Source: Acholeplasma sp. | GTDB lineage: Bacteria > Bacillota_I > Bacilli_A > Acholeplasmatales > UBA5453 | Assembly (NCBI GenBank): GCA_036677365.1 | Contig: JAVBWN010000001.1 | Span: 1-64,000 of the forward strand | Length of the DNA: 64,000 nt | Reading direction: 5' to 3' | Part shown: positions 1-64,000 of the stretch, piece after piece | How the letters are laid out: every line of letters begins with the position of its first letter | Position numbering within the stretch: position 1 is the first letter of the stretch | The notes under the pieces: model-generated | Databases searched by the model: none | The model's input: the letters and a program-made list of their open reading frames with translations, nothing else | Told to the model about the DNA's origin: nothing | Program-made: the position numbers and the translations under genes

Positions 1-39
1 GATTTTTGTTTCTTTACTGAATCTTGATGCTCTTGACAT
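1..39 (-). CDS. IS3-family transposase OrfA, N-terminus only (MSRASRFSKETKI...)
   Basis: ATG at 39 with RBS, inside the IR. The sequence resembles IS3 OrfA HTH starts. Truncated by the window edge. Confidence 0.65.
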   Translation of the reverse strand, partial: MSRASRFSKETKI

Positions 40-114
40 AAAGAAAAATCCCCTCTCTGTAAACTTCTACAAACTTTAATTATTTGTAGTGTCTACTTTA
101 AGGGGATCATATCA
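1..114 (-). mobile_element. Left end of an IS3-family insertion sequence (runs off the window)
   Basis: The minus strand begins TGATATGATCCCCTTAAAGTAGACA (114-90), typical of IS3/IS150-group terminal IRs (TG start, CCCC...TAGACA). It is followed by a hairpin (67-89), the RBS GAGAGGGG and an ATG. Confidence 0.75.
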
Positions 115-226
115 AAAAACATCCGTTTTTTTTCGCCTTACGCGCGTTATTATTTTATAGGTGTGGTTTAGGGTTAAATGCCATTTGAATTATCCAAAAA
201 AAAATATGACATATCTATGAAATATC

Positions 227-254
227 TTGACATTCGCGTTAAAAGTTATAAAAT
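227..254 (+). promoter_or_regulatory. Sigma-A promoter of the S41 protease gene
   Basis: TTGACA-16 nt-TAAAAT upstream of RBS AGAGG and ATG 283. Confidence 0.6.
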
Positions 255-282
255 AAGAATAATTAACGAAAAGAGGTGTCTT

Positions 283-2901
283 ATGAATTTAGCCAATATT
301 GGTCTAAAAAAGCTTTTTAGTGTATATATATTATTACTACTCAGCTTAGTGATTGTCGGTTGTCAACCCTCAGTCAAAGAAACATTCACAGTAACGTTTA
401 ACAGCGATGGTGGGTCTTTAGTTGTTGCCCAAACCATCGAAAAAGGGAAACTTGCTTTAGAGCCTGAAGACCCAACGAAGGAAGGATTCGCCTTCCAACA
501 TTGGTTCTTAACCGAAGCAGCCACCCCATTTAGCTTTGAAACACCGATTGTTGAGAACATCACATTAACTGCATCCTGGGTTGAAGTGATCAACAATACA
601 GCGTTGATCGAAGCAGATATTCAGAATGTTGAAGATAACTTGGTGGTTAGCCCAGTTCAATTGAATTTACCTACCCGTGGTAAAGTCAATCGTAGCACGA
701 TCGTTTGGTCAACGACATCAAAATATGTCACTACCACAGGTTACCTACTACCCATCAACTTTAACGACAGCACAACGACTCACGGTGAAATCACGGGTAA
801 ATTTACCTTGAATGGTGAATCGATTACGCGTACATTTACAGTTGATTTATCTCGCCATGATGATGTCATCATTACAAACTCACGTGTCATCCCTTTTGAA
901 AATAAAACCACAGAGTATGATGTAGCCAGTTCAACAGTAGAAGTTTTCTACGAAGAAAATGGTACAGTCCCATACATCGGTGTTTTGACATTCTTAGAAC
1001 TCTTGAAAGGTTTTGTTGACCCAGCCGTGGATTTTGAGATTACCGAAGGTGACAATATTGTTGAAATTGCTTATCAATATATAGATGAAGATACCGATGA
1101 AGTATATGATTTAAGGTTAACGATTGATGCCATCGAGAACGAAATTAGAGTCAATGACCCTGGTTTCTATTGGGGATATATTTATTCTACAGCAACCAAT
1201 TATGGTAGACACATTGAATATGTTCGTGACCATCCAGATGCTCATTATGATGAAGGTTCGGACGTGGTTTATGATTTAGACCACTTTAACCTCGATATGG
1301 CCATTTATGGTGGTGAAATACTCTTACCATATTACATCGTCAATCAATTGTTTGCGGGATCGAGTTATTATAATGTGTATTATAACTATGATAGTTTAGT
1401 GGGTATTTATGGAACACCTGAATCGGGTACACAAGAATACAGAGCCATCAAGACCAGTACGATGAATAATAAGAACATCCCTGCGGATTTATTGGTCCAT
1501 ACATTCTCTACCCTCGCATTCGATTTAGATTCATTTTATGGATTGAAAGAAATCATGGGTGTTGAATCTTATTATGATTTGTTGTACCAAAGAAGACACA
1601 AATTGATGGTAGCGAACCCTGAAAGTTTTGACAACGCCATCGCATCCTTATTATTACAAGATATCGATGAACCACATACCAGCTATGGGTACCCATCGTA
1701 TTTCAACAAGACTGCTTGGAGTGGTCCAGCGGTCAATTCTTTATCAGCTTATGGTCCACGTTTTACCCAATGGTATTATGATGGATTCATCGATGTGGAT
1801 GACGCGATTGAAGCGAAGTGGGGTAGAGGTAATATCTCAAGTAACGCTTGGGCAGCCACTTCACCAAATCGTCCAGACTATTGGTTTGTGAACTCAACAT
1901 CAGCAGTGCTCATTTTAGATGGTTTCAGAACCTCTGATATCGAGGAAAGTAGTACATTTGACGCTGCTTTGTTGGATGATATTTTGGAAGTATCCAATGT
2001 CATTCCAGCATTTGTTGGTGGGTCTAAGTATTTTTTCTACAATAATTCAGATGAAACCAACAACATTGCAGAAGTGGTGGTTAAAGGGTTGAGCGCAGGT
2101 TATGTCGATACCTATAAAGCAGCCTTGGTTTCCGCAGGGTATACATTGGTCGTTGAAACTTCTGATGATGCCGCAAAAGCAGCAGGGTATTATACCAAGA
2201 ATATCGATGGTAAAGACTATATGGTCTTGGTATCATTTGATGCCGCTAGAAATGTATTTTATGTAGGGGTTGCAAACAAATTGCCAAGCAGTTATGCACA
2301 AGAATGGCCAATCAAAGTCAACATCCCTGCCTTAGTTAAAGCAGACTCTGCTGTTTACATGGAAATTACCATGGATCGCATTGTTGCTGAACGTCCAAAT
2401 GTCCAACGCATTCTATTGGATTTAACGTGGAACACAGGTGGTAACGTTGGCGCATTATACCGTGTGGTTGGATTCATCACTGACCAGCCATTCCGTGTAT
2501 CCTCGATTGACGGAGATACAGGCGGTTATTCATCGAGATACGTTCAAATCGTAGGTGTACCAAATTATTCACATTTAAAATGGTCATTATTGACATCGCC
2601 ACTCACATTCAGTGCAGCAAACTCAATGGCAACCATTTTTAAAGAAAATAACTTGGGTAAAATTATTGGTAAACGTTCTGGTGGTGGTGCAAGTTCAATC
2701 ACCCCAATCTTGTTGCCAAACGGTACAGCTTTTACGATGTCTTCAAATAACATCAATGCCTACCGAACTGGTACAGGTACAGAAGCAGATCCATATGTCT
2801 ATCATCACAACGAGTTTGGTATTGAACCAGACTTTGTACTAGAGATGGATTTCATCTTCGATAACGACAGATTGAACCAAATTATTGACCAGTTGCCTTA
2901 A
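283..2901 (+). CDS. S41-family peptidase lipoprotein with N-terminal InlB B-repeat (Listeria-Bacteroides repeat)
   Basis: Lipobox IVGC; repeat VTFNSDGGS...PTKEGFAFQHW...ITLTASW; S41 motifs LDLTWNTGG, TFSAAN, IIGKRSGGG. Start moved to 283 because of the RBS. Confidence 0.8.
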   Translation: MNLANIGLKKLFSVYILLLLSLVIVGCQPSVKETFTVTFNSDGGSLVVAQTIEKGKLALEPEDPTKEGFAFQHWFLTEAATPFSFETPIVENITLTASWVEVINNTALIEADIQNVEDNLVVSPVQLNLPTRGKVNRSTIVWSTTSKYVTTTGYLLPINFNDSTTTHGEITGKFTLNGESITRTFTVDLSRHDDVIITNSRVIPFENKTTEYDVASSTVEVFYEENGTVPYIGVLTFLELLKGFVDPAVDFEITEGDNIVEIAYQYIDEDTDEVYDLRLTIDAIENEIRVNDPGFYWGYIYSTATNYGRHIEYVRDHPDAHYDEGSDVVYDLDHFNLDMAIYGGEILLPYYIVNQLFAGSSYYNVYYNYDSLVGIYGTPESGTQEYRAIKTSTMNNKNIPADLLVHTFSTLAFDLDSFYGLKEIMGVESYYDLLYQRRHKLMVANPESFDNAIASLLLQDIDEPHTSYGYPSYFNKTAWSGPAVNSLSAYGPRFTQWYYDGFIDVDDAIEAKWGRGNISSNAWAATSPNRPDYWFVNSTSAVLILDGFRTSDIEESSTFDAALLDDILEVSNVIPAFVGGSKYFFYNNSDETNNIAEVVVKGLSAGYVDTYKAALVSAGYTLVVETSDDAAKAAGYYTKNIDGKDYMVLVSFDAARNVFYVGVANKLPSSYAQEWPIKVNIPALVKADSAVYMEITMDRIVAERPNVQRILLDLTWNTGGNVGALYRVVGFITDQPFRVSSIDGDTGGYSSRYVQIVGVPNYSHLKWSLLTSPLTFSAANSMATIFKENNLGKIIGKRSGGGASSITPILLPNGTAFTMSSNNINAYRTGTGTEADPYVYHHNEFGIEPDFVLEMDFIFDNDRLNQIIDQLP

Positions 2902-3094
2902 AAAGTACGTCCAAAATGACAAACGACGTAAAAAAATGTAAAAAAACATCATAAAACCGCTATTTAGTCACAATTAAAACGTTTTCATGATATTTTCATA
3001 AAACAATTTTAATATAACGGTTTTATTTTGAAAACAGATTTGATATAATGATAAAAACCCTTAAACAAGGGTAATAAAAGGAGAGAGAGAGAAT

Positions 3095-5920
3095 ATGAAA
3101 AAATTACTAGGTGTAATCACGCTAGTATTGGTAGCAGTCGCTCTAGTTGCCTGTGGTGGCGACAAGAACGAAGCGCCGACATTCGCAGGTGTAGGTCCTG
3201 TAACGTCATACGTTAACGTATCGTTCGACCCACTTGAAGGTGTCACAGCTACCGATAAAGAAGACGGAGACTTAACAGACGCGATTGTAGTTGTTTCTAA
3301 CAACGTCAATATCGCAGTTCCTGGCACATATTCAGTTAGATATGAAGTAAAAGACAGTAAGGATAAATTGGCATCTGCCGTTCGTACTGTAACAGTTGCT
3401 GAACTTGACGCTGAAAACGTACCATTGGCACAATACCTATCTGGTGTTGACCTATCGAAGCTTCCTGCTGAAGATAAGGATATCTTATTCGCAGCTGCAG
3501 AAGACTATCTACTTGAAAACGTGTTGGCTGGTGTACCACTATACACTGGTGCTACAAGAGTTATGTACTCAAACAGAGTACAATTGTTTAGCCCTAACTA
3601 TAATGGGGTATTGGGATTCGGTACAGCATTCTCGCAATTTACTGAAGATGACTCCAAAGTCATTATGTTCGGTTCTACAGCAGGTAATGTTGGTGAGTAT
3701 ACTTGGAGAGCTACTTACAGCACTGACCCTACATCATTGAACCAATGGATTTCAGATGATCAATCTACAAGTGATTTCATCGATCTATTCACTGGCTCAT
3801 TATACGATTTCTATTTCGACGAAACTAAGACTGGTTATGAAATTTTACCAAGCTTAGCCGCAGCTGAACCAGTACCAGTTAACCCAACTGTTATCAACGG
3901 TAAAGTATACGCTAAGACATGGCAAATTCAAGTCAGAGACGGTTTAACTTGGAAATATCACCCATCAACAGACCTTGCTGGTATGCCTTCTGGACACGAA
4001 GTTCTCAACGCTGAAGACTTCTTATGGACTTGGAGATATGCCCTTGAACAAAAATGGTTCAGAGCAAGAACTGGTGGCGGTGACTTCGTTACTAGTGCAG
4101 TTAAAGGTGCAGCAGATTATCTATCTGGTGTAATCAGCATTGACGAAGTTGGACTAAGATTAGCAGCTGGTAAAGCGAACACACTCGAAATTGAATACAT
4201 CAACGAAAAGAGTGCATTCGATGTTAAATACCAATTCTCATCGACATCTATGTCTCCTGTTAACCAACAACTATTGAATAAATTAACCCCTGCAGTTTAT
4301 GGTACTACACCTCAAACTGTACCATCCTCTGGTATTTACTATTTTGAAACCTGGACTCCAGGACAATTATTAGTATTCAAGAAGAATACATTACACCCAC
4401 AAAGCGCAATGTACTACTACACTGGTCAACAATTCAGATTTATGAGCGGTTCTGACCTCATTTTCCAAGAATTCCTTGAAGGTAGACTTGAAAGTGCGTC
4501 TGTTCCTGCATCACGTGTAACTGAATTCGCATCTGATCCACGTGTTAAAGTTGCTCCAGCAGCGACCACTTGGAGACTTGTAATCAACTCATTCGGTACC
4601 GTAGCTAACCGCGATGCTTACATCGCAGCTAACCCAGGTGTACCGCTATCCAATACATTCGTTCCTGAACCGATCTTAATGTATAAGGAAATGAGACAAG
4701 CTTTATACTTCGGTTTCGACCGTTATGAAGCAGCAGTTAACGTCGTTAAGACTTATCTACCTGCTTACACATTATTTGCAAGCACATACTTCCTAGATGG
4801 TGAATCCGGTATGTCGGTAAGAACATTACCTGCCGGTGCTGCTATTCTTCAAAAATATGGTGCTGGTTCCTATGGTTTCGTACCAGATGCCGCTGTTGCA
4901 TTGTTCGAATCCGCTGTAACACAAGCGATTGCTGCTGGTTACTATCAAAAAGGTACTGCATCGAACTACACAGTCATCGAATTAGGCTTAACTTATGCAT
5001 CCAGTGGTAACACTGCAGCACAAGCGATGATTGCACAAATCAAACAACAATATGAAAGCCGTTTAGTAGATACTACAAACTTCGTTAGAATCCAAATCAA
5101 CGTTGCTGACGTTGCATTCCCTGGTAACTACTATGACTTTATGATGAAAGCTAATACAGACTTAGGTATTGGTGGTATCTCTGGTTCCTTACTAGATGCA
5201 CCAAGCTTCCTAGACGTATTCTCTGACGACAACCGTGGCGGATTCACATTGAGCTGGGGTATCGATACTTCTACACCAAACATCGCAGTTGCATACCGTA
5301 ACCTTGATGGCGTGTTAGTCACTGAAAAATGGAGCTACAATGCATTAGTAGCTGCACTAAACGGTAAGACTTACGTTCGCGATGGTGTTGAACAAAAAGC
5401 TTGGACCAATGGTAATGATCTAGTTGCCGCATACTTAGACATGGCTGGTGAAGTTCTTGCCTCTGTTGCTGCAGATACTCAAGGCTTAGCTGGTTATATC
5501 GTGGGCGACCTTGAAGACTTAGCAGAAGAACTTGGTGTTGACTCTGTTGAAGGTTTCGTAGCTGTAACTGAATCAGGTAAATCTTATCTATTCATTGTTA
5601 AGAAGACTGGATTCAACTACGAATTACATCAACAATTGGCATTGGCTACCAATGCACGTGATGCTGTCGTTGCTCACAACTCTGGTTACTCATTGAAAGC
5701 TATATCTGAAAATCCATTAACTCTTGAAGAATTAAATGCGATTCCATATATTGCTTCCACATACGGTGCATTCGCATCATTAGATGCTGTTTGGACAACC
5801 GCTAAAGTACCTGCAGGCGTTGAAGCATTCGTTTACAGTACACAATTCAACACATACGCAACTGACGCATATGTAGTCATTAAAGTTGGCGCATATTATG
5901 TTGGTTGGATGTGGCTATAA
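3095..5920 (+). CDS. oppA: Oligopeptide ABC transporter substrate-binding lipoprotein with N-terminal Ig-like domain
   Basis: Lipobox LVAC; Ig-like motif GVTATDKEDGDLT...PGTYSVRYEVKDS; SBP family 5-like core; heads the opp operon. Confidence 0.8.
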   Translation: MKKLLGVITLVLVAVALVACGGDKNEAPTFAGVGPVTSYVNVSFDPLEGVTATDKEDGDLTDAIVVVSNNVNIAVPGTYSVRYEVKDSKDKLASAVRTVTVAELDAENVPLAQYLSGVDLSKLPAEDKDILFAAAEDYLLENVLAGVPLYTGATRVMYSNRVQLFSPNYNGVLGFGTAFSQFTEDDSKVIMFGSTAGNVGEYTWRATYSTDPTSLNQWISDDQSTSDFIDLFTGSLYDFYFDETKTGYEILPSLAAAEPVPVNPTVINGKVYAKTWQIQVRDGLTWKYHPSTDLAGMPSGHEVLNAEDFLWTWRYALEQKWFRARTGGGDFVTSAVKGAADYLSGVISIDEVGLRLAAGKANTLEIEYINEKSAFDVKYQFSSTSMSPVNQQLLNKLTPAVYGTTPQTVPSSGIYYFETWTPGQLLVFKKNTLHPQSAMYYYTGQQFRFMSGSDLIFQEFLEGRLESASVPASRVTEFASDPRVKVAPAATTWRLVINSFGTVANRDAYIAANPGVPLSNTFVPEPILMYKEMRQALYFGFDRYEAAVNVVKTYLPAYTLFASTYFLDGESGMSVRTLPAGAAILQKYGAGSYGFVPDAAVALFESAVTQAIAAGYYQKGTASNYTVIELGLTYASSGNTAAQAMIAQIKQQYESRLVDTTNFVRIQINVADVAFPGNYYDFMMKANTDLGIGGISGSLLDAPSFLDVFSDDNRGGFTLSWGIDTSTPNIAVAYRNLDGVLVTEKWSYNALVAALNGKTYVRDGVEQKAWTNGNDLVAAYLDMAGEVLASVAADTQGLAGYIVGDLEDLAEELGVDSVEGFVAVTESGKSYLFIVKKTGFNYELHQQLALATNARDAVVAHNSGYSLKAISENPLTLEELNAIPYIASTYGAFASLDAVWTTAKVPAGVEAFVYSTQFNTYATDAYVVIKVGAYYVGWMWL

Positions 5921-6104
5921 TTTTAAAGATTTAAATCTATAAATAAATAGTGTGATAATGGGGTGACCATATTTTACGGGGGCACCCCTTATTACGCTTT
6001 TAATTTCATAAATATCTTGTTTTTGTGTTATTATCATTGTACCTATGGTGTATAAGACATAAATAATGATATAATAGAAAAAACTATAATAAGGATGCGA
6101 TCAA

Positions 6105-7208
6105 ATGACAAAGTATATTATTCAAAGAGTAATCTGGATATTCATCATCTTATTTACTACTTTGACCATCACATTCGTGCTGCTCAAATTAGCCCCTGAG
6201 TATCCACCAACAAAAAATGAAGAAAAGGACACTTGGCTCGAAAAACAAGTAACAGATGGTTATTACACCTCTGTTTATTACGATGCCAATAACCCTGAAG
6301 ATCAAGCGACCATTCAAGCGATTCGTGAGAATAATCGTGATCGAATTGATAAAACCATCTTTATTGTCTCCCCTATCCAAGGAAGTGGTGTTATTAAAGT
6401 ATTTTATCGTACACCAATTGCAAAACAGTATTTTACATGGTTGGATAATGTACTAACAGAGTGGAATTGGGGAACTTCAACACGTGTTAGAACAAACGCC
6501 AGTGCTTTCAGTGTTATTGCTGAGAAGATGCCGTTAACATTATCACTGAACGTTTCAGTTTTGTTGTTCTATCTACCGTTTGGTTTCTTATTTGGTATTT
6601 TAGCAGCTTTAAAAAAGGATACCATCGTGGACAATATCATGCAAATCATCATCATGATGTTCTTGTCTGTGCCTGCCCTAGTATTTATCCTTGTGTTAAT
6701 CATCATTTTCAGTTATCAGTTTGACCGGTTATTAGAACCTCAATTCCCACTGCTAGAACTCGAAAGTGGATGGGAGATTGCAAAAGGATATGTCATCCCA
6801 GTCATTGCGGGTGGTCTTCCTGCCATCGCTGGATTAACCCGTTTATTAAGAGCAGAATTATCAGAAGTATTGACCAGCGAATATGTCTTGTTGGCTAAGA
6901 CCAAAGGTTTAAGCCATAGACAAGCTGTTTTAAGACACGCCATCAGAAACTCATTGGTACCCATGGTTCCAGTCATCATCGGTTCGTTTGCCGGTTTATT
7001 GGGTGGTTCTTTCATCATGGAAAGTGTTTATGGTATTCCAGGTGTTGGTAGAGTCACACTTCAAGCCCTAGCGGCAAACCAATACGACTATAACGTCATT
7101 ATGGCGTCTAGTGCCTTCTATGGCATCATCGGTCTAGTCACCGTTTTAATCGTTGACTTGTCCTATGGTCTAATCGATCCACAAATTAGAATGGGGGCGA
7201 AAAAATAA
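6105..7208 (+). CDS. oppB: Oligopeptide ABC permease
   Basis: YIIQR start, EAA loop EYVLLAKTKGLS...RHAIRNSL, transmembrane segments. Confidence 0.92.
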   Translation: MTKYIIQRVIWIFIILFTTLTITFVLLKLAPEYPPTKNEEKDTWLEKQVTDGYYTSVYYDANNPEDQATIQAIRENNRDRIDKTIFIVSPIQGSGVIKVFYRTPIAKQYFTWLDNVLTEWNWGTSTRVRTNASAFSVIAEKMPLTLSLNVSVLLFYLPFGFLFGILAALKKDTIVDNIMQIIIMMFLSVPALVFILVLIIIFSYQFDRLLEPQFPLLELESGWEIAKGYVIPVIAGGLPAIAGLTRLLRAELSEVLTSEYVLLAKTKGLSHRQAVLRHAIRNSLVPMVPVIIGSFAGLLGGSFIMESVYGIPGVGRVTLQALAANQYDYNVIMASSAFYGIIGLVTVLIVDLSYGLIDPQIRMGAKK

Positions 7209-9124
7209 TGGAAAAGAAATACGATCAAAGTTATTTCCAACTGGTCCAAGAAAACGAAAAGTTGATGGATAAAAAGTTGCGCACCAAGCAACTCAGTTAT
7301 TTCCAAGATGCGATGTTACGTTTTACTAAAAACAAATATAACGTAACCGCAACCATTATTCTTTTAATCATGATTTTAATGTCGATCTTCGTTCCGATGA
7401 TCACACCTAAATATTTATATAGCCAAACCAATGCGGGGATTATGACTTTACCGCCAAGAATTCCAATTCTTGAGTTGTTTGGTATCACAGATGGTACAAA
7501 ACTATATAAGAACCAACCGGTTGCTGTCAATAGCATTATTGTGGATGAGTTTGGGGTTGCCACTGGCATACCTGAAGGATTTGACCCTGCATACATTAAA
7601 TCCGGATCGCTCAAATTCAGTTACACCATTGGTACTGAAGTCAATGAAAAATATGTTGGTGGTACCAATACCTTGTATGTCAACTACGACAGAATTGCAT
7701 ATTCTGTGGCATCCAATACACTGTTTACTTATACCAATGCACATGAAATCGTGCTTGACATCGAAAGCATGACTGAAGGTGCAGTGTTAAAAGTGTATTT
7801 ATCACAATGGAATACCAGTAGTTTTACTAGAACATGGGATCAACTTGAACTTCTAGGCACCATCAACAGTGATGGTGTACACCGCCTTGACCCAATGGAT
7901 GGTGTCACTAGTGGTACTGCTCGATTCATCGTATTAAAACTGGAATTACCTGAAAAATCAGTAGACGGTAGTGAAAATGTTGTTTTCAATTCCGTTCAAA
8001 TCCAAAATAAAGCCGATGAAACTGTCATTCAAGATTACACCGGTTATACACTTGCATCATTCGTATTTTATACCCATGGTCAAGGCATTGAAAATGGTCG
8101 TTTCGTAAGAAGAAATGCGAGAATGCTGGTTGCTGAATTCGTTTATGACGTTTATGGTGCCATTTTCGCCGATAAACCTGCTACCATTGGTAGAGTAGAA
8201 TATGAGAGAATCTTATCCGAAAATCCAGGCATGGCTGATACGATTGAAATGGATGAAAATAATCCACGTGCATGGACATTTGGATCTGGGTACCCATTAT
8301 CTGCAGTTACAGGCTATGAAGACTTCACTGTACCTGGTACAGGTCTTCAATTTAGAAACTATTATGTCTTGAAAGACGGCGCATACGCAGTCGGTTTTGA
8401 AGATACACCTTATTTCTTATTCGGAACCGATGAATTTGGTAGAGACTTATTCACCCTCATCTGGCTTGGTTTAAGAACATCCCTACTCCTTGGCTTTATG
8501 GCTGCAGCTGTAAACATAGTCGTAGGTATCATTTGGGGTTCAACTTCCGCTTATTATGGTGGTCAAGTCGATATCCTAATGGAAAGATTTGTCGATATTT
8601 GGGGTAGTTTCCCTCAAATTACGATGATTGGTATCATTACAGTCCTTATTGGACCGGGGTTCACTGCACTCTTCATATTCATGATTTACGATGGATGGAT
8701 CGGTGCTGCTTCAATAACCCGTATCCAATTCTATCGATACAAAGGCCGTGAATATGTCTTAGCAGCGAGAACGCTTGGGGCATCCGACCGTCGTATCATC
8801 TTTAAACACATCTTACCTAATGCTTTAGGTACGATTGTCACCAGAGTCGTATTAAGTATTCCATCGGTTATCTTCCTTGAAGTTAACTTATCATTCTTAG
8901 GTTTCGGTATCGGTAATGGTCAAACTTTATCCATCGGACCAATTGAATTGACTGGTACATCTATTGGGGTCATCCTAAATGATGGTCAACAACAAATCAT
9001 GGCTGGTAATACTTGGTTGGTTATATTCCCAACTTTAGTCGTTGCCACCCTCATGATTTCTTTCAATATGTTTGGTAATGCTTTACGTGACGCCTTGAAT
9101 CCACAATTGAGAGGTAGCGAATAA
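7208..9124 (+). CDS. oppC: Oligopeptide ABC permease with a large extracytoplasmic insertion
   Basis: SYFQDAMLRF N-terminus, FGTDEFGRD, EYVLAARTLGAS...HILPN. Confidence 0.92.
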   Translation: MEKKYDQSYFQLVQENEKLMDKKLRTKQLSYFQDAMLRFTKNKYNVTATIILLIMILMSIFVPMITPKYLYSQTNAGIMTLPPRIPILELFGITDGTKLYKNQPVAVNSIIVDEFGVATGIPEGFDPAYIKSGSLKFSYTIGTEVNEKYVGGTNTLYVNYDRIAYSVASNTLFTYTNAHEIVLDIESMTEGAVLKVYLSQWNTSSFTRTWDQLELLGTINSDGVHRLDPMDGVTSGTARFIVLKLELPEKSVDGSENVVFNSVQIQNKADETVIQDYTGYTLASFVFYTHGQGIENGRFVRRNARMLVAEFVYDVYGAIFADKPATIGRVEYERILSENPGMADTIEMDENNPRAWTFGSGYPLSAVTGYEDFTVPGTGLQFRNYYVLKDGAYAVGFEDTPYFLFGTDEFGRDLFTLIWLGLRTSLLLGFMAAAVNIVVGIIWGSTSAYYGGQVDILMERFVDIWGSFPQITMIGIITVLIGPGFTALFIFMIYDGWIGAASITRIQFYRYKGREYVLAARTLGASDRRIIFKHILPNALGTIVTRVVLSIPSVIFLEVNLSFLGFGIGNGQTLSIGPIELTGTSIGVILNDGQQQIMAGNTWLVIFPTLVVATLMISFNMFGNALRDALNPQLRGSE

Positions 9125-10674
9125 TGAATAATAAAGAAAAAGTATTAGAAGTCAAAAATTTGACGGTTTCCTTTAAGACCCCTAACGGTCTCGTTAGAGC
9201 AGTTAGAGACATTTCATTTGACCTATATAAAGGCGAAACATTAGCAATCGTTGGTGAATCTGGTTCAGGTAAATCCGTAACCAACCGTGCCATCATGGGC
9301 ATTCTCGCAGGGAACGCCATCATTGATGACGGTGAAATCATTTATCGTAACCAAGACTTAACTAAACTATCCGAAGCCAACTTCCATAAAATCAGAGGTA
9401 ATGAAATTGGAATGATTTTCCAAGACCCACTATCGAGTTTGAACCCAATCATGAAGATTGGTAAGCAAATTACAGAAGCGATGTTGGTCAATGGTAATCG
9501 CGTGAAAAATCGTTTCATCGATTTGTTCCACAATGAATACCACGATTATCTCAATATGCTTACAAGGATTAAATTAGCGAAAAAAGACTTAAGAGACAAA
9601 ATCTATGAGTTCAATGTAGATAAAGAATTGACCAAGGCTGAAAAGAAAGCGAAGATTACCGCTTACAAAGCGAAATCTAAAACATTACTCACAGACCTTA
9701 AAGCACAATTGCCAGACTTGAAGAGACGTTACTCGGCTGCAAAAGCAACCGCTAAAGTTCAAATCAAGAAAGAAATTGATGAAGTCAATGTTGAGAAGAG
9801 AGAAGCCGTATCGAAAATAAACGCAGAAATTGCTAAAAAAGTCGCTATACTTAAAGATGCACAAGGCAACCAAGCTCAACAAGCGAAAGTCAACGCTGAA
9901 ATTAAAGCACTCCGTGTTGAATTAAGTAATTTAAATGAAACCTTTAGAAGACGTTTTAGAGTAACAAAACGTGAAGCCTACGAACGTGCCATCCAAATCA
10001 TGAGAGAAGTTAACATCCCTGATCCTGAAAAACGTTTCAATCAATACCCATTCCAGTTCTCTGGTGGGATGAGACAAAGAATCGTCATCGCGATTGCGTT
10101 AACTGCCAATCCTAAACTATTGATTTGTGACGAACCTACCACAGCACTTGACGTAACCATTCAAGAACAAATTCTAAACCAAATTAAAGATATTAAGAAG
10201 GAAAGAGACTTATCTGTCATCTTCATTACGCATGACCTTGGGGTTGTTGCGAATATGGCTGACCGTGTCGCTGTGATGTATGCAGGTAAGATTGTAGAGT
10301 ATGGTACATCCGATGAAATATTCTATAATCCAAAACACCCATATACATGGGCACTCTTATCCTCAGTACCAGACTTAGATACCAAAGACAAATTGGTTTC
10401 CATCCCAGGTACACCTCCAGACATGTTATTCCCACCTAAAGGGGATGCATTTGCTGAACGTAATAAGTATGCTATGAAAATCGATTTTGAAGAACAACCA
10501 CCGTTCTTTAAAGTCAGTGATACACACTATGCTGCTACATGGTTGTTACACCCAGATGCACCGAAGGTTCCAACACCACCAATTCTTCAACAACGCATCG
10601 AAAGATATAATCAACAAACCGCTGCAAAAGTCGCAGACATCAAAACCAAAACTAAGACAGTAAAGGGTGAATAA
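9124..10674 (+). CDS. oppD: Oligopeptide ABC ATPase with coiled-coil insertion
   Basis: GESGSGKS, FSGGMRQR, DEPTTALD, HPYT. Confidence 0.93.
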   Translation: MNNKEKVLEVKNLTVSFKTPNGLVRAVRDISFDLYKGETLAIVGESGSGKSVTNRAIMGILAGNAIIDDGEIIYRNQDLTKLSEANFHKIRGNEIGMIFQDPLSSLNPIMKIGKQITEAMLVNGNRVKNRFIDLFHNEYHDYLNMLTRIKLAKKDLRDKIYEFNVDKELTKAEKKAKITAYKAKSKTLLTDLKAQLPDLKRRYSAAKATAKVQIKKEIDEVNVEKREAVSKINAEIAKKVAILKDAQGNQAQQAKVNAEIKALRVELSNLNETFRRRFRVTKREAYERAIQIMREVNIPDPEKRFNQYPFQFSGGMRQRIVIAIALTANPKLLICDEPTTALDVTIQEQILNQIKDIKKERDLSVIFITHDLGVVANMADRVAVMYAGKIVEYGTSDEIFYNPKHPYTWALLSSVPDLDTKDKLVSIPGTPPDMLFPPKGDAFAERNKYAMKIDFEEQPPFFKVSDTHYAATWLLHPDAPKVPTPPILQQRIERYNQQTAAKVADIKTKTKTVKGE

Positions 10675-12130
10675 TTTGAGTACTCCAAAACAAGAAATTT
10701 TAAGAGTGGAACATCTCAAACAGTACTTTAAACTTGGTTCTGGCAGGAACAAAGCGGTCAATAAGGCTGTTGACGATATTTCATTTACCATCAATAAAGG
10801 TGAAGTTTTCTCCCTCGTTGGTGAATCCGGTTGTGGTAAAACCACGACAGGTAGAACCATCATCAAACTATATAATTCCTCTGGTGGTGAAGTCTTCTTT
10901 GAAGGCACCAGAATTATATCGGATGTGAAAAGAGCGAAAGCTGATCATAAAGCAGTAGTTGCTAGAATTTCAGCAGAAAAAGCTGAAAAATTAAAAGCAT
11001 TGGCGGAAAAAGGTTTATCTGAACAAGAAACCAATGAAGAAAAAGCACGCATTCAAGCCGCATACGATGAAGAATTCAACCAATCCATGGCAGTTTTAAG
11101 ACTTGCAAAGCGTGACAAACGTTTTGTCAGTGTCAAAGACCCTCACGGATTAAAGGAAATCGCTGAACTCGATAAGAATGAACGCTACCAAGAAATTCTT
11201 AAGCGTTATGAACAGGCGAATGATGCAGTAAAAGAACAAATCGCTGAATTGGAAAAATCGTTAAAGTCTGCTGAAGGCGAACTGGCTCGTGCTGGTGAAG
11301 CCCAGAAGAAAGAAGCGAAAGCAAATCTTGCCAATCAAACCAAAGAATTGGCTAAACTCAAAAAAGAAATTAGCTTAAACGCAATTAGACAAAAACAAGA
11401 TGTGCTCAACTTGAAGTATCAATTGACACATAAAAACAAACTATTAATGCGTAAAATGCAAATGATTTTCCAAGACCCGATTGCGTCCTTAAACCCACGT
11501 ATGACAGTAAAAGAAATCATTGCTGAAGGTTTACGTATCAATGGTGTACGTAATGAAGCAGAAATCGATGCTAGAGTGAAAGAAGCACTTAAGACTGTTG
11601 GTTTATTGCCAGAACATGCGAGCCGTTACCCACATGAGTTCTCAGGTGGTCAACGTCAACGTATTGGGATTGCTAGAGCCTTAGTCGTTGAACCTTCATT
11701 CATCATCGCTGACGAACCAATCTCGGCACTTGACGTCTCCATCAGAGCACAAATCATCAACTTGCTCAATGATTTGAGAGAAACCAAAGGCATTACCATC
11801 CTATTCATCGCCCACGACTTATCGGTAGTTAAATACTTTACCGACCGTCTTGCCGTGATGTATTTTGGTAAGATTGTTGAAATCGGTGATAAAGACGCAA
11901 TCTTTAATAACCCATTACACCCATATACCAAAACATTGCTTGAATCCATTCCACTTCCTGACCCTGCCTACGAACGTACCAGAGTAAGAAGAGCTAGATA
12001 CAATCCAAAAGAAGCGCATGATTATTCAGTAGAAACACCAACTTTGCGTGAAATCGAAAAAGACCACTTCGTTTTATGCAATACCGTTGAATTCGAAAAA
12101 TATCAAGCAGCCATTAAAGCGAATCAATAA
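10667..12130 (+). CDS. oppF: Oligopeptide ABC ATPase with coiled-coil insertion
   Basis: GESGCGKT, FSGGQRQR, DEPISALD; GTG start overlapping the end of oppD. Confidence 0.93.
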   Translation: MNNLSTPKQEILRVEHLKQYFKLGSGRNKAVNKAVDDISFTINKGEVFSLVGESGCGKTTTGRTIIKLYNSSGGEVFFEGTRIISDVKRAKADHKAVVARISAEKAEKLKALAEKGLSEQETNEEKARIQAAYDEEFNQSMAVLRLAKRDKRFVSVKDPHGLKEIAELDKNERYQEILKRYEQANDAVKEQIAELEKSLKSAEGELARAGEAQKKEAKANLANQTKELAKLKKEISLNAIRQKQDVLNLKYQLTHKNKLLMRKMQMIFQDPIASLNPRMTVKEIIAEGLRINGVRNEAEIDARVKEALKTVGLLPEHASRYPHEFSGGQRQRIGIARALVVEPSFIIADEPISALDVSIRAQIINLLNDLRETKGITILFIAHDLSVVKYFTDRLAVMYFGKIVEIGDKDAIFNNPLHPYTKTLLESIPLPDPAYERTRVRRARYNPKEAHDYSVETPTLREIEKDHFVLCNTVEFEKYQAAIKANQ

Positions 12131-12489
12131 TGAATAAGGTTCGATTGGTTATTCTATTTACCATTCTAAATGTGTTTGCCCTAATCCTCCACTTGTGGAT
12201 TATGGGCAGCACATTTACCATTTCTTCCCTCAGTGATGTATACTTTGTTGTGGGCATCATCACATTTTTGCCATCCATTGTGGCTATGACTAAAGCTTAT
12301 GTGGTTTTTCAGGGTTTTAGTTACGCCATGAAGTCAATGTTTGGTAAAAATTTTAAGTCGATGTACCCCCAATTTAAAGACTATCAAGCCACCAAGGAAG
12401 ATGACATTAAGACGACGTTCTTCACTGAACTACTCATCAGTTCATTTTCAGTGATGTTGATTGGTATTGTATTGGCGGTGATGGTTTGA
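12130..12489 (+). CDS. Small membrane protein, DUF3899-like
   Basis: Three hydrophobic segments, translationally coupled to oppF; DUF3899 genes often accompany opp operons. Confidence 0.6.
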   Translation: MNKVRLVILFTILNVFALILHLWIMGSTFTISSLSDVYFVVGIITFLPSIVAMTKAYVVFQGFSYAMKSMFGKNFKSMYPQFKDYQATKEDDIKTTFFTELLISSFSVMLIGIVLAVMV

Positions 12490-12490
12490 T

Positions 12491-13222
12491 ATGGATGAAT
12501 TAAAACGTATTAACAAGCAATTTACACGAACATATGTACTTTATATTGTCATATTTATCGCATTTTTGTTGACAGCATTCTCCATCGGTATTTGGATTAA
12601 GGATTCAAATATTGAATTTATGCTATTTCTGTTACTCATCATTGTATTGATGATCGTATCGGTATATTTCAAATCTTATTTGGATCGCATTCAAAACGTA
12701 GCATATTTAGTTAGAATCATGCGTAATGCAAGTAACCCAATTGATTTAAATCACATGCGCGAACTGCCCATTTTTGAAGCTTACGCTAGACAGAAGGGGT
12801 TTACATTATTTACCACGGGGCAAACTTTTAAAGTATTCTACAAAGCAGATAAAGACCACATTAAGAGTTTTGGGAGACGCTATATACTTCAAGTCTTGGT
12901 AGTACTCGATCCAACTGAACCCATTTTCTTTTCCGATAAAGCTGATGATGAAATCAATAAATTGAATCAAGAGTTGTTAAAGAAGAAAATAAAGGTCAGC
13001 CGTATGCTGGTCACACAAATTAAACCAGTCGATGAATTAGACGACGCTACAAAAAATGCCATCAAAGAAATTGTATTCTATCGTAGTAAGCGTGAAATCA
13101 TTTCTGTCATCAATGTAGCAATCCATAAATCATCCAATAAAGCGGTCATGTTGTACTCAGACACCTATAGCCCAAGTCTTTACTATAAGTATCATGTAGA
13201 ACAGCTAAAAACCCTCATATAA
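12491..13222 (+). CDS. Hypothetical membrane protein (two N-terminal TM helices)
   Basis: Long ORF coupled to the upstream gene and followed by a terminator. Confidence 0.7.
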   Translation: MDELKRINKQFTRTYVLYIVIFIAFLLTAFSIGIWIKDSNIEFMLFLLLIIVLMIVSVYFKSYLDRIQNVAYLVRIMRNASNPIDLNHMRELPIFEAYARQKGFTLFTTGQTFKVFYKADKDHIKSFGRRYILQVLVVLDPTEPIFFSDKADDEINKLNQELLKKKIKVSRMLVTQIKPVDELDDATKNAIKEIVFYRSKREIISVINVAIHKSSNKAVMLYSDTYSPSLYYKYHVEQLKTLI

Positions 13223-13230
13223 TAACAAAT

Positions 13231-13274
13231 AAAAGGACATCTGACGAGTTCAAACTCGACAAATGTCCTTTTTT
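13231..13274 (+). terminator. Intrinsic terminator of the opp operon
   Basis: AAAAGGACAT...ATGTCCTTTTTT. Confidence 0.8.
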
Positions 13275-13337
13275 AATTATAAAAAGAAAAAATGTTAGCC
13301 GGGGAAACTAACATTTCCGTATCTTGGATAAGATTGA

Positions 13338-14021
13338 TTACTCTTCGGTATAGTAGTTTAGACGGTAACCCGTACCCCAAATGGTATCGATTAAAGGTCT
13401 ATTCTTATCGAATTCAATCTTATTGCGCAAGCGTGTGATGTGAATACTTAAAGCATTATCGGTAGCAGATTCGTCATCGTCCCAAGCATAATGGATGATC
13501 GCATCTTTGTCTACGATGTGATTCTTATTGTTAAACAAAATTCTCAAAATCCTTGCTTCAACATTGGTCAGTTTAAGATTTTCCTCATGTTTTTTGACAT
13601 ATCGATTGTGTAAATCGATTTCGATTGGACCAAACCTAACTTTTCGAATTAATCGACTTGTTTTTTCAAGCAATTTAATAATTGAAACAATACGTGCAGA
13701 TACAATAATTGGGTTGAATGGAATCCGGATGACCCCTTGAACACCTAGTTTATAATAGGCAATTTCATCGGATTCATTGATGTCACCAAACACATAGATA
13801 GGGACAGTACCGGTTCTTACGATGGGTGTTAAATACTGAACATTGGCTTCAAAGGAAGATTTTAGTTCATACAAAACAAAATCATAAATTTGGTCTGCAT
13901 TTTTCTTTTGTTGTGCGGCAGCATACTTCTTTGTTACAACATGAAAATCAGTTTGTCTAAACTGCATAATGAGATCGTCATAGGGCTTAGGACGATCTGA
14001 AATCAATAAAATGTTACCCAT
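13338..14021 (-). CDS. OmpR-family response regulator with atypical receiver domain (orphan)
   Basis: C-terminal winged helix (LTNVEARIL, HITRLRNKIE, TIWGTGY); RBS GAGGGAG before ATG 14021. Confidence 0.85.
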   Translation of the reverse strand: MGNILLISDRPKPYDDLIMQFRQTDFHVVTKKYAAAQQKKNADQIYDFVLYELKSSFEANVQYLTPIVRTGTVPIYVFGDINESDEIAYYKLGVQGVIRIPFNPIIVSARIVSIIKLLEKTSRLIRKVRFGPIEIDLHNRYVKKHEENLKLTNVEARILRILFNNKNHIVDKDAIIHYAWDDDESATDNALSIHITRLRNKIEFDKNRPLIDTIWGTGYRLNYYTEE

Positions 14022-14315
14022 ACACACTCCCTCAAACGTCATGGATTCTACGTATTTATTGCATTTGAATATTTTTTAGGGCAAAAATAAGGCTTTTATC
14101 TTAACCCCTTAAGTATATTATAGCAAACAAGTCTTTCATATATATTTCGAAATAAGTTATTTTGAAGGATGTTAAAACATTATTACAAACGCTTTCATTA
14201 TGAACACATAAAATGAATGTTTTTATAAAGTGAAATAAAACGACAATATCATCCTTTGAATTAGGTGTTTTCTATAAAAAAACTGTACTCAAGCACTGAG
14301 TACAGTAAGGTGTAT

Positions 14316-14675
14316 TTATTCTACGGTTTTGATTTGAGTGAAGAAATACCAATATTTGATGATATCAATCAATACGAGAACAATCGTTACAGCCCAGTGT
14401 TGGACGATGAAGATGGTAATCAACAAGATGACATCAACAAAAATCATGAGCTGCCATTTATCTTTACGTTTCATGGCTCGATGTTCGACAAAATCCGATA
14501 GGTATTTCTGATAAATCTTAGTTTGAATAAACCAACGGTGGAATCGGTTTGAACCCTTCGCAAAGAAATACACGGTCAATAACAAAAATGGAGTGGTTGG
14601 TAAAACAGGCAAAACGATACCTATCAAACCAACGGCTAAAGATATAAATCCCAATATAATATATATTAAACGCAT
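14316..14675 (-). CDS. YbaN/DUF454 family membrane protein
   Basis: GIVLPVLPTTPFLLL...FAKGS signature. Confidence 0.9.
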   Translation of the reverse strand: MRLIYIILGFISLAVGLIGIVLPVLPTTPFLLLTVYFFAKGSNRFHRWFIQTKIYQKYLSDFVEHRAMKRKDKWQLMIFVDVILLITIFIVQHWAVTIVLVLIDIIKYWYFFTQIKTVE

Positions 14676-15883
14676 TAGTCTTTTGAGACGAGACGTTTTT
14701 CGCCTTCTAAATCACGGATAGGTTTAATGTTTTGAGTAATTTCTAAGGTACCCAAGTAGTTGTTGTCTTTATCTCGAACTGCGAAGTAGCGAATATAAAC
14801 AAACATATCCTTTAGCTTGATCCAAAAATCTTCATTGTCTTTTCTACCAGAACGGAAGGATTCGACAATTTCTTCAACGATGTGAACACTGGCAGGGGGA
14901 TGACACATCGAAACGTGTCGCCCAATGATTGTTTTAGGTCGATCAAAAATGCGTTCTTTCCCTTGAGTGAAATACTTCACAAAACCATCCTTATCGACAA
15001 AAGTCATATCAAATGGCAAAACGTTGAGCATGTGATTGACTTCTTCAAATGTGAGAGACCCAGCATCAAATGGTACAGAACCAACTGTACTCTCTACTTT
15101 AGGTGGTACAGGTTCGTTGATGTCTTTTGGTCGTTCTTGTTTCCAAGATTCCTTCGGTTTTTCCAAGAACCATCCGATTTCTTCACTCGATGAATCGACG
15201 ATGACCCAATCGAAGAAATTCATGTTTTCAAGTAACAATGGCATTAATATGTTGTTTTCTTTGAATACCATATCACGAACCCTGAGAATGTTCGCTTGAA
15301 TCAGTTTTCTAACATGCGCTTCATCATGGTCGATTTCACCCAATTGACGAATGATCTCTTTGATTTCAGCACGAATTTCATCATCCACACCCCACATGAC
15401 TTTTGGTGGCGCAGTGATGCCATTTTTTTCTAATTTCGGGAACATCAAATACTCTTTTCGAGCATAATGGTGATGGATTTCCTTCAATCGATCATAACCA
15501 ACACGTAACATCAATTCAGCTGTTTTACCGGACTGTGATAAGTAAGGCTCAATTTCTTCACTGATGAGTTTTTCGATGCGTGCATTTTCTTCAAAAAACA
15601 CTTGTACAGGGTGTCCTTTAATCTTGGTATGGTCTCCGAAACTATGGATGTCTGATATGGAACCTTCGAAGACTGCAGCATGTACATCACATAGTTTTTG
15701 TATTTCATCAACTTGCATACCTTCTTTGATGAGTGCTTGTTCCATCTGAGAAATCTCAGCAGTAGTTACTTCATCGAAATTGGCTTTAAATAAAGCTTTC
15801 GCTTCGTCTAATGATGTACCGCTGTGCAAACCACGGATAATTTCTTTTAATTTTTGTTGTCTATTGTTGATAAATTCACTCAT
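14675..15883 (-). CDS. DUF438 + hemerythrin-like + PAS domain protein
   Basis: IQKLCDVHA, GHPV, HYARKE, MWGVDDEIR, KENNIL, C-terminal PAS (CHPPAS). Confidence 0.85.
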   Translation of the reverse strand: MSEFINNRQQKLKEIIRGLHSGTSLDEAKALFKANFDEVTTAEISQMEQALIKEGMQVDEIQKLCDVHAAVFEGSISDIHSFGDHTKIKGHPVQVFFEENARIEKLISEEIEPYLSQSGKTAELMLRVGYDRLKEIHHHYARKEYLMFPKLEKNGITAPPKVMWGVDDEIRAEIKEIIRQLGEIDHDEAHVRKLIQANILRVRDMVFKENNILMPLLLENMNFFDWVIVDSSSEEIGWFLEKPKESWKQERPKDINEPVPPKVESTVGSVPFDAGSLTFEEVNHMLNVLPFDMTFVDKDGFVKYFTQGKERIFDRPKTIIGRHVSMCHPPASVHIVEEIVESFRSGRKDNEDFWIKLKDMFVYIRYFAVRDKDNNYLGTLEITQNIKPIRDLEGEKRLVSKD

Positions 15884-15884
15884 T

Positions 15885-16112
15885 TTATACCCCCTCTATG
15901 TCAAAACCTTGTGATCGAAATGTATCTAAAACCAAAGTCAAATCAATATGTCTGAGTGAACACCCATGTTTTATGGTCATAAAACGGCCTACAGTATTCA
16001 ACATTTGTGGTTTTACGATTTCAGTAAACCCCAAGCCATATAAAATGTCTTTTATTTCAGGATATGTTTTAACCAGCGATGAGATGCTTTGATTGATATC
16101 GATCTGTTTCAT
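15885..16112 (-). CDS. DUF1858 domain protein
   Basis: LVKTYPEIKDILYGLGF...LNTVGRFMTI; usual partner of DUF438. Confidence 0.8.
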   Translation of the reverse strand: MKQIDINQSISSLVKTYPEIKDILYGLGFTEIVKPQMLNTVGRFMTIKHGCSLRHIDLTLVLDTFRSQGFDIEGV

Positions 16113-16241
16113 GGTGTCAACCTCTTTTACGTATGTAGTTTATCAAATCTGTCAAATCATATCAAACGATGTTGTAAGTTGACAATAAATTATTTAAATA
16201 AGAAAAACCCCCTAACTTTTTAAAGGTAAGGGGTTGGAGTA

Positions 16242-17183
16242 CTATTTATTTTCTAAAGATAAGATGGATTTTGTTTTGATTAGCAAATATATAGAAGTTA
16301 TAAGCGCTAAGAGTGCAGCACCTACGCGATAAGTACCGGAATAAATAGCTATCAGATAAATGTTATAACCAAACAGTAGCGAGAATAACACGATATTGAT
16401 AATCATAAGTAAAATCATAAAACGATGTGAGGAAATGAAATTGGATTGTTTACAGTAGTTATTACGCATTTTGAACACATCTGAGCTGGTTAGTAAGTTA
16501 ACCACTGAGACTGCAAATGCTGCAATAGCGACCCCAATCTCAATTGCACTCAATAATTCGTATCTAAATGTTAATAAGTTGATGGTTAAGAATGCAAATA
16601 CCACATGTAACATACTGATGTAGAACATTTTACTATCGAACATGAATGTATCATACATGGTATCGGGTTCATCTAGAATATCAAATGACTTGGTACCGAT
16701 GATCAATGCTTGTAGTACCATGGCTTGTACGAATAACATGATTTCTGAATTAAAACCACTGAATATTGTTGTAATGTAGGTCAATTGTTGAAGATTGATT
16801 CTCGATAAATCAAACACTAAGGCAGGATTACCACCCAATATTTGATTTTTAATGATGTTTTGCACATCCACAATTAAGTAATATTTGTACATGTAAACAC
16901 TGAAGAAGTATGTACATAATACAGAAAATCCGAGCCATAATAATAATCTTAATGTAGATTTTGATAGGGAAAAGCCGTCATCTTTGACCCATATGCTGAT
17001 GACGACAAACAGAATTAAGAATGTCAATGTTTTCAAATATATTAGAATATCTGGCAATCCAAAGCCATCCAGGATAGGTGCGATGTATAGGTTTGTGATG
17101 ATGACCATGATGTCTAAGAATAGGATTGCACCAATGGTGTACATCAAATAACGCATCTTTGTTTCATTGTTACGACTGATCAT
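16242..17183 (-). CDS. Hypothetical polytopic membrane protein
   Basis: About 8 hydrophobic segments; RBS AGAGG before ATG 17183; extended -10 upstream. Confidence 0.7.
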   Translation of the reverse strand: MISRNNETKMRYLMYTIGAILFLDIMVIITNLYIAPILDGFGLPDILIYLKTLTFLILFVVISIWVKDDGFSLSKSTLRLLLWLGFSVLCTYFFSVYMYKYYLIVDVQNIIKNQILGGNPALVFDLSRINLQQLTYITTIFSGFNSEIMLFVQAMVLQALIIGTKSFDILDEPDTMYDTFMFDSKMFYISMLHVVFAFLTINLLTFRYELLSAIEIGVAIAAFAVSVVNLLTSSDVFKMRNNYCKQSNFISSHRFMILLMIINIVLFSLLFGYNIYLIAIYSGTYRVGAALLALITSIYLLIKTKSILSLENK

Positions 17184-17285
17184 AAGATAAGTACCTCTCT
17201 GTATAGAAAAAATCCGTGTTTTTATTATACCACAACCCATCGTCAACTATGGATAAAGATTGAGATAAAAACACAAGATTTCTAT

Positions 17286-17470
17286 AAAAAAACACCCTAA
17301 GGTGTAAATATAAAAAAAAATCACCGTTTACAGATGTTTCGTTATTGAGGATGGCAGATCAATAACAAAACATCATGATGCGTGGTGTTACGCTTAGGTA
17401 TTTTTTGGGAGAAAAAATACGTAAATGGTCAATCGCTCGATCATAAAAGGATCTGTTACGCTTTCGACAA
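17286..17470 (-). ncRNA. Candidate structured small RNA or cis-regulatory leader
   Basis: Minus-strand TATAAT (17480-17475), two strong hairpins with C-rich loops, a U-run and a terminator hairpin; no credible ORF. Confidence 0.45.
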
Positions 17471-17658
17471 TTTCATTATAAACAAATCAAGACAACAATG
17501 ATTGTGAAAATGCTTTTATTTTTCTATGAAAACGATTACCAGTTTTTTTCACAAATTATTCCCACGATTTCATTATAAATAATATAATAAATAGTGTGTA
17601 TCATTAGATATAGCGTTTCAAATGCGTTATAATACATGTGGTATAAGGAGGACATAAT

Positions 17659-18432
17659 ATGTCAACATTAAAAATTAGCAATCTACATGTCTCTATCGAA
17701 GACAAGCAAATCCTTAAAGGAGTCAATCTAATAGTAAATAGTGGTGAAGTTCATGCCATTATGGGACCTAACGGTACAGGTAAGTCTACTTTGGCAAGTG
17801 CACTTATGGGTCACCCGAAGTATGAAGTGACAGATGGTGAAGTATTTTTAGATGATCAAAACCTTTTAGAACTTGAAGTGGATGAAAGAGCCAGAGCAGG
17901 TTTATTCCTTGCGATGCAATACCCAGCAGAAGTTCCAGGCGTTACCAACAGTGACTTCATGCGTTCATCGCTTAAAGCTAAAAATGATGGACAACCCATC
18001 CCTTTATTCGATTTTATCGCTAAGTATGAAAAAGCGGCTAAAGAATTAAAAATGCGCGAAGACTTACCCCACAGATACCTTAACGAAGGTTTCTCAGGTG
18101 GTGAAAAGAAACGCAATGAAATATTACAACTCAAGATGTTGAAACCTAAGTTTGCTGTTTTAGATGAAATCGACTCAGGACTAGATATCGATGCGTTAAG
18201 AGTAGTCGGTGAAAATGTCAATAGCATGGTCAATTCTAACTTTGGTTGTATCTTAATTACCCACTATCAAAGAATTTTGGACCACATCAAACCAACCAAT
18301 GTTCACATCATGATTGACGGGAAGATTGTTTTAAGTGGTGGTCAAGAATTGATTGAAAAGATTGATCAAAATGGTTATGAATGGGTGAAGGATGAATTGG
18401 GTATCGATTTTGTAGAAACGGACAATGAATAG
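17659..18432 (+). CDS. sufC: Fe-S cluster assembly ATPase
   Basis: GPNGTGKS, NEGFSGGEKKRNE, DEIDSGLD. Confidence 0.97.
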   Translation: MSTLKISNLHVSIEDKQILKGVNLIVNSGEVHAIMGPNGTGKSTLASALMGHPKYEVTDGEVFLDDQNLLELEVDERARAGLFLAMQYPAEVPGVTNSDFMRSSLKAKNDGQPIPLFDFIAKYEKAAKELKMREDLPHRYLNEGFSGGEKKRNEILQLKMLKPKFAVLDEIDSGLDIDALRVVGENVNSMVNSNFGCILITHYQRILDHIKPTNVHIMIDGKIVLSGGQELIEKIDQNGYEWVKDELGIDFVETDNE

Positions 18433-19309
18433 TATGAATCAAATCATCATCAAAGATCATCAGGTCCAAGGTGTCTTACCTAAAGGCATCACATTTGATG
18501 AACAAGTCCTATCCATTCAAAAAAATCAAACCTTCCAAGACCCGATTAAAATTACACTTAAAGACGACAATAATGAGTCTTTAGAAATCGTGGTTGGTGA
18601 ATCTGCAGAAGTCAAAATCATTTTAGAGATTGCAAGCGGGGACATCAATCCAAATACATATAACATCAAATTAACTGGCAAACCAAATGCCAATGTGAAA
18701 TACCTCTTGGTATGTGACCTTGCCAGCAAAAATGCCAATTTACAACATTATTTCGTGGCTGAACGCGATTCCCAACTCGATTTGATTGGTGGATTCGTTT
18801 CGAATGTCATCCATGCGAAAATGAATGCGAGATTGGTTGGCCAAGGTGCGAATGTTAAATTACAAGCTGTTGCCATCAGTTCAACAGATAACAACCAAGT
18901 CATTGACATTGAAATTGTACACGCAGCACCAAACTCCACAGGTACCATGCATAACATCGCCATCGCCAATGCCAATGGACGCGTCATTTTAAACGGTGTT
19001 GAAAAAATCTTAAAGGGCATGAAACAAGCCGATGCTTATCAAAGTTTGAAAGGTATCATCGCAAGTGATCAAGCCATCATCGAAGTAAATCCAATCTTAT
19101 TGATTGATGAATATGACGTCAAAGCTGGACATGGGGCAACCATCGGTAAATTGGATGAAAATAGCGTTTATTACTTAATGAGTAGAGGATTGACTCGTAA
19201 AGATGCAGAACGCTTGATGATCAATGGATTCTTAAATCCAATCATCTCAGAAATCACCGACGAACCACTCAAAGAACGATTCGTTTCTTTGGTCAATCAA
19301 CGTTTATAA
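18425..19309 (+). CDS. sufD: Fe-S cluster assembly protein SufD
   Basis: PILLIDEYDVKAGHGATIG, YLMSRG; operon position. Confidence 0.92.
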   Translation: MNSMNQIIIKDHQVQGVLPKGITFDEQVLSIQKNQTFQDPIKITLKDDNNESLEIVVGESAEVKIILEIASGDINPNTYNIKLTGKPNANVKYLLVCDLASKNANLQHYFVAERDSQLDLIGGFVSNVIHAKMNARLVGQGANVKLQAVAISSTDNNQVIDIEIVHAAPNSTGTMHNIAIANANGRVILNGVEKILKGMKQADAYQSLKGIIASDQAIIEVNPILLIDEYDVKAGHGATIGKLDENSVYYLMSRGLTRKDAERLMINGFLNPIISEITDEPLKERFVSLVNQRL

Positions 19310-19313
19310 AACT

Positions 19314-20519
19314 ATGCTAGATGTCAAACTTATACGTCAACAATTCCCCATTTACGACCATAATCCAAATCTAGTATATTTAGATACAGCAGCCTCTTCA
19401 TTGAAACCTAAAAATGTCATCGATGTGGTAGATCATTATTACTCAAAACTGGGTGTCAATGTCCACCGTGGTGTTTATGGGCTATCCTATGAAGCAACCG
19501 ATTTGTATGAAGCAGCCAGAACCACTGTAGCGAGATTTCTCAATGCGAAATTTGAAGAAATCGTGTTCACACGTGGGACCACTGCATCACTGAACTTGGT
19601 AGCATCTAGCTATCAAAAACAACTTAAAGCAGGCGATGAAATCATCACCTCTGAACTAGAACACCATTCATCTGTGTTGCCATGGATGCAAGTATCCAAA
19701 AACACAGGCGCTAAATTGGTATATGTACCACTCAATGCTGAGGGGAGAATTACCGTTGAAGCATTTAAATCGGTGCTCACTGACCAAACCAAAGTGGTTG
19801 CACTAACGTATGTTTCCAACGTCATGGGTTATGTCACACCAATCAAAGAAATCATCGATTTGGCACATCAAAAAGGTGCCATTGTGGTGGTTGATGCTGC
19901 TCAAGCAGCCCCACACATGAAAATCGATGTGACCGCTTTAAATGCAGATTTTCTAGCATTTTCAGGACACAAGATTTTGGGTCCTACCGGCATAGGTGTT
20001 CTCTATGGTAAAAAACACTTACTCAACAAAATGGAACCCACTGAATTTGGTGGTGACATGGTTGATCAAGTGGAATTGAATGGGGCGACATGGAAAGATA
20101 CCCCATATCGTTTTGAAGCAGGTACACCTATCATATCTGGTGCCATCGGATTAGGTAGAGCCATTGAATTCATTGAATCGATTGGTTTTGATGAAATACA
20201 CGCACACGTGCACGCATTACATCAATATACATTAGAGAAGATGAAAGCCATTGATGGCATCACTGTCTTTAACCCAACCTCAGAAACAGGTATCATTACG
20301 TTCAATGTGGACTTTGTTCATCCACATGACGCAGCCAGCATTTTCGATCAAAATAAAGTGTGCTTAAGGGCGGGGCATCATTGTGCCCAACTCATCACCA
20401 AATGGCTCAAACAATTGGCCACGTTGAGAGCAACATTTTACATCTACAATGATTATGAAGATGCCGATCGATTTGTTGAAAGCATCCAAGAAGCGGTTCG
20501 TTTCTTCAAAGCTTTTTAA
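19314..20519 (+). CDS. sufS: Cysteine desulfurase
   Basis: YLDTAAS, FSGHKILGPTG, RAGHHCA. Confidence 0.97.
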   Translation: MLDVKLIRQQFPIYDHNPNLVYLDTAASSLKPKNVIDVVDHYYSKLGVNVHRGVYGLSYEATDLYEAARTTVARFLNAKFEEIVFTRGTTASLNLVASSYQKQLKAGDEIITSELEHHSSVLPWMQVSKNTGAKLVYVPLNAEGRITVEAFKSVLTDQTKVVALTYVSNVMGYVTPIKEIIDLAHQKGAIVVVDAAQAAPHMKIDVTALNADFLAFSGHKILGPTGIGVLYGKKHLLNKMEPTEFGGDMVDQVELNGATWKDTPYRFEAGTPIISGAIGLGRAIEFIESIGFDEIHAHVHALHQYTLEKMKAIDGITVFNPTSETGIITFNVDFVHPHDAASIFDQNKVCLRAGHHCAQLITKWLKQLATLRATFYIYNDYEDADRFVESIQEAVRFFKAF

Positions 20520-20530
20520 GGAGAAAATAC

Positions 20531-20971
20531 ATGAGTTCACATTTAGAAAATTTATACCGTCAAGTCATCATGGATCACTATAAGAATCCATACAATAAAG
20601 GCTTGGTTCAAGACCCTACTTACTTTACAGTCCATTTGCATAACCCATCTTGTGGCGATGACATGACCGTTCAACTCAAAGAAACGAATGGCGTCATCAC
20701 CGACATCAAACACCAAGGTACAGGTTGTAGCATTTGCTGTTCTAGTGCCAGTGTGATGAGCATTACACTCAAAAACCATACCAAAGCAGAAGGGTTAGAC
20801 ATCATTCAAGCTTATTATCATATGTTGACCAATGAGCACTATGACCAAAAGATTCTAAATGGTGACGCATTAGCATATCATGGTGTCGCACAATTTCCAG
20901 CCAGAATCAAATGTGCCACACTTGCATGGAAAGCAGCTGAACAAGCATTGCTTCACAACAAGGAGGAATAA
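20531..20971 (+). CDS. sufU: SUF sulfur-transfer/scaffold protein
   Basis: [20 protein letters not shown]. Confidence 0.95.
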
Positions 20972-20973
20972 TC

Positions 20974-22383
20974 ATGGATGAAAATAAAAAGAAGATAGAC
21001 GCCATCATTGGTGACTATAAATTCGGCTTCAAAACCGAAAATACACCGGTATTGCGTACCGGAAAAGGTCTAACAGAAGACGTAGTTCGTGCGATCAGTG
21101 AATACAAAAAAGAACCGGATTGGATGTTAGATTTCAGACTTAAAAGCTACAAAAAGTTCTTAGAACTTAAAAACCCTAAATGGGGTCCAGATTTATCAGG
21201 CATTGATTTTGATGAATTTACTTACTTCATCAGAGCCTCTGAAAGAGCTGAAAGTTCCTGGGAAGATGTCCCATCCGAAATCAAAGATACCTTTGAAAAA
21301 TTGGGTATTCCTGAAGCGGAAAGAAAATTCTTAGCCGGCGTTTCGACACAATTTGAATCCGAAGTTGTGTACCACTCGACCATGGCAGAACTTGAAGCAG
21401 AAGGCGTCATATTCGTTGATACCGACACCGCACTTCGTGAACACCCAGAACTGGTTAAGAAATTCTTTGGTACAGTGATACCTTATTCAGATAATAAATA
21501 TGCAGCACTCAACAGTGCCGTTTGGAGTGGTGGGTCTTTCATCTATGTGCCTAAAGGTGTCAAGGTGAAAAAACCATTACAATCCTACTTTAGAATCAAC
21601 TCAGAACAAATGGGTCAGTTTGAACGTACGCTCATCTTAGTGGATGAAGGTGCTTCTGTGAACTATGTCGAAGGTTGTACAGCCCCTGTGTATACCAAGG
21701 ACTCCTTGCATGCCGCGATTGTTGAAATCGTTGTTATGAAAGGGGCGACTTGCCGCTATACCACGGTACAAAACTGGGCCAATAACGTCATCAACTTAGT
21801 CACCAAACGTGCCTTTGTTTATGAAGATGCACACATGGAATGGATCGATGGTAACATTGGTTCAAACGTCAACATGAAATACCCATCTTGTATCCTTTTG
21901 GGTGAACGTGCGAAAGGAACCACCATCTCTATTGCATTCGCTGGTAAAGGTCAAAATCAAGATACTGGCGCGAAGATGATTCACGTCGCACCAAATACAA
22001 CCTCTTCAATCATCTCAAAATCCATCTCTAGGGGTGGCGGTACGGTAAACTATCGTGGTAAAGTCGATTTTGGTAAACGTGCCAAAGGCGCGAAAGCACA
22101 CGTGGAATGCGATACCATCATCTTGGATGATTTCTCATTCTCAGATACCATCCCAACCAACATCGTTAGAAACTCAGACGTATCCTTAGAGCATGAAGCA
22201 ACCGTATCTAAGATTTCTGAAGACCAACTCTTCTACCTCATGAGCAGAGGTTTAACCGAAGAAGAAGCAACAGAAATGATCGTCATGGGCTTCATCGAAC
22301 CATTCGCAAAAGAATTGCCTATGGAATACGCAGTCGAACTCAACCAACTCATCAAGCTTGAAATGGAAGGTTCCATCGGATAA
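20974..22383 (+). CDS. sufB: Fe-S cluster assembly protein SufB
   Basis: [24 protein letters not shown]. Confidence 0.97.
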
Positions 22384-22389
22384 TAAAAC

Positions 22390-22419
22390 AAAATTCCCCA
22401 GTTTTTGGGGAATTTTTTT
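22390..22419. terminator. Bidirectional terminator between sufB and the S66 gene
   Basis: AAAATTCCCC...GGGGAATTTTTT. Confidence 0.75.
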
Positions 22420-23434
22420 ACTTTCGTAGGGTTTGAATGGTGCCTTTACCATCTTTCGATTTAATTTCAACGTACGCCCCACTAATCAGTGTGAATGTTG
22501 GCGGTGTATGGCCAAAATCAGCATCCATGATGATGGGGACATTCAAGTCACCTAAGATATCCAAGGTGGTTTGGTATTGGTCTAGGTCTATGACTGGTGA
22601 AGCATTCAAATGTCTACCAAAAATAAAGCCTTTGGTGTATTTGAACCAACCAGCCAGTTTGAGTTGCCACAAAGCCCTTTTTAAACCAAATAAGTTTAAG
22701 TCACAGGCTTCCATGAACCAAATGATGCCATCATCCTTATACTTTTCAATGAATGTATGGACTTGATCCAATGGGGTGCCTAAGTGGGATAAAAACACAT
22801 CGATGCATCCGCCAATCAATCGTCCTGATAGATGGATTTCACTTTCATTTCTTAAATTTACCCAGCGTGTGGGTTCATTCAATATATAGCCACCCAGTGG
22901 GTCATTTTGTTCTGTGCCTTTACCTTCATACATGGGAAAACTATGTTGAATATGTCTTTGACCGGTTATGATTTCTAAAGCTTGTTTTAATGATTCATCC
23001 CAAGATTTCATTCCGAATTCTGTGGTGTGTTGACCGTAAATGGCTGCGGTATCTAGTAAAGTATTCATTAACATCGTCAAATGGGTATTGTCAGAATACC
23101 CCATAACGTATTTTGGTGGGTATTTTTTTAACGCTTCAAAATCGATGTAAGGCAGCATTTCCATCAACCATTCGCCACCACCCACACTCCATAATAAATC
23201 GACTTTTGGATTTTTGTATAAAGACTCAAAAGCTTTTGCCCTGGCTTCTTTAGGAGCACTCGCACCTTGATAATAGCCAAAAATATCGCCTTCACTGACG
23301 ATGTTATAGCCCAACGATTTCAATTGTGATATTGCAGATTCCAATCTGGATTTATAGGGTTCGGTGTTCGCACCAAAACTGCTCGCAAACAAACCAATTG
23401 TGCCATTAGGCTTAAGATAATTAGGGTATTTCAT
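22418..23434 (-). CDS. S66 family peptidase (LD-carboxypeptidase/MccF-like)
   Basis: GYSDNT, GRLIGGC, FMEAC, DFGHT (Ser-Glu-His triad). Confidence 0.9.
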   Translation of the reverse strand: MKYPNYLKPNGTIGLFASSFGANTEPYKSRLESAISQLKSLGYNIVSEGDIFGYYQGASAPKEARAKAFESLYKNPKVDLLWSVGGGEWLMEMLPYIDFEALKKYPPKYVMGYSDNTHLTMLMNTLLDTAAIYGQHTTEFGMKSWDESLKQALEIITGQRHIQHSFPMYEGKGTEQNDPLGGYILNEPTRWVNLRNESEIHLSGRLIGGCIDVFLSHLGTPLDQVHTFIEKYKDDGIIWFMEACDLNLFGLKRALWQLKLAGWFKYTKGFIFGRHLNASPVIDLDQYQTTLDILGDLNVPIIMDADFGHTPPTFTLISGAYVEIKSKDGKGTIQTLRK

Positions 23435-23530
23435 GTTATCACCAAATTCATTATATCATAGGAAAATTGACATATTTTTATTATGTACAATATATCTAAC
23501 CAATTTTGGTATAATTAGGTTGGTGATAAC

Positions 23531-24109
23531 ATGTACAAAGGCTACCTCTTGGTCAGTCCAGTTGAACAATTGAATCTCGATGAACTCACAACCATTCAAA
23601 CCTTATTTTCCGATATATTGATCAATCCAAAACAATATGTTGAAAGTGATAAGTTGATTGTTTTAATCCGTGAACAAAGCGATATTTTGTTTGAAGAACT
23701 CATCAATTCCATCAATACTGATTTGTATCAGAGTCTTTCTTTATACGAATCATCATTCTTTGATTCGGAACTTGAACTCAAAGAAGATATGCAAAAAAAG
23801 ATGCTCACATTGAAGTTTGATCGTCCTTATCTGAATGATAAAATCTTGTTTTACGATAAAGTGCTAGGTTCAATCGATGAACAGTCCAAACAAATGATTT
23901 TAAAACAATTTTATGAAGATGAAGAATTTCTCCATTCGATGAAGGTGTTTATAGAGAAGAATCAAAATACGTCTGAAGCAGCGAAAGCGTTGTATCTACA
24001 TAGAAACACATTGATTAACCGTCTAGATAAGTTTTATCGTGTCACAGGATTTGATTTAAAAAAATTCGAAGACGCAGCGATTATATATTTGTTAATTAAG
24101 GAGAACTGA
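23531..24109 (+). CDS. PucR/CdaR-family HTH regulator
   Basis: NTSEAAKALYLHRNTLINRLDK...TGFDL. Confidence 0.85.
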   Translation: MYKGYLLVSPVEQLNLDELTTIQTLFSDILINPKQYVESDKLIVLIREQSDILFEELINSINTDLYQSLSLYESSFFDSELELKEDMQKKMLTLKFDRPYLNDKILFYDKVLGSIDEQSKQMILKQFYEDEEFLHSMKVFIEKNQNTSEAAKALYLHRNTLINRLDKFYRVTGFDLKKFEDAAIIYLLIKEN

Positions 24110-24618
24110 TGATGTACGAAACACGATTTGATATTACTGAAAATCACTATAAAGAATTCTTATGGTCACATTTTTGGCATAAACAGGCGTTGAAATATGG
24201 TGTGATTTTCTTCTTATTGATGATTTTGGTTTACATCATTTTATTATCAGAATTTTCACAATTTTGGATTTGGATTGGCATGGGATTATACGCGATTTTA
24301 CTCATTTGCGTCCTTTTTATTACCATGTTGATCAAAATGCATCGAGTTACAAAAATAGCCGTTAGAAACTACAGTAAAAATATTGTGATGTTATATCATC
24401 AGGATACGCTAGAAATCAGTTATGACATCAAAGGTATGCCAGCTAAATCCACATCACCCTATGCTGCCTTTAAGACGGTCACAGTGACAAAAAACTTGAT
24501 TTTGCTCTATAGGTCACACAACATCGCAACCTTAGTTCCGAAAAATAGTTTAGTACAAGGCAATGTAGATGAATTCATTGCCTTTCTTAAAGAAAACATC
24601 CATAGACAAAACCAATGA
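24109..24618 (+). CDS. YcxB-like membrane protein
   Basis: Two TM helices followed by a small beta domain ending LVPKNS...FIAFLK. Confidence 0.6.
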   Translation: MMYETRFDITENHYKEFLWSHFWHKQALKYGVIFFLLMILVYIILLSEFSQFWIWIGMGLYAILLICVLFITMLIKMHRVTKIAVRNYSKNIVMLYHQDTLEISYDIKGMPAKSTSPYAAFKTVTVTKNLILLYRSHNIATLVPKNSLVQGNVDEFIAFLKENIHRQNQ

Positions 24619-24664
24619 TACAAGAGTGTGCAACTTGCACATTTCTTTTTTTTATATACTTTCG

Positions 24665-24683
24665 TATAATGTAAGCGTTGACA
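24665..24683 (+). promoter_or_regulatory. -10 box immediately followed by a cre (CcpA) site
   Basis: TATAAT (24665-24670) overlapping TGTAAGCGTTGACA (24670-24683). Confidence 0.7.
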
Positions 24684-24710
24684 ACTATATACTAATAAAG
24701 GAGTGATTGT

Positions 24711-25826
24711 ATGGCAACCCTAGAACTAAAACACATTGATAAGATTTACCCTAATGGTGTCCAAGCGGTATTCGATTTCAACTTAAGCATCAAAGATAAA
24801 GAATTTATCGTATTCGTTGGACCTTCTGGTTGTGGTAAATCCACAACATTACGTATGATCGCTGGTTTGGAAGAAATTTCCGCTGGTGAATTATACATCG
24901 ATAACGTCTTAGTAAACGACGTAGCACCAAAAGACCGTAATATCGCGATGGTTTTCCAATCCTATGCGCTATACCCACACATGTCCGTTTATGACAACAT
25001 GGCATTCGGTCTTAAGATTCGTAAGATGCCTAAAAATGAAATTGACGTTAAAGTCAAAGAAGCAGCAGCCATCTTAGGTCTATTACCGTACCTTGACCGT
25101 AAACCAAAAGCGTTATCCGGTGGTCAAAGACAACGTGTTGCCTTAGGTAGAGCGATTGTCCGTAATGCAAAAGTATTCTTAATGGACGAACCACTATCCA
25201 ACCTGGATGCTAAACTACGCGTTCAAATGCGTGGTGAATTGATTAAGCTTCATAACCGTATCAACACTACAACCATTTACGTTACCCATGACCAAATCGA
25301 AGCGATGACCATGGCTAGCCGTATCGTTGTTATGAAAGATGGCTACATCCAACAAGTCGGTGCGCCTAAAGAAATTTATGACTTCCCTAACAACATGTTC
25401 GTTGCGGGATTCATCGGTACACCACCTATGAACTTCATTGAAGGCGTTGTAAACAACGACGGATGGTTCGTCACTGGTAACCAAAAACTCGAAGTACCTA
25501 AAGGTAAACTTGAAATCATCAAACAAAATTCATTCTATGGCAAACCAATCGTTTTAGGTATCCGTCCTGAAGACATTCATGACGATAAGTTAGTGTTTGA
25601 AACATTCCCTAACAGCATCCTTAAGATTGAAGTTGACGTCGCTGAATTGTTAGGTGCTGAAACCAATATTTATACCAACATCAATGGTAATAACGTTTGC
25701 GCAAGCGTTGATGCGAGAGCAGACATCCACATTGGTGACAAGATGGAACTGGCTTTAGACATGAACAAGTGCCATTTCTTCAACCCAGAAACTGAACAAC
25801 GTTTAGTATTCGACCAAAACAAATAA
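24711..25826 (+). CDS. msmX: Multiple-sugar ABC transporter ATPase (MsmX/UgpC/MalK family)
   Basis: GPSGCGKS, LSGGQRQR, DEPLSNLD, FIGTPPMN, C-terminal TOBE. Confidence 0.88.
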   Translation: MATLELKHIDKIYPNGVQAVFDFNLSIKDKEFIVFVGPSGCGKSTTLRMIAGLEEISAGELYIDNVLVNDVAPKDRNIAMVFQSYALYPHMSVYDNMAFGLKIRKMPKNEIDVKVKEAAAILGLLPYLDRKPKALSGGQRQRVALGRAIVRNAKVFLMDEPLSNLDAKLRVQMRGELIKLHNRINTTTIYVTHDQIEAMTMASRIVVMKDGYIQQVGAPKEIYDFPNNMFVAGFIGTPPMNFIEGVVNNDGWFVTGNQKLEVPKGKLEIIKQNSFYGKPIVLGIRPEDIHDDKLVFETFPNSILKIEVDVAELLGAETNIYTNINGNNVCASVDARADIHIGDKMELALDMNKCHFFNPETEQRLVFDQNK

Positions 25827-25859
25827 GAGACCGCGAGGTCTCTTTTCTTTTATAAAAAT

Positions 25860-26276
25860 ATGCTATATATCCAACAACACCCGAGGGGTTCTGCCCTTGT
25901 TTTTGAAAAATACACCACACAATCGGAAAAACCGCCGATTAGTATAATTAAACTTTTGTGTCAGGAATTACTGATGACTTATGAATCCAGAATTCTCTTG
26001 ACTAAGAAACGTTTTAAGATCCACGCCATGGTCCCAATCTACATCAACCCAACGATATTATTGATGCCAACCGGTAGTCCAAGAAGTTATGAAACGATTT
26101 GGATCAACTACCTTAAAATCGCGTCAATTCAGAAATATGGCGATCATACCGTCGTCCTTTTTACCAATCTTACTGAGATAGAGGTCCATATCTCTTACAC
26201 GCGGTTCAAAGAAAAAATGAAATATTGTAAAATAATCTATGATTATATGGAGAACCATCAATCCTTGATTTTATAA
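25860..26276 (+). CDS. ComK-family protein
   Basis: PISIIKLLC...YESR...VPIYI...PTGSP...WINY pattern of the ComK family. Confidence 0.7.
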   Translation: MLYIQQHPRGSALVFEKYTTQSEKPPISIIKLLCQELLMTYESRILLTKKRFKIHAMVPIYINPTILLMPTGSPRSYETIWINYLKIASIQKYGDHTVVLFTNLTEIEVHISYTRFKEKMKYCKIIYDYMENHQSLIL

Positions 26277-26379
26277 AGGATGTGATAACATTTTCATTGG
26301 ATATTTTCTAGTAAAACAAGATAACTAGTGATATAATATTGTCGATTGATTACCATAACATTATTTTACGGAGGATACT

Positions 26380-27573
26380 ATGGGAAAAAAGACGGTTAGA
26401 GACATCAACGTCTCTGGAAAGAAAGTATTGATTCGTGTCGATTTTAACGTGCCTATGCAAGACGGAAAAATCACAGACGAAAATCGTATTGTGGAAGCGT
26501 TGCCTACCATCAAATACGTATTAGAAAAAGGCGGAAGAGCGATTTTATTCTCTCACCTTGGCAGAGTTAAAACCGCTGAAGACAAAAAGGATGCTACCTT
26601 GGCACCAGTCGCGCAACGTTTATCTGAACTATTAGGTAAGCATGTACAATTCGTCCCTGAAACCAGAGGTGCAGTATTAGAAGCTGCCATCAACGGTTTG
26701 AAAGATGGCGAAATCTTGATGTTTGAAAACACCCGTTTTGAAGACATCGAAGGCAATAAAGAATCCAAAAACAACGCTGAATTAGGCAAATACTGGGCAT
26801 CATTAGGCGATGTATTCGTCAATGATGCATTCGGAACAGCGCACAGAGCGCACGCTTCAAACGCAGGGATCGCTGCTAATATCCAAGAAACCGTTGCAGG
26901 CTTCTTGTTAGAAAAAGAAATTGAATTCATCGGTGGTGCCGTATCCAATCCAAAACGTCCTTTTGTCGCAGTATTGGGTGGTGCTAAAGTTTCTGATAAG
27001 ATTGAAGTCATCTCCAACCTGCTTAAAGTGGCTGACAAAGTCATCATTGGTGGCGGTATGGCTTATACCTTCTTAAAAGCGCAAGGCTTCGAAGTCGGTA
27101 CATCGATTTGTGAATTAGAAAAAGTTGAATTAGCAAAATCATTGTTAGAACAAGCACAAGGTAAGATTGTATTGCCTGTTGACTTCGCATTCACTGAAAA
27201 ATTTGAAAATGAACCGGCAAAACATGTCGGTCCAATTACCGATATTAAACCAAACGAAATGTCACTAGACATCGGACCTAAATCCATCGAACTATTCGCA
27301 TCCGTATTAGCAACCGCTAAGACCGTTGTATGGAATGGACCTATGGGTGTATTTGAAATGTCCAACTACGCTAAAGGCACCATCGGTGTCTGTGAAGCGA
27401 TTTCTAAGCTTACAAACGCGATTACCATCGTCGGCGGTGGTGACTCTGCTGCAGCAGCCATCCAATTTGGTTATGCATCTAAGTTCACACACATCTCCAC
27501 GGGTGGTGGTGCGTCCTTGGAATACTTAGAAGGCAAATTATTACCAGGCGTCGAAATTGTTGCTAACAAATAA
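26380..27573 (+). CDS. pgk: Phosphoglycerate kinase
   Basis: [33 protein letters not shown]. Confidence 0.98.
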
Positions 27574-27574
27574 G

Positions 27575-28114
27575 ATGGACATCGGTAGTAAAATTCGAGA
27601 ATTACGTCTCGAAAATGGTTTGACGCAAGAAGAACTGGCAAATAGACTTGAGTTATCCAAAGGCTATATTTCTCAGCTAGAACACAATTTGGCGTCCCCA
27701 TCCATGAATACGTTGTTTTCAATATTAGAAGTATTAGGTACCGATATCTCTGACTTTTTCAGCAATCAAATTGAAGAACAAGTGGTCTTTAAAAAGAGCG
27801 ATTTCTTCGAAAAAGAAAGCCCTGAAATGAAGCATAATGTTAGTTGGATCGTACCGAATGCGTTAAAATATGAAATGGAGCCCATCCTCATTGAGCTCCT
27901 ACCCAATGGGAAGTCATTTATGGATGATCCTCATGCAGGGGAAGAATTTGGCTATGTCCTTGAGGGCGAAGTTACATTGGTACTCAATAAGAAGAAACAT
28001 GTGGTGAAAACCGGTGAAACCTTCTATTACACCGCCAATAAAGAACACTACCTCATGAATCATACAAATAAAAAGGCGAAAGTACTATGGATTAGTACAC
28101 CGCCAATGTTTTAG
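27575..28114 (+). CDS. XRE-family HTH/cupin regulator (PuuR-like)
   Basis: LTQEELANRLELSKGYISQLE; cupin HAGEEFGYVLEG. Confidence 0.9.
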   Translation: MDIGSKIRELRLENGLTQEELANRLELSKGYISQLEHNLASPSMNTLFSILEVLGTDISDFFSNQIEEQVVFKKSDFFEKESPEMKHNVSWIVPNALKYEMEPILIELLPNGKSFMDDPHAGEEFGYVLEGEVTLVLNKKKHVVKTGETFYYTANKEHYLMNHTNKKAKVLWISTPPMF

Positions 28115-28128
28115 AAAGGTGATAATAT

Positions 28129-28374
28129 ATGGAAAAAGAAGTCATTGTAAAAAGCACGACTGGATTACACGCAAGTCTTGCAGTGAAAATCGTTCAAGCC
28201 GCTTCAAAATATGCTGTGAATATCGAATTGCACTACAAGGATAAAGTGGTTGACCTTAAATCCATCCTAGGATTGATGTCCTTAGCGATTCCTCAAGGTC
28301 AAAACGTGCGCATTGTCGCATCCGGCAAAAACGCTGAAGAAGCCATTAACGAAATCGCAGCCATTTTAGTGTAA
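28129..28374 (+). CDS. ptsH: HPr phosphocarrier family protein
   Basis: GLHA His site and DLKSILGLMSL Ser46 motif. Confidence 0.85.
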   Translation: MEKEVIVKSTTGLHASLAVKIVQAASKYAVNIELHYKDKVVDLKSILGLMSLAIPQGQNVRIVASGKNAEEAINEIAAILV

Positions 28375-28384
28375 GGAGATTCAT

Positions 28385-29149
28385 ATGAATAAATTACGTA
28401 GACCTGTGATTGCAGGTAACTGGAAAATGTATAAGACCAGAGATGAAGCACTCCAATTCATCTATGCGGTCAATCAAGAAGTACCGAGCAGAGATTTGGT
28501 TGAATCTGTGGTCTGTGCCAACGATGTATTTTTAAGAGATTTGGTTAAAAGACAAGGTGAAAACATCAAGATTGGTGCACAAAACATGCACTATGCTGAA
28601 AATGGTGCATTCACTGGGGAAACCTCACCACTCATGCTTGAAACCACTGGCGTTGAATACGTCATCATCGGTCATAGCGAACGTCGTGCGATGTTCAATG
28701 AAACCGATGAAACGGTTAATTTAAAGGTCCATGCAGCCATTAAACACGAACTTACACCCATCATTTGTGTGGGCGAATCTTTAGAAATTAGAGAAGCTGG
28801 CACGACAGATGCGGTGGTTAAAAACCAAGTGTTGAAAGCATACCTCAACATCGATCGTCATCAAGCACTCAAAACCATCATTGCTTATGAACCGATTTGG
28901 GCGATTGGAACAGGTAAAACAGCGACACCAGAACAAGCCGAAGAAACCATCAAAAACATCCGTGAAGTGTTGAAAGACATTTATGGTGAAGACGTTTCTA
29001 ATCGTGTGAGAATTCTTTATGGGGGTTCTGTCAACACCAAAAATGTCGACAGTTTACTCGCTCAAGAAAACATCGATGGGGCGTTGGTTGGTGGCGCATC
29101 TCTCGATGCAGCAAGCTACTTAACACTCGTCAACGCAGCTAAAAAATAA
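28385..29149 (+). CDS. tpiA: Triosephosphate isomerase
   Basis: AGNWKM, GHSERR, AYEPIWAIGTG, YGGSV. Confidence 0.98.
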   Translation: MNKLRRPVIAGNWKMYKTRDEALQFIYAVNQEVPSRDLVESVVCANDVFLRDLVKRQGENIKIGAQNMHYAENGAFTGETSPLMLETTGVEYVIIGHSERRAMFNETDETVNLKVHAAIKHELTPIICVGESLEIREAGTTDAVVKNQVLKAYLNIDRHQALKTIIAYEPIWAIGTGKTATPEQAEETIKNIREVLKDIYGEDVSNRVRILYGGSVNTKNVDSLLAQENIDGALVGGASLDAASYLTLVNAAKK

Positions 29150-29269
29150 CAAAAATCAAACGCTTATTTTCAAAAGAAATGGGCGTTTTATTTTTTCAAT
29201 TGATTAAGATTTAAAAGCGCGTATAATAAGTGTGGATACGTGCTTTTTTGTTGGTTAGAGGGGTTATTT

Positions 29270-30388
29270 GTGAAAGCCATTTTAAAATATATATATAAAG
29301 ATAAAGTCTTTTTTATTGCCTTGATTGCAGCCTTAATTTCTGTATTATTTGTCCCCATCCACCCAGGGTACATCGATTACATCAACATTGAAGTGTTGGT
29401 GGTGATGTTTTCGTTGATGTTTTCAGTCGCAGGCATGACGGATCAAAATTTCTTCACGATGATTGCAGTTAAGATGGTCAAACATTTGAAAGATATGCGC
29501 ACCATTGCACTGGTCATTGTGATGGCTTCGTTTTTCTTAGGGATGTTGGTTACGAACGATGCTGTGCTGCTCACTTTGGTACCATTCATGTTATTTGTCA
29601 CCGGTAAGATTGGTCGTACCAAAGAATCCATCATCATCGTCATATTGATGACTTTAGCTGCCAATTTAGGCTCAGCGTTGACACCGATGGGTGACCCCCA
29701 AAACATTTATTTGTACACGAATTATGATCTGCCGTTTTGGGACTTTATGCGAAGCACAGCGGTGATCACAATCACTGGATTTGTGCTGTTGTTGATTTCG
29801 ATTTGGCTCATTTTCAAACAAGACTTGGTCAAACCCATCGTCGAAGATGTGAAAATCAAAGACCATCGAATCTATATTTATTTCGTGACATTCTTCATCG
29901 CGATATTGACGGTTTTAGGCCTCATTGAAGCCAAAATATCGATTGTGATCGTATTGTTGCTCGCACTGGTTTTTGGACGTCATCTTTTTAAAAAGGTCGA
30001 CTATCATTTATTGCTTACGTTCTTTATGTTTTTCATATTTACCGGCAACATCGGACAGATGGATGCGATCAAACAATTTTTTGAATCGATATTGAATAAC
30101 GAACACAGTGTCTTCTTTACAGGCATCATCACCAGTCAATTCATTTCTAATGTTCCGGCGGCGGTGCTATTATCCACCTTTACCCCAACCGAATTTATGC
30201 TCAACCTTTTACAAGGGGTGAACATCGGTGCCATGGGTACGTTGATTGGTTCATTAGCGAGTTTGATTACCTTTAAATTTGTCACCAGGTTATACCCTGA
30301 ACGCTTCAAAGAGTACCTCATCAAATATACCATCATATGTATCATTTACATGGTTGTCATCATTGGTGTGGTCTATATCCTAAAGTGA
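29270..30388 (+). CDS. ArsB/NhaD (SLC13/CitMHS-like) anion permease
   Basis: TNDAV, ANLGSALTPMGDPQN, SNVPA, GSLAS; GTG start after GAGGGG. Confidence 0.85.
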   Translation: MKAILKYIYKDKVFFIALIAALISVLFVPIHPGYIDYINIEVLVVMFSLMFSVAGMTDQNFFTMIAVKMVKHLKDMRTIALVIVMASFFLGMLVTNDAVLLTLVPFMLFVTGKIGRTKESIIIVILMTLAANLGSALTPMGDPQNIYLYTNYDLPFWDFMRSTAVITITGFVLLLISIWLIFKQDLVKPIVEDVKIKDHRIYIYFVTFFIAILTVLGLIEAKISIVIVLLLALVFGRHLFKKVDYHLLLTFFMFFIFTGNIGQMDAIKQFFESILNNEHSVFFTGIITSQFISNVPAAVLLSTFTPTEFMLNLLQGVNIGAMGTLIGSLASLITFKFVTRLYPERFKEYLIKYTIICIIYMVVIIGVVYILK

Positions 30389-30457
30389 AATCACCTGAAT
30401 TAGGTGATTTTTTTTCAAAAATATATGTTACAATTGAACCATATTCGGAGGTAAGTT

Positions 30458-32425
30458 ATGCGATATATTAAACAAATCGGATTGTTATTTGTCATCTTTA
30501 TGGCATTCATCGGGGTTGGTTATTTGCTCAGTTTTCTACCAAAAGTTTGGATATTGGTTGGTCTTTTCACGAGTATTGCTTTGATCATAGCCATCATGAT
30601 TGGCAATATCATTGGCATGCAAAAAATCAAAAAACTCATGACAAAAGATTTACGTAAACTCAAAAGCATGTACGATGAATCCAATCTTAAAGGGTTTGAC
30701 ACCATTGAAGATATTCAAAAGATGTTAAGTAAAAACCACCATCTGACGAATGCTTATTTGGGCATAGTCATTTCAGCCCTGATACTTTTACCCGCGTTTT
30801 TATTCGCATTAGCCCTACATACCCCAAGCATTCAAATCGCTTTAGTGATATTGATGATGTTTTACATTTCCATGACATCCGAGTTATTTGTCTCACCGAA
30901 CGACCCCTATGGGTATCCGATTGATGCCAAACAATACCCAAAACTTCATGACATACTGTCGTTAGCCAAATCCCTCATGGGCGTGACTTCACCGGTCAAA
31001 TTGTATGTTGTTATAGGTAACAACGCGACCATCACCTATGGTAATCGTAAACACCACATTACCTTAGGTTTACACTTGATTCAGTCTTTAAATGAGAAAG
31101 AATTGATGAGTATTCTTTTACATGAACTTGCCCATTTGGTTCACGAAGATTCCTCTAATGCCAACCGTTGGTACCGTTCGATTGAATGGTTGGATCGATT
31201 ATCTCATTCAGGGACAACAAACATCCTTACACAGTTTTTGTTTCAAGCCATGGCCATCTATTCAAGATTTCAATTTGAAACGTTCAAACAACTCAGTTCG
31301 AAGTTCATAGAACAACGCGCCGATGACGCTTTGTTGGATAAAGGAATCAATTCAACTTACATCAGTGCAGGCTTAAAGATTCAATACTATGAAACATTCC
31401 TATTGGAACCATTTATTTTTGCTAACTTAACCACGAAAGAAGAACCCTCCACGACCCATTTTGAGGATATGCATCAAGAATTCTTGAGCTACTTAGCTGC
31501 CAATAAACCCACACTGGATGAACTTATTCCATTGGAACTTGTCCGCAAACGCCATACCCATCCCACCCTCCATCAACGGATGTCACACTTTGGCGTCGAT
31601 AGCTTTGAAATCGAACCCATGGGTCCATACGATGAAACAGAATTGAAAGAAATGCTAAAGATTTTCAATGAGCTTGCTCCTGGTGGGAAGGAAGATTACG
31701 ATTATACCTATAAATATATATACGCCCCAGCCATCCAAGCAGTGAACGACTATGAAAATAACCCTACCGAAGAGAAGATGTCATTGTACCGATACATTCT
31801 CGGATTATATGATATTGGTCAAGTAGAATCTTACATGAAAGCCACCGAACGATTCATTGAGCTTTATGGGGGAACGGGGTATCTCCACTATGTCAGAGGG
31901 GTCATTCTGATCAACCATTACCACGACCCTAAAGGCATCGATGAAATCTATAAGGCCATTGAAGTTAGTCCAAAATTCACAGAACAACTCGATGTTATTG
32001 GCTATGCTTCGGTGCGACTCGGGTTACAAGAAAAACTCGATGAATTCAAAGTGAAAATGATCGATTTGATTGAACATGCCTTTGAAACTGGATTATATAC
32101 CACTAAAAACAGACGTAAACTCGTATCTGTAGAACCATTCAACTATGAAGAACCCATCATGAATTACCTATTGGATGTGATCCAAGGAGAGAATCTCGCC
32201 TATTCAGCCTATCTGTTTAAGGAAACGTATGCCGATGGCCTACAACAAAACCACCTGATCCTCACTGCGAACATCGAAGACCAACAACGATTCTATTTGG
32301 GTATTCAAAAAGTGAAGATGGCGTTATCTCTCGACAACCAAATGTATCAACTGACCACCCATATGTCGAAATACTACTTCAATAAATTGTTTCAAAAAGT
32401 TCAGCCTTTTTACACCAAAGAATAA
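30458..32425 (+). CDS. M48-family membrane metallopeptidase with helical (TPR-like) C-terminus
   Basis: HELAH, EQRAD, THP motifs; N-terminal TM helices. Confidence 0.8.
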   Translation: MRYIKQIGLLFVIFMAFIGVGYLLSFLPKVWILVGLFTSIALIIAIMIGNIIGMQKIKKLMTKDLRKLKSMYDESNLKGFDTIEDIQKMLSKNHHLTNAYLGIVISALILLPAFLFALALHTPSIQIALVILMMFYISMTSELFVSPNDPYGYPIDAKQYPKLHDILSLAKSLMGVTSPVKLYVVIGNNATITYGNRKHHITLGLHLIQSLNEKELMSILLHELAHLVHEDSSNANRWYRSIEWLDRLSHSGTTNILTQFLFQAMAIYSRFQFETFKQLSSKFIEQRADDALLDKGINSTYISAGLKIQYYETFLLEPFIFANLTTKEEPSTTHFEDMHQEFLSYLAANKPTLDELIPLELVRKRHTHPTLHQRMSHFGVDSFEIEPMGPYDETELKEMLKIFNELAPGGKEDYDYTYKYIYAPAIQAVNDYENNPTEEKMSLYRYILGLYDIGQVESYMKATERFIELYGGTGYLHYVRGVILINHYHDPKGIDEIYKAIEVSPKFTEQLDVIGYASVRLGLQEKLDEFKVKMIDLIEHAFETGLYTTKNRRKLVSVEPFNYEEPIMNYLLDVIQGENLAYSAYLFKETYADGLQQNHLILTANIEDQQRFYLGIQKVKMALSLDNQMYQLTTHMSKYYFNKLFQKVQPFYTKE

Positions 32426-32426
32426 G

Positions 32427-32455
32427 AAAAAAAGCATCCAAATCGGATGCTTTTT
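32427..32455. terminator. Bidirectional terminator
   Basis: AAAAAGCATCC...GGATGCTTTTT. Confidence 0.8.
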
Positions 32456-32463
32456 AAGTTCAA

Positions 32464-33063
32464 TTAGCGGTTGTAGAATTCAACGATTAGTTGTTCTTTA
32501 ACGTCTGGCATAACTTCATTTCTTTCTGGATATCTGACGAATGTACCTACCAATGTAGCTTCATCGAAAGACACGTAATCCTTGCGTAATACCATCTTTT
32601 CAAGCGCAGCCTTGATGACTGTAAGCCCTTTGGATGTTTCACGTAAAGATACTTTTTGTCCAGGAACTAAACGGTAAGATGGAATATCCACTTTGTTACC
32701 GTCAACCAAGAAATGACCGTGGTTGACCAATTGTCTGGCTTGTGCTCTTGTAGCTGCGTAACCTAAACGATAAACAACGTTATCTAATCTAGATTCAAGT
32801 AACTTCAAGAAGTTTTCACCGTGAACACCAGCGAGTTTTCTAGCTTCAACGAATGTCTTATGGAATTGCTTTTCAGAAACGCCATAGGTAAATCTAACCT
32901 TTTGCTTTTCTTGAAGTTGTTGACCATATTCGCTGACTTTACCTCTGCGTTGACCATGTTGGCCAGGTGCGTACGGACGACGTTGTAATTCTTTTCCTGT
33001 TTCAGAAATAGAATAGTTCAAACGACGGGAAATTTTCCAAGATGGACCTGTGTAACGACTCAT
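32464..33063 (-). CDS. rpsD: 30S ribosomal protein S4
   Basis: [34 protein letters not shown]. Confidence 0.98.
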
Positions 33064-33250
33064 TATTTTTACCTCCTTATAGATTTGGTGGTAAAAATGC
33101 ATGTTCAATGTTAAGGTGATCTTCAAATCGTGTTCGCCTTAAAGCAGAAAGGTTACTAGCTACCCCAGTGGGAAGAGATCAGAATCTTAAATTGTTGTGC
33201 CTGCTTTTACCGACAAGTGATATTATATACAATTGTGTGGGTAATGTCAA
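33064..33250 (-). promoter_or_regulatory. rpsD promoter and S4 autoregulatory leader
   Basis: TTGACA(33250-33245)-17-TATAAT(33227-33222); long leader with GTAACC...CTGC...AGGCGAACA resembling Bacilli S4 leaders. Confidence 0.65.
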
Positions 33251-33694
33251 TTATATTTCATATAAATCGATGATGATCTCAGAAAGCTTTTCAAAAAAGA
33301 TTTGTAGCTTCGAATCAAATCGATTAAATAGCGGACTATCGATGTCCATGACACCGATCGCTTGTCCATGTTTAAACAAGGGAATCACGAGTTCTGAATT
33401 CGAATTGGAATCACAGGCGATGTGACCTTCAAATAAGTGCACATCAGGCACATTTAAAATCTTTTTTTGTTGTAAAGAAGTGCCGCACACCCCTTTACCC
33501 AAATCGATTTCAACACAGGCTGGTAAGCCTTGGAATGGCCCTAGAATGAGTTTGTTTTGTTCAAACAAGTAAAAGCCTGCCCAGTTTAAATCCGGGACGT
33601 AAGCCTTGATAAATGCGCTGGCGTTGGACAACAGTGAGACATTGTTTTTGGTTTCTTTTAAGAGTGCTTCAGCACTTTGTAATAACAGTTCCAT
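33251..33694 (-). CDS. msrC: GAF domain protein, free methionine-R-sulfoxide reductase
   Basis: NWAGFY, GPFQGLPAC, GKGVCG, HIACD. Confidence 0.88.
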   Translation of the reverse strand: MELLLQSAEALLKETKNNVSLLSNASAFIKAYVPDLNWAGFYLFEQNKLILGPFQGLPACVEIDLGKGVCGTSLQQKKILNVPDVHLFEGHIACDSNSNSELVIPLFKHGQAIGVMDIDSPLFNRFDSKLQIFFEKLSEIIIDLYEI

Positions 33695-33775
33695 GGGGTA
33701 TACTCCTTTATCATAACAACACCATTATATCAAAAAATAGCATCAGTTTATGGTAAAATGGTTTTTGGTGATAAT

Positions 33776-35038
33776 ATGTCCACATATGATAAAGTACTCA
33801 TTCGCTTTGGCGATTTGATGCTTAAAGGAAAAAATCAAAAAATATTTAGAGAACGTGCCATCGCACTTTTAAAACAAAATACAAAACACTTGGACGTGAC
33901 TTTAGAAAAAAGACACGACAGGCTGTTTTTAGTCATTCAAAACGAGGATATGAAAAAGATTGAACAAGCCTTAATGCACGTCACTGGGATTGGGTCTTTT
34001 AGCTTTGTCATGACCTCAGGCAAAGATTACGATACCATCATTGAAAATGCCATCGCACTCATTGTCAATGAAGTGAAGACCAAAAAGACATTCAAGGTGG
34101 AAACGAAACGTACAGACAAGAGCTTACCACATACCTCTCAAGAAATCACACAAATATTGTCCAAAGGGATTTTAAAAGGTGTACATGAACTGGTGACGGT
34201 AGATGTCAAAAATCCAGAAGTCACCTTACATGTAGAAATCAATGAAACCGAAGCCCTCATCTATTTAGATTCGAAAAAAGGGTTGGGCGGCTTCCCTGTG
34301 GGTGTTGCTGGTAAAGGGCTCTTACTCATTTCTGGGGGGATTGACTCACCTGTTGCTGGATTTTTAGCCATGAAACAAGGGGTAGAAGTCGAAGGGATTC
34401 ACTTTGAATCCACACCGATGACCTCGATCGAATCGGCTCAAAAAGTGATTGAACTCGCAAAGAAGATGTCTTTATATAGTTACAGACAAGAATTTCGTTT
34501 ACACATGGTACCTTTCTTTAAATTACATCAAGAAATCATTGCGAGAATCTCACCAAGCTATGTGATTACAGTGATGCGTCGAATGTTCTTTAGGGTCTCA
34601 GAAAAAGTGGCTCAAAAAAGACATGCGTTGGTCATTGTTACGGGTGAATCGATTGGACAAGTGGCGTCACAAACCTTAGATTCGATGCATACCATTGAAG
34701 CCGTGACGAGTATCCCAATCATCAGACCATTGGTCACCACCGATAAGCAAGACATCATTAAGTTATCCAAACAAATCGATACGTATGATATTTCAATTCA
34801 ACCCTTTGAGGATTGTTGTACAATCTATACCCCAACCGGTTCTTCGACCAAACCCAACATTAAAAAAGCATTAATCAACGAGAAGTTTATGGTGGATTAT
34901 GATAAAATAATAGATGAAATCGTGGCCGAAACGAAGACATTCGTGATTACTCCAAACAGTGATATTCGTTTGGATCAACACGGGTTCACAGTCACGGAAG
35001 CCTGGGAGGCTATGCATGATCACATCGAAGGACAATGA
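33776..35038 (+). CDS. thiI: tRNA 4-thiouridine synthase
   Basis: THUMP domain, PP-loop SGGIDS, GQVASQT, FEDCC. Confidence 0.95.
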   Translation: MSTYDKVLIRFGDLMLKGKNQKIFRERAIALLKQNTKHLDVTLEKRHDRLFLVIQNEDMKKIEQALMHVTGIGSFSFVMTSGKDYDTIIENAIALIVNEVKTKKTFKVETKRTDKSLPHTSQEITQILSKGILKGVHELVTVDVKNPEVTLHVEINETEALIYLDSKKGLGGFPVGVAGKGLLLISGGIDSPVAGFLAMKQGVEVEGIHFESTPMTSIESAQKVIELAKKMSLYSYRQEFRLHMVPFFKLHQEIIARISPSYVITVMRRMFFRVSEKVAQKRHALVIVTGESIGQVASQTLDSMHTIEAVTSIPIIRPLVTTDKQDIIKLSKQIDTYDISIQPFEDCCTIYTPTGSSTKPNIKKALINEKFMVDYDKIIDEIVAETKTFVITPNSDIRLDQHGFTVTEAWEAMHDHIEGQ

Positions 35039-35723
35039 TCAAATCAAACACATCCTTAAACTTCAAACGAAAAAGCATCGTGATTTACATCAGGCTTTTT
35101 TGGTTTATGGCACACATGCAGTAGAAGAAGCCATCAAACAAGGTTTTGAAATCGATGTATATACATCAAACCCTAACCAAGCTGGCACTTTAATCAGTGC
35201 ATCATTGATGAAGCAGTTGTCACTGACCGATTCCCCGTTAACGGTACTCGGTATCGTGAAAAAACCACAACCCAAACCCTTATCTAAACGTATTCTTATG
35301 TTAGAGGATGTTCAAGACCCAGGCAATGTCGGTACGCTCATTCGTAGCGCCGTTGGTTTTGGATTTCAAACCATCATCGCTTCCGATAATTCAGCAGACT
35401 TTTATAATGACAAAACCATCCGCGCGACGCAAGGTAACTTGTTTTATGCGAATCTCTTGAGACAACCTTTAATAGAAACCATTCACCATTTAAAACAACA
35501 AGGCTATACCGTTTACGCGACGGCTTTAGGTAGAAACGCATTAGATATAAAAAACATCCAAGTACCCGAAAAGTGCGTATTAGTTTTAGGCAATGAAGGC
35601 GCGGGTGTTTCTAAAGAAATCATGGCAATCTCAGATCAATTGATTTATATAAAAACCAAAGATATCGAATCCTTAAATGTCGCGATGGCAGGGTCGATCA
35701 TCATGTACGAATGGCAGGTGTGA
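35016..35723 (+). CDS. TrmH/SpoU-family RNA methyltransferase
   Basis: QDPGNVGTLIRSA, GNEGAG, ESLNVA. Confidence 0.92.
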   Translation: MITSKDNDQIKHILKLQTKKHRDLHQAFLVYGTHAVEEAIKQGFEIDVYTSNPNQAGTLISASLMKQLSLTDSPLTVLGIVKKPQPKPLSKRILMLEDVQDPGNVGTLIRSAVGFGFQTIIASDNSADFYNDKTIRATQGNLFYANLLRQPLIETIHHLKQQGYTVYATALGRNALDIKNIQVPEKCVLVLGNEGAGVSKEIMAISDQLIYIKTKDIESLNVAMAGSIIMYEWQV

Positions 35724-35725
35724 CT

Positions 35726-36595
35726 ATGAGTTTAACTGGCTTTTTTGACCAAACAACCCAATCGATCGATGGACAACTTGAGGTGGCGAAGGACCTTGAC
35801 ATCAAGCTGTTGTCTTTGAGGTACTTTGATAACCAACCCTTGTTATCGGTAGATCCAAATACACTCAAACAGCTCCCAATCCGTTTAAAAAAGGATAAAT
35901 GGAGTCTACAAGTGATCGATGCGATGTATCGTTATCACTTATCCACCATCAACAAAAACGATTTAACATTACTATTTCAAAATGCCGAGACATTAGGCAC
36001 GAAATATTTGATTTTAACTTTACCATCCTTAGATAGCTTCGATGTCCAACATGACCAATTGGTAGAGCATATCAAGTATCTATTGGATGAAACGAAGAAG
36101 AAGCATTTTGAATTGGTGTTTGCGATACCTCGTGGATACGCGGTTGGGCAAATCGCTTATTTGATCAATGAAATCAAAACCATCCGTTTTGTGTTCGATG
36201 CCGGATTGATCCATCAAATCGGGTCATCGGTGACGACCAGTTACAGGATCCTCAAAAACAACACACAACTCATCCGCATTTACGATATTGAAAAAGAGAA
36301 TCAGCCTTACTTATTGGGCTTTGGCGTTTCAAACATCATTGAGGTCTTAAAAAAAGCCAATCGAGATAAGTTTAAGGGGTTATATGTGATGGATAATAAC
36401 TTAGCATCCTACATCGAAAATAGACAATCGGTGTATCAACAAAAGAAGTTTTTAGGCCTATTCTCAAAAAACAAAAAAGAAAAGGTCCAATATCAAAAAA
36501 TGGACCAAAAGTTACATATTCCAAATGAGCAGGCATTATCGATGCTAGATATGCATAAGATTTACATATCCGTCATTAAAAAAGTCATTGAGTAA
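35726..36595 (+). CDS. Degenerate sugar-phosphate isomerase/epimerase (AP endonuclease 2-like TIM barrel)
   Basis: LTGFFD...QLEVA start, FVFDAG, LGFG pattern; metal ligands look eroded. Confidence 0.5.
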   Translation: MSLTGFFDQTTQSIDGQLEVAKDLDIKLLSLRYFDNQPLLSVDPNTLKQLPIRLKKDKWSLQVIDAMYRYHLSTINKNDLTLLFQNAETLGTKYLILTLPSLDSFDVQHDQLVEHIKYLLDETKKKHFELVFAIPRGYAVGQIAYLINEIKTIRFVFDAGLIHQIGSSVTTSYRILKNNTQLIRIYDIEKENQPYLLGFGVSNIIEVLKKANRDKFKGLYVMDNNLASYIENRQSVYQQKKFLGLFSKNKKEKVQYQKMDQKLHIPNEQALSMLDMHKIYISVIKKVIE

Positions 36596-36643
36596 AAGGT
36601 GATCAATCACCTTTTTTTGATAAAAAAATAACGAGTTTCCTCG

Positions 36644-37228
36644 TTATTCATCCAACAAATCTTCAGGTTCGAATTCTTCAAACAATGGTTTAGCGCCAGG
36701 GATTTCAGGGTACAACTTAGTCGTAAACATGATGCCATCTAAATGGTCATACTCATGTTGGAAGACGGTCGCTGGATAGCCTGTAAGCGACCCGCGTTTC
36801 AACTTAAACCCATTGGATTCGACATCATAAACAAATGCTTCAAATTTGATGCTTAAATGTCTAGGCGTTAAACCCTCTGTGGGTCTATCGACAGAAAGAC
36901 ACCCTTCGCCCCCATTTAAATAAACCATCTCTTCTGATCTTTGGGTAATTTTTGGGTTAACCACAATCATCGAATACAACTTGCCATCGACATCGTGGAC
37001 ATGCATCGCGAACATCCTTTTAGACACATTGATTTGTGGTGCAGCAATCCCAACACCGGGTCTTAGTTTATATTTTTCTGCCAATTCATCGTCTTGTGAG
37101 TTGATTACATATTGAAACAAAGAAAAGGCGATTTGTTTGTCTTCATCCGAAATTGGCATCGCTACTTTGTCCGCGACACGCGTTAAAGTAGGGTGACCTT
37201 CGCGGATGATATCTTTCATTAAAATCAT
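36644..37228 (-). CDS. def: Peptide deformylase
   Basis: GVGIAAPQ, EGCLS, QHEYDH. Confidence 0.97.
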   Translation of the reverse strand: MILMKDIIREGHPTLTRVADKVAMPISDEDKQIAFSLFQYVINSQDDELAEKYKLRPGVGIAAPQINVSKRMFAMHVHDVDGKLYSMIVVNPKITQRSEEMVYLNGGEGCLSVDRPTEGLTPRHLSIKFEAFVYDVESNGFKLKRGSLTGYPATVFQHEYDHLDGIMFTTKLYPEIPGAKPLFEEFEPEDLLDE

Positions 37229-37324
37229 ATCAAACACCTCGTGTTAATTATAACATATTTACAAATTATCGTGCTTGTTTTGACAAAAAAACCAAAAAAA
37301 CGTATAGTATTTATGGGTGATGTT

Positions 37325-37720
37325 ATGGACCGTATGGCCATTATATTTAAAGCATATGAAGTCGCAGACGAAATTAAATCCACACAAGCGTTTAAAGACT
37401 TGGTCTACTATGGCCAGTACATGCAAACCCAGTTGAAAAATGAAGTGGAAGCCTATCAAAAGGCGATGGCTAAATTCAATGAAGTTCAAAGTCAAGGTGG
37501 GTCTTACCACCCCGATTTTAAGCAAATCATTTTAGCCTTGGGGATTGCGAAAAGGGCTTTGTATGAAAACGAGGCTGTGAAAAAATACTTAGCGGCGGAA
37601 AAAATCATTCAACAAACATTGGATGATTTATCGAGAGATTTGGGTCAAACCATCTCTTCGCACGTTAAAGTACCGAATGAACTGGGTTTATTTAAGGAGA
37701 ATAGTTGTCATGTTGGTTAA
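37325..37720 (+). CDS. ylbF: YlbF/YmcA family regulator
   Basis: Helical protein, YHPDF, ISSHVKVP..., C-terminal Cys; adjacent to ylbG. Confidence 0.75.
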   Translation: MDRMAIIFKAYEVADEIKSTQAFKDLVYYGQYMQTQLKNEVEAYQKAMAKFNEVQSQGGSYHPDFKQIILALGIAKRALYENEAVKKYLAAEKIIQQTLDDLSRDLGQTISSHVKVPNELGLFKENSCHVG

Positions 37721-37943
37721 TCGTATATCGTATATTGTCTACTTCAAAAATAAAGAAGTGGTCAACAAAATAGAAGAATTGGACGTCAAAGTGTTCTATG
37801 TCTCACAAAAATCCAAGTATTGTACCATCTATTTGGATAAGAACAAAGAAAAAGAAGTGAGACAAGCCTTAGAGAAGATGAAAGGTGTATCACGCTATGA
37901 ACCTTCTTTATTACAAGCACAAGATGTAAAATTCGAAGTGTAA
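37710..37943 (+). CDS. ylbG: YlbG/DUF2129 family protein
   Basis: RISYIVYF...YVSQKSKYCTIY; RBS AAGGAG. Confidence 0.7.
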   Translation: MLVNRISYIVYFKNKEVVNKIEELDVKVFYVSQKSKYCTIYLDKNKEKEVRQALEKMKGVSRYEPSLLQAQDVKFEV

Positions 37944-38016
37944 AGGAAAAATGCTTGACATTATCTTTTCCACGCGTATAATAGTAGTGGAAAGATAAAA
38001 AAGGAGTGAACAAACT

Positions 38017-38262
38017 ATGGTAAAAATCAGATTACAACGTTTCGGATCCAATAAGAGCCCATTCTATCGCGTGGTTGCTACTGACGCAACATCACCAAGA
38101 GATGGACGTTTCCTAGAAGTCATTGGTACATATAACCCAGTTAAGAATCCAGCTATTGTTGACATCGACAAAGATAAAGCAGCAAAATGGATCAACAACG
38201 GCGCTAAACCAACCGAAACTGTCAAGAGCTTATTCAAAAAGTATTCCGTTTTAGAAAAATAA
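38017..38262 (+). CDS. rpsP: 30S ribosomal protein S16
   Basis: MVKIRL...PFYRVV...RDGRFLE. Confidence 0.98.
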
Positions 38263-38283
38263 CATCAAGGGGGATCGAGGAAC

Positions 38284-38532
38284 ATGGCAATCAATTATGA
38301 TGGACTGATTAAAAATATCGTTACGCCATTGGTGCTTCACCCTGAGGATGTACTTGTTAAAACACTTGCGGATGATGGGAGTGACCTTACAATCCAGGTT
38401 CTGGTCAATCAAGAAGACCTAGGCCGTGTCATTGGCAAGGGCGGTAAAATTGCCTCAGCCATTCGTACAATTGTTTATGCTGGTGCTTCTAAAGAAGGCA
38501 AGCACGTTAAAATTGACATTGACGCATTCTAA
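38284..38532 (+). CDS. khpA: KH-domain RNA-binding protein
   Basis: DLGRVIGKGG; follows rpsP. Confidence 0.92.
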   Translation: MAINYDGLIKNIVTPLVLHPEDVLVKTLADDGSDLTIQVLVNQEDLGRVIGKGGKIASAIRTIVYAGASKEGKHVKIDIDAF

Positions 38533-38589
38533 AGAAGAGATGAAAATCTCTTTTTTTTCGACAAAAAAGCATCCTATTGGATGCTTTTA

Positions 38590-39519
38590 CTATTTTTCAG
38601 GATGATATAAAGTGTAGCTGCCTTTACCTTTGGCTTTGGATTGATACATGGTTTTATCGCCTAAGTTTAGTAAGTTGTGATAACCCTTGTTTTCTTCTGT
38701 GATTTGTACAATCCCAATCGAAACACTGATGCCAACTGTTTTCGCAACCTCAGTCAGATTTTCAATATCTCGGATGATTTTTTCTGCTCGTGCTTTGATT
38801 TGTTCTAAAGTATGGTCATAACAATACATGAAGAATTCATCCCCACCCAACCGGTAGTATAAAACATTGTGTTCCCATGTACCAATGAAATAGTGGGCAA
38901 TGTCAATCAGCAATTGGTCACCAGCCTGGTGTCCAAATTGGTCATTCACATACTTGAAGTCATCAATATCGAGGTACATGACATAGGAATTTTGGGTGGA
39001 AGTTAAGTGATTCATATGTAATTTGAGCGTTTCTCTAGAAAACAACTTCGTTAATGGGTCTTGATAGGTTTTTTGATAGTGGATGATTTCAATCGGTGTT
39101 TGTTCATAAATCCTCACCACTTGTGCAAACACGATGTGTTTTTGTTTTACATGGTGTCTTGTAAATGACATATAAAGCCATAAGGGTTCTAGCTGTCTTT
39201 TCACAGGGATATATAAATACAATTCCTGATCAAAGGTGTTGAACTTGTTTCGAATGTTTTGAATGAAACTGTGTCTACCCTCAACCTCAGCGAGTAAATT
39301 GTTCTCATCGACATAAGCAAACAGATTGTTGACAGGGAAATAGGTCCATTCTGGCAGAGATACACTCGATAATTGACCAGAAGTCACACGACACATCAAA
39401 GGCTTTTCATCGATATCGATCACGAAAGACACACGTCTATTTGAAGAAAACGCAATCTCGTTATAAAAATCGATGTTGTATTCGGTTTTCAGCCAATCTA
39501 CGACTTTTGGATCAACCAT
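38590..39519 (-). CDS. Diguanylate cyclase (GGDEF domain)
   Basis: DPLTKL, LDIDDFKYVNDQFGHQAGD, RLGGDEF, SIG, MYQSK. Confidence 0.92.
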   Translation of the reverse strand: MVDPKVVDWLKTEYNIDFYNEIAFSSNRRVSFVIDIDEKPLMCRVTSGQLSSVSLPEWTYFPVNNLFAYVDENNLLAEVEGRHSFIQNIRNKFNTFDQELYLYIPVKRQLEPLWLYMSFTRHHVKQKHIVFAQVVRIYEQTPIEIIHYQKTYQDPLTKLFSRETLKLHMNHLTSTQNSYVMYLDIDDFKYVNDQFGHQAGDQLLIDIAHYFIGTWEHNVLYYRLGGDEFFMYCYDHTLEQIKARAEKIIRDIENLTEVAKTVGISVSIGIVQITEENKGYHNLLNLGDKTMYQSKAKGKGSYTLYHPEK

Positions 39520-39716
39520 GTTGAAATCCCCCCACATTTACCAAATTCATCATATCATATGCGAAACCGATTACAATACCAAAATCATAAAATCCATCCA
39601 ATCGACCATCAAAAGGGGATTGGAACCGTTTTCATTTTTCGTGCCATCGAGAAAATGCCCACGTTCATCCCGGTTTTGATATGATTTTTTTGTGATATAA
39701 TAGAACAGGTGATATT

Positions 39717-40199
39717 ATGGCTTACGAAATCGGAAAAGTGATCAACACCCATGGCATCAAGGGTGAGGTCAAAGTCAAAACCAACAGTGACTTTGATCGT
39801 TTCAAGAAAAACAAAAAAATATATACAATAATCAAAGATCAAAAGGTCGAACTGAAGATTCAAACAGTCAGGGTGGCTTCTGACCATTTGATCATTGGGT
39901 TCGATGCATTCGATAACATCAATCAAGTATTGCATCTCAAGGGTGCCGTTCTTTACACAGACGAAAAACCCAAACTGAAGAAAGATGAATTCCATTATCA
40001 AGATTTAATAGGTAAATCCGTATTCAATCAACATAATGCTTGTGTAGGTATCGTCACAGATATTTTAGAAGTGCCTCAAGGCCATTTACTCCAAGTCGAA
40101 AAAGACGATAAAAAAGCCCTCATTCCTTTTGTGAATGCGTTTGTTAAAACCATCTCAGAAGACCGCATCGATATTGAGGAAATCGAGGGATTGTTATGA
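39717..40199 (+). CDS. rimM: Ribosome maturation factor
   Basis: IGKVINTHGIKGEVKV, LIPFV, IEGLL. Confidence 0.96.
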   Translation: MAYEIGKVINTHGIKGEVKVKTNSDFDRFKKNKKIYTIIKDQKVELKIQTVRVASDHLIIGFDAFDNINQVLHLKGAVLYTDEKPKLKKDEFHYQDLIGKSVFNQHNACVGIVTDILEVPQGHLLQVEKDDKKALIPFVNAFVKTISEDRIDIEEIEGLL

Positions 40200-40930
40200 G
40201 AATTGACATCGTGACAATTTTTCCAGACATGTTGAAAGCGTGTCTCGATGAATCCATCATTCGTCGTGCAGTAGGTATCAACTTAGTTGAAATCAACATC
40301 ATCGATTTGAGGGACTATAGCATACTTAAACACAAAAAAGTGGATGATACGCCTTATGGTGGCGGGGCAGGGATGCTCATGCAATTTCCACCATTTTATC
40401 ATGCGATTGAAGCACTCAAGAAAGACAATTCAACGGTGATCATCACCAGTCCTAGAGGGCAAGTATTCAATCAAAAAATGGCGGAAAGATATGCTTCATT
40501 AGAACATTTAATCATTTTAGCCGGCCATTATGAAGGCATCGATGAACGTGTGTATCACTTCATCGATGAGGAAGTATCGATGGGGGACTTTGTCTTAACG
40601 GGTGGTGAACTCCCGGCAATGATGATTACGGACGCGGTTGTGAGACTTTTAGAGGATGTCATCAAAAAAGAATCCCATGAAAATGATTCATTTTCGATGG
40701 GGTTGTTAGAACACCCACATTATACCAAACCAGCCACGTATAAGGGGTTTGAAGTTCCAGAGGTTTTACGCAATGGCAACCATCAGGAAATAGCCAAGTG
40801 GCGCCGTTATGAAGCGCTTAAACAAACCCTCATAAAACGCCCAGATTTATTAGAAAAAGCGGCATTGTCCAAGACCGATTTGAAGATGTTAGAGGACATC
40901 AAAAACGAATTGAACAAAGAATCCAAATGA
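40196..40930 (+). CDS. trmD: tRNA (guanine-N1)-methyltransferase
   Basis: DDTPYGGGAGM, GHYEGIDER, GDFVLTGGE. Confidence 0.98.
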   Translation: MRIDIVTIFPDMLKACLDESIIRRAVGINLVEINIIDLRDYSILKHKKVDDTPYGGGAGMLMQFPPFYHAIEALKKDNSTVIITSPRGQVFNQKMAERYASLEHLIILAGHYEGIDERVYHFIDEEVSMGDFVLTGGELPAMMITDAVVRLLEDVIKKESHENDSFSMGLLEHPHYTKPATYKGFEVPEVLRNGNHQEIAKWRRYEALKQTLIKRPDLLEKAALSKTDLKMLEDIKNELNKESK

Positions 40931-41004
40931 TTTGTCGATTAAGTCGTAAAAAGACTTGCGCAAGACCTATATCTATGATATAATACGAAATGCCGTTAAA
41001 CCGG

Positions 41005-41050
41005 TAAAGCACAGTGGTCCGCTAGAGAAACCTTTATGAACACTGGAAGA
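41005..41050 (+). promoter_or_regulatory. L19 leader
   Basis: GTGGTCCGCT...ATGAACAC upstream of rplS, matching the Firmicutes L19 leader pattern. Confidence 0.65.
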
Positions 41051-41065
41051 TTAGGAGTGAGTACT

Positions 41066-41428
41066 ATGGCAAGAGCAAAAGGTCAACAATTGATCCAAGA
41101 GCTTACGAGCGCATACATGAAGGAAGTTCCAACTTTCTATCCAGGTGATACTGTAAAAGTGTATGTCAAAATTAAAGAAGGTAACCGCGAACGTATCCAA
41201 TTATTCGAAGGATTGGTCATCAAACGTCAAGGTGGCGGTGTCAGTGAAACTTTCACAGTTCGTAAGATTTCCTATGGCGTCGGTGTAGAAAGAACATTCC
41301 CAGTGAATGCACCTACCATCGACAGATTAGAAGTTGCTAGAAGTGGTAAAGTAAGAAGAGCTAAGCTCAATTACATCAGAACATTATCCACTAAAGCTGC
41401 ACGTATCAAAGAAAAGAGATCCGTCTAA
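41066..41428 (+). CDS. rplS: 50S ribosomal protein L19
   Basis: [37 protein letters not shown]. Confidence 0.98.
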
Positions 41429-41572
41429 GGAATTAAAACCAGTGAATGCTGGTTTTTTTCTTTTTAATGGCTTTACAACGCAAAATGAAAACAAATGTAA
41501 AAATTTTCATGAAATGCTTGAAAGCCTTTACACGACATGTTATAATAACATGTGTTATAAGGAGTTGAAATT

Positions 41573-42568
41573 ATGAGCGTAAAAGTAACGATTTATGAAG
41601 TAGCCTTAGCGGCAAGAGTCTCATTAGCAACCGTTTCAAGAGTATTAAACAACCCTGAAAAAGTTAAACCAGACACGAGAGAACGCGTCTTAAAAGTCAT
41701 TAAAGAACTCGGCTATCGCCCAAATGCGATCGCTAGAGGTTTGGCGAGCCGTAAAACCACCACTGTGGGTGTTTTGGTCTCTGATATCACGAGAGCTTCT
41801 GTTGCTGAAATGCTTGGGGGTATCTCCGACATCGCGATGAAGTATAGCTATTCAATCAAACTATTCTCTGCCCATGAAGATGTCAACATCATCGAACTCA
41901 TCAACGACATCGTGGCTGAACAAGTCGATGGCGTGTTGATCTTAAACGATGAGCTCGACGCATCTAGAATGAAGAAAGTCAAAGAATTATTTGACGAAAA
42001 CGAAATCCCATTCGTTTTAGCGAACGTGGTCAATGAGGATAGATCTGTACCAAGCGTATCCATCGATTATGAAAAAGCAGGGTATGAAATCACCAAATTG
42101 ATGATTGAAATGGGTAAAAAAGACATTTACATGCTTTCTACCGTGAGAAAATATTCCGTCAACGATAAGAAAGAATTGGGCTACACCAGAGCAATGCAAG
42201 AAGCACACTTAATGCCACGCGTGTTCAGAACCTCCGGGACGACATCTGTTAACCGTCAACATTTCGCAAACTTCTTCGCCGATAAGATCATCGATGGTGC
42301 CATTGGTGTCCGTGACTCGATTGCCGTATCTTTCATGAATATTGCGAATGAATCTGGCCGTTCTGTCCCTGAAATGGTATCTGTCGCAGGCTTCCAAAAT
42401 ACGAAGTATGCGCTTTTATCCCGCCCAACCTTGACATCGATTGATATCCCAGTGTATGATATCGGTGCAGTAGCCATGAGACTATTAACCAAACTCATGA
42501 ATAAAGAACAACTCGATTCACTTCAAGTTGTATTACCTCACTACATTGTGAGAAGAGAATCATTATAG
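41573..42568 (+). CDS. ccpA: Catabolite control protein A (LacI family)
   Basis: TIYEVA...VSLATVSRV, YRPNAIARGLASRKTTTVGV, YDIGAVAMRLLTKLMNKE typical of CcpA. Confidence 0.88.
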   Translation: MSVKVTIYEVALAARVSLATVSRVLNNPEKVKPDTRERVLKVIKELGYRPNAIARGLASRKTTTVGVLVSDITRASVAEMLGGISDIAMKYSYSIKLFSAHEDVNIIELINDIVAEQVDGVLILNDELDASRMKKVKELFDENEIPFVLANVVNEDRSVPSVSIDYEKAGYEITKLMIEMGKKDIYMLSTVRKYSVNDKKELGYTRAMQEAHLMPRVFRTSGTTSVNRQHFANFFADKIIDGAIGVRDSIAVSFMNIANESGRSVPEMVSVAGFQNTKYALLSRPTLTSIDIPVYDIGAVAMRLLTKLMNKEQLDSLQVVLPHYIVRRESL

Positions 42569-42574
42569 GGTCGT

Positions 42575-42772
42575 TGAAAAAAACACAGTAAGCTTAAACT
42601 TTAGAACATAGAGACTTTGTGTTAGGTGAAAACAAAGCTGGGTTTAAACTGAATTACACTTTTGGAGATCCAACAATTAAAAAGAGTGCTATGGGCAACC
42701 ATAGAACTAAGGTGGTACCACGATTGTTATAGTCGTCCTTAGATTGATTTTTAAGGACGGCTTTTTATTTTA
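42575..42772 (+). promoter_or_regulatory. T-box riboswitch (Tyr)
   Basis: AGTA box, AGAGA/GGTGAAA, specifier TAC in GAATTACAC, T-box AAGGTGGTACCACG (42709-42722), terminator. Confidence 0.93.
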
Positions 42773-42789
42773 TCTAAAGGAGAAGAACC

Positions 42790-44028
42790 ATGACATTATT
42801 TGAAGAATTACAATGGCGCGGATTTGTTAAAGACGTATCCAATGAAGCCAAAGCAAAAGATTTATTAGACAACCAAAAAACGAAATTTTATTGTGGATTT
42901 GACCCTACTGGTCAAAGCTTAACCGTTGGCCACTTGGTCCAAATCGTTAGAATCATGTTGATTGCGAAATATGGACACACCCCTGTTGTCCTCATTGGTG
43001 GCGCAACCGGCCTCATCGGTGACCCAAGACAAACCAGTGAACGTAAATTACTGACTTTAGAAGAATCCTTACAAAATGCAGAAAAGATCAAAGTTCAATT
43101 GTCGCACTTCCAAAAAGAAGCGATTTTTGTCAACAACTACGATTGGATTTCTAAGATCGATATGATCCATTTCTTAAGGGATTACGGTAAAAACTTTAAC
43201 ATCAACTACATGTTATCTAAAGAAACCGTGCAAGCGAGACTGGATACAGGGATTTCTTACACCGAGTTTTCATACATGCTCATCCAAGCGATTGACTGGT
43301 TACACCTCTATCAAACCTTAGAATGCAAAATCCAATTTGGTGGGTCTGACCAATGGGGAAACATTACGACTGGGTTAGAACTCATCCGTAAAACCGTAGG
43401 TGACCAACACGACGCCGTTGCGATGTCATCACCATTATTATTAAAAGCCGATGGTACGAAGTTTGGTAAGAGCGAGTCCGGGGCATTATGGTTGGATGAA
43501 TCCTTAACCAGTGCTTATGAACTCTACCAATATTTCTTAAATACAGCCGATGACGATGTGCTCACTTATTTCAAGATGCTCACTTTATTATCCAAAGAAG
43601 AAATTGAATCGACTGTCGCTACCTCACAACTTGAACCTGAAAAACGCATCGCCCAAAAACGTTTGGCTGCAGAAATCGTCGAACTCGTTCATGGCAAAGA
43701 AAAACTCAATAGTGCCTTGAACGTGACCGAATCTCTATTCTCAGGCGAGTTCTCTAAGTTATCGCTTAATGAACTTATGATGGCGAAAAAAGGATTAGAT
43801 TCAATTACAGTTACAAACGAAATCAATGTCCTCGATGCTTTGGTAGATACGAAATTAGCATCCTCTAAACGTGAAGCCAGAGAGTTTGTAAAAAGTGGTG
43901 CAGTCGTTGTCAATGAAGTAAAAGTCAATGACTTTGATGTTCAAATCAATAAGTCTTCAGCATACTTTGAAAAGTATGTTATTATAAAAAGAGGAAAGAA
44001 GAAGTTTGCATTGGTGGAACTCATCTAA
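42790..44028 (+). CDS. tyrS: Tyrosine--tRNA ligase
   Basis: GFDPT...[18 protein letters not shown]-terminal S4 domain. Confidence 0.97.
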
Positions 44029-44037
44029 GGAGGGTCT

Positions 44038-44874
44038 ATGGACATCATTCTTTATAACCCATTATCACGTAACGGTAAGAGTCAAGGAATTGTGGATGAA
44101 CTGGTATTGAAACTCGAATCTGAAGGTAAAGTAGTGGCTGTTCACAGCATCCTTGAAATCCCCTCGGTGGCGAATTTCATCCAAGGGGTTCAAAAAGAAG
44201 ACCGTGTCATCATTTTAGGTGGTGACGGCACACTCCACCATTTGGTCAATTCGATTCGTGGGTATGACATCACCCAACCAATCTATGTATTAAAAGCCGG
44301 TACGGGTAATGACTTCATTCGAAGCATCCCATCGAAAGACCACTTGATACAAATCAATGACTACATCCAAGACTTACCTAAAGTGACCGTGAATGGGGAA
44401 GAATCCTTATTCTTAAATGGGACTGGGATTGGTGTCGATGCCTATGTGTGTCACTTAGTCAACACTTCAACCAAAAAGAAATCTGCTGCCAATTATTTCA
44501 AAAATGCCCTCAAAGCATTCTTAACTTATAAACCATCGGAGGCCACCGTCACGATTGATGGGGTTACCAAATCCTACAAAAAGGTTTGGTTCATCCTCGC
44601 AGCGAACTCGGTTTACATGGGTGGCGGTATGAAGTTCTCACCAAGTTCTGTTCGTGGCGATGATTTGTTGGAATTTTTGATCATTCATCGTGTACCCAGA
44701 TTCATTTTATTCCTCATTTTCCCAACCATCTATTTTGGAAAACACGTATGGTTCAAACGCTGGGTGACCATCATCCAAGGGAAAACCATGGATGTGCATT
44801 ATGGCAAAGTCTCCTTTCTTCAAAAGGATGGCGAATCGGTCAATCATGTCCAATCCATGCACATCGAAAGATAA
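44038..44874 (+). CDS. Diacylglycerol/lipid kinase family protein
   Basis: YNPLS, GGDGT, GTGNDF, GIGVDA, YMGGG, DGE. Confidence 0.9.
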   Translation: MDIILYNPLSRNGKSQGIVDELVLKLESEGKVVAVHSILEIPSVANFIQGVQKEDRVIILGGDGTLHHLVNSIRGYDITQPIYVLKAGTGNDFIRSIPSKDHLIQINDYIQDLPKVTVNGEESLFLNGTGIGVDAYVCHLVNTSTKKKSAANYFKNALKAFLTYKPSEATVTIDGVTKSYKKVWFILAANSVYMGGGMKFSPSSVRGDDLLEFLIIHRVPRFILFLIFPTIYFGKHVWFKRWVTIIQGKTMDVHYGKVSFLQKDGESVNHVQSMHIER

Positions 44875-44877
44875 TTC

Positions 44878-44919
44878 AAAGACGCTTAGTTCAATATAGA
44901 ACTTGAAGGCGTCTTTTTT
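44878..44919 (+). terminator. Intrinsic terminator after tyrS and the lipid kinase gene
   Basis: AAAGACGCTT...AAGGCGTCTTTTTT. Confidence 0.75.
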
Positions 44920-44967
44920 CTTTACCATATTTATGGTACGATATAAACATCTTACACGGTGAACAAA

Positions 44968-47900
44968 ATGAAGACACTCAGTCAGCTACAACTGAATATG
45001 CTACATGCTTCCAAACAGTATGATCACTATCCGATCCAAATCGGGTGTTTTTTAGATTTATCTCACCTTGAAATCAACCCAGATAAGATTGAATCCTATT
45101 TTCATCACATAGACGAATTACATCAAACCATTATCTTATTGGATCATGTACCCTATTGGATCAACATTGATCAAAAACCCAAACTCTTATCAATTCATCA
45201 AAGAGATACCCAAGCGTTTTTCGAAGCACCATTTGAGTTGAATTCACCTTTCTATCGAATCGCCATAGAAAGTGAAACCAACCGTCTTCTGTTCGTAGCG
45301 AACCATATATTACTCGATGGCACATCGATTCAGTATTTGATGAAGTCGCTGTATCTTCATTTACAAGATTTACCGAATGGGGGATTTTCAAAAGCTAAAG
45401 AAACACAGCCCATACAACCGGAGGCGCAAGCCTTTTTTGAAGAAAAAATTAGACAAACGCCACCTACGTTCATCAAACCTTATCATCATTTTTCAGGGGT
45501 ACAACCAGCCAAAAGGAAACATGTGGTACTAAAGAAAAATTTCTTAAGTGACGATGTATCATCATTTTCATTATCCACTTTGATAGAAGCTGCCATCGTG
45601 CTATATTTATCCTACCTATATCCAAAACAACCTGTCCGTTACGGGATGGTTTTAAGCCAAAGACAATCGTCTGAAAAAACAGCTTTAGGGATGTTTTCAC
45701 AAGTGTATCCAATGCATGTCAATATCACGGAAAACCCTACCATAGAGACATTTTTAAAACACATTGAACTTACACATCGTCAAGTCTTAAGAAGAAGATT
45801 TGTCGATTTTGAAGCATTGTTGGCTTGTTCCAAAGCCCATCACCAAACAACCCAATTGTTTGATTTCACAATCATCAATCAAAGTAGACATTATGATGAA
45901 CACATTCCGATTGAACCCTTGTTTTACCCCTATATAGATCAGTCTTTGGTTATCAATATACTTGAGGGGGACGATACCCATCTCTACCTAGATTATCAAA
46001 CCGGTATATATACGGAACCGATGATTGACCGATTGATTAAGAGACTTAAATACATCATCGTTCAATTGAGTAAACTCAACAATGTGTCTGATGTCTCTGT
46101 GTTGTTTGATGAAGAATTGCCCATGATTTTACCTAAAGTAGAGAAAAAACTCATGGATTTGTATCATCAAAACTTAGATTCACATCTAGAAGATATCGCC
46201 ATCATCGACGATCAAGCCATCACTTATCAAAAGCTAGAAACGGATTCAAACCGTTTGAGTCACGCATTGGTAAACATCCAAGTAGATACCATTGTCATCG
46301 ATGGTCATAAGACATATCGATCCATATTGACAATGCTTTCAGCCATCAAGGCAGGAAAACCATTTGTTTTTTATACATCAGAAACCAACACCTTTTTGAA
46401 TCCACCAATCAATATCGACAATTTAGATTGGCAGCACCAATCACCCTTATACATCGATTATCCTAAAAATCCGATTCTGGCGTATTATTTCACTTCGGGT
46501 ACTCAAGGTAGAAAACAAATCGCCACTACAAGAGATGCACTTTACAATCATTTGACTGGGGCACCTTATATCAGAGAAGCGAAAGATTTAAAACGGATAC
46601 CTTTATTATCAGCACTTCATTTCGATATGAGTTTGGAAGAAATCTGGGTTGCATTACTGCACAAAATCACCTTGGTATTGTTCGATGAAGAGACGTTCAA
46701 ACAACCATCCAAAAGGCTAAACCGTTTTGATCTTTACCCTGTGGACGGAATCACAACCACCCCTTCAATGATTAAAATCTTAATGGATGACCCTAAACTC
46801 ATGTCGACTTTGAAATGGCTGGTTTTAGGGGGTGAAACCTTGACACCTGGATTGGTTAAAAGCATCCTCGCTTATCCTAACATCCAGTTATACAATAGCT
46901 ATGGTCCAACCGAAACCACCATCGCTGTCACATCCACTCAGATAACATCCAGTGCGTCTATTTCCATCGGTAAAGCCCATTCAAACACCCAAGTAATGAT
47001 TTTCAATGAGAAGCCATTGCCATGGGGAGATATCGGCGAAATCTATGTTCAAGGTATGAATGTCAGTCCATCGGTAAAGACGGTGATGTATCAAGACAAA
47101 CCATTTTACCCAACGGGTGACCTAGGTTATCAAGATGAACATGGGGTTATCTATTTTATCGGTCGAGGTGACCGAACCATTAAACGCCACGGGGTCAGAA
47201 TCGATTTGAACTGGATGGATCAAAAAATCCAACAACACCCATCGGTCATTCAAGTTTGTTCGGTGTTTAACCAAAATCAAATCATCAGCTATGTTCAAAC
47301 CAATCCAAAAGCAGATGAAGACATCGTGAGACAGTACATCTTCAATACACTTTCCCCGCAACATAGACCCAATCGAGTGGTGTTCACACAAAACATCACC
47401 AAAGAAGGCAAAATCGAAACACGGGATAATGTGAAACAAACCCCGTTTAAACCAAACAACCTAAAAGAAAAAGCGATTTTTCACGCTTTATCGATTGTAT
47501 TAAATCATTCAAAATTTAGTCTGGAAGATGGGATTGTTACCCATGGTGGAGACTCACTCTCAGTCATCCAAATCTTATCCATCTTAGACCAATATGGGTA
47601 TGCATTGGATACGGAACATTTAGAAACCAAAACAATAGCGGATATTATCCGCGATACACAAAAACGAAACATATCTTATAAACAATTGAAAAAGCACCCA
47701 AAGGGTCTACCGATTGCAATGGGTAATTGCATATGTCTTTATGGTGGAAATGGATTTTTAGGCATCCATTTATTGGATACTTTTATAGAACAAACCGATG
47801 CCAAAGTGATATTACCATTACGTGTTTCAAAAGCAGTACTTGAAGAGACTTATGCGTACTATATAAAGAAAAAACTAGACACCAGTCGAGTTCAAGTCAT

Positions 47901-48600
47901 ACCTTTTGATGCTACGATAGATCACTTAAATATCGATACCATCATCAACGCTACAGGGTATACGAAGTATCAAGGCAAGCCTGAAATCTATGATTACATC
48001 AATGTCGATTTCGTATTAGATCTTGCAAATAAAGCGAAAGATTTAGACATCTCTTTAGTTCATATATCCACCTTAGGTATTGGTGCTTATGAACGGGTAT
48101 TTGATGAAGCACGCAGACGCATTCGAATGACTTTTAGTAACCCTTATTTAACGTCTAAAGCCAAGGCAGAAGTGGCGTTAAGTGAAATCGAAGGCTTGAA
48201 TTACAAACTCATTCGTGTGGGTAATCTGACGCCTAGTCTTAACCAAATGGTACCACAAATAGGTAACGATAATGCTTTTATGAAGGGATTATCCAATTTA
48301 GTACACCATCACAATTCAAACTTATATGGCATTCATTTTGATATCACCCCAGTAGATATCGCTTCAAACGCAATCGTTATGTTTTTAAAATCAACCATGA
48401 CCATTGGACATGTGGTTCATCCGAATAGATATCACTATGATGGTGATACAAAAGGTATGGCAATAGATGAAACCAAGCCAGTGATTCGAAGCGAAAAAAC
48501 TCAACAAGTCTTAAAGAAATTAGGGTTTAGATACGCAAAATTAGATACCGATTATTTAAAAGCCATGGGTGAGATTGCTGAAAAAAACAGGGACGTGTAA
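44968..48600 (+). CDS. Single-module NRPS: condensation-adenylation-PCP-thioester reductase
   Basis: C: NHILLDG. A: FTSGTQG, FDMS, GGE, YNSYGPTETT, YPTGDLG, GRGDRTIKRHGVRID, GK. T: GGDSL. R: GGNGFLG, YLTSK. Confidence 0.88.
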   Translation: MKTLSQLQLNMLHASKQYDHYPIQIGCFLDLSHLEINPDKIESYFHHIDELHQTIILLDHVPYWINIDQKPKLLSIHQRDTQAFFEAPFELNSPFYRIAIESETNRLLFVANHILLDGTSIQYLMKSLYLHLQDLPNGGFSKAKETQPIQPEAQAFFEEKIRQTPPTFIKPYHHFSGVQPAKRKHVVLKKNFLSDDVSSFSLSTLIEAAIVLYLSYLYPKQPVRYGMVLSQRQSSEKTALGMFSQVYPMHVNITENPTIETFLKHIELTHRQVLRRRFVDFEALLACSKAHHQTTQLFDFTIINQSRHYDEHIPIEPLFYPYIDQSLVINILEGDDTHLYLDYQTGIYTEPMIDRLIKRLKYIIVQLSKLNNVSDVSVLFDEELPMILPKVEKKLMDLYHQNLDSHLEDIAIIDDQAITYQKLETDSNRLSHALVNIQVDTIVIDGHKTYRSILTMLSAIKAGKPFVFYTSETNTFLNPPINIDNLDWQHQSPLYIDYPKNPILAYYFTSGTQGRKQIATTRDALYNHLTGAPYIREAKDLKRIPLLSALHFDMSLEEIWVALLHKITLVLFDEETFKQPSKRLNRFDLYPVDGITTTPSMIKILMDDPKLMSTLKWLVLGGETLTPGLVKSILAYPNIQLYNSYGPTETTIAVTSTQITSSASISIGKAHSNTQVMIFNEKPLPWGDIGEIYVQGMNVSPSVKTVMYQDKPFYPTGDLGYQDEHGVIYFIGRGDRTIKRHGVRIDLNWMDQKIQQHPSVIQVCSVFNQNQIISYVQTNPKADEDIVRQYIFNTLSPQHRPNRVVFTQNITKEGKIETRDNVKQTPFKPNNLKEKAIFHALSIVLNHSKFSLEDGIVTHGGDSLSVIQILSILDQYGYALDTEHLETKTIADIIRDTQKRNISYKQLKKHPKGLPIAMGNCICLYGGNGFLGIHLLDTFIEQTDAKVILPLRVSKAVLEETYAYYIKKKLDTSRVQVIPFDATIDHLNIDTIINATGYTKYQGKPEIYDYINVDFVLDLANKAKDLDISLVHISTLGIGAYERVFDEARRRIRMTFSNPYLTSKAKAEVALSEIEGLNYKLIRVGNLTPSLNQMVPQIGNDNAFMKGLSNLVHHHNSNLYGIHFDITPVDIASNAIVMFLKSTMTIGHVVHPNRYHYDGDTKGMAIDETKPVIRSEKTQQVLKKLGFRYAKLDTDYLKAMGEIAEKNRDV

Positions 48601-48612
48601 ATGTCCCTGTTG
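48585..48612. terminator. Terminator between the convergent NRPS and trpS genes
   Basis: AACAGGGAC...GTCCCTGTT. Confidence 0.7.
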
Positions 48613-48614
48613 TG

Positions 48615-49610
48615 TTATTTTATTCGACCTAAACCAATGCGTTTATACACTTTTTGAATCTTTTTATAAGCGACCGCCCGTGCAGCGTCTCTGCCAGCAT
48701 CTAAGATATCATCGAGTTCTTTCGATGCGAGTAAGGCTTGGTATTTGTCTTGAATTGGTTTTAAGTATTGTGCCAGTGCCTCTGCCAAATCGGATTTAAA
48801 TACCGCGTAATTCGAGTCTATGTATTTGTGTTCTAGTTCAGCGATGGTTAAATCACTGATCAATGAATAAATCGTAAGCAAGTTTGAAATGCCAGGTTTG
48901 TGTTTGACATCAAAATTAATTTTGGTATCGGAATCCGTCACAGCGGATTTGATTTTATTTTTGATGGCGTTGATGTCGTCTAAGATATAAATGATGGCTT
49001 TTTGGTTATCATCGGACTTACTCATTTTCTTGGTCGGTTCTTGTAAACTCATGATTTTACCACCCACTTTAGGGGTAAATGGTTTTGGAACCACGAAGGT
49101 TTCACCGTGTTGACTGTTGAAGCGTTCAGCTAAATTTCTTGTAAGCTCTAGGTGTTGTTTTTGGTCCTCACCCACAGGCACGATATCTGCGTCGTATAAT
49201 AAGATATCGGCAGCCATCAATGCTGGGTAGGTCAAAAGATTGGAACGGATGCCTTCCATTTGTTTTTGTTTTTTGTCCTTGTATTGGGTCATTCTTTCAA
49301 GTTCAGGGACATAGACTGTAGATTCCATGATATACCCTAACATCGAATGCTCAACCACTTCCGATTGAACAAATAAATGGACTTTATTCGGATCTAACCC
49401 ACACGCCAAATAGAGTGCTGCCAAGCTGCGAATGTTTTTTCTCAGTTGGGTTTTGTCCTGTGGCACTGTAATCGCGTGTAAGTCCGCGATAAAAATGAAA
49501 AATTCTGTGTCTTTTAATTCTTCTTGTAAAGCGATGAATTGTTTGATCGCCCCTAAATAGTTGCCTAATGTGATTAAGCCTGATGGTTGAATACCTGATA
49601 CTAAACGCAT
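48615..49610 (-). CDS. trpS: Tryptophan--tRNA ligase
   Basis: SGIQPSG, TLGNYLG, YPALMAADIL, KMSKS. Confidence 0.98.
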   Translation of the reverse strand: MRLVSGIQPSGLITLGNYLGAIKQFIALQEELKDTEFFIFIADLHAITVPQDKTQLRKNIRSLAALYLACGLDPNKVHLFVQSEVVEHSMLGYIMESTVYVPELERMTQYKDKKQKQMEGIRSNLLTYPALMAADILLYDADIVPVGEDQKQHLELTRNLAERFNSQHGETFVVPKPFTPKVGGKIMSLQEPTKKMSKSDDNQKAIIYILDDINAIKNKIKSAVTDSDTKINFDVKHKPGISNLLTIYSLISDLTIAELEHKYIDSNYAVFKSDLAEALAQYLKPIQDKYQALLASKELDDILDAGRDAARAVAYKKIQKVYKRIGLGRIK

Positions 49611-49629
49611 GATAAATCCTCCTTATAAA

Positions 49630-49830
49630 AATAAAACGCCCTTAGAAAAATATCTAAGGACGACAATGTCGCGGTACCACCTTAGTTCTATGGAAAACCA
49701 TAGCCCTCGAATGTCTTTATAGCCGACCTGCTCATACTCTGTAGGCCCATTCATTTATGTATCCTTTGAAGGCTCTCACTGTCCCTCCTCGCTTGTAAAG
49801 TCATCGATAAATTACTATTCTACGTCTTCG
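49630..49830 (-). promoter_or_regulatory. T-box riboswitch (Trp)
   Basis: Minus-strand specifier TGG in GAATGG, T-box AAGGTGGTACCGCG (49683-49670), terminator before the RBS. Confidence 0.92.
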
Positions 49831-49928
49831 TATATGCCTATTTTATGATAAAAACAGGGTTTTGTCAAAATATTTCCAACCCAAATCGATAGATAGATCA
49901 AATGATATCGCTTTAATGGTTTTATGGG

Positions 49929-49956
49929 TTGACAATATATTTTTTAATAGTATAAT
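49929..49956 (+). promoter_or_regulatory. Sigma-A promoter
   Basis: TTGACA-16-TATAAT. Confidence 0.75.
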
Positions 49957-49970
49957 TCAACTTGTTGATA

Positions 49971-50113
49971 TCTCCGAATCCACAGAGTGGGGGACCCATC
50001 CATTTCAGGGGTGAATGGCATCATTTAGATACCTAAGGATACTTAATGTCCTGAATCCGTCAGCTAACCTCATAGGAGTGATTAAGCGTATAAATCATTT
50101 ATGCGTTTTTTTT
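49971..50113 (+). promoter_or_regulatory. c-di-AMP (ydaO/yuaA) riboswitch with terminator
   Basis: CCGAATCC...GGGGGACC...GGGGTGAAT...CCTGAATCCGTCAGCTAACCTCATAGG; terminator 50084-50113. Confidence 0.92.
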
Positions 50114-50134
50114 GTTTTTAAAGGAGGACAAAAC

Positions 50135-51472
50135 ATGGATGTATACACCCTGATTTTTAAGATTTCCATCGTTTTATTGGTGGGATTCATCGGCGCACTC
50201 ATTGCGAGAAAATTTAAATTACCAAACGTATCCGGTTACTTGGTTTTAGGGCTATTATTGGGACCAAGCATGGGACTGATTTTTAAAGGCTACCCAGGAT
50301 TCCTAACGATTGAAGAAAATAACAGCATGGAATTCATTGGCGAAATCGCACTCGCGTTCATCGCGTTTTCGATTGGTAGTGAATTCGCCATCAAAGCGAT
50401 TAAAAAGATGGGCCGCTCGGTCATCATCTTAACCACCACCGAAGTCATCGGTGCGGTAGTCGTTGTGTTCTTAGCGATGCTATTTTTACCAAAACCTGTG
50501 GACATCATCTCAAGCTATCTACCATTTGCGAATCGTAACATCGCCTTTGGTTTAATCCTAGCTTCAATGTCAGCAGCCACCGCCCCAGCAGCCACACTCA
50601 TGGTCATCCGTCAATACCGTGCGTATGGACCTGTGACCAAAGCCATTTTGCCCATCACAGCCTTAGACGACATTTATGGCATCATCACTTTCGGATTTTT
50701 CATTTCCATCGCTCAAATATTGGTCCCACAAGGTGCGAACCAACCGGCTTGGTTGATGTTCTCAAAACCATTCATTGAAGTCTTTGGTTCAGTATTCTAT
50801 GGGTTACTCATCGGTACCATCATTTCCAAAGCAGCGAACAAGTTTGATAAGAATCGTGACGATATGCAAGTCATCGCACTCATGGCTGTTTTATTCATCA
50901 TTGGGTCAGTGACGATGATTAACCACTATTTACACCCTTATGGCATTGGATTCTCACAATTGTTAGCCAACATCATGGTCGGTTCAACGATCGCGAACTT
51001 AGCGAAACAACCTCAAAGAAGTTTCACCGCCATCAACGATTTCGCTACCCCATTTTATGTTATGTTCTTCACATTGGCAGGGGCTAGCTTGGATTTAGCG
51101 GTATTAAAACAAGATACCCTCATCATTTGGATCAGCCTAGTCTATATTTTAGCCCGCGGTAGTGGTAAAATATTAGGTATCATGGTAGGTGCTTATATCG
51201 TCGATTCACCGAAGACCGTTAAAAAGTATTTAGGGATTGCTTTACTACCACAAGGTGGGGTATCGCTTGGGTTACTCGTCATTGTTCAAGCACAGATGAG
51301 ACCGTATTACCCAACCATTTCCACCATCATCATGTTATCGATTTTAGTGTATGAAACTTTTGGACCGGTATTTGCGAAATTCTCAATTTCCAAAGCAGGG
51401 GAAGTCAATGGACTCGACCGTTTGGATGAAGCATCCAGTCTTGAAGGTTTAGAAACTGCAGGAGGACATTAA
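50135..51472 (+). CDS. Cation:proton antiporter (CPA2-type, likely K+/H+)
   Basis: LPNVSGYL, AFSIGSEF, ATAPAAT, ALDD, LLPQGGV; c-di-AMP riboswitch upstream. Confidence 0.88.
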   Translation: MDVYTLIFKISIVLLVGFIGALIARKFKLPNVSGYLVLGLLLGPSMGLIFKGYPGFLTIEENNSMEFIGEIALAFIAFSIGSEFAIKAIKKMGRSVIILTTTEVIGAVVVVFLAMLFLPKPVDIISSYLPFANRNIAFGLILASMSAATAPAATLMVIRQYRAYGPVTKAILPITALDDIYGIITFGFFISIAQILVPQGANQPAWLMFSKPFIEVFGSVFYGLLIGTIISKAANKFDKNRDDMQVIALMAVLFIIGSVTMINHYLHPYGIGFSQLLANIMVGSTIANLAKQPQRSFTAINDFATPFYVMFFTLAGASLDLAVLKQDTLIIWISLVYILARGSGKILGIMVGAYIVDSPKTVKKYLGIALLPQGGVSLGLLVIVQAQMRPYYPTISTIIMLSILVYETFGPVFAKFSISKAGEVNGLDRLDEASSLEGLETAGGH

Positions 51473-51473
51473 T

Positions 51474-51833
51474 ATGCAAGCCTTATTCATCGTCTTAAAT
51501 GATTTATCTTACCTAGAACAAATCTTATCCAAATTCTTAGACCTCAAAGTCCGTGGCGCTACCATCATTGATTCTCAAGGGATGGCATCTGCAATCATGA
51601 ATTCAGAAGGACTAAACATGTTGCTTACAGGGCCATTCCAACGCACTTTAGATAACGACCAAAAAGGCTCTAAAACCATTTTCACTGTTATACCAGAACC
51701 AGATAAAGTCGAAGAAGTGGTTGCTGAAGTACGAAAGATTGTTGAAAAATCCAAAAAACAAGTCATCGGATTTATGTTCACTGTCCCAGTGTCGGGCATT
51801 TATCCTATGAAACCAAAATTCATCGAAAAATAA
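51474..51833 (+). CDS. PII-like (GlnB-fold) protein
   Basis: GATIIDSQGM, KTIFTV, GFMFTVPV pattern. Confidence 0.7.
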   Translation: MQALFIVLNDLSYLEQILSKFLDLKVRGATIIDSQGMASAIMNSEGLNMLLTGPFQRTLDNDQKGSKTIFTVIPEPDKVEEVVAEVRKIVEKSKKQVIGFMFTVPVSGIYPMKPKFIEK

Positions 51834-51834
51834 C

Positions 51835-51869
51835 AAAAAGGAATTCATCGTTGTGATGAATTCCTTTTT
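51835..51869. terminator. Bidirectional terminator
   Basis: AAAAAGGAATTCATC...GATGAATTCCTTTTT. Confidence 0.8.
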
Positions 51870-51922
51870 CTATACAATACTGAGCAGATATAACTTGTCT
51901 AATCTATATTCATACTTTGAGT

Positions 51923-54478
51923 TTATTTTCTTATCGTGTCCATCGGATGATGAAGGAAATAAGAATATGTTGGAATTAGAGTTGTTACAAAAAAAATGAT
52001 GATGTTTAAAATAACTAAAATGAATGCGAGATTCCAGTTAAATATGAATAATATGAATCTGAAATCATAGTATTTATACAGAAAGTAATTAACGGATTTA
52101 AAAGTGAGTATGATTGCTAATAAAGATACAATGTATGAAATAACACATATAAACCCACTTTGCACAGCAAAAATCTTTAATATATCAGCAAATGAACTAC
52201 CTAACGACCTAAGTATACCTATGTTTTTGCGCATAATCACAATATTGTTTGTAATATATTGATAGAATAAGAAAAAACTAATCAAGAGCACAACAATACT
52301 CACCAAAAATCCTATCATGGACAAACTCTGAAGTTGGTTATTGAAATGAGCATTTGTTTGGTATATTGGATTCAATATAACAAGAGAATCTGTAGTACTT
52401 AAGGCTGTTAATTGATTATGGCTATCCACTTTAATTAATGCACCTACATAATATTGAATATCGTATTTTAATACCATCTCATTGTAAAAATCATCAGAGA
52501 ACACAATACCATTACTTAAATTTAACGTACTATCATCGTAAAATCCATATAATGAAAATTCTCTGAAACCAAAGATTAAATCAGAAACGCTGACTTTGAT
52601 GGTTGAAATCAAATTATAGTTGTTATTTATAAAGTTTTTGATAGCTTCAATGCGGAAATAATTGTAATCATAACCTGGATGATATGCATTATCAGCGTGG
52701 GTCATTATGTATGTTTTATAAGTTCCGCTTTCGTTGTTTTCAAAATCAGTTTGGATAGATGGGTAGTTTAAGTCGACAAAATTATCAATCAAAACATTCA
52801 AATCATGAACAATCATGTCACCATATGTATTATGCATTTCTATCATCGAAAAAGGTAGTAAAATTTCATTATCGTTTAAATCTCTGTCATTGGATGAAAT
52901 TATCTGTACATCAGATTGTGATAGATATGATTTTTGAAGCATTAGATAAGATTGAAACATTGTTAAATCAGATTTAAAACCCAAATTCATTGTTTGTGGA
53001 AGTCTGTTTTGTTTCACAGTATCTTTCAAAAACACATTATTAAAATAAGATGGACTAAAAAAAGTAATTTGATGTACTTCACTCATAATGACAGATTGAA
53101 GTTCAATCGATAATTGTAAGGTTTCAATATTGTTTTGATTTAAATCTACCTCAGTATAACGAGATGATACAAACCCAGTATCAACAATGCCGACAACAGT
53201 AAAATATGAATCTGATATTTCGAATGCCAATCCTAATAAATCTGAATTCGAACTAATGATGACAGGGTTTTGATTCAGATCCAAAAATGGGTTTTTCTTA
53301 AGAATGTCATATACATGTGCTGTTATTGCAATTTCATCATCATTTTGAGGCAATCTTCCAGCACTTAACTTCCAACCTAAATTGATTAAATCCTCTTGAT
53401 TAATAGAAATTGAACTATTAGATTCATGAATGAATGTATTGTCCTCTGGTGGATTGATAAATCTATAATTTGGTGAAAAATGATTAAAAATAGGGATAGG
53501 ATTACCTGGTAAAGCAATGATTTCATCATACGAACTCGTTCGATAAGGTAATAGACTATCGTCTGAATTCACAAATTTACCAACGACAATAGAGTCATTG
53601 TATGCTCTCATTGCTTGATAAGCATTTGAATCCAATTCGTAGTTTGCAATAGAAAAAGGTAGACCAAAGAGGATTAATGATAATGTCGACATTAAAAGTG
53701 TAATTACTAATTTCATCTTTAACTTATTTATTTGTCTTAATCCTAGGATAGAGACAAATTTGAGAGAAAGTTTACCCTTTTTCATGGTTAAATTATCCAA
53801 AGAATTATGTTCATGTGTAATTGTGTTTCGAATTACCTTACCACCTTCAAGCTCAACAATGTGATCATTAAATTGACGAATTGCATCCATATCATGAGAA
53901 GCAACCACAAACAGTCTGTCTTTGGACAACCGCTTTATTAATTTCCAGACCATTAAACTCGACTCTGAATCTAACGCACCAGTTGGTTCATCAGCAAGAA
54001 CTATGGGTGCGTTTTTTATCAAGGCACGTGCGATAGCAACTCTTTGCATTTGTCCACCCGATAGTGTTTTTGAAAGACGTGTTTCAAAACCTTCCAGGTC
54101 AACAAGGGATAAAATCTCAGATATTTTTCTTGAATCTTCTGGTTGACCTGATAAAATCATTGCTATGGATAAATTATCATAAACAGTGATATCATCAATG
54201 AGGTTATAATCTTGAAATACTAAACTAACTTGAGAACTTCTATACAAATTTTGATCATATTTTGATAATGATGTAACTGAAATGTTCTCATAATCAATAT
54301 TGCCAGAATCTGGTTTATCAATACCGGCGAGCAGGTGTATCAGTGTTGATTTCCCACTGCCCGATTTTCCATAAATGCACACCAGACCTGTTTTTGGAAA
54401 TGATAAACACATATCATTAATTGCTGTGATTGTTTCATTGCCTTGTAAGTATTTTTTTGTTAAGTGTTTTATTATCAT
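51923..54478 (-). CDS. MacB/FtsX-like fused ABC ATPase-permease
   Basis: GKSGSGKS, LSGGQMQR, DEPTGALD; GRLP motif in the extracellular domain; IGILRSLG in the FtsX part. Confidence 0.88.
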   Translation of the reverse strand: MIIKHLTKKYLQGNETITAINDMCLSFPKTGLVCIYGKSGSGKSTLIHLLAGIDKPDSGNIDYENISVTSLSKYDQNLYRSSQVSLVFQDYNLIDDITVYDNLSIAMILSGQPEDSRKISEILSLVDLEGFETRLSKTLSGGQMQRVAIARALIKNAPIVLADEPTGALDSESSLMVWKLIKRLSKDRLFVVASHDMDAIRQFNDHIVELEGGKVIRNTITHEHNSLDNLTMKKGKLSLKFVSILGLRQINKLKMKLVITLLMSTLSLILFGLPFSIANYELDSNAYQAMRAYNDSIVVGKFVNSDDSLLPYRTSSYDEIIALPGNPIPIFNHFSPNYRFINPPEDNTFIHESNSSISINQEDLINLGWKLSAGRLPQNDDEIAITAHVYDILKKNPFLDLNQNPVIISSNSDLLGLAFEISDSYFTVVGIVDTGFVSSRYTEVDLNQNNIETLQLSIELQSVIMSEVHQITFFSPSYFNNVFLKDTVKQNRLPQTMNLGFKSDLTMFQSYLMLQKSYLSQSDVQIISSNDRDLNDNEILLPFSMIEMHNTYGDMIVHDLNVLIDNFVDLNYPSIQTDFENNESGTYKTYIMTHADNAYHPGYDYNYFRIEAIKNFINNNYNLISTIKVSVSDLIFGFREFSLYGFYDDSTLNLSNGIVFSDDFYNEMVLKYDIQYYVGALIKVDSHNQLTALSTTDSLVILNPIYQTNAHFNNQLQSLSMIGFLVSIVVLLISFFLFYQYITNNIVIMRKNIGILRSLGSSFADILKIFAVQSGFICVISYIVSLLAIILTFKSVNYFLYKYYDFRFILFIFNWNLAFILVILNIIIFFVTTLIPTYSYFLHHPMDTIRK

Positions 54479-54823
54479 AGATTCTCCAAACTGGCACTAA
54501 TAAAAGAGATAAGAGACTTTTACATCCTTATTAACCCACTCATCTGATCCCAAGTTACCACTACCTCTATACTTAATTATATAGATATTTGATATTTCAG
54601 CAATAGATTAATTTAGATTAAATAGTTATTCATAAAATAATAATAGTTTCTACTGCGATTTGCTCAAACTTTTCTTATTCAATTTGGTTAACTAGATAAT
54701 GAGAAATTTTATATGATTGTATTTTTCTACATAAATTGCACTTGTTAGACCAATCTATCCATTAAAAAAACAGACGCTTTTCAGGTCTGTTTCAGTAAAA
54801 ATTACTACTAGAAGTCTTAAACT

Positions 54824-56587
54824 CTAGCTTTTTAAGACGTCTTCTAATTGGTCAATCAATTCGTTGAAACGGTTGATGACGGCTAAGAATGTTTGCTTAT
54901 CGGTTAAATCTGCACCAGCAATCTTCGCGATGTCGACTGGATAAGCAGAACCACCTGCTTTTAACATCTTGATGTAATTGGACATGGCGTTTGGTACACC
55001 CTTTTTGACATTTTCATAAATCTTTAAGGATGCACTATAAGACGTTGCGTATTGGTATACATAGAATGGGGTATGGAATAGGTGAGGGATATAAGCCCAA
55101 ACATATTGCTTACCATTTTCTTCTGTAATGTCGATATCATAATAATGCTTGTATAAATCAATCATGATTTTAGATAAAGCACCTTCCGTGATTGGAATGC
55201 CTTTTTCGACCAGTTTGTTCGCTTCATATTCATAAGTAGCGAATAAGGTTTGACGGAAGAAGGTTGCCATGATGCCATCGATTTCATTTTCTAACAAGAC
55301 AATCTTATCTTCTTTAGAAGTTGCTTTGGATAACAAGTAATCACCAAGCAAGTGTTCATTGAAGGTGGACGCGATTTCAGCCACGAAAATGACATAATCC
55401 GCAATCGCCATCGGTTGAGCTTCATTGGAGAAAATCGTATGTGCACTGTGTCCTGCTTCGTGAGCTAGCGTAAATACAGAGTCCAAAGTTTCATCGTGGT
55501 TGAGTAAAATGAATGGGTGCCATCCATAGAAACCACTCGAATAAGCGCCAGTGCGTTTACCATCTTTAGGCAAGACATCGACAAACCCATCTTCTAAAGC
55601 ACGTTTTTCATTTTTCACAAACTCAGGGTCTAAACCTTCAAGGGCTTCAAAGAACATCTTTTTCGCATCCGCATATGGATACTTGGTGTTACTTTCTGCG
55701 AGTTTTAAGAAACGGTCATACGTATGATATTTGTCTAAACCGAGGTATTTTTGTCTGAGTTTAATGTAGCGTTTGATTGGTCCGACATTTTCATAAGCCA
55801 CATCTTTTAAGTTCATGAATACCGATACAGGGATGTTATTACCAAATAACTTTGCTTCTAAAGCGGATGCATAACCTCTGGATTTGTAAGAAGCAGATAG
55901 GTTTTGTAAAACCAAATTATAGAGGTTTGCGAACGCATTTTTATTGTCTTTATAACGTTTGAATGCGGCTTCAAAGACCAATTGACGGTCTGCTGGATTT
56001 TTTAATGTCGGCAAAATCGAGCGGTAGTTCGCGGTCGTGATTTTCATCTTTTCACCGGTCGATAACAACACCTCTTCATCGCTTCGATCGCCAACGGCTA
56101 AGGCATTATACATCGAGGTTGGGACACTAGAAATTGGTGAATGGAACGCTAAGATGCGTTCATTGTCATCCGATAAAACGTGTGCTTGTTGGTGGAATAA
56201 TTTCTCGATCACAAACTTATACGGTTGTAAACGTGGGTCTCTTTCAACAAAACTTAAAATCAAATCTTGACCAGCAGCGATGACTTCAGGTGAAAAATAA
56301 GAAGTCACTTGGCTCAATTTGGATAACTTCAACAATACGCTTTGGTATTTCGAACCCAAAACGTTGTCTCTTAAGTTCAAATCAGCCGCTAAGTGTGCAT
56401 ACGGGTACACCTTATACAATAACTGTGTGATTTCTTCTTCTAAAAGAATATAATCTCTAAACCCTTCAAAGGTCGATAATTTACCTTTAAAGGCACTAAA
56501 TTCATCTATTCTAGACTCGAATAAGTCGACATCTTTTTGCCAGGCTTCAAAATCAGGATAGAATATGGATAAATCCCATTGGCTCAT
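54824..56587 (-). CDS. pepF: Oligoendopeptidase F (M3B)
   Basis: WDLS, KRTGAYS, HEAGHSAH, AEIASTFNE, IPHLF. Confidence 0.95.
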   Translation of the reverse strand: MSQWDLSIFYPDFEAWQKDVDLFESRIDEFSAFKGKLSTFEGFRDYILLEEEITQLLYKVYPYAHLAADLNLRDNVLGSKYQSVLLKLSKLSQVTSYFSPEVIAAGQDLILSFVERDPRLQPYKFVIEKLFHQQAHVLSDDNERILAFHSPISSVPTSMYNALAVGDRSDEEVLLSTGEKMKITTANYRSILPTLKNPADRQLVFEAAFKRYKDNKNAFANLYNLVLQNLSASYKSRGYASALEAKLFGNNIPVSVFMNLKDVAYENVGPIKRYIKLRQKYLGLDKYHTYDRFLKLAESNTKYPYADAKKMFFEALEGLDPEFVKNEKRALEDGFVDVLPKDGKRTGAYSSGFYGWHPFILLNHDETLDSVFTLAHEAGHSAHTIFSNEAQPMAIADYVIFVAEIASTFNEHLLGDYLLSKATSKEDKIVLLENEIDGIMATFFRQTLFATYEYEANKLVEKGIPITEGALSKIMIDLYKHYYDIDITEENGKQYVWAYIPHLFHTPFYVYQYATSYSASLKIYENVKKGVPNAMSNYIKMLKAGGSAYPVDIAKIAGADLTDKQTFLAVINRFNELIDQLEDVLKS

Positions 56588-56821
56588 AATATCAAGTTCC
56601 TTTCAATATTAGTTAATATTATAATACAAAGTGTGGCCAATAGAAACCTACGATGTTTCATAATCCAAAAAAACACACTTGAAATCATACAATTATGTGA
56701 TATACTACTTGAAACCGTTTTCGAATATTGCTAATTAGAAATATTTCGTATATAATAATTAAGCAATCAATAAACACAAAGTGCTATAGGACAACACCTA
56801 TACCCAGAAAGGGGAAAGACC

Positions 56822-57286
56822 ATGATTACAATTTATACTACACCAAGTTGTTCGTCATGTCGAAAAGCGAAAAAGTGGTTAGAGGAACATCATTTGCCAT
56901 ATGAAGAGAAGAACTTATTCTCCAACCGTATCACAGCCAATGATATCAATTTAATGCTCAGGAATGCAGAAAATGGTTTTGAAGACATCATCTCCACCCG
57001 TTCAAAGATTTTTAAAGAACAAAATTTGGATGTAGATGCGATGTCAGTGAACCAATTAAAAGATTTCATCATCGATAATCCAAGTGTTTTAAAACGTCCA
57101 ATCATTTTAGACGATCAAAAGATGCAAGTCGGATACAACGATGAAGAAATTAGGGTCTTTATTCCAAGACGCTTAAGACAACTTGTGATGTGCGCAGACT
57201 GTCCAGCAGGCGAAACCTGTGACTATCAAAGTGCCATCAAACGTTATTTTGAAGAAATCAAAAAAGAACAACAAAAATCCTACTAA
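56822..57286 (+). CDS. spxA: Spx transcriptional regulator with C-terminal Cys extension
   Basis: PSCSSCRKAK, IISTRS, LKRPII, GYNDEEIRVF. Confidence 0.92.
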   Translation: MITIYTTPSCSSCRKAKKWLEEHHLPYEEKNLFSNRITANDINLMLRNAENGFEDIISTRSKIFKEQNLDVDAMSVNQLKDFIIDNPSVLKRPIILDDQKMQVGYNDEEIRVFIPRRLRQLVMCADCPAGETCDYQSAIKRYFEEIKKEQQKSY

Positions 57287-57325
57287 CGATGTCCATGCGA
57301 CATCGTTTTTATTTTCTATTCAGAG

Positions 57326-57377
57326 TGTAAACGATTACAGAAAAGAGATTGACACCGCTAAAAGTATCGCTTATAAT
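57326..57377 (+). promoter_or_regulatory. cre site plus perfect sigma-A promoter
   Basis: TGTAAACGATTACA (57326-57339); TTGACA(57349-57354)-17-TATAAT(57372-57377). Confidence 0.85.
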
Positions 57378-57402
57378 GTGGTTGGTATCGTCATCCAATA
57401 CT

Positions 57403-57474
57403 ATGTCAATCGCAAACCTAGAGCAATCTAGTGACGCAAAGCTATAGGGTCTTTATGAGACAGCCAGTTGCCAT
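57403..57474 (+). ncRNA. c-di-GMP-I (GEMM) riboswitch aptamer, variant with C at position 20
   Basis: CGCAAACCTAGAGCAATCTAGTGACGCAAAGCTATAGGGTCT...GACAGCCAGTTGCC: P2 with a GCAA tetraloop, GACGCAAAG junction and P3. Confidence 0.88.
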
Positions 57475-57504
57475 TTCAGAAGCATTTGTGTGGTAACTTC
57501 ATTT

Positions 57505-57535
57505 AAAGTCTACACAAATGGTGGGGACTTTTTTT
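57505..57535 (+). terminator. Riboswitch expression-platform terminator
   Basis: AAAGTCTACAC-AAATG-GTGGGGACTTTTTTT; competes with the antiterminator 57483-57493/57510-57520. Confidence 0.7.
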
Positions 57536-57617
57536 ATTGGAAAGTCAAAGATTTACATAGATCATATTGATGGCTTCAAATGATTTATGACACACCCCTC
57601 ATAGATGTGAAAACATC

Positions 57618-57648
57618 AAAAAACCACAGGCGGATGACCTGTGGTTTT
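57618..57648. terminator. Bidirectional terminator at the 3' end of guaC
   Basis: AAAACCACAGG...CCTGTGGTTTT. Confidence 0.8.
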
Positions 57649-57653
57649 CTATT

Positions 57654-58736
57654 TTAGTGCCTTGTGTAAATGTCGTTATATTGTCTGTGTACTCGAATGA
57701 ATGTCGTACACTTGGACAAATCTTTGAGTGTTTTCGCACCCACATAAGTACAGGTCGAACGGATACCACCTAAGATGTCTTTCACGGATGTGTCGACATT
57801 GCCTTTGAATGGAATCTTAACGGTTCTACCCTCTGAACTGCGGTAATCCGCAACTTCACCTTTGTGTTTGATCATGGCCGTAGAAGAACTCATCCCGTAA
57901 AACTCAACGAACTTTCTCACTTCATAAATCGGTTCAAAGGTTTTCATATCCTTTTGGTGGGTATCGTGGTACTCGGTAATGACTTTACCGCCACCCTCTG
58001 AGTGTCCAGCAAACATGCCACCAAGCATCACGAAGTCTGCGCCAGCCCCAAAGGCTTTCGCAACATCCCCAGGACAAGTACAGCCACCATCGGAGATGAT
58101 GTGTGCGCCTAAACCATGGGCAGCATCTGCACATTCGATGATGGCAGACAGTTGTGGGTAACCCACGCCCGTTTGAATACGCGTGGTACATACAGACCCC
58201 GGTCCGATACCGACTTTAACGATATCAACCCCACGCAGGATCAGTTCTTGAGTCATATCGGCAGTGACCACATTTCCAGCGATGATGACGTGTTTTGGAT
58301 AATCTTTTCTCACCTTGGACACAAATTCACCAAAAGCCTCTGAGTAGCCATTGGCCACATCGATGCAGATGAATTTTAAAGATGGGTTATTTTCTATGGT
58401 TGTTTTTAGGTTTAAATAGTCTTCTTTAGAAGTCCCAGTAGATACTGCGAAGTATTCAGGGTTCAAGGTAGGTAATGCTTCAGTGATTTGAGTCGGGGTG
58501 TAATTTTTCACCAAACATGTGAATAATTGACGTTCTCCCAAAGCTTTCGCCATTTCAAGGGTCCCCACACCATCCATGTTCGCTGCCATGATTGGCACGC
58601 CAGTCCATGTTTGGGCGGAATGTTTAAAAGTGTACGTACGATTCAAATCGACTTCTTTTCGTGAAGCGAGGGTCGAACGTTTTGGTCTAATCAATACATC
58701 GCTAAAATCTAACTTTTCATCGAGTTCAATACGCAT
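57654..58736 (-). CDS. guaC: GMP reductase (E. coli/eukaryote-like type)
   Basis: MRIE...[43 protein letters not shown]. Confidence 0.96.
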
Positions 58737-58845
58737 ATATAGGCCTCCCATTAAATTCCATTAACAGTATATACGATTTAGTCCGATTTGTGTGAGGTTT
58801 TCTAAATATAACGGTTTCATGCAAATTAAAAGACCCGTCAAGGGT

Positions 58846-59394
58846 CTAGTTTTTGGTCTTGTAAATACGTTCGCTCTTACGCATCGCTGGTTTGTTTTCG
58901 ATGTGGTGTGTTTCTAAAAAGTGTTCAAAACATTTCTTGCCTAATTCGTAGTTATCGACTTCATATTCCAATTCATAATCGACGTTCCCTGAATATTCAA
59001 TCTTATCAAAGAAGAGTTCGCCATCTTTGTAAGGGGTGGATACACGGTAATTATCCAATGAACCAATCAACTTGACGTCACAATCGATGTCGAAATAGTC
59101 TTTGGTGTTGAATCCAGCTTCAATCATTTGTAAAGCTTGGGCCTCATCTAAAAGCACATGTTGTTCAAATGCCCCTTGATCACTGTGGGATTTGAGTGTG
59201 ACTTTAAAGTAGTTATTGTGCTTCTTACGAATTCTTAATACGGTTTTTTGTTTTCTGAAAAACAAGGATTCCGAATCAAAGTAGTAGTTGGTTTGTTTGA
59301 ATATGTTGTTGTCCAACTCAAACAAACGAATCAGTTCGTTGTATTGTGTTTCAGTTAATGGCGTTTTAAATTCGATTTCGACATTCGTCTTCAT
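58846..59394 (-). CDS. CYTH domain protein (YjbK-like)
   Basis: EIEFK, QTNYYFD, LRIR, YELEYE. Confidence 0.9.
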   Translation of the reverse strand: MKTNVEIEFKTPLTETQYNELIRLFELDNNIFKQTNYYFDSESLFFRKQKTVLRIRKKHNNYFKVTLKSHSDQGAFEQHVLLDEAQALQMIEAGFNTKDYFDIDCDVKLIGSLDNYRVSTPYKDGELFFDKIEYSGNVDYELEYEVDNYELGKKCFEHFLETHHIENKPAMRKSERIYKTKN

Positions 59395-59475
59395 GTTTAT
59401 CACCTGTAACTATTATGAACTATTTGGCCAAAAATATCAAGAACTATGATATATTTATAACTAGGTGATGATACT

Positions 59476-60234
59476 ATGAGATACGCGATTTTACATAAAA
59501 ACAATGCAGAAAGTTTAGACCTTCGTAAACAGCTTTTAGCCCGTTTTGATGGGATTTATGACGATATCAACCCAGAGATCGTTTTCTCGATTGGCGGGGA
59601 TGGTACGGTATTAAATGTCATTTCAAAATACAATCATTTACTCGATCAAATCCTGATTGTTGCGATCCACACAGGCACGATTGGTTTTTATACCGAGTTT
59701 TTACCAAGTGATTTAGACTGTATTCTCGATTTACTCAAAGGTGAATATCAAACCAACCATTTCTCCCTTTTACAATATAAAACCGGTCATCATATGGGTT
59801 ACGCCATGAATGAAGTTTTTGTTTCAGGTTCCCACAAGATGTTAGAAGCGAAAGTTTATATCGATGATATTGAAATCATGAACACCAGAGGCAACGGGAT
59901 TTGTATATCTACACCCACCGGTTCAACCGCCTATAATTATGCTTTAGGTGGGGCAATTGTTGACCACGACATCAAAGCAGTTCAATTGACGCTGGCGGCA
60001 CCATTTGAAACCGTGAAGCACCGTATGGCTTATCCGATTGTACTGTCCGAAAAACACGAGTTCATCATTAAACCGAAAAATGTCGATACCGATATCCAAG
60101 CCGATAGATTTCATCTAAGCCTCTCCAATGTGAAAGAAATCTGTGTAAAAATATCGAATAAAAGTGCGAAGTTTTTAAAGAATCCGAATAATGTCTTCGC
60201 AGTGCGTATCAAAGATACATTTATTGGCGATTGA
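59476..60234 (+). CDS. ppnK: NAD kinase
   Basis: [17 protein letters not shown]. Confidence 0.92.
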
Positions 60235-60352
60235 TAAAACGTTTACATGCTTTTTCATACACACTTACATTGTAAAATGCCTTGTTTTTTGGGCATTAAG
60301 TGATAAAATATCATTGGAAAGAAAAAAACCTATTATAAGGAGGGTTTATTAC

Positions 60353-61366
60353 ATGGCTATTAAAGTAGCAATTAATGGATTTGGTCGTATCGGCCGTTTA
60401 GCATTCCGTTTAATGCACAACAATCCACAATTCGAAGTGGTTGCATTAAATGACTTATCAAGCGCAGATGAATTAGCATACCTTTTAAAGTATGACACTG
60501 CACAAGGTAGATTCCACGGGGATGTCAAAGTTGAAGGAAACTATTTAGTCGTTGATGGTGTTAAATCACAAATCATCGCTGAAAAAGATCCAAACAACTT
60601 ACCATGGGGCGCATTGAATGTCGATGTCGTTCTCGAATGCACAGGCTTATTCTTAGATGAAGAAAAAGCGTCTGCACACATCAAAGCTGGTGCGAAGAAA
60701 GTTGTCTTATCTGCACCTGCAAACACAAAGACCATCAAGACCATCGTTTACAACGTTAACCACAACATCCTAGATGGTTCCGAAACCATCATCTCTGGCG
60801 CATCTTGCACCACAAACTGCTTAGCACCAATGGTTGAAGTATTAGACAAAGCATTCGGTGTTGAATGGGGCTTCATGACTACCGTTCACGCGTACACCAA
60901 TGACCAATCATTGATGGACCAACCACACAAGAAGGGTTATATGACCCGTCGTGGTAGAGCAGCTGCAGCATCCATTATCCCATCATCTACAGGTGCGGCT
61001 AAAGCTGTAGGTAAAGTATTACCACACTTAAATGGTAAATTAGACGGTACTGCATTACGTGTGCCTACAATCACAGGTTCTATCGTTGACCTTTCTGTTG
61101 AACTTAAGAAACAAGTAACTGTAGAAGAAGTCAATGCAGCATTCCTAGCAGCATCCAACGAAACATTAGTTTACACCGCTGACCCAATCGTTTCTGCTGA
61201 CATCGTCGGTTCCGGTTCATCTGTATTTGATGCGAACACCACTCAAATCTTAACCGCAGGTGCAAAACAAGTCGTTAAAGTCATGGCTTGGTATGACAAT
61301 GAAATGACATACACAACCCAATTGATCAGAACCCTTGGCTATTTCGCTGGTTTAATTCAAAAATAA
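60353..61366 (+). CDS. gap: Glyceraldehyde-3-phosphate dehydrogenase (type I)
   Basis: [32 protein letters not shown]. Confidence 0.98.
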
Positions 61367-61434
61367 TTCACAACCCATTAAAGACATTTTACTTCGGTAA
61401 GATGTCTTTTTTTCTTCGAAAAAGGCCCTAGTGG

Positions 61435-61469
61435 TGTTATAATAAACATAGAGACTGAAAACGCTTTAC
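61435..61469 (+). promoter_or_regulatory. Extended -10 and downstream cre site of pckG-tdh
   Basis: TGTTATAAT followed by TGAAAACGCTTTAC (61456-61469). Confidence 0.6.
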
Positions 61470-61502
61470 TATAATTAGAACAAAGCACCTCGGAGGTAGG
61501 AA

Positions 61503-63290
61503 ATGATCAAAAATGAAACATTGTCCAACTGGATTTTTGACATGGCTCAACTGTGTCAACCCAAGGACATTTATTGGTGCAACGGGTCAGATATTGAATA
61601 CCAAACCATCGTTGACCAGTTGGTAAAAGACAAAAAAGCTGTAAAATTAAACGAATCCAAACGTCCCAATAGTTATGCGTTCTTCTCAGACCCAAGTGAT
61701 GTCGCTCGGGTGGAAGACAGAACGTTCATCGCTTCTATTTTAGAATCTGACAGTGGACCAACCAACAACTGGTATGAACCTAAAGCCTTGAAACAAAAAA
61801 TGACTGAACTATACAAAGGTTCGATGGTTGGTAGAACCATGTATGTGATCCCCTTCATCATGGGTCCAATTGGGGCGAAAATTGCTCAAATTGGGGTCCA
61901 ACTCACCGATTCACCGTATGTTGTATTAAATATGAGACTCATGACACGGATGGGATCGAAAATATTACGATTGATAGAAAATGGGGCACCCTTTGTCCCA
62001 TGTGTACATTCGGTGGGTTACCCACTCAATAATAGACCAGATTTACCTTGGCCATCCGCACCCATAGAACAAAAATACATCGCCCATTTTCCCGAAGAAC
62101 GTTTGATTTGGTCCTATGGTTCTGGGTATGGTGGTAACGCCTTATTGGGTAAAAAATGCCTCGCACTGAGGATTGCGAGTAAGATTGCGAAAGAAGAACA
62201 TTGGATGGCAGAACACATGCTCATCCTAAAAATAACCAACCCAACCGGGGTATCTAAATTCATTCTAGGGGCCTTTCCAAGTGCCTGTGGGAAAACCAAT
62301 TTAGCCATGTTGGTACCCACCATCCCTGGATGGAAAGTAGAAACCGTTGGCGATGACATCGCTTGGATCTTTAAAAAGAAAAATGGCAAGTTCTACGCCA
62401 TCAACCCAGAAAAGGGATTCTTTGGGGTAGCGAAAGGGACATCCTATCACACCAATCCAAACGCGATGAAGACGATTGAAAAAAACACGATTTTTACAAA
62501 TGTGGCGTTAACAGAAGATTTGGATGTTTGGTGGGAAGGTATGGGAGAGGCTCCAAATACCTTGATTGGATGGAAAAAAGAAATTTGGCATAAAGGGGAT
62601 AATAACCCAGCCGCCCATCCGAATTCACGCTTCACGGTAGGCATTGAACAAGCACCCAATTTAGCCAAAGAATATGATGACCCAGAAGGGGTTCTCATCA
62701 GTGCAATCCTAGTGGGTGGTAGACGTGCAAACACAATCCCACTGGTCACCGAATCGATGGATTACAACCACGGCATTTTCATGGGGTCGATGATGGGTTC
62801 TGAAATCACAGCGGCTGCGATATCCAATGACATTGGAAAAGTCAGACGTGACCCATTCGCGATGTTGCCATTCATTGGTTACCATGTAGCCGATTATTTG
62901 TCCCACTGGTTTGAAATGAAATCTGGGACAAAAGAGAAGGATTTACCAAAGTTTTATTATGTGAACTGGTTTAGAAAAGACGATCAAGGCGACTACATGT
63001 GGCCAGGCTATGGCGATAATGCCAGGGTATTAAAATGGATTTTTGAACGCTCAGAAGGCATGGCACAAGGCGTTCAAACACCGATCGGTATCATGCCGAA
63101 TTTGGATGATTTTGATACCTCAGGGTTAAATATTCAAAGAGAAACACTACAACAATTATTTGAAGTCGATAAAGCGGCGTGGCTCAAAGAGATGGCAGAA
63201 CTCAAAGATTATTATCAAAAATTAGGTGATAAGATGCCTCAAGCACTTTACGACGAACTCGAAAAACAAATTCAAAGATTAAACGCTTAG
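61503..63290 (+). CDS. pckG: Phosphoenolpyruvate carboxykinase (GTP)
   Basis: DVARVE, GSGYGGNALLGKKC, FPSACGKTNLAM, GDDIAW, NWFR. Confidence 0.96.
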   Translation: MIKNETLSNWIFDMAQLCQPKDIYWCNGSDIEYQTIVDQLVKDKKAVKLNESKRPNSYAFFSDPSDVARVEDRTFIASILESDSGPTNNWYEPKALKQKMTELYKGSMVGRTMYVIPFIMGPIGAKIAQIGVQLTDSPYVVLNMRLMTRMGSKILRLIENGAPFVPCVHSVGYPLNNRPDLPWPSAPIEQKYIAHFPEERLIWSYGSGYGGNALLGKKCLALRIASKIAKEEHWMAEHMLILKITNPTGVSKFILGAFPSACGKTNLAMLVPTIPGWKVETVGDDIAWIFKKKNGKFYAINPEKGFFGVAKGTSYHTNPNAMKTIEKNTIFTNVALTEDLDVWWEGMGEAPNTLIGWKKEIWHKGDNNPAAHPNSRFTVGIEQAPNLAKEYDDPEGVLISAILVGGRRANTIPLVTESMDYNHGIFMGSMMGSEITAAAISNDIGKVRRDPFAMLPFIGYHVADYLSHWFEMKSGTKEKDLPKFYYVNWFRKDDQGDYMWPGYGDNARVLKWIFERSEGMAQGVQTPIGIMPNLDDFDTSGLNIQRETLQQLFEVDKAAWLKEMAELKDYYQKLGDKMPQALYDELEKQIQRLNA

Positions 63291-63307
63291 ACGTTTGGGA
63301 GAACACT

Positions 63308-64000
63308 ATGGCAACCATGATGGCAATCATCAAAGCATCTCGTAGTAAAGGCTTAACCATTGTAGAAAAAGCAGTCCCTGAAACACTCAATGACCATGAG
63401 GTATTGATCGAAGTTTTGAGTGCGTCCTTATGTGGTACAGATGTCCACATTTATGAGTGGGACCCATGGGCAGCGAACCGCTTGAATCCGCCTTTAACCG
63501 TCGGTCATGAATTTTCTGGACGCGTCGTCAAAGTGGGTCCGAAAGTCGATCGTGTGAAAGTCGATGACATCGTATCATCTGAAACACACATCGTTTGTGG
63601 TCAATGTGAATTTTGTCGCACAGGTCGTGGTCATATTTGTCAAAATACCCAAATCATCGGGGTGGACCGTGATGGGTGTTTCGCCGAATTTATCCGCATG
63701 CCTGAATCCAATTTAATCATTGATAAGAGTGGGGTAGACCCAAAATTCTTATCTGTTTTGGAACCCCTTGGTAACGCGGTCCATACAATGTTACACTTCG
63801 ATATATCCTGTAAGACAGTCGCTGTGGTGGGCTGTGGTCCGATTGGACTGATGGGCATCAATGTGGCGAAAGCGGTAGGCGCGAAAAAAATCATCGCGAT
63901 TGAAGTGAACCCATTTAGAATGAATTTGGCGAGAGAACTGGGTGCCGATGTCATCATCAATCCTAAAGAAACCGATGTGATTGAAGCGGTCATGCGAGAA
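63308..64000 (+). CDS. tdh: L-threonine 3-dehydrogenase (truncated by the window end; absent from the ORF track)
   Basis: Manual translation gives MATMMAIIKA...SLCGTDVHIYEWDPWA...VGHEFSG...ETHIVCGQCEFC...EPLGNAVHT...GCGPIG. Confidence 0.9.
   Translation, partial: MATMMAIIKASRSKGLTIVEKAVPETLNDHEVLIEVLSASLCGTDVHIYEWDPWAANRLNPPLTVGHEFSGRVVKVGPKVDRVKVDDIVSSETHIVCGQCEFCRTGRGHICQNTQIIGVDRDGCFAEFIRMPESNLIIDKSGVDPKFLSVLEPLGNAVHTMLHFDISCKTVAVVGCGPIGLMGINVAKAVGAKKIIAIEVNPFRMNLARELGADVIINPKETDVIEAVMRE

Follow-up and report, generated by a model that had tools for sequence, protein, structure and literature searches.

ScoA and MmaA, the NRPSs of isonitrile lipopeptide pathways in Actinobacteria, resemble the gene described here in being single NRPSs with one condensation (C) domain and a reductase (R) domain for reductive release. 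In the report on them (10.1101/121228), ATP-PPi exchange showed Lys as the activated amino acid, and the one C domain acylates both of its amines from acyl-ACP before a four-electron release. For the NRPS in our window (the whole 64,000-nucleotide stretch analysed), the acyl donor and Lys are only predicted. ScoA is about 200 aa longer and has a dedicated ACP, acyl-ACP ligase, thioesterase, and oxidase encoded alongside, whereas none accompanies our gene. MxcG, the myxochelin synthetase, has the same C-A-T-R order (A, adenylation; T, thiolation) with a terminal reductase, and its single module attaches acyl groups to both Lys amines (as cited in PMC7696016). The acyl group used by MxcG, however, is 2,3-dihydroxybenzoyl delivered by an aryl carrier protein; a look for such genes in the genome here turned up none, with one ACP and no other adenylating enzyme present. 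The NCBIfam MxcG model gave 98.6 bits on our NRPS against a cut-off of 2300, a score so far below threshold that the enzyme is not an MxcG equivalog.

DudA, the dudomycin synthetase (C-A-PCP-TE), is like our gene a stand-alone single-module NRPS. According to PMC7696016, its starter C domain places host-supplied (hydroxy) fatty acids on both amines of Lys, and a single gene suffices; DudA comes from Streptomyces, is of canonical size, and releases its product hydrolytically through its TE domain, whereas the NRPS here is shorter and ends in an R domain. The best NCBIfam match of our protein was the A-T-R end of AusA (aureusimine, or dipeptide-aldehyde, type; 1.1e-52); the AusA model scored 178 bits, its cut-off being 2500. 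A 2405-aa C-A-T-C-A-T-R enzyme, with two modules against the one here, is encoded in a different genus of the order. Pfam scores of such reductase-ending enzymes are canonical (C 6.7e-80, A 7.7e-138), and they come with a PPTase of Sfp size, which in three of five genomes lies on the synthetase's contig. Set against these systems, we lean somewhat toward reading our gene as a working single-module lipoinitiation NRPS, for which we infer the substrate, donor, number of acylations, depth of reduction, and priming enzyme.

Domain layout and size of the NRPS

The gene is one open reading frame under table 11, starting at GTG 44959 or ATG 44968 and stopping at 48598-48600. The aligned Met of the homologues supports ATG 44968, which gives an NRPS of 1210 aa, and re-reading the frame under table 4 brought no gain. 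Its parts are:

44968..48600, + strand: NRPS coding sequence, 1210 aa plus stop, a single intact C-A-T-R open reading frame
44968..46122, + strand: condensation domain of starter-type affinity, aa 1-385 (Pfam, invariant residues, model, tree)
46135..47457, + strand: adenylation domain, aa 390-830 (Pfam and NCBIfam)
47461..47682, + strand: thiolation (carrier) domain, aa 832-905 (GGDS with S863, PP-binding)
47719..48597, + strand: thioester reductase domain, aa 918-1210 (NAD_binding_4, TIGR01746, AusA R region)
within 47719..48597, + strand: key reductase residues GGNGFLG, R952, S1034/T1035, Y1060, and K1064

Motifs were identified from the translation and the family alignment and, with the Pfam matches, bear out the first-pass annotation of one intact frame carrying the C-A-T-R domains and their catalytic motifs. 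PDB sequence matches include LgrA, SrfA-C, EntF, and the AusA R domain, and Foldseek with the full-length model (mean pLDDT 81.4) returned LgrA (1.3e-53) and SrfA-C (6.2e-53). An ESM Atlas search gave generic NRPS-reductase clusters only. The NRPS belongs to a family of 15 members at 26–96% identity, all intact frames and all in Acholeplasma-like genomes; the nearest NRPS outside the family is at 24% identity or less. Residues H113, D117, D553, E557, K815, S863, the Rossmann glycines, S1034/T1035, Y1060, and K1064 are common to all 15. The cultured species Paracholeplasma vituli and Haploplasma axanthum carry named homologues, annotated no further than "AMP-binding protein", in line with the mollicute-like host first proposed, a wall-less bacterium with a small genome. 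Acholeplasma-like bacteria turn up commonly in samples of sludge, sediment, and wastewater.

The protein is about 200 aa (about 15%) below the canonical size of a C-A-T-R module, and the loss is distributed over all domains. Column-wise deletion mapping on a multiple alignment gave just 37 columns, so motif spacings were compared instead, between 14 family members and 55/106 canonical modules. The family was shorter than the canonical modules from the C start to A3 (508 against 608), from A2 to A3 (48 against 76), from A5 to A8 (87 against 104), from A8 to A10 (81 against 88), and from A10 to T (49 against 57). From the Rossmann motif to the end it spans 285 residues, where two canonical R domains from this order span 359 and 360. 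The description of this NRPS as markedly shorter than usual therefore holds across the family.

Predicted substrate, acylation, and release

Pfam detected AMP-binding (7.5e-32) and failed to detect AMP-binding_C in the protein. The A domain carries A3 (YFTSGTQGRK), A4 (FDMS), A5 (NSYGPTE), A7 (YPTGD), A8 (GRGDRTIKRHGVRID), and A10 (EGK, with K815). Anchoring on these motifs and the 1amu alignment range, we read the pocket code as D553-M554-E557-T596-V619-G621-S644-I652-A653-K815, identical to an earlier manual reading. D553, E557, V619, G621, I652, A653, and K815 are invariant in the family (n=15), D553 and K815 being the equivalents of Asp235 and Lys517, and S644 is present in 14 of the 15 members. 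The pocket equals the Lys code of ScoA and MmaA (DIEDVGSVVK, from their report) at six of ten positions (D, E, V, G, S, K), with Thr/Ser replacing Asp278, and distant family members with Ile at position 236 reach seven of ten. Since Asp278 of the cited Lys codes is absent and four of ten positions differ, the code hints only weakly that the A domain activates a basic alpha-amino acid, with Lys most likely and Orn possible.

These same mismatches favour a different building block, in which a non-basic or non-proteinogenic amino acid would yield an N-acyl amino aldehyde acting as a secreted protease inhibitor. Other anaerobes make peptide aldehydes, reductase-ending C-A-T-C-A-T-R synthetases occur in other genomes of the order, and the acylation and reduction scheme would rest on the same proteins as in our favoured explanation. 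We nevertheless consider it unlikely, given the invariant Glu557 at position 239, a V-G-S-I core resembling Lys/Orn codes, and the absence of an exporter or immunity gene beside the NRPS.

The C domain begins at residue 1 of the protein. Pfam matched it only over aa 203-373 (4e-14), missing the N-terminal half, and NCBIfam, run on the domain alone, returned noise and left the whole domain undetected. Its motif is NHILLDG, in which Asn replaces the first His of HHxxxDG. All 15 members keep H113 and D117 of this motif, and over 21–78% identity these two and 19 further positions of the C domain do not vary. The domain was modelled as a complete two-lobed fold (pLDDT 84.6, pTM 0.84), with VIA Z values of 31.8 for ObiF1, 30.3 for CDA-C1, and 28.2 for the RzmA starter C domain. 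CDA-C1 and the RzmA domain were within the top seven structural matches, at Z within about 3 of ordinary C domains; ObiF1 and the LgrA C domain scored equally high, and the structural comparison does not split starter from elongation domains.

We built a tree from 279 C domains, taken from proteins found in a C-domain profile search and including 170 internal domains sampled from 729. One split (support 0.993) united 14 family members with 30 N-terminal and 1 internal C domains, N-terminal position serving as a mere proxy for starter type. The family C profile scored N-terminal C domains at a median of 86.6 bits against 69.7, and N-terminal domains made up 17 of its 30 best matches against 92 of 821 overall. 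A profile search of 1.84 billion proteins singled out no nearest relative, its ranking following summed mega-synthetase scores. By its place in the tree the C domain has starter-type affinity, as the first-pass annotation had proposed.

Were the C domain not to acylate, the protein would behave as an A-T-R amino-acid reductase, releasing a free amino aldehyde that goes on to a cyclic imine or pyrazine-type product, with the C domain structural or aiding cyclisation or dimerisation. This reading draws on the AusA A-T-R match, on the poor detection of the C domain by Pfam and NCBIfam, and on the lack of a dedicated acyl-activating or carrier gene adjoining the NRPS in any of four genomic contexts. 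The invariance of H113, D117, and the 19 other positions, the complete modelled fold, the clustering with N-terminal C domains, and a C-domain dN/dS of 0.16, similar to that of the other domains, argue against it, and we find it improbable.

The R domain matched Pfam NAD_binding_4 (2.4e-10), TIGR01746 (6.7e-12, under its cut-off), and the AusA R region (1.2e-15), with PDB sequence matches to 6vtj and 4f6l. It contains GGNGFLG and a YLTSK motif with Y1060 and K1064; G926, G929, G932, S1034/T1035, Y1060, and K1064 are invariant in the family.

An inventory of fatty-acid synthesis covering FabF, ACP, and AcpS bears on the acyl donor. The genome-wide carrier-protein scan found one ACP, and a FabF-like ketosynthase is present. 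The genome has no second C domain that we could find, no clear acyl-AMP/CoA ligase, and no other adenylating enzyme. For a working lipoinitiation NRPS, the A domain would adenylate a basic alpha-amino acid and load it onto the T domain. The starter-type C domain would then acylate the tethered amino acid from a donor of primary metabolism, for which the acyl-ACP of fatty-acid synthesis is the likeliest candidate and acyl-CoA the alternative, and may acylate both amino groups in the manner of ScoA/MmaA, DudA, and MxcG. The R domain would finally use NAD(P)H to release an N-acyl amino aldehyde or alcohol. The NRPS would require no dedicated partner genes. With acyl donors supplied by primary metabolism, it would most likely make a Lys/Orn-type amino aldehyde or alcohol that is N-acylated, perhaps twice.

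Priming, locus, and selection

The T domain carries GGDS with the Ppant serine S863, invariant in the family, and its PP-binding score was 16.3 bits in the domain search (below the 20.8 cut-off) and 20.9 bits in the genome scan. Its helix II is acidic, with no Lys or Arg. The net charge of helix II is -2 or lower in 14 of 15 family T domains; among 680 canonical T domains the median is +2 and 1.9% lie at -2 or lower. In the genome's own ACP the charge is -6. Searching the genome of the window (G000) for PPTases gave a single PF01648 match, a 118-aa AcpS-type frame, and no Sfp-type enzyme (about 200–230 aa). The genome check proposed at the outset thus found a PPTase gene, the sole one being of the AcpS type, which had not been foreseen. 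An AcpS-type enzyme is also the sole PPTase in G040, G014, G022, and G072. G057 has both types, and G031 and G052 combine a helix II charge of -4 with an Sfp-size PPTase only, so an acidic helix II also occurs outside AcpS-only genomes. AcpS-type enzymes are poor primers of peptidyl carriers, a point against the favoured reading. The housekeeping AcpS-type PPTase would be the sole possible primer of the NRPS in this genome, and we infer that it primes the T domain.

The immediate neighbours of the NRPS are tyrS, a DAGK/YegS-like kinase gene (dagK-like), and trpS. Their inspection revealed no tailoring, PPTase, exporter, or immunity gene, as the first reading had it, with immunity genes now added to the list. 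Family genes stand alone across four different genomic contexts, with no donor-supplying gene (carrier protein or ligase) beside the NRPS in any of them. The flanking signals are:

44878..44916, + strand: intrinsic terminator hairpin and T-run 3' of the dagK-like gene (fold)
44921..44962, + strand: putative promoter (TTTACC 44921-44926, TATAAA 44942-44947) and RBS (GGTGA 44958-44962), by eye
48586..48611, both strands: two-way terminator hairpin common to the NRPS (+) and convergent trpS (-) (scan of both strands)

The fold of 44872-44930 reaches -16.6 kcal/mol (z -5.3), equalled by none of 200 shuffles. The hairpin is kept in G040 and, with both arms changed, in G014, and it sets the NRPS apart from the tyrS-dagK unit, which is under T-box control; we therefore rejected co-regulation by the tyrS T-box. 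The promoter-like stretch and RBS are conserved in G040 and partly in G014, the promoter staying putative since it was absent from the consensus scan. Genus mates without the NRPS keep tyrS, dagK, and trpS directly adjacent (gaps of 33–180 bp) with clean junctions, and distant homologues lie in other contexts, so the adjacency is incidental and a functional link to these genes was rejected. We read the gene as an accessory insert, placed between the dagK-like gene and trpS and probably transcribed separately from them.

Two further candidates were set aside. The fused ABC-FtsX gene at 51923-54478, considered as an exporter, lacks an orthologue in G040, G014, G022, G009, and G018, where identity stays at or below 32%, and an FtsX gene adjoining the G072 homologue is unrelated to it. 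Acholeplasma axanthum reportedly contains amide-linked hydroxy-fatty-acid sphingolipids; an alpha-oxoamine synthase match just beyond the window was weighed as a sphingolipid link and rejected, as it is preceded by a Zn-ADH gene and resembles tdh-kbl.

The NRPS gene is present in four of ten genomes of the genus and missing from six, and is thus dispensable. An NRPS-like match occurs in 22 of 301 genomes across the order, canonical synthetases of 2405 and 2950 aa being among the matches, so the view that NRPSs are unexpected in these lineages was overstated. Selection on the gene is purifying: between G000 and G040 (NG86), dN/dS was 0.165 overall and 0.16, 0.19, 0.075, and 0.16 for the C, A, T, and R domains. 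The flanking dagK and trpS gave 0.024 and 0.037, the NRPS value being about five times that of its neighbours, and protein identity is down to 53–56% for the NRPS, with the flanks still at 95%. Related strains found in other samples carry the entire 6.8-kb stretch with 187 substitutions and no indel, and 9 of the 16 differences listed within the NRPS gene are synonymous. Short contigs from within the gene were present in two RNA libraries (5 in one, 1 in the other), a weak hint of transcription, as DNA carry-over is possible.

The fast divergence, the patchy presence with clean junctions in NRPS-less relatives, and the restriction to an AcpS-type PPTase in G000, G040, G014, G022, and G072 would fit an apo, functionless relic, an old NRPS left unprimable by loss of an Sfp-type PPTase and heading for loss itself. 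We regard this as very unlikely: in 15 members, the most distant at 26% identity, the frame is unbroken and no catalytic residue has been lost, dN/dS is purifying across the domains, the related strains show zero indels, the gene retains its own terminator, promoter-like region, and RBS, and the RNA contigs lean weakly the same way. With a PPTase gene in the genome, purifying selection, intact A motifs, and no characterised homologue found in sequence and database searches, none of the findings that the first-pass annotation had named as refuting it was observed. The amino-lipid or protease-inhibiting aldehyde that it proposed stays a predicted product.

Implications for Acholeplasma-like bacteria

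A tentative and rather doubtful extension of the lipoinitiation reading is that the family makes, by a pathway particular to this lineage, a reduced aminolipid of Lys/Orn type (e.g., N,N'-diacyl-lysinol), built directly from acyl-ACP of fatty-acid synthesis and serving these wall-less bacteria as a membrane or surface lipid, with AcpS priming the T domain through its ACP-like acidic helix II. If true, this would be an NRPS natively reliant on an AcpS-type PPTase and lacking any cluster partner. The general prediction of an active enzyme is directly testable, because homologues exist in cultured Paracholeplasma vituli and Haploplasma axanthum. An inactive enzyme would be just another orphan NRPS. 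An active one would be a minimal, self-contained NRPS encoded by one gene, taking its substrates from primary metabolism and relying on a housekeeping PPTase for priming, and as such an appealing engineering scaffold and a natural test of the limits to NRPS domain trimming. Its product would be the first specialised metabolite for Acholeplasma-like bacteria.

Domain architecture, compaction and genomic setting

Translated with the standard bacterial code, positions 44968-48600 (+) read as one uninterrupted frame of 1210 aa; reading TGA as Trp makes no change. Pfam, NCBIfam and PDB sequence searches gave the domain order Condensation / AMP-binding / carrier / thioester reductase (C-A-T-R); for enzymes of this class the scores were low:

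C domain: 4e-14, covering just the C-terminal half
A domain: 7.5e-32
Carrier domain: score at cut-off
R domain: 2.4e-10

Every catalytic motif listed in the first-pass annotation was found in the translation. The AlphaFold model of residues 1-1200 (mean pLDDT 81.4) matched multi-domain NRPS crystal structures (LgrA, 1.3e-53; SrfA-C; AB3403; EntF), and the C domain modelled by itself (pLDDT 84.6, pTM 0.84) showed a complete C fold, with VIA Z scores of 31.8 to ObiF1, 30.3 to CDA-C1, 29.9 to LgrA and 28.2 to the RzmA starter C domain. We compared motif-to-motif spacings between 14 family members and 55 canonical modules (106 tried; 51 failed a motif match), which confirmed the shortness claimed for the four-domain enzyme. 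From the C-domain start to A3 the family is ~100 residues shorter, 28 of them between A2 and A3; it is shorter by 17 residues from A5 to A8, by 7 from A8 to A10 and by 8 from A10 to the carrier serine, and has ~75 fewer past the Rossmann motif of the R domain. Since residues are missing at all these intervals, the shortening is distributed across all domains.

G+C content is flat (0.38-0.40) over the NRPS gene and its neighbours. The gene lies between a dagK-like gene and convergent trpS in four genomes of the genus. These flanking genes are directly adjacent in three genus mates without the NRPS, and the gap in a fourth, G025, holds an unrelated 140-aa ORF with no Pfam match (locus L029, 1056-1478, -). 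A conserved terminator followed by a promoter-like stretch and RBS lies 5' of the NRPS gene, and a two-way terminator 3'. Neighbours of distant homologues include recA and dps, a DEAD-box helicase, and a surface protein with an FtsX permease. These varied contexts, together with its own signals, indicate that the NRPS gene is an accessory, self-contained unit.

Other features lie in and near the window:

22418-23434 (-), LD-carboxypeptidase (peptidase S66) homologue
25860-26276 (+) and 37241-37720 (+), ComK and YlbF/YmcA-like competence-regulator homologues
38590-39537 (-), GGDEF-domain gene
42565-42743 (+), T-box leader with terminator ahead of tyrS (Rfam, 95.8 bits)
49962-50093 (+), c-di-AMP riboswitch, overlapping a Na+/H+-exchanger-family gene at its listed start (50015)
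51923-54478 (-), fused ABC-ATPase/FtsX permease gene
57401-57475 (+), c-di-GMP-I riboswitch
64407-65489 of the same contig (C1), just beyond the window end, BioF/KBL-family alpha-oxoamine synthase

A terminator-like hairpin upstream of trpS (49637-49662, -) closely resembles the tyrS T-box terminator; no T-box reached the gathering score upstream of trpS. Given the riboswitch overlap, the true start of the exchanger-family gene, which is followed by a P-II-like gene, is probably further downstream. No + strand ORF of at least 100 aa follows the c-di-GMP-I riboswitch before 59476; together with the GGDEF gene, this riboswitch suggests that a mollicute-like genome uses cyclic-di-GMP as a signal. 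The ABC-ATPase/FtsX gene sits in a low-G+C stretch (0.299 versus ~0.39). It looks strain-specific, as no orthologue above 32% identity was found in five genus mates, and was possibly acquired. The lineage that carries the LD-carboxypeptidase homologue is regarded as wall-less. The alpha-oxoamine synthase comes after a Zn-dependent alcohol-dehydrogenase-family gene running off the window end, and the two are probably a tdh-kbl pair.

Family distribution and selection

A word-index search with the NRPS (8000 scored candidates) returned 36 proteins at E <= 0.001, including ten full-length relatives (1197-1214 aa, 44-96% identity); the hit ranked after these ten was an ordinary NRPS at 24% identity. 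Named family members occur in Paracholeplasma vituli, Haploplasma axanthum and Acholeplasma/Acholeplasmataceae MAGs, annotated merely as 'AMP-binding protein', and a literature search for Acholeplasma NRPSs found no paper. Across the order, 22 of 301 genomes matched at E <= 1e-20. Full-length members occur in eight of these: the window's genome, G000 (1.97 Mb, 37 contigs, 99.86% complete), G040, G014 (split across two contig ends), G022, G072, G057, G031 and G052. The remaining 14 match solely through the A-T-R part of far larger synthetases; two of these genomes were inspected, revealing a canonical 2405-aa C-A-T-C-A-T-R enzyme and a 2950-aa enzyme ending in R. Both are canonical NRPSs from another genus of the order, and lie at:

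L038, 2446-9660 (-)
L039, 166-9015 (+)

Beside these synthetases lies either a MatE/HATPase gene or one for a SpoIIE-type phosphatase. Among 401 genomes of the class, eight matched at E <= 1e-30 and none outside the order held a full-length family member. The view that NRPSs are unexpected in genome-reduced wall-less lineages is thus overstated: with 22 of 301 genomes matching and canonical large enzymes present, NRPSs as such are not unheard of in this group. The compact C-A-T-R family is separate from the order's other NRPSs.

Catalytic residues were kept throughout a 15-member alignment (26-96% identity to the window protein):

C domain: His and Asp
A domain: Asp and Lys
Carrier: Ppant serine
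R domain: Rossmann glycines, NADPH Arg, Ser/Thr-Tyr-Lys triad

Against the 80%-identical G040 gene, dN/dS was 0.165 (C 0.16, A 0.19, T 0.075, R 0.16), compared with 0.024 and 0.037 for the flanking genes; synonymous sites were saturated in more distant family pairs. The whole 6.8-kb stretch is present in related strains from other samples with zero indels, and nine of the 16 in-gene differences among those listed for these strains are synonymous (193 more differences fall across the stretch). Short contigs of the NRPS gene in two RNA libraries are no proof of transcription. Between G000 and G014 (loci L004 and L024), the NRPS genes showed dS of ~2.0-2.4 at 53-56% identity, versus 0.9-1.1 at 95% identity for the flanking dagK and trpS; either allele exchange or weaker codon constraint could account for this difference.

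C-domain class and predicted product

Running the family C-domain profile over 186 proteins gathered by our searches, we found 837 near-full-length C-type domains. N-terminal C domains had a median score of 86.6 bits versus 69.7 bits, and supplied 17 of the 30 best-scoring domains versus 92 of 821 overall. We then built a tree of 279 domains: 14 from the family, all 92 N-terminal ones and 173 internal ones (170 sampled from 729, plus three added), with proteins P0002 and P0051 omitted as near-duplicates. The family was monophyletic and fell in a 45-tip split (support 0.993) whose other members are 30 N-terminal domains and a single internal one. Structural comparison by itself does not discriminate C-domain class; the split and the higher profile scores fit the starter C domain proposed earlier.

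The A-domain pocket code, D-M-E-T-V-G-S-I-A-K, is nearly invariant in the family (M, L or I at position 236; T or S at 278). Its acidic residue at position 239 suggests a substrate with a basic side chain. Six of ten positions are common to the family pocket and the code DIEDVGSVVK given for the Lys-acylating NRPSs ScoA/MmaA in 10.1101/121228. The same paper reports L-Lys activation and acylation of both amines from acyl-ACP by a single C domain, followed by four-electron release. A second source (PMC7696016) describes DudA, a single-gene enzyme of such kind that works on host fatty acids. The predicted product is most likely a Lys/Orn-type aldehyde or alcohol that carries one N-acyl group, or possibly two.

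Carrier priming and acyl supply

The G000 genome encodes one ACP and one FabF-like ketosynthase, with no other C domain and no clear second adenylating enzyme. Its one PPTase is a 118-aa AcpS. G040, G014, G022 and G072 are likewise AcpS-only; G057 has both PPTase types, and G031 and G052 the Sfp-size enzyme only. Genomes with canonical large NRPSs have an Sfp-size PPTase, on the same contig as the NRPS in three of five. In 14 of 15 family members carrier helix II has a net charge no higher than -2, versus a median of +2 in 680 canonical T domains (1.9% as acidic as the family); that of G000's own ACP is -6. The acidic helix II is compatible with priming of the NRPS by AcpS. The trait belongs to the family as a whole, however, and is not restricted to AcpS-only genomes.

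We conclude that the C-A-T-R NRPS encoded at 44968-48600 is real. It is compact, conserved and stand-alone, and its family is lineage-specific. The underlying chemistry is already known; the compaction, lack of partner genes and AcpS-only background make this a variant meriting a bench test.

Follow-up and report, generated by a model that had tools for sequence, protein, structure and literature searches.

In a wall-less Paracholeplasma, a riboswitch appears to turn on the 3' half of a small structured RNA and not a protein gene

In the genome of a wall-less Paracholeplasma bacterium, a GEMM-I riboswitch appears to control the 3' half of a short, structured RNA, with no protein gene behind it. 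The unit lies at 57326-57650 of the window (the whole stretch of 64,000 nucleotides that was analysed; its genome is referred to as G000) and comprises a cre-like box, a promoter, a GEMM-I aptamer, three mutually exclusive helices, about 115 nt of hairpins and a terminator common with guaC. Sequence analysis shows it to be a genuine unit, conserved and structured, that does not code for protein. Our preferred reading, to which we give slightly less than an even chance, is a self-contained non-coding RNA unit of about 270 nt, whose 3' half would be made only when GEMM-I is ligand bound and whose effector domain would act as a base-pairing regulator without Hfq.

Results

Features of the unit and the homologue set

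The initial annotation, made from the letters of the window, had listed most of these parts; each was recovered in the sequence where it had been placed or at most 1 nt away, one downstream hairpin (TATGA/TCATA) being weak. The features are as follows.

56822..57286, plus strand: spx-like gene of 154 aa, whose product we take to be of the ArsC/Spx family (open reading frame; synteny anchor)
57285-57307: the spx-like gene's own terminator (terminator scan)
57326..57339, no strand: cre-like, LacI-family operator-like palindrome TGTAAACGATTACA (consensus match)
57349..57377, plus strand: sigma-70-type promoter TTGACA-17-TATAAT (12/12 match)
57384..57402, plus strand: 5' hairpin GGUAU/AUACU with loop CGUCAUCCA (alignment helix)
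57401..57475, plus strand: GEMM-I (c-di-GMP-I) aptamer (RF01051, 53.9 bits)
57466..57498, plus strand: anti-antiterminator helix A:B, AGUUGCCAU with GUGGUAACU and a 4-bp inner stem (folding)
57483..57520, plus strand: antiterminator helix B:C, 11 + 4 bp (-13.4 kcal/mol)
57505..57535, plus strand: putative riboswitch-controlled intrinsic terminator C:D, AAAGUCU-A-CAC/GUG-G-GGACUUU followed by U7 (-8.9 kcal/mol)
57526..57546, plus strand: helix D:E, GACUUUUUU/GGAAAGUC (-6.9 kcal/mol)
57556..57589, plus strand: downstream hairpin 1, CAUAGAUCAU...AUGAUUUAUG, inner UUGA/UCAA, loop UGGCU (covariation)
57590..57603, plus strand: C-rich linker ACACACCCCUCAUA, unpaired in the minimum free energy (MFE) and consensus folds
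57604..57617, plus strand: downstream hairpin 2, GAUGU-GAAA-ACAUC (fold; stem invariant, loop varies)
57618..57651, both strands: bidirectional intrinsic terminator common with guaC, loop CGGAUGA at 57631-57637 (scan hits 57620-57648 on the plus and 57651-57617 on the minus strand)
57654..58736, minus strand: convergent guaC, stop codon beginning at 57654 and likely start MRIELD at 58736 (open reading frame; orthologues start MRIELD), presumably GMP reductase

Homologues were compared as a set of seven sequences from five close species (G000, L118, G004, G009, L119, G007 and G005), six of which bear the riboswitch; L118 is a strain variant and G005, Paracholeplasma vituli, is a riboswitch-less orthologue. 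A metagenome scan with the terminator core gave two loci, one a strain variant and the other a G009-like variant, and loci L038-L040 were mere duplicates of G004, G007 and G005. The unit was found in just 5 of the 10 Paracholeplasma genomes and in none of 12 other genomes of the family. A model of the 3' domain (R1) likewise recovered one strong copy per genome in five genomes; two weak matches (E 0.004-0.006) were treated as noise.

A consensus promoter with a cre-like box

The box annotated initially as a cre site and the TTGACA-17-TATAAT promoter are both present. The promoter is the sole 12/12 match among seven promoter-like sites in 56500-58900, and its hexamers and 17-nt spacing are kept in the five species while the spacer sequence varies; from it we infer a transcription start near 57384. 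The cre-like box precedes the -35 box by 9 nt, its centre about 51 nt before the predicted start, and is kept in 7/7 homologues, the P. vituli version TGTAATCGTTTACA still meeting the consensus. An identical 14-mer (TGTAAACGATTACA) overlaps a promoter at C27:22651, beside a different LacI-family gene. Genome-wide enrichment of cre sites was not found (12 strict matches vs 2-12 in five simulated genomes). HPr kinase is present, and the best CcpA-like protein scores 292 bits, below the 442-bit equivalog cut-off.

The aptamer has the GEMM-I fold and an unusual ligand pocket

The predicted aptamer was borne out by the Rfam c-di-GMP-I model, with which the initial annotation had proposed to check it (RF01051; 53.9 bits vs a gathering score of 35; E 9.5e-8 over the whole window), and orthologous aptamers score 53.8-64.1 bits. 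Both hairpins align to the model, the first capped by a GCAA tetraloop at 57423-57426; because the distal part of the second has 3 nt vs 15 in the model, a tetraloop receptor is not readable from the sequence. The fold is thus GEMM-I, and the ligand is most likely c-di-GMP. We compared the pocket with the Vc2-type ligand-contacting triad G20/A47/C92, G20 being placed by reference to G21, C46 and A47, which are named as residues of the pocket, and to its 27-nt spacing from A47. The A47-equivalent (57438) is an A, and the second hairpin is followed by a C (57471-57472); the G20-equivalent at 57411 is a C, a departure from the triad that the initial annotation did not mention and that, to judge from the sequence, leaves ligand and binding not assured. 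C occupies this position in G000, L118, G004, G009 and L119; G007 and G002 have a G. Among 30 GEMM-I copies of the order, the C is confined to this element, and it is under strong selection. A literature search on G20C with c-di-GMP returned no binding data for C, the matches being a molecular-dynamics study and a strain name containing G20.

According to PMC6140456, an A occupies position 20, which recognises Galpha, in the Vc2 G20A mutant as well as in the GEMM-Ib riboswitches for 3'3'-cGAMP; they have the same fold and a substitution at the same position, the difference being that the window aptamer has a C.

Mutually exclusive helices predict an ON switch

The initial annotation had described three mutually exclusive pairings and deduced an ON switch. 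The helices are present in 6/6 riboswitch-bearing sequences, and constrained folding of five orthologues agrees with that logic. The core of A:B pairs AGTTGCCA (57466-57473), the 3' strand of the aptamer's second hairpin, with TGGTAACT (57491-57498), and RNAfold extends it to 9+4 bp (-11.5 kcal/mol); in folding of the growing transcript A:B is the first of the helices to form. It is kept in 6/6 riboswitch-bearing sequences with one G-U to A-U change. The antiterminator B:C pairs CATTTGTGTGG (57483-57493) with CTACACAAATG (57510-57520), its -13.4 kcal/mol including the 4-bp inner extension, and shows one compensatory A-U to G-C change in G007 (alignment columns 103/144). The terminator C:D (stem 57505-57531, U7 up to 57535) is also kept in the riboswitch-bearing sequences, and its 5' half is missing in P. 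vituli; an internal mismatch in the stem kept it from being flagged by a simple consensus scan. Helix D:E, which had not been annotated, recaptures the 3' half of the terminator and its U-tract in the read-through RNA, and 98% of its cells are paired in the seven sequences, P. vituli included.

When the aptamer was forced to form, the antiterminator was the more stable of the two, its margin over the terminator being 4.1 kcal/mol in G000 and 3.1-7.0 kcal/mol in the four other orthologues folded, which supports a transcriptional ON logic in 5/5 riboswitch-bearing orthologues as modelled. In unconstrained folding, the antiterminator state (-36.5) was marginally more stable than the terminator state (-35.9), and therefore the switch would depend on kinetics.

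The read-through segment is structured and non-coding

The 125-nt downstream part folds with z = -4.19 (0/200 shuffles as good) and the 277-nt whole with z = -3.83. In the alignment of the unit, 95.2% of 503 cells are paired vs 35-42% when the structure is slid, a percentage inflated by the fact that one of the sequences in the alignment was the source of the structure. Six pairs are changed on both sides (0-2 when slid; none of 500 shuffles reached that number), three of them in hairpin 1 and one in the antiterminator, the other two belonging to the decayed aptamer row of P. vituli and thus meaningless; the covariation rests on few events because the seven sequences come from five close species. 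The initial annotation had proposed looking in relatives for covariation of the downstream hairpins or a lost gene: hairpin 1 does covary, with three pairs changed on both sides in five cells, and it is shorter in G009 and L119 yet still a hairpin. Most of the annotated hairpin chain stood, namely 57556-57589, GATGT-GAAA-ACATC and the bidirectional terminator. The additional hairpin TATGA-CACACCCC-TCATA did not: it lies outside the MFE and consensus folds, competes with the base of 57556-57589, cannot form in P. vituli and is not conserved. Between hairpins 1 and 2, the linker keeps the core CAC-N-(C)CCCU in 7/7 sequences, the invariant C-rich core being just about 4 nt. A permissive Rfam scan of the 3' domain gave matches at chance level only, RsaJ, BSnc120 and rli40 scoring 12-14 bits vs cut-offs of at least 100.

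At the other end of the RNA, all cells of the 5' hairpin are paired, two pairs varying on one side, and its loop CAUCC is invariant (7/7). UCAUCC (57391-57396) is complementary to GGAUGA in the terminator loop, over 6 nt in 5/7 sequences, 5 nt in G007 and 7 nt in P. vituli; 144 of 20000 shuffled loop sets reached 6-nt complementarity. This complementarity, absent from the initial annotation, and the C at the G20-equivalent are new points.

No open reading frame preceded by a Shine-Dalgarno (SD) sequence follows the aptamer, either among the open reading frames of the window or in the seven homologous sequences, in line with the annotated lack of an open reading frame with a ribosome-binding site. 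A very small protein under riboswitch control is conceivable in principle, as frames of 21-26 aa do exist at 57490-57570, 57518-57583 or 57580-57657, and Table 1 of PMC11477304 lists C. difficile c-di-GMP-I riboswitches with downstream 'small hypothetical protein' genes. We nevertheless consider it extremely improbable: an SD is absent before every frame, the start is ATG, TTG or none, indels shift the frames in L118, G004, G009 and P. vituli (a 1-nt indel in L118 breaks the 21-aa frame), and start codons, frames and C-termini all differ among the small open reading frames of the seven homologues. The sequence comparison thus supports a non-coding read-through segment. Nor is the interval a remnant of the 116-aa membrane open reading frame that occupies the same position in G001/G003: deletion of that gene was rejected on a tblastn search of six intervals (best E 0.55) and of the window's own genome (none).

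The RNA is kept in P. vituli after loss of the sensor

Selection on the aptamer is indicated by the comparison of G000 with G009, in which 71/72 of its positions are identical, the figure for guaC fourfold sites being 41% (n=164). Aptamer and platform of P. vituli have decayed to 42% and 45% identity, equal to the guaC fourfold sites (45%), and no GEMM-I in the interval reaches the gathering score. Outside the aptamer, identity is 75% in the 5' hairpin, 66% in the 3' domain and 97% in the terminator; the species, an orthologue that the initial annotation did not include, keeps the promoter, the 5' hairpin, the covarying 3' hairpins and the terminator, and its whole RNA folds with z = -5.3. Because these parts persist though aptamer and platform decayed, the RNA appears to have a function beyond ligand sensing. 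The external neutral baseline is ambiguous, identity at spx fourfold sites (n about 40) being 65-86%, on a par with the 3' domain (66-95%). The shared terminator is identical at 33/33 nt in G004, G009 and G007 and at 32/33 in P. vituli.

The gap between spx and guaC is variable, and at least four kinds of content occur in it. The 116-aa gene fills it in the two sister species G001 and G003; in G002, the match with the unit described here is limited to the aptamer (61-67 nt) and the guaC end, and homology of the downstream region was ruled out, as nothing else matches. This variability, the narrow and patchy spread (5/10 genus genomes, 0/12 other family genomes), the loss of the aptamer in P. 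vituli and the C at the G20-equivalent would all fit an orphan riboswitch on its way out and without any regulatory role left, the hairpins being a mere guaC terminator region and spacer and P. vituli foreshadowing the fate of the others. We regard this as quite unlikely, given that the aptamer is 99% identical among species whose guaC fourfold sites are 41-64% identical, that the perfect promoter and its spacing are retained, that compensatory changes occur in the antiterminator and hairpin 1, and that the non-aptamer parts in P. vituli stand well above the decayed aptamer of the same species.

Relation to guaC

The terminator belongs to the RNA unit, because guaC of G002 and of G001/G003 uses unrelated terminators. 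Another reading is that read-through matters only for the about 45 nt (terminator and tail) complementary to the 3' end of guaC mRNA, and that the RNA acts as an antisense regulator of guaC, a role already suggested in the initial annotation, the duplex exposing guaC mRNA to RNase III or stripping its protective 3' hairpin; c-di-GMP level would then be tied to GMP reductase and the guanine-nucleotide pool. Several observations point this way. Scanning flags the terminator on both strands, right next to the guaC stop. No other piece of the unit is as well conserved as this terminator and its loop, a result that constraint on two strands would give, and the guaC terminators of G002 and G001/G003 are unrelated to it. 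In G002, a non-homologous GEMM-I read-through RNA likewise ends on guaC's terminator, and RNase III is present (236 bits, above cut-off). The plus-strand U-tract (UUUUCUAUUUU) is weaker than the minus-strand one, and therefore some transcription into guaC antisense is conceivable. Overlap of this kind is, however, expected of any convergent pair with a common terminator, and adjacency to guaC is inherited synteny in one genus (5/80 spx loci), with no independent association. Antisense control would also leave unexplained the covariation of hairpin 1, the conserved linker, the D:E helix and the 5' hairpin, and the P. vituli RNA, which lacks the sensor, implies that GMP logic is unneeded for retention. 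We therefore judge it unlikely, though still worth serious consideration.

Cellular context and candidate targets

A c-di-GMP network exists in the host: the genome has 20 GGDEF hits and only three GEMM-I riboswitches, the other two lying ahead of a GGDEF gene and ahead of a secreted-like protein gene adjoining a GGDEF-EAL gene. Among the GEMM-I copies of the order, 18/26 have an SD-preceded open reading frame at most 185 nt downstream, and of the five copies without such a frame within 1200 nt four are in the spx-guaC gap, so that the context described here is atypical for the order. An abundant aptamer RNA might also simply soak up the second messenger, like the sponge proposed in the initial annotation, its downstream part serving just to stabilise it. 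The consensus promoter, the 20 GGDEF hits vs three riboswitches and the placing of the aptamer in an RNA without an open reading frame, as in the Bdellovibrio merRNA described in PMC3627812, are compatible with such a role. It appears very unlikely to us, since the RNA is kept in P. vituli after aptamer loss, the regulated terminator and the conserved alternative helices would be superfluous, and the C at the G20-equivalent is expected to lower affinity, as extrapolated to C from the G20A data in PMC6140456.

Hfq was not found in the genome, which is 99.86% complete. Scanning for targets of the C-rich linker gave 221 seed matches, most of the best 40 duplexes being away from start codons. The best duplex located at a ribosome-binding site (C20:24410) pairs perfectly over 11 nt, upstream of a 247-aa gene that is nucleotidyltransferase-like by eye; it was the one candidate checked for conservation and was rejected as chance, its complementarity being confined to G000 and G004 (-23.8 kcal/mol in G000 and G004, -14.2 to -15.7 in G007, G009 and P. 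vituli). Transcript data consisted of assembled contigs over 56800-58800 from four metatranscriptome runs of three studies; these contigs, which cannot show small or rare RNAs, cover spx to 57272-57283 and guaC from 57657-57671 and leave 57336-57603 uncovered, and we count them neither towards nor against expression of the unit.

Discussion

In the mechanism that we propose for the base-pairing regulator, transcription would begin near 57384, from the consensus promoter with its carbon-source-type operator, the cre-like box. When ligand is absent, the 3' strand of the aptamer's second hairpin would pair with 57490-57498, leaving 57505-57531 free to form the terminator and yielding a predicted RNA of about 150 nt. 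When ligand is present, the aptamer would keep that strand, the antiterminator (57483-57520) would form and the polymerase would read through, after which the 3' half of the terminator would be captured by GGAAAGUC (57539-57546). Read-through to the second predicted 3' end would add the effector domain, consisting of the covarying hairpin, the unpaired C-rich stretch, the second hairpin and the guaC-shared terminator, whose loop may kiss the loop of the 5' hairpin. The likeliest seed would be the C-rich linker, acting in trans against purine-rich ribosome-binding sites with Hfq not involved.

The same parts can be assembled differently. In a modular, ligand-assembled RNA, cytosines at the G20- and C92-equivalents would read both guanines of c-di-GMP, the sensor would decide whether the 5' hairpin is joined to the 3' effector, the UCAUCC/GGAUGA kissing loop would close the full-length RNA and the 3' end would pair with that of guaC mRNA. 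Such a combination strikes us as distinctly improbable; if true, the second messenger would be linked with GMP reductase and, through it, with its own precursor pool, and P. vituli would be a natural sensor-deleted version, sensor and effector being separable modules.

Among known systems, Rli55 of Listeria and EutX of Enterococcus are reportedly B12-riboswitch-regulated ncRNAs in which the ligand terminates transcription (OFF) and the effector domain sequesters an ANTAR response regulator. The window unit resembles them in having its own promoter and a riboswitch that would choose between a short terminated RNA and a long effector-bearing one; it differs in its ligand and in the predicted ON response, and no ANTAR-type protein-binding motif was identified in it. 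As in riboswitch-gated ncRNAs generally, no coding sequence lies between the two terminators and the read-through segment is conserved and structured.

The arrangement of a riboswitch ahead of an ncRNA is rare, yet already documented, and its rarity had been overstated in the initial annotation: pairs of c-di-GMP riboswitches and ncRNAs are in print (PMC11477304, Table 1; PMC3627812; bioRxiv 10.1101/617340). The C. difficile entries of that table place c-di-GMP-I riboswitches before the antisense RNAs RCd11 and RCd12, and an orphan between CD2517 and CD2517.1. RCd11 and RCd12 are like the RNA of the window unit in that each is an ncRNA, not a protein gene, placed behind a GEMM-I aptamer in a genome of Gram-positive lineage. 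According to the same source they are antitoxins of type I toxin-antitoxin modules, whereas no type I toxin frame was found on the opposite strand among the open reading frames of the window; the frame at 57309-57398 spans 29 aa and is upstream of the RNA, the one at 57599-57769 spans 56 aa and lies out of frame within the guaC 3' end, and neither resembles a hydrophobic toxin. Unlike RCd11 and RCd12 as tabulated, the downstream RNA of the window is structured, covarying and convergent on guaC, with no sequence relation to them. The merRNA of Bdellovibrio bacteriovorus is a massively expressed RNA of 445 nt proposed to store c-di-GMP (PMC3627812); it likewise holds a c-di-GMP riboswitch inside a lineage-restricted sRNA with no conserved downstream open reading frame, but the window unit has a conserved terminator/antiterminator gate, and in a sister species its RNA persists although the aptamer is lost. 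In the Vc2-terminated sRNAs of Vibrio cholerae, a 3'-end aptamer protects the upstream RNA from decay (bioRxiv 10.1101/617340). There too, c-di-GMP binding to GEMM-I sets ncRNA abundance, as is predicted for the window unit, whose aptamer, in contrast, lies towards the 5' end and would affect termination.

Searches of titles and abstracts returned nothing on RNA in the Paracholeplasma literature and nothing on riboswitches in that on Acholeplasma with c-di-GMP. To our knowledge, riboswitch-gated ncRNAs so far number in single figures, and, apart from a few models, little is known of how c-di-GMP enters post-transcriptional networks. With about 270 nt, the unit described here makes a compact test case in a lineage that lacks a wall and Hfq and has a small genome, yet 20 GGDEF domain hits, and P. 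vituli, in which the RNA is kept without the sensor, is its natural control. The naturally selected C at G20 bears on how GEMM-I tunes ligand choice and affinity, and a link of the messenger to GMP reductase is possible.

Organization of the predicted RNA unit

The predicted GEMM-I-gated RNA occupies the gap between an spx-like gene and the convergent guaC, with the following parts.

56822–57286 (+): spx-like gene, upstream of the unit
57326–57339: cre-like palindrome TGTAAACGATTACA
57349–57377 (+): promoter TTGACA-17-TATAAT, 12/12 match
57401–57475 (+): c-di-GMP-I aptamer (Rfam, 53.9 bits; gathering score 35)
57620–57651: shared terminator, flagged on both strands
57654–58736 (−): guaC, convergent with the unit

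The initial annotation had described a cre-like box, a perfect promoter, a GEMM aptamer, three mutually exclusive pairings and a bidirectional terminator, all of which were recovered by motif, Rfam and folding analyses. The promoter is the single 12/12 match among seven promoter-like sites in 56500–58900, and the three competing helices of the switch are present. The 277-nt unit folded better than 200/200 shuffled sequences (z = −3.83), and its final 125 nt gave z = −4.19. We regard it as a real, conserved, non-coding RNA unit, with gating by the riboswitch predicted from folding models.

Distribution and coding potential

Only 5/80 spx loci from Acholeplasmatales-like genomes, all five in Paracholeplasma, have spx adjoining guaC, and the gap holds at least four different contents among relatives. 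The unit is present in the genome under study (G000; 1.97 Mb, 99.86% complete) and in G004, G009 and G007, and lacks the aptamer in P. vituli 92-19 (G005). The GEMM-I in G002 (64.1 bits) is a different one: its promoter differs, it has a terminator of its own, and downstream lie ~330 nt of strongly folding non-coding sequence in which same-strand ORFs are all ≤28 aa (L034:900–1520, identical to L041; terminator GCCAGCA...UGCUGGCUUUUU). Outside the aptamer this RNA is unrelated to that of the window, and its 3' end lies on guaC's terminator, a different one. In G001 and G003 the gap contains a 116-aa membrane-protein ORF with a good predicted Shine–Dalgarno (SD) sequence and no riboswitch; a ~150 nt GC-richer leader precedes this ORF (L037 and L035:1960–2460, respectively), in which no Rfam family reached the gathering score. 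The spx-side gap of G008 is empty, and guaC is absent at the site. Searching with a covariance model built on the 3' domain, the part beyond the regulated terminator (57505–57535), gave one strong copy each in G000, G004, G007, G005 and G009, corresponding to 5/10 Paracholeplasma genomes and 0/12 other family genomes, with two weak matches treated as noise. A metagenome scan contributed two further loci, the strain variant L118 and the G009-like L119, for a comparative set of seven sequences from five species.

All frames of ≥8 aa were listed in these seven homologues and none is preceded by an SD, in line with the earlier claim that no ORF with a ribosome-binding site follows. The longest read-through frame (57580–57657) begins with ATG, TTG or no start at all, depending on the homologue, and an A-run of varying length changes the frame of its C-terminus; 1-nt indels disrupt a 21-aa frame in both L118 and G004. 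The comparison proposed earlier, of a lost ORF versus conserved hairpins, found no trace of the 116-aa ORF of G001/G003 in six intervals or in the rest of G000, and showed that pairs of hairpin 1 covary. We also surveyed the next same-strand ORF of 26 distinct GEMM-I copies from the order, one pattern artefact having been dropped. An SD-preceded ORF of ≥60 aa lies within 185 nt of 18 copies and at 285–865 nt from three more; five have no such ORF within 1200 nt, four of them being copies in the spx–guaC gap. In other genera, the GEMM-I copies L022 (G034:C3:342840–342912), L024 (G053) and L029 (G043), with no SD-preceded ORF within 1200 nt or one only at 615 and 865 nt, may be further cases of a riboswitch preceding non-coding RNA.

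Structure of the read-through domain and switching

Elements of the domain were defined using RNAalifold and pair counts. After read-through, the helix GACUUUUUU/GGAAAGUC, kept in 7/7 sequences, is predicted to take up the 3' half of the regulated terminator. Hairpin 1 (57556–57589) shows double-sided changes in three pairs and is shorter, still intact, in G009/L119; a C-rich unpaired linker separates it from hairpin 2, whose stem is invariant and loop variable, and the shared terminator ends the domain. Hairpins 1 and 2 and the terminator of the proposed hairpin chain stood; its TATGA/TCATA hairpin was the sole item listed without support in folds or alignment. In the complete ON-state structure, pairing holds in 95.2% of 503 cells, against 35–42% with slid partners. 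Double-change pairs number six, against 0–2 with slid partners and 0/500 shuffles, although two of them, contributed by the decayed aptamer row of G005, are to be discounted. The 5' hairpin loop UCAUCC (57391–57396) is perfectly complementary to the terminator loop GGAUGA (57632–57637), over 6 nt in 5/7 sequences (G007, 5 nt; G005, 7 nt), and could pair with it in the full-length RNA only; such a match arose in 144/20000 shuffled loop sets, the comparison being post hoc and without covariation.

In folding of the growing transcript, the 3' strand of the second aptamer hairpin (57466–57474) pairs with 57490–57498 once the latter is made. Up to the U-tract, the terminator and antiterminator states are near-equal (−35.9 versus −36.5 kcal/mol). 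Enforcing the aptamer pairs yields a best fold with the antiterminator (−33.5 kcal/mol), and also forcing the terminator costs 4.1 kcal/mol, or 3.1–7.0 kcal/mol in G004, G009, L119 and G007. Both OFF-state helices are kept in 6/6 riboswitch-bearing sequences, with one-sided changes only, and the antiterminator shows one compensatory A-U to G-C change. Because the antiterminator is favoured under this constraint and the helices are kept across orthologues, ligand binding is predicted to cause read-through, which agrees computationally, in all five sequences folded, with the ON switch originally put forward.

Binding pocket and ligand

In the Vc2 aptamer, c-di-GMP is described as contacting G20, A47 and C92, with G21 and C46 adjacent and G20 and A47 27 nt apart. 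The Rfam alignment places the G20-equivalent directly 5' of the closing G-C pair of the first hairpin, at 57411, where the base is C. We listed 31 GEMM-I 5' halves from the order, one a pattern artefact; the remaining 30 have G (26), A (2) or C (2), both C copies belonging to the element under study. C is found in G000, L118, G004, G009 and L119, and G in the G007 orthologue and the G002 copy. Since the C-bearing aptamers of G000 and G009 are identical at 71/72 positions, sequence comparison indicates that this form is maintained by selection. No binding data on a C at position 20 turned up in our literature search; a G20A mutant is reported in PMC6140456 to retain c-di-GMP binding at 53 nM and to gain cGAMP binding. 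A at this position, as in cGAMP-type GEMM-Ib, occurs at L013:~1500 (G049) and L031:~1500 (minus strand; G045), both with a 235–249-aa ORF within 30–37 nt downstream.

We infer the ligand, for which c-di-GMP is the best guess, from the 20 GGDEF-domain matches in G000 and from the position of its other two GEMM-I copies at or beside GGDEF genes. These 20 matches compare with only 3 GEMM-I riboswitches. One GGDEF frame (C20:26421–26882) contains an in-frame TGA. The GEMM-I of L001 (G000:C8:19316–22392) precedes a secreted-looking pair (246 and 231 aa) adjoining a GGDEF-EAL gene, and that of L002 (G000:C7:7438–10512) precedes a gene for a 306-aa GGDEF protein, an arrangement that would place a c-di-GMP synthase under a c-di-GMP riboswitch. 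Several relatives have tandem GEMM-I matches, two or three within 150–450 nt (G037:C1:1397827–1398142; G056:C1:537196–537630; G042:C22:35017–35226; G060:C8:27898–28105; G008:C1:1034511–1034695; G014:C11:12887–13043).

Promoter control

Every homologue retains the cre-like box, the two substitutions in P. vituli preserving the consensus. G000 encodes HPr kinase, and its best CcpA-like protein scores 292 bits against an equivalog cut-off of 442; the strict cre motif showed no genome-wide enrichment. The identical 14-mer TGTAAACGATTACA recurs at G000:C27:22651 (L130:2152–2165), where it overlaps a promoter's −35 region; this promoter is flanked by another LacI-family gene and by a polysaccharide-utilisation-like operon (encoding a 1022-aa protein without Pfam match, a protein of 838 aa that carries three CBM_4_9 stretches, and a sugar-binding protein). 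Carbon-source control of the unit's promoter is likely. The C27 operon leader has a second repeated box, GAAACCGATTTCC, in two copies. Elsewhere in the window are a T-box leader (95.8 bits; 42565–42743, +), 3 nt past the best CcpA-like LacI-family gene (41582–42562), and a c-di-AMP riboswitch (79.2 bits; 49962–50093, +).

The P. vituli orthologue

Identity to G000 of each part of the unit, and of guaC 4-fold sites (n = 150–164), in four Paracholeplasma genomes
Region: G004, G009, G007, G005
guaC 4-fold sites: 64%, 41%, 41%, 45%
Aptamer: 99%, 99%, 89%, 42%
Expression platform: 94%, 84%, 70%, 45%
5' hairpin: 100%, 95%, 73%, 75%
3' domain: 95%, 67%, 78%, 66%
Shared terminator: 100%, 100%, 100%, 97%

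With aptamer and platform at 42% and 45%, against 45% at guaC 4-fold sites, the identities indicate that the P. vituli sensor and gate have drifted to neutral level. As an external baseline, spx 4-fold sites (n about 40) show 65–86% identity, which makes the contrast between parts of the G005 unit itself the better argument. No GEMM-I reached the gathering score in this unit, from which the regulated terminator's 5' half is also missing. The promoter, cre-like box, 5' hairpin and effector (3') domain are retained, and the whole RNA folds with z = −5.3. Aptamer loss in P. vituli is the simpler reading, with independent gain as the alternative, because the more distant G002 also has a GEMM-I in the gap.

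Possible roles

The effector layout, an unpaired C-rich stretch between hairpins with a terminator 3', resembles that of base-pairing sRNAs of low-GC Gram-positives; Hfq was not found in the 99.86% complete G000 genome. One gene predicted as a target of the C-rich linker failed a conservation test. Antisense action on guaC mRNA is a serious alternative: no element is more conserved than the shared terminator, which is part of the RNA unit and not of guaC, as guaC in other species uses other terminators; RNase III is present in G000; and the unrelated G002 read-through RNA likewise ends on guaC's terminator.

Riboswitches gating non-coding RNA, c-di-GMP included, are already known, given the c-di-GMP-I riboswitches ahead of the C. 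difficile antisense RNAs RCd11 and RCd12, and an orphan, in Table 1 of PMC11477304, the merRNA described in PMC3627812, the Vc2-dependent sRNAs described in bioRxiv 10.1101/617340, and B12-gated Rli55 and EutX (references cited in PMC8237595). Three features of this unit are notable: a C under selection at position 20, an orthologue that lacks the sensor, and the possible link to guaC.
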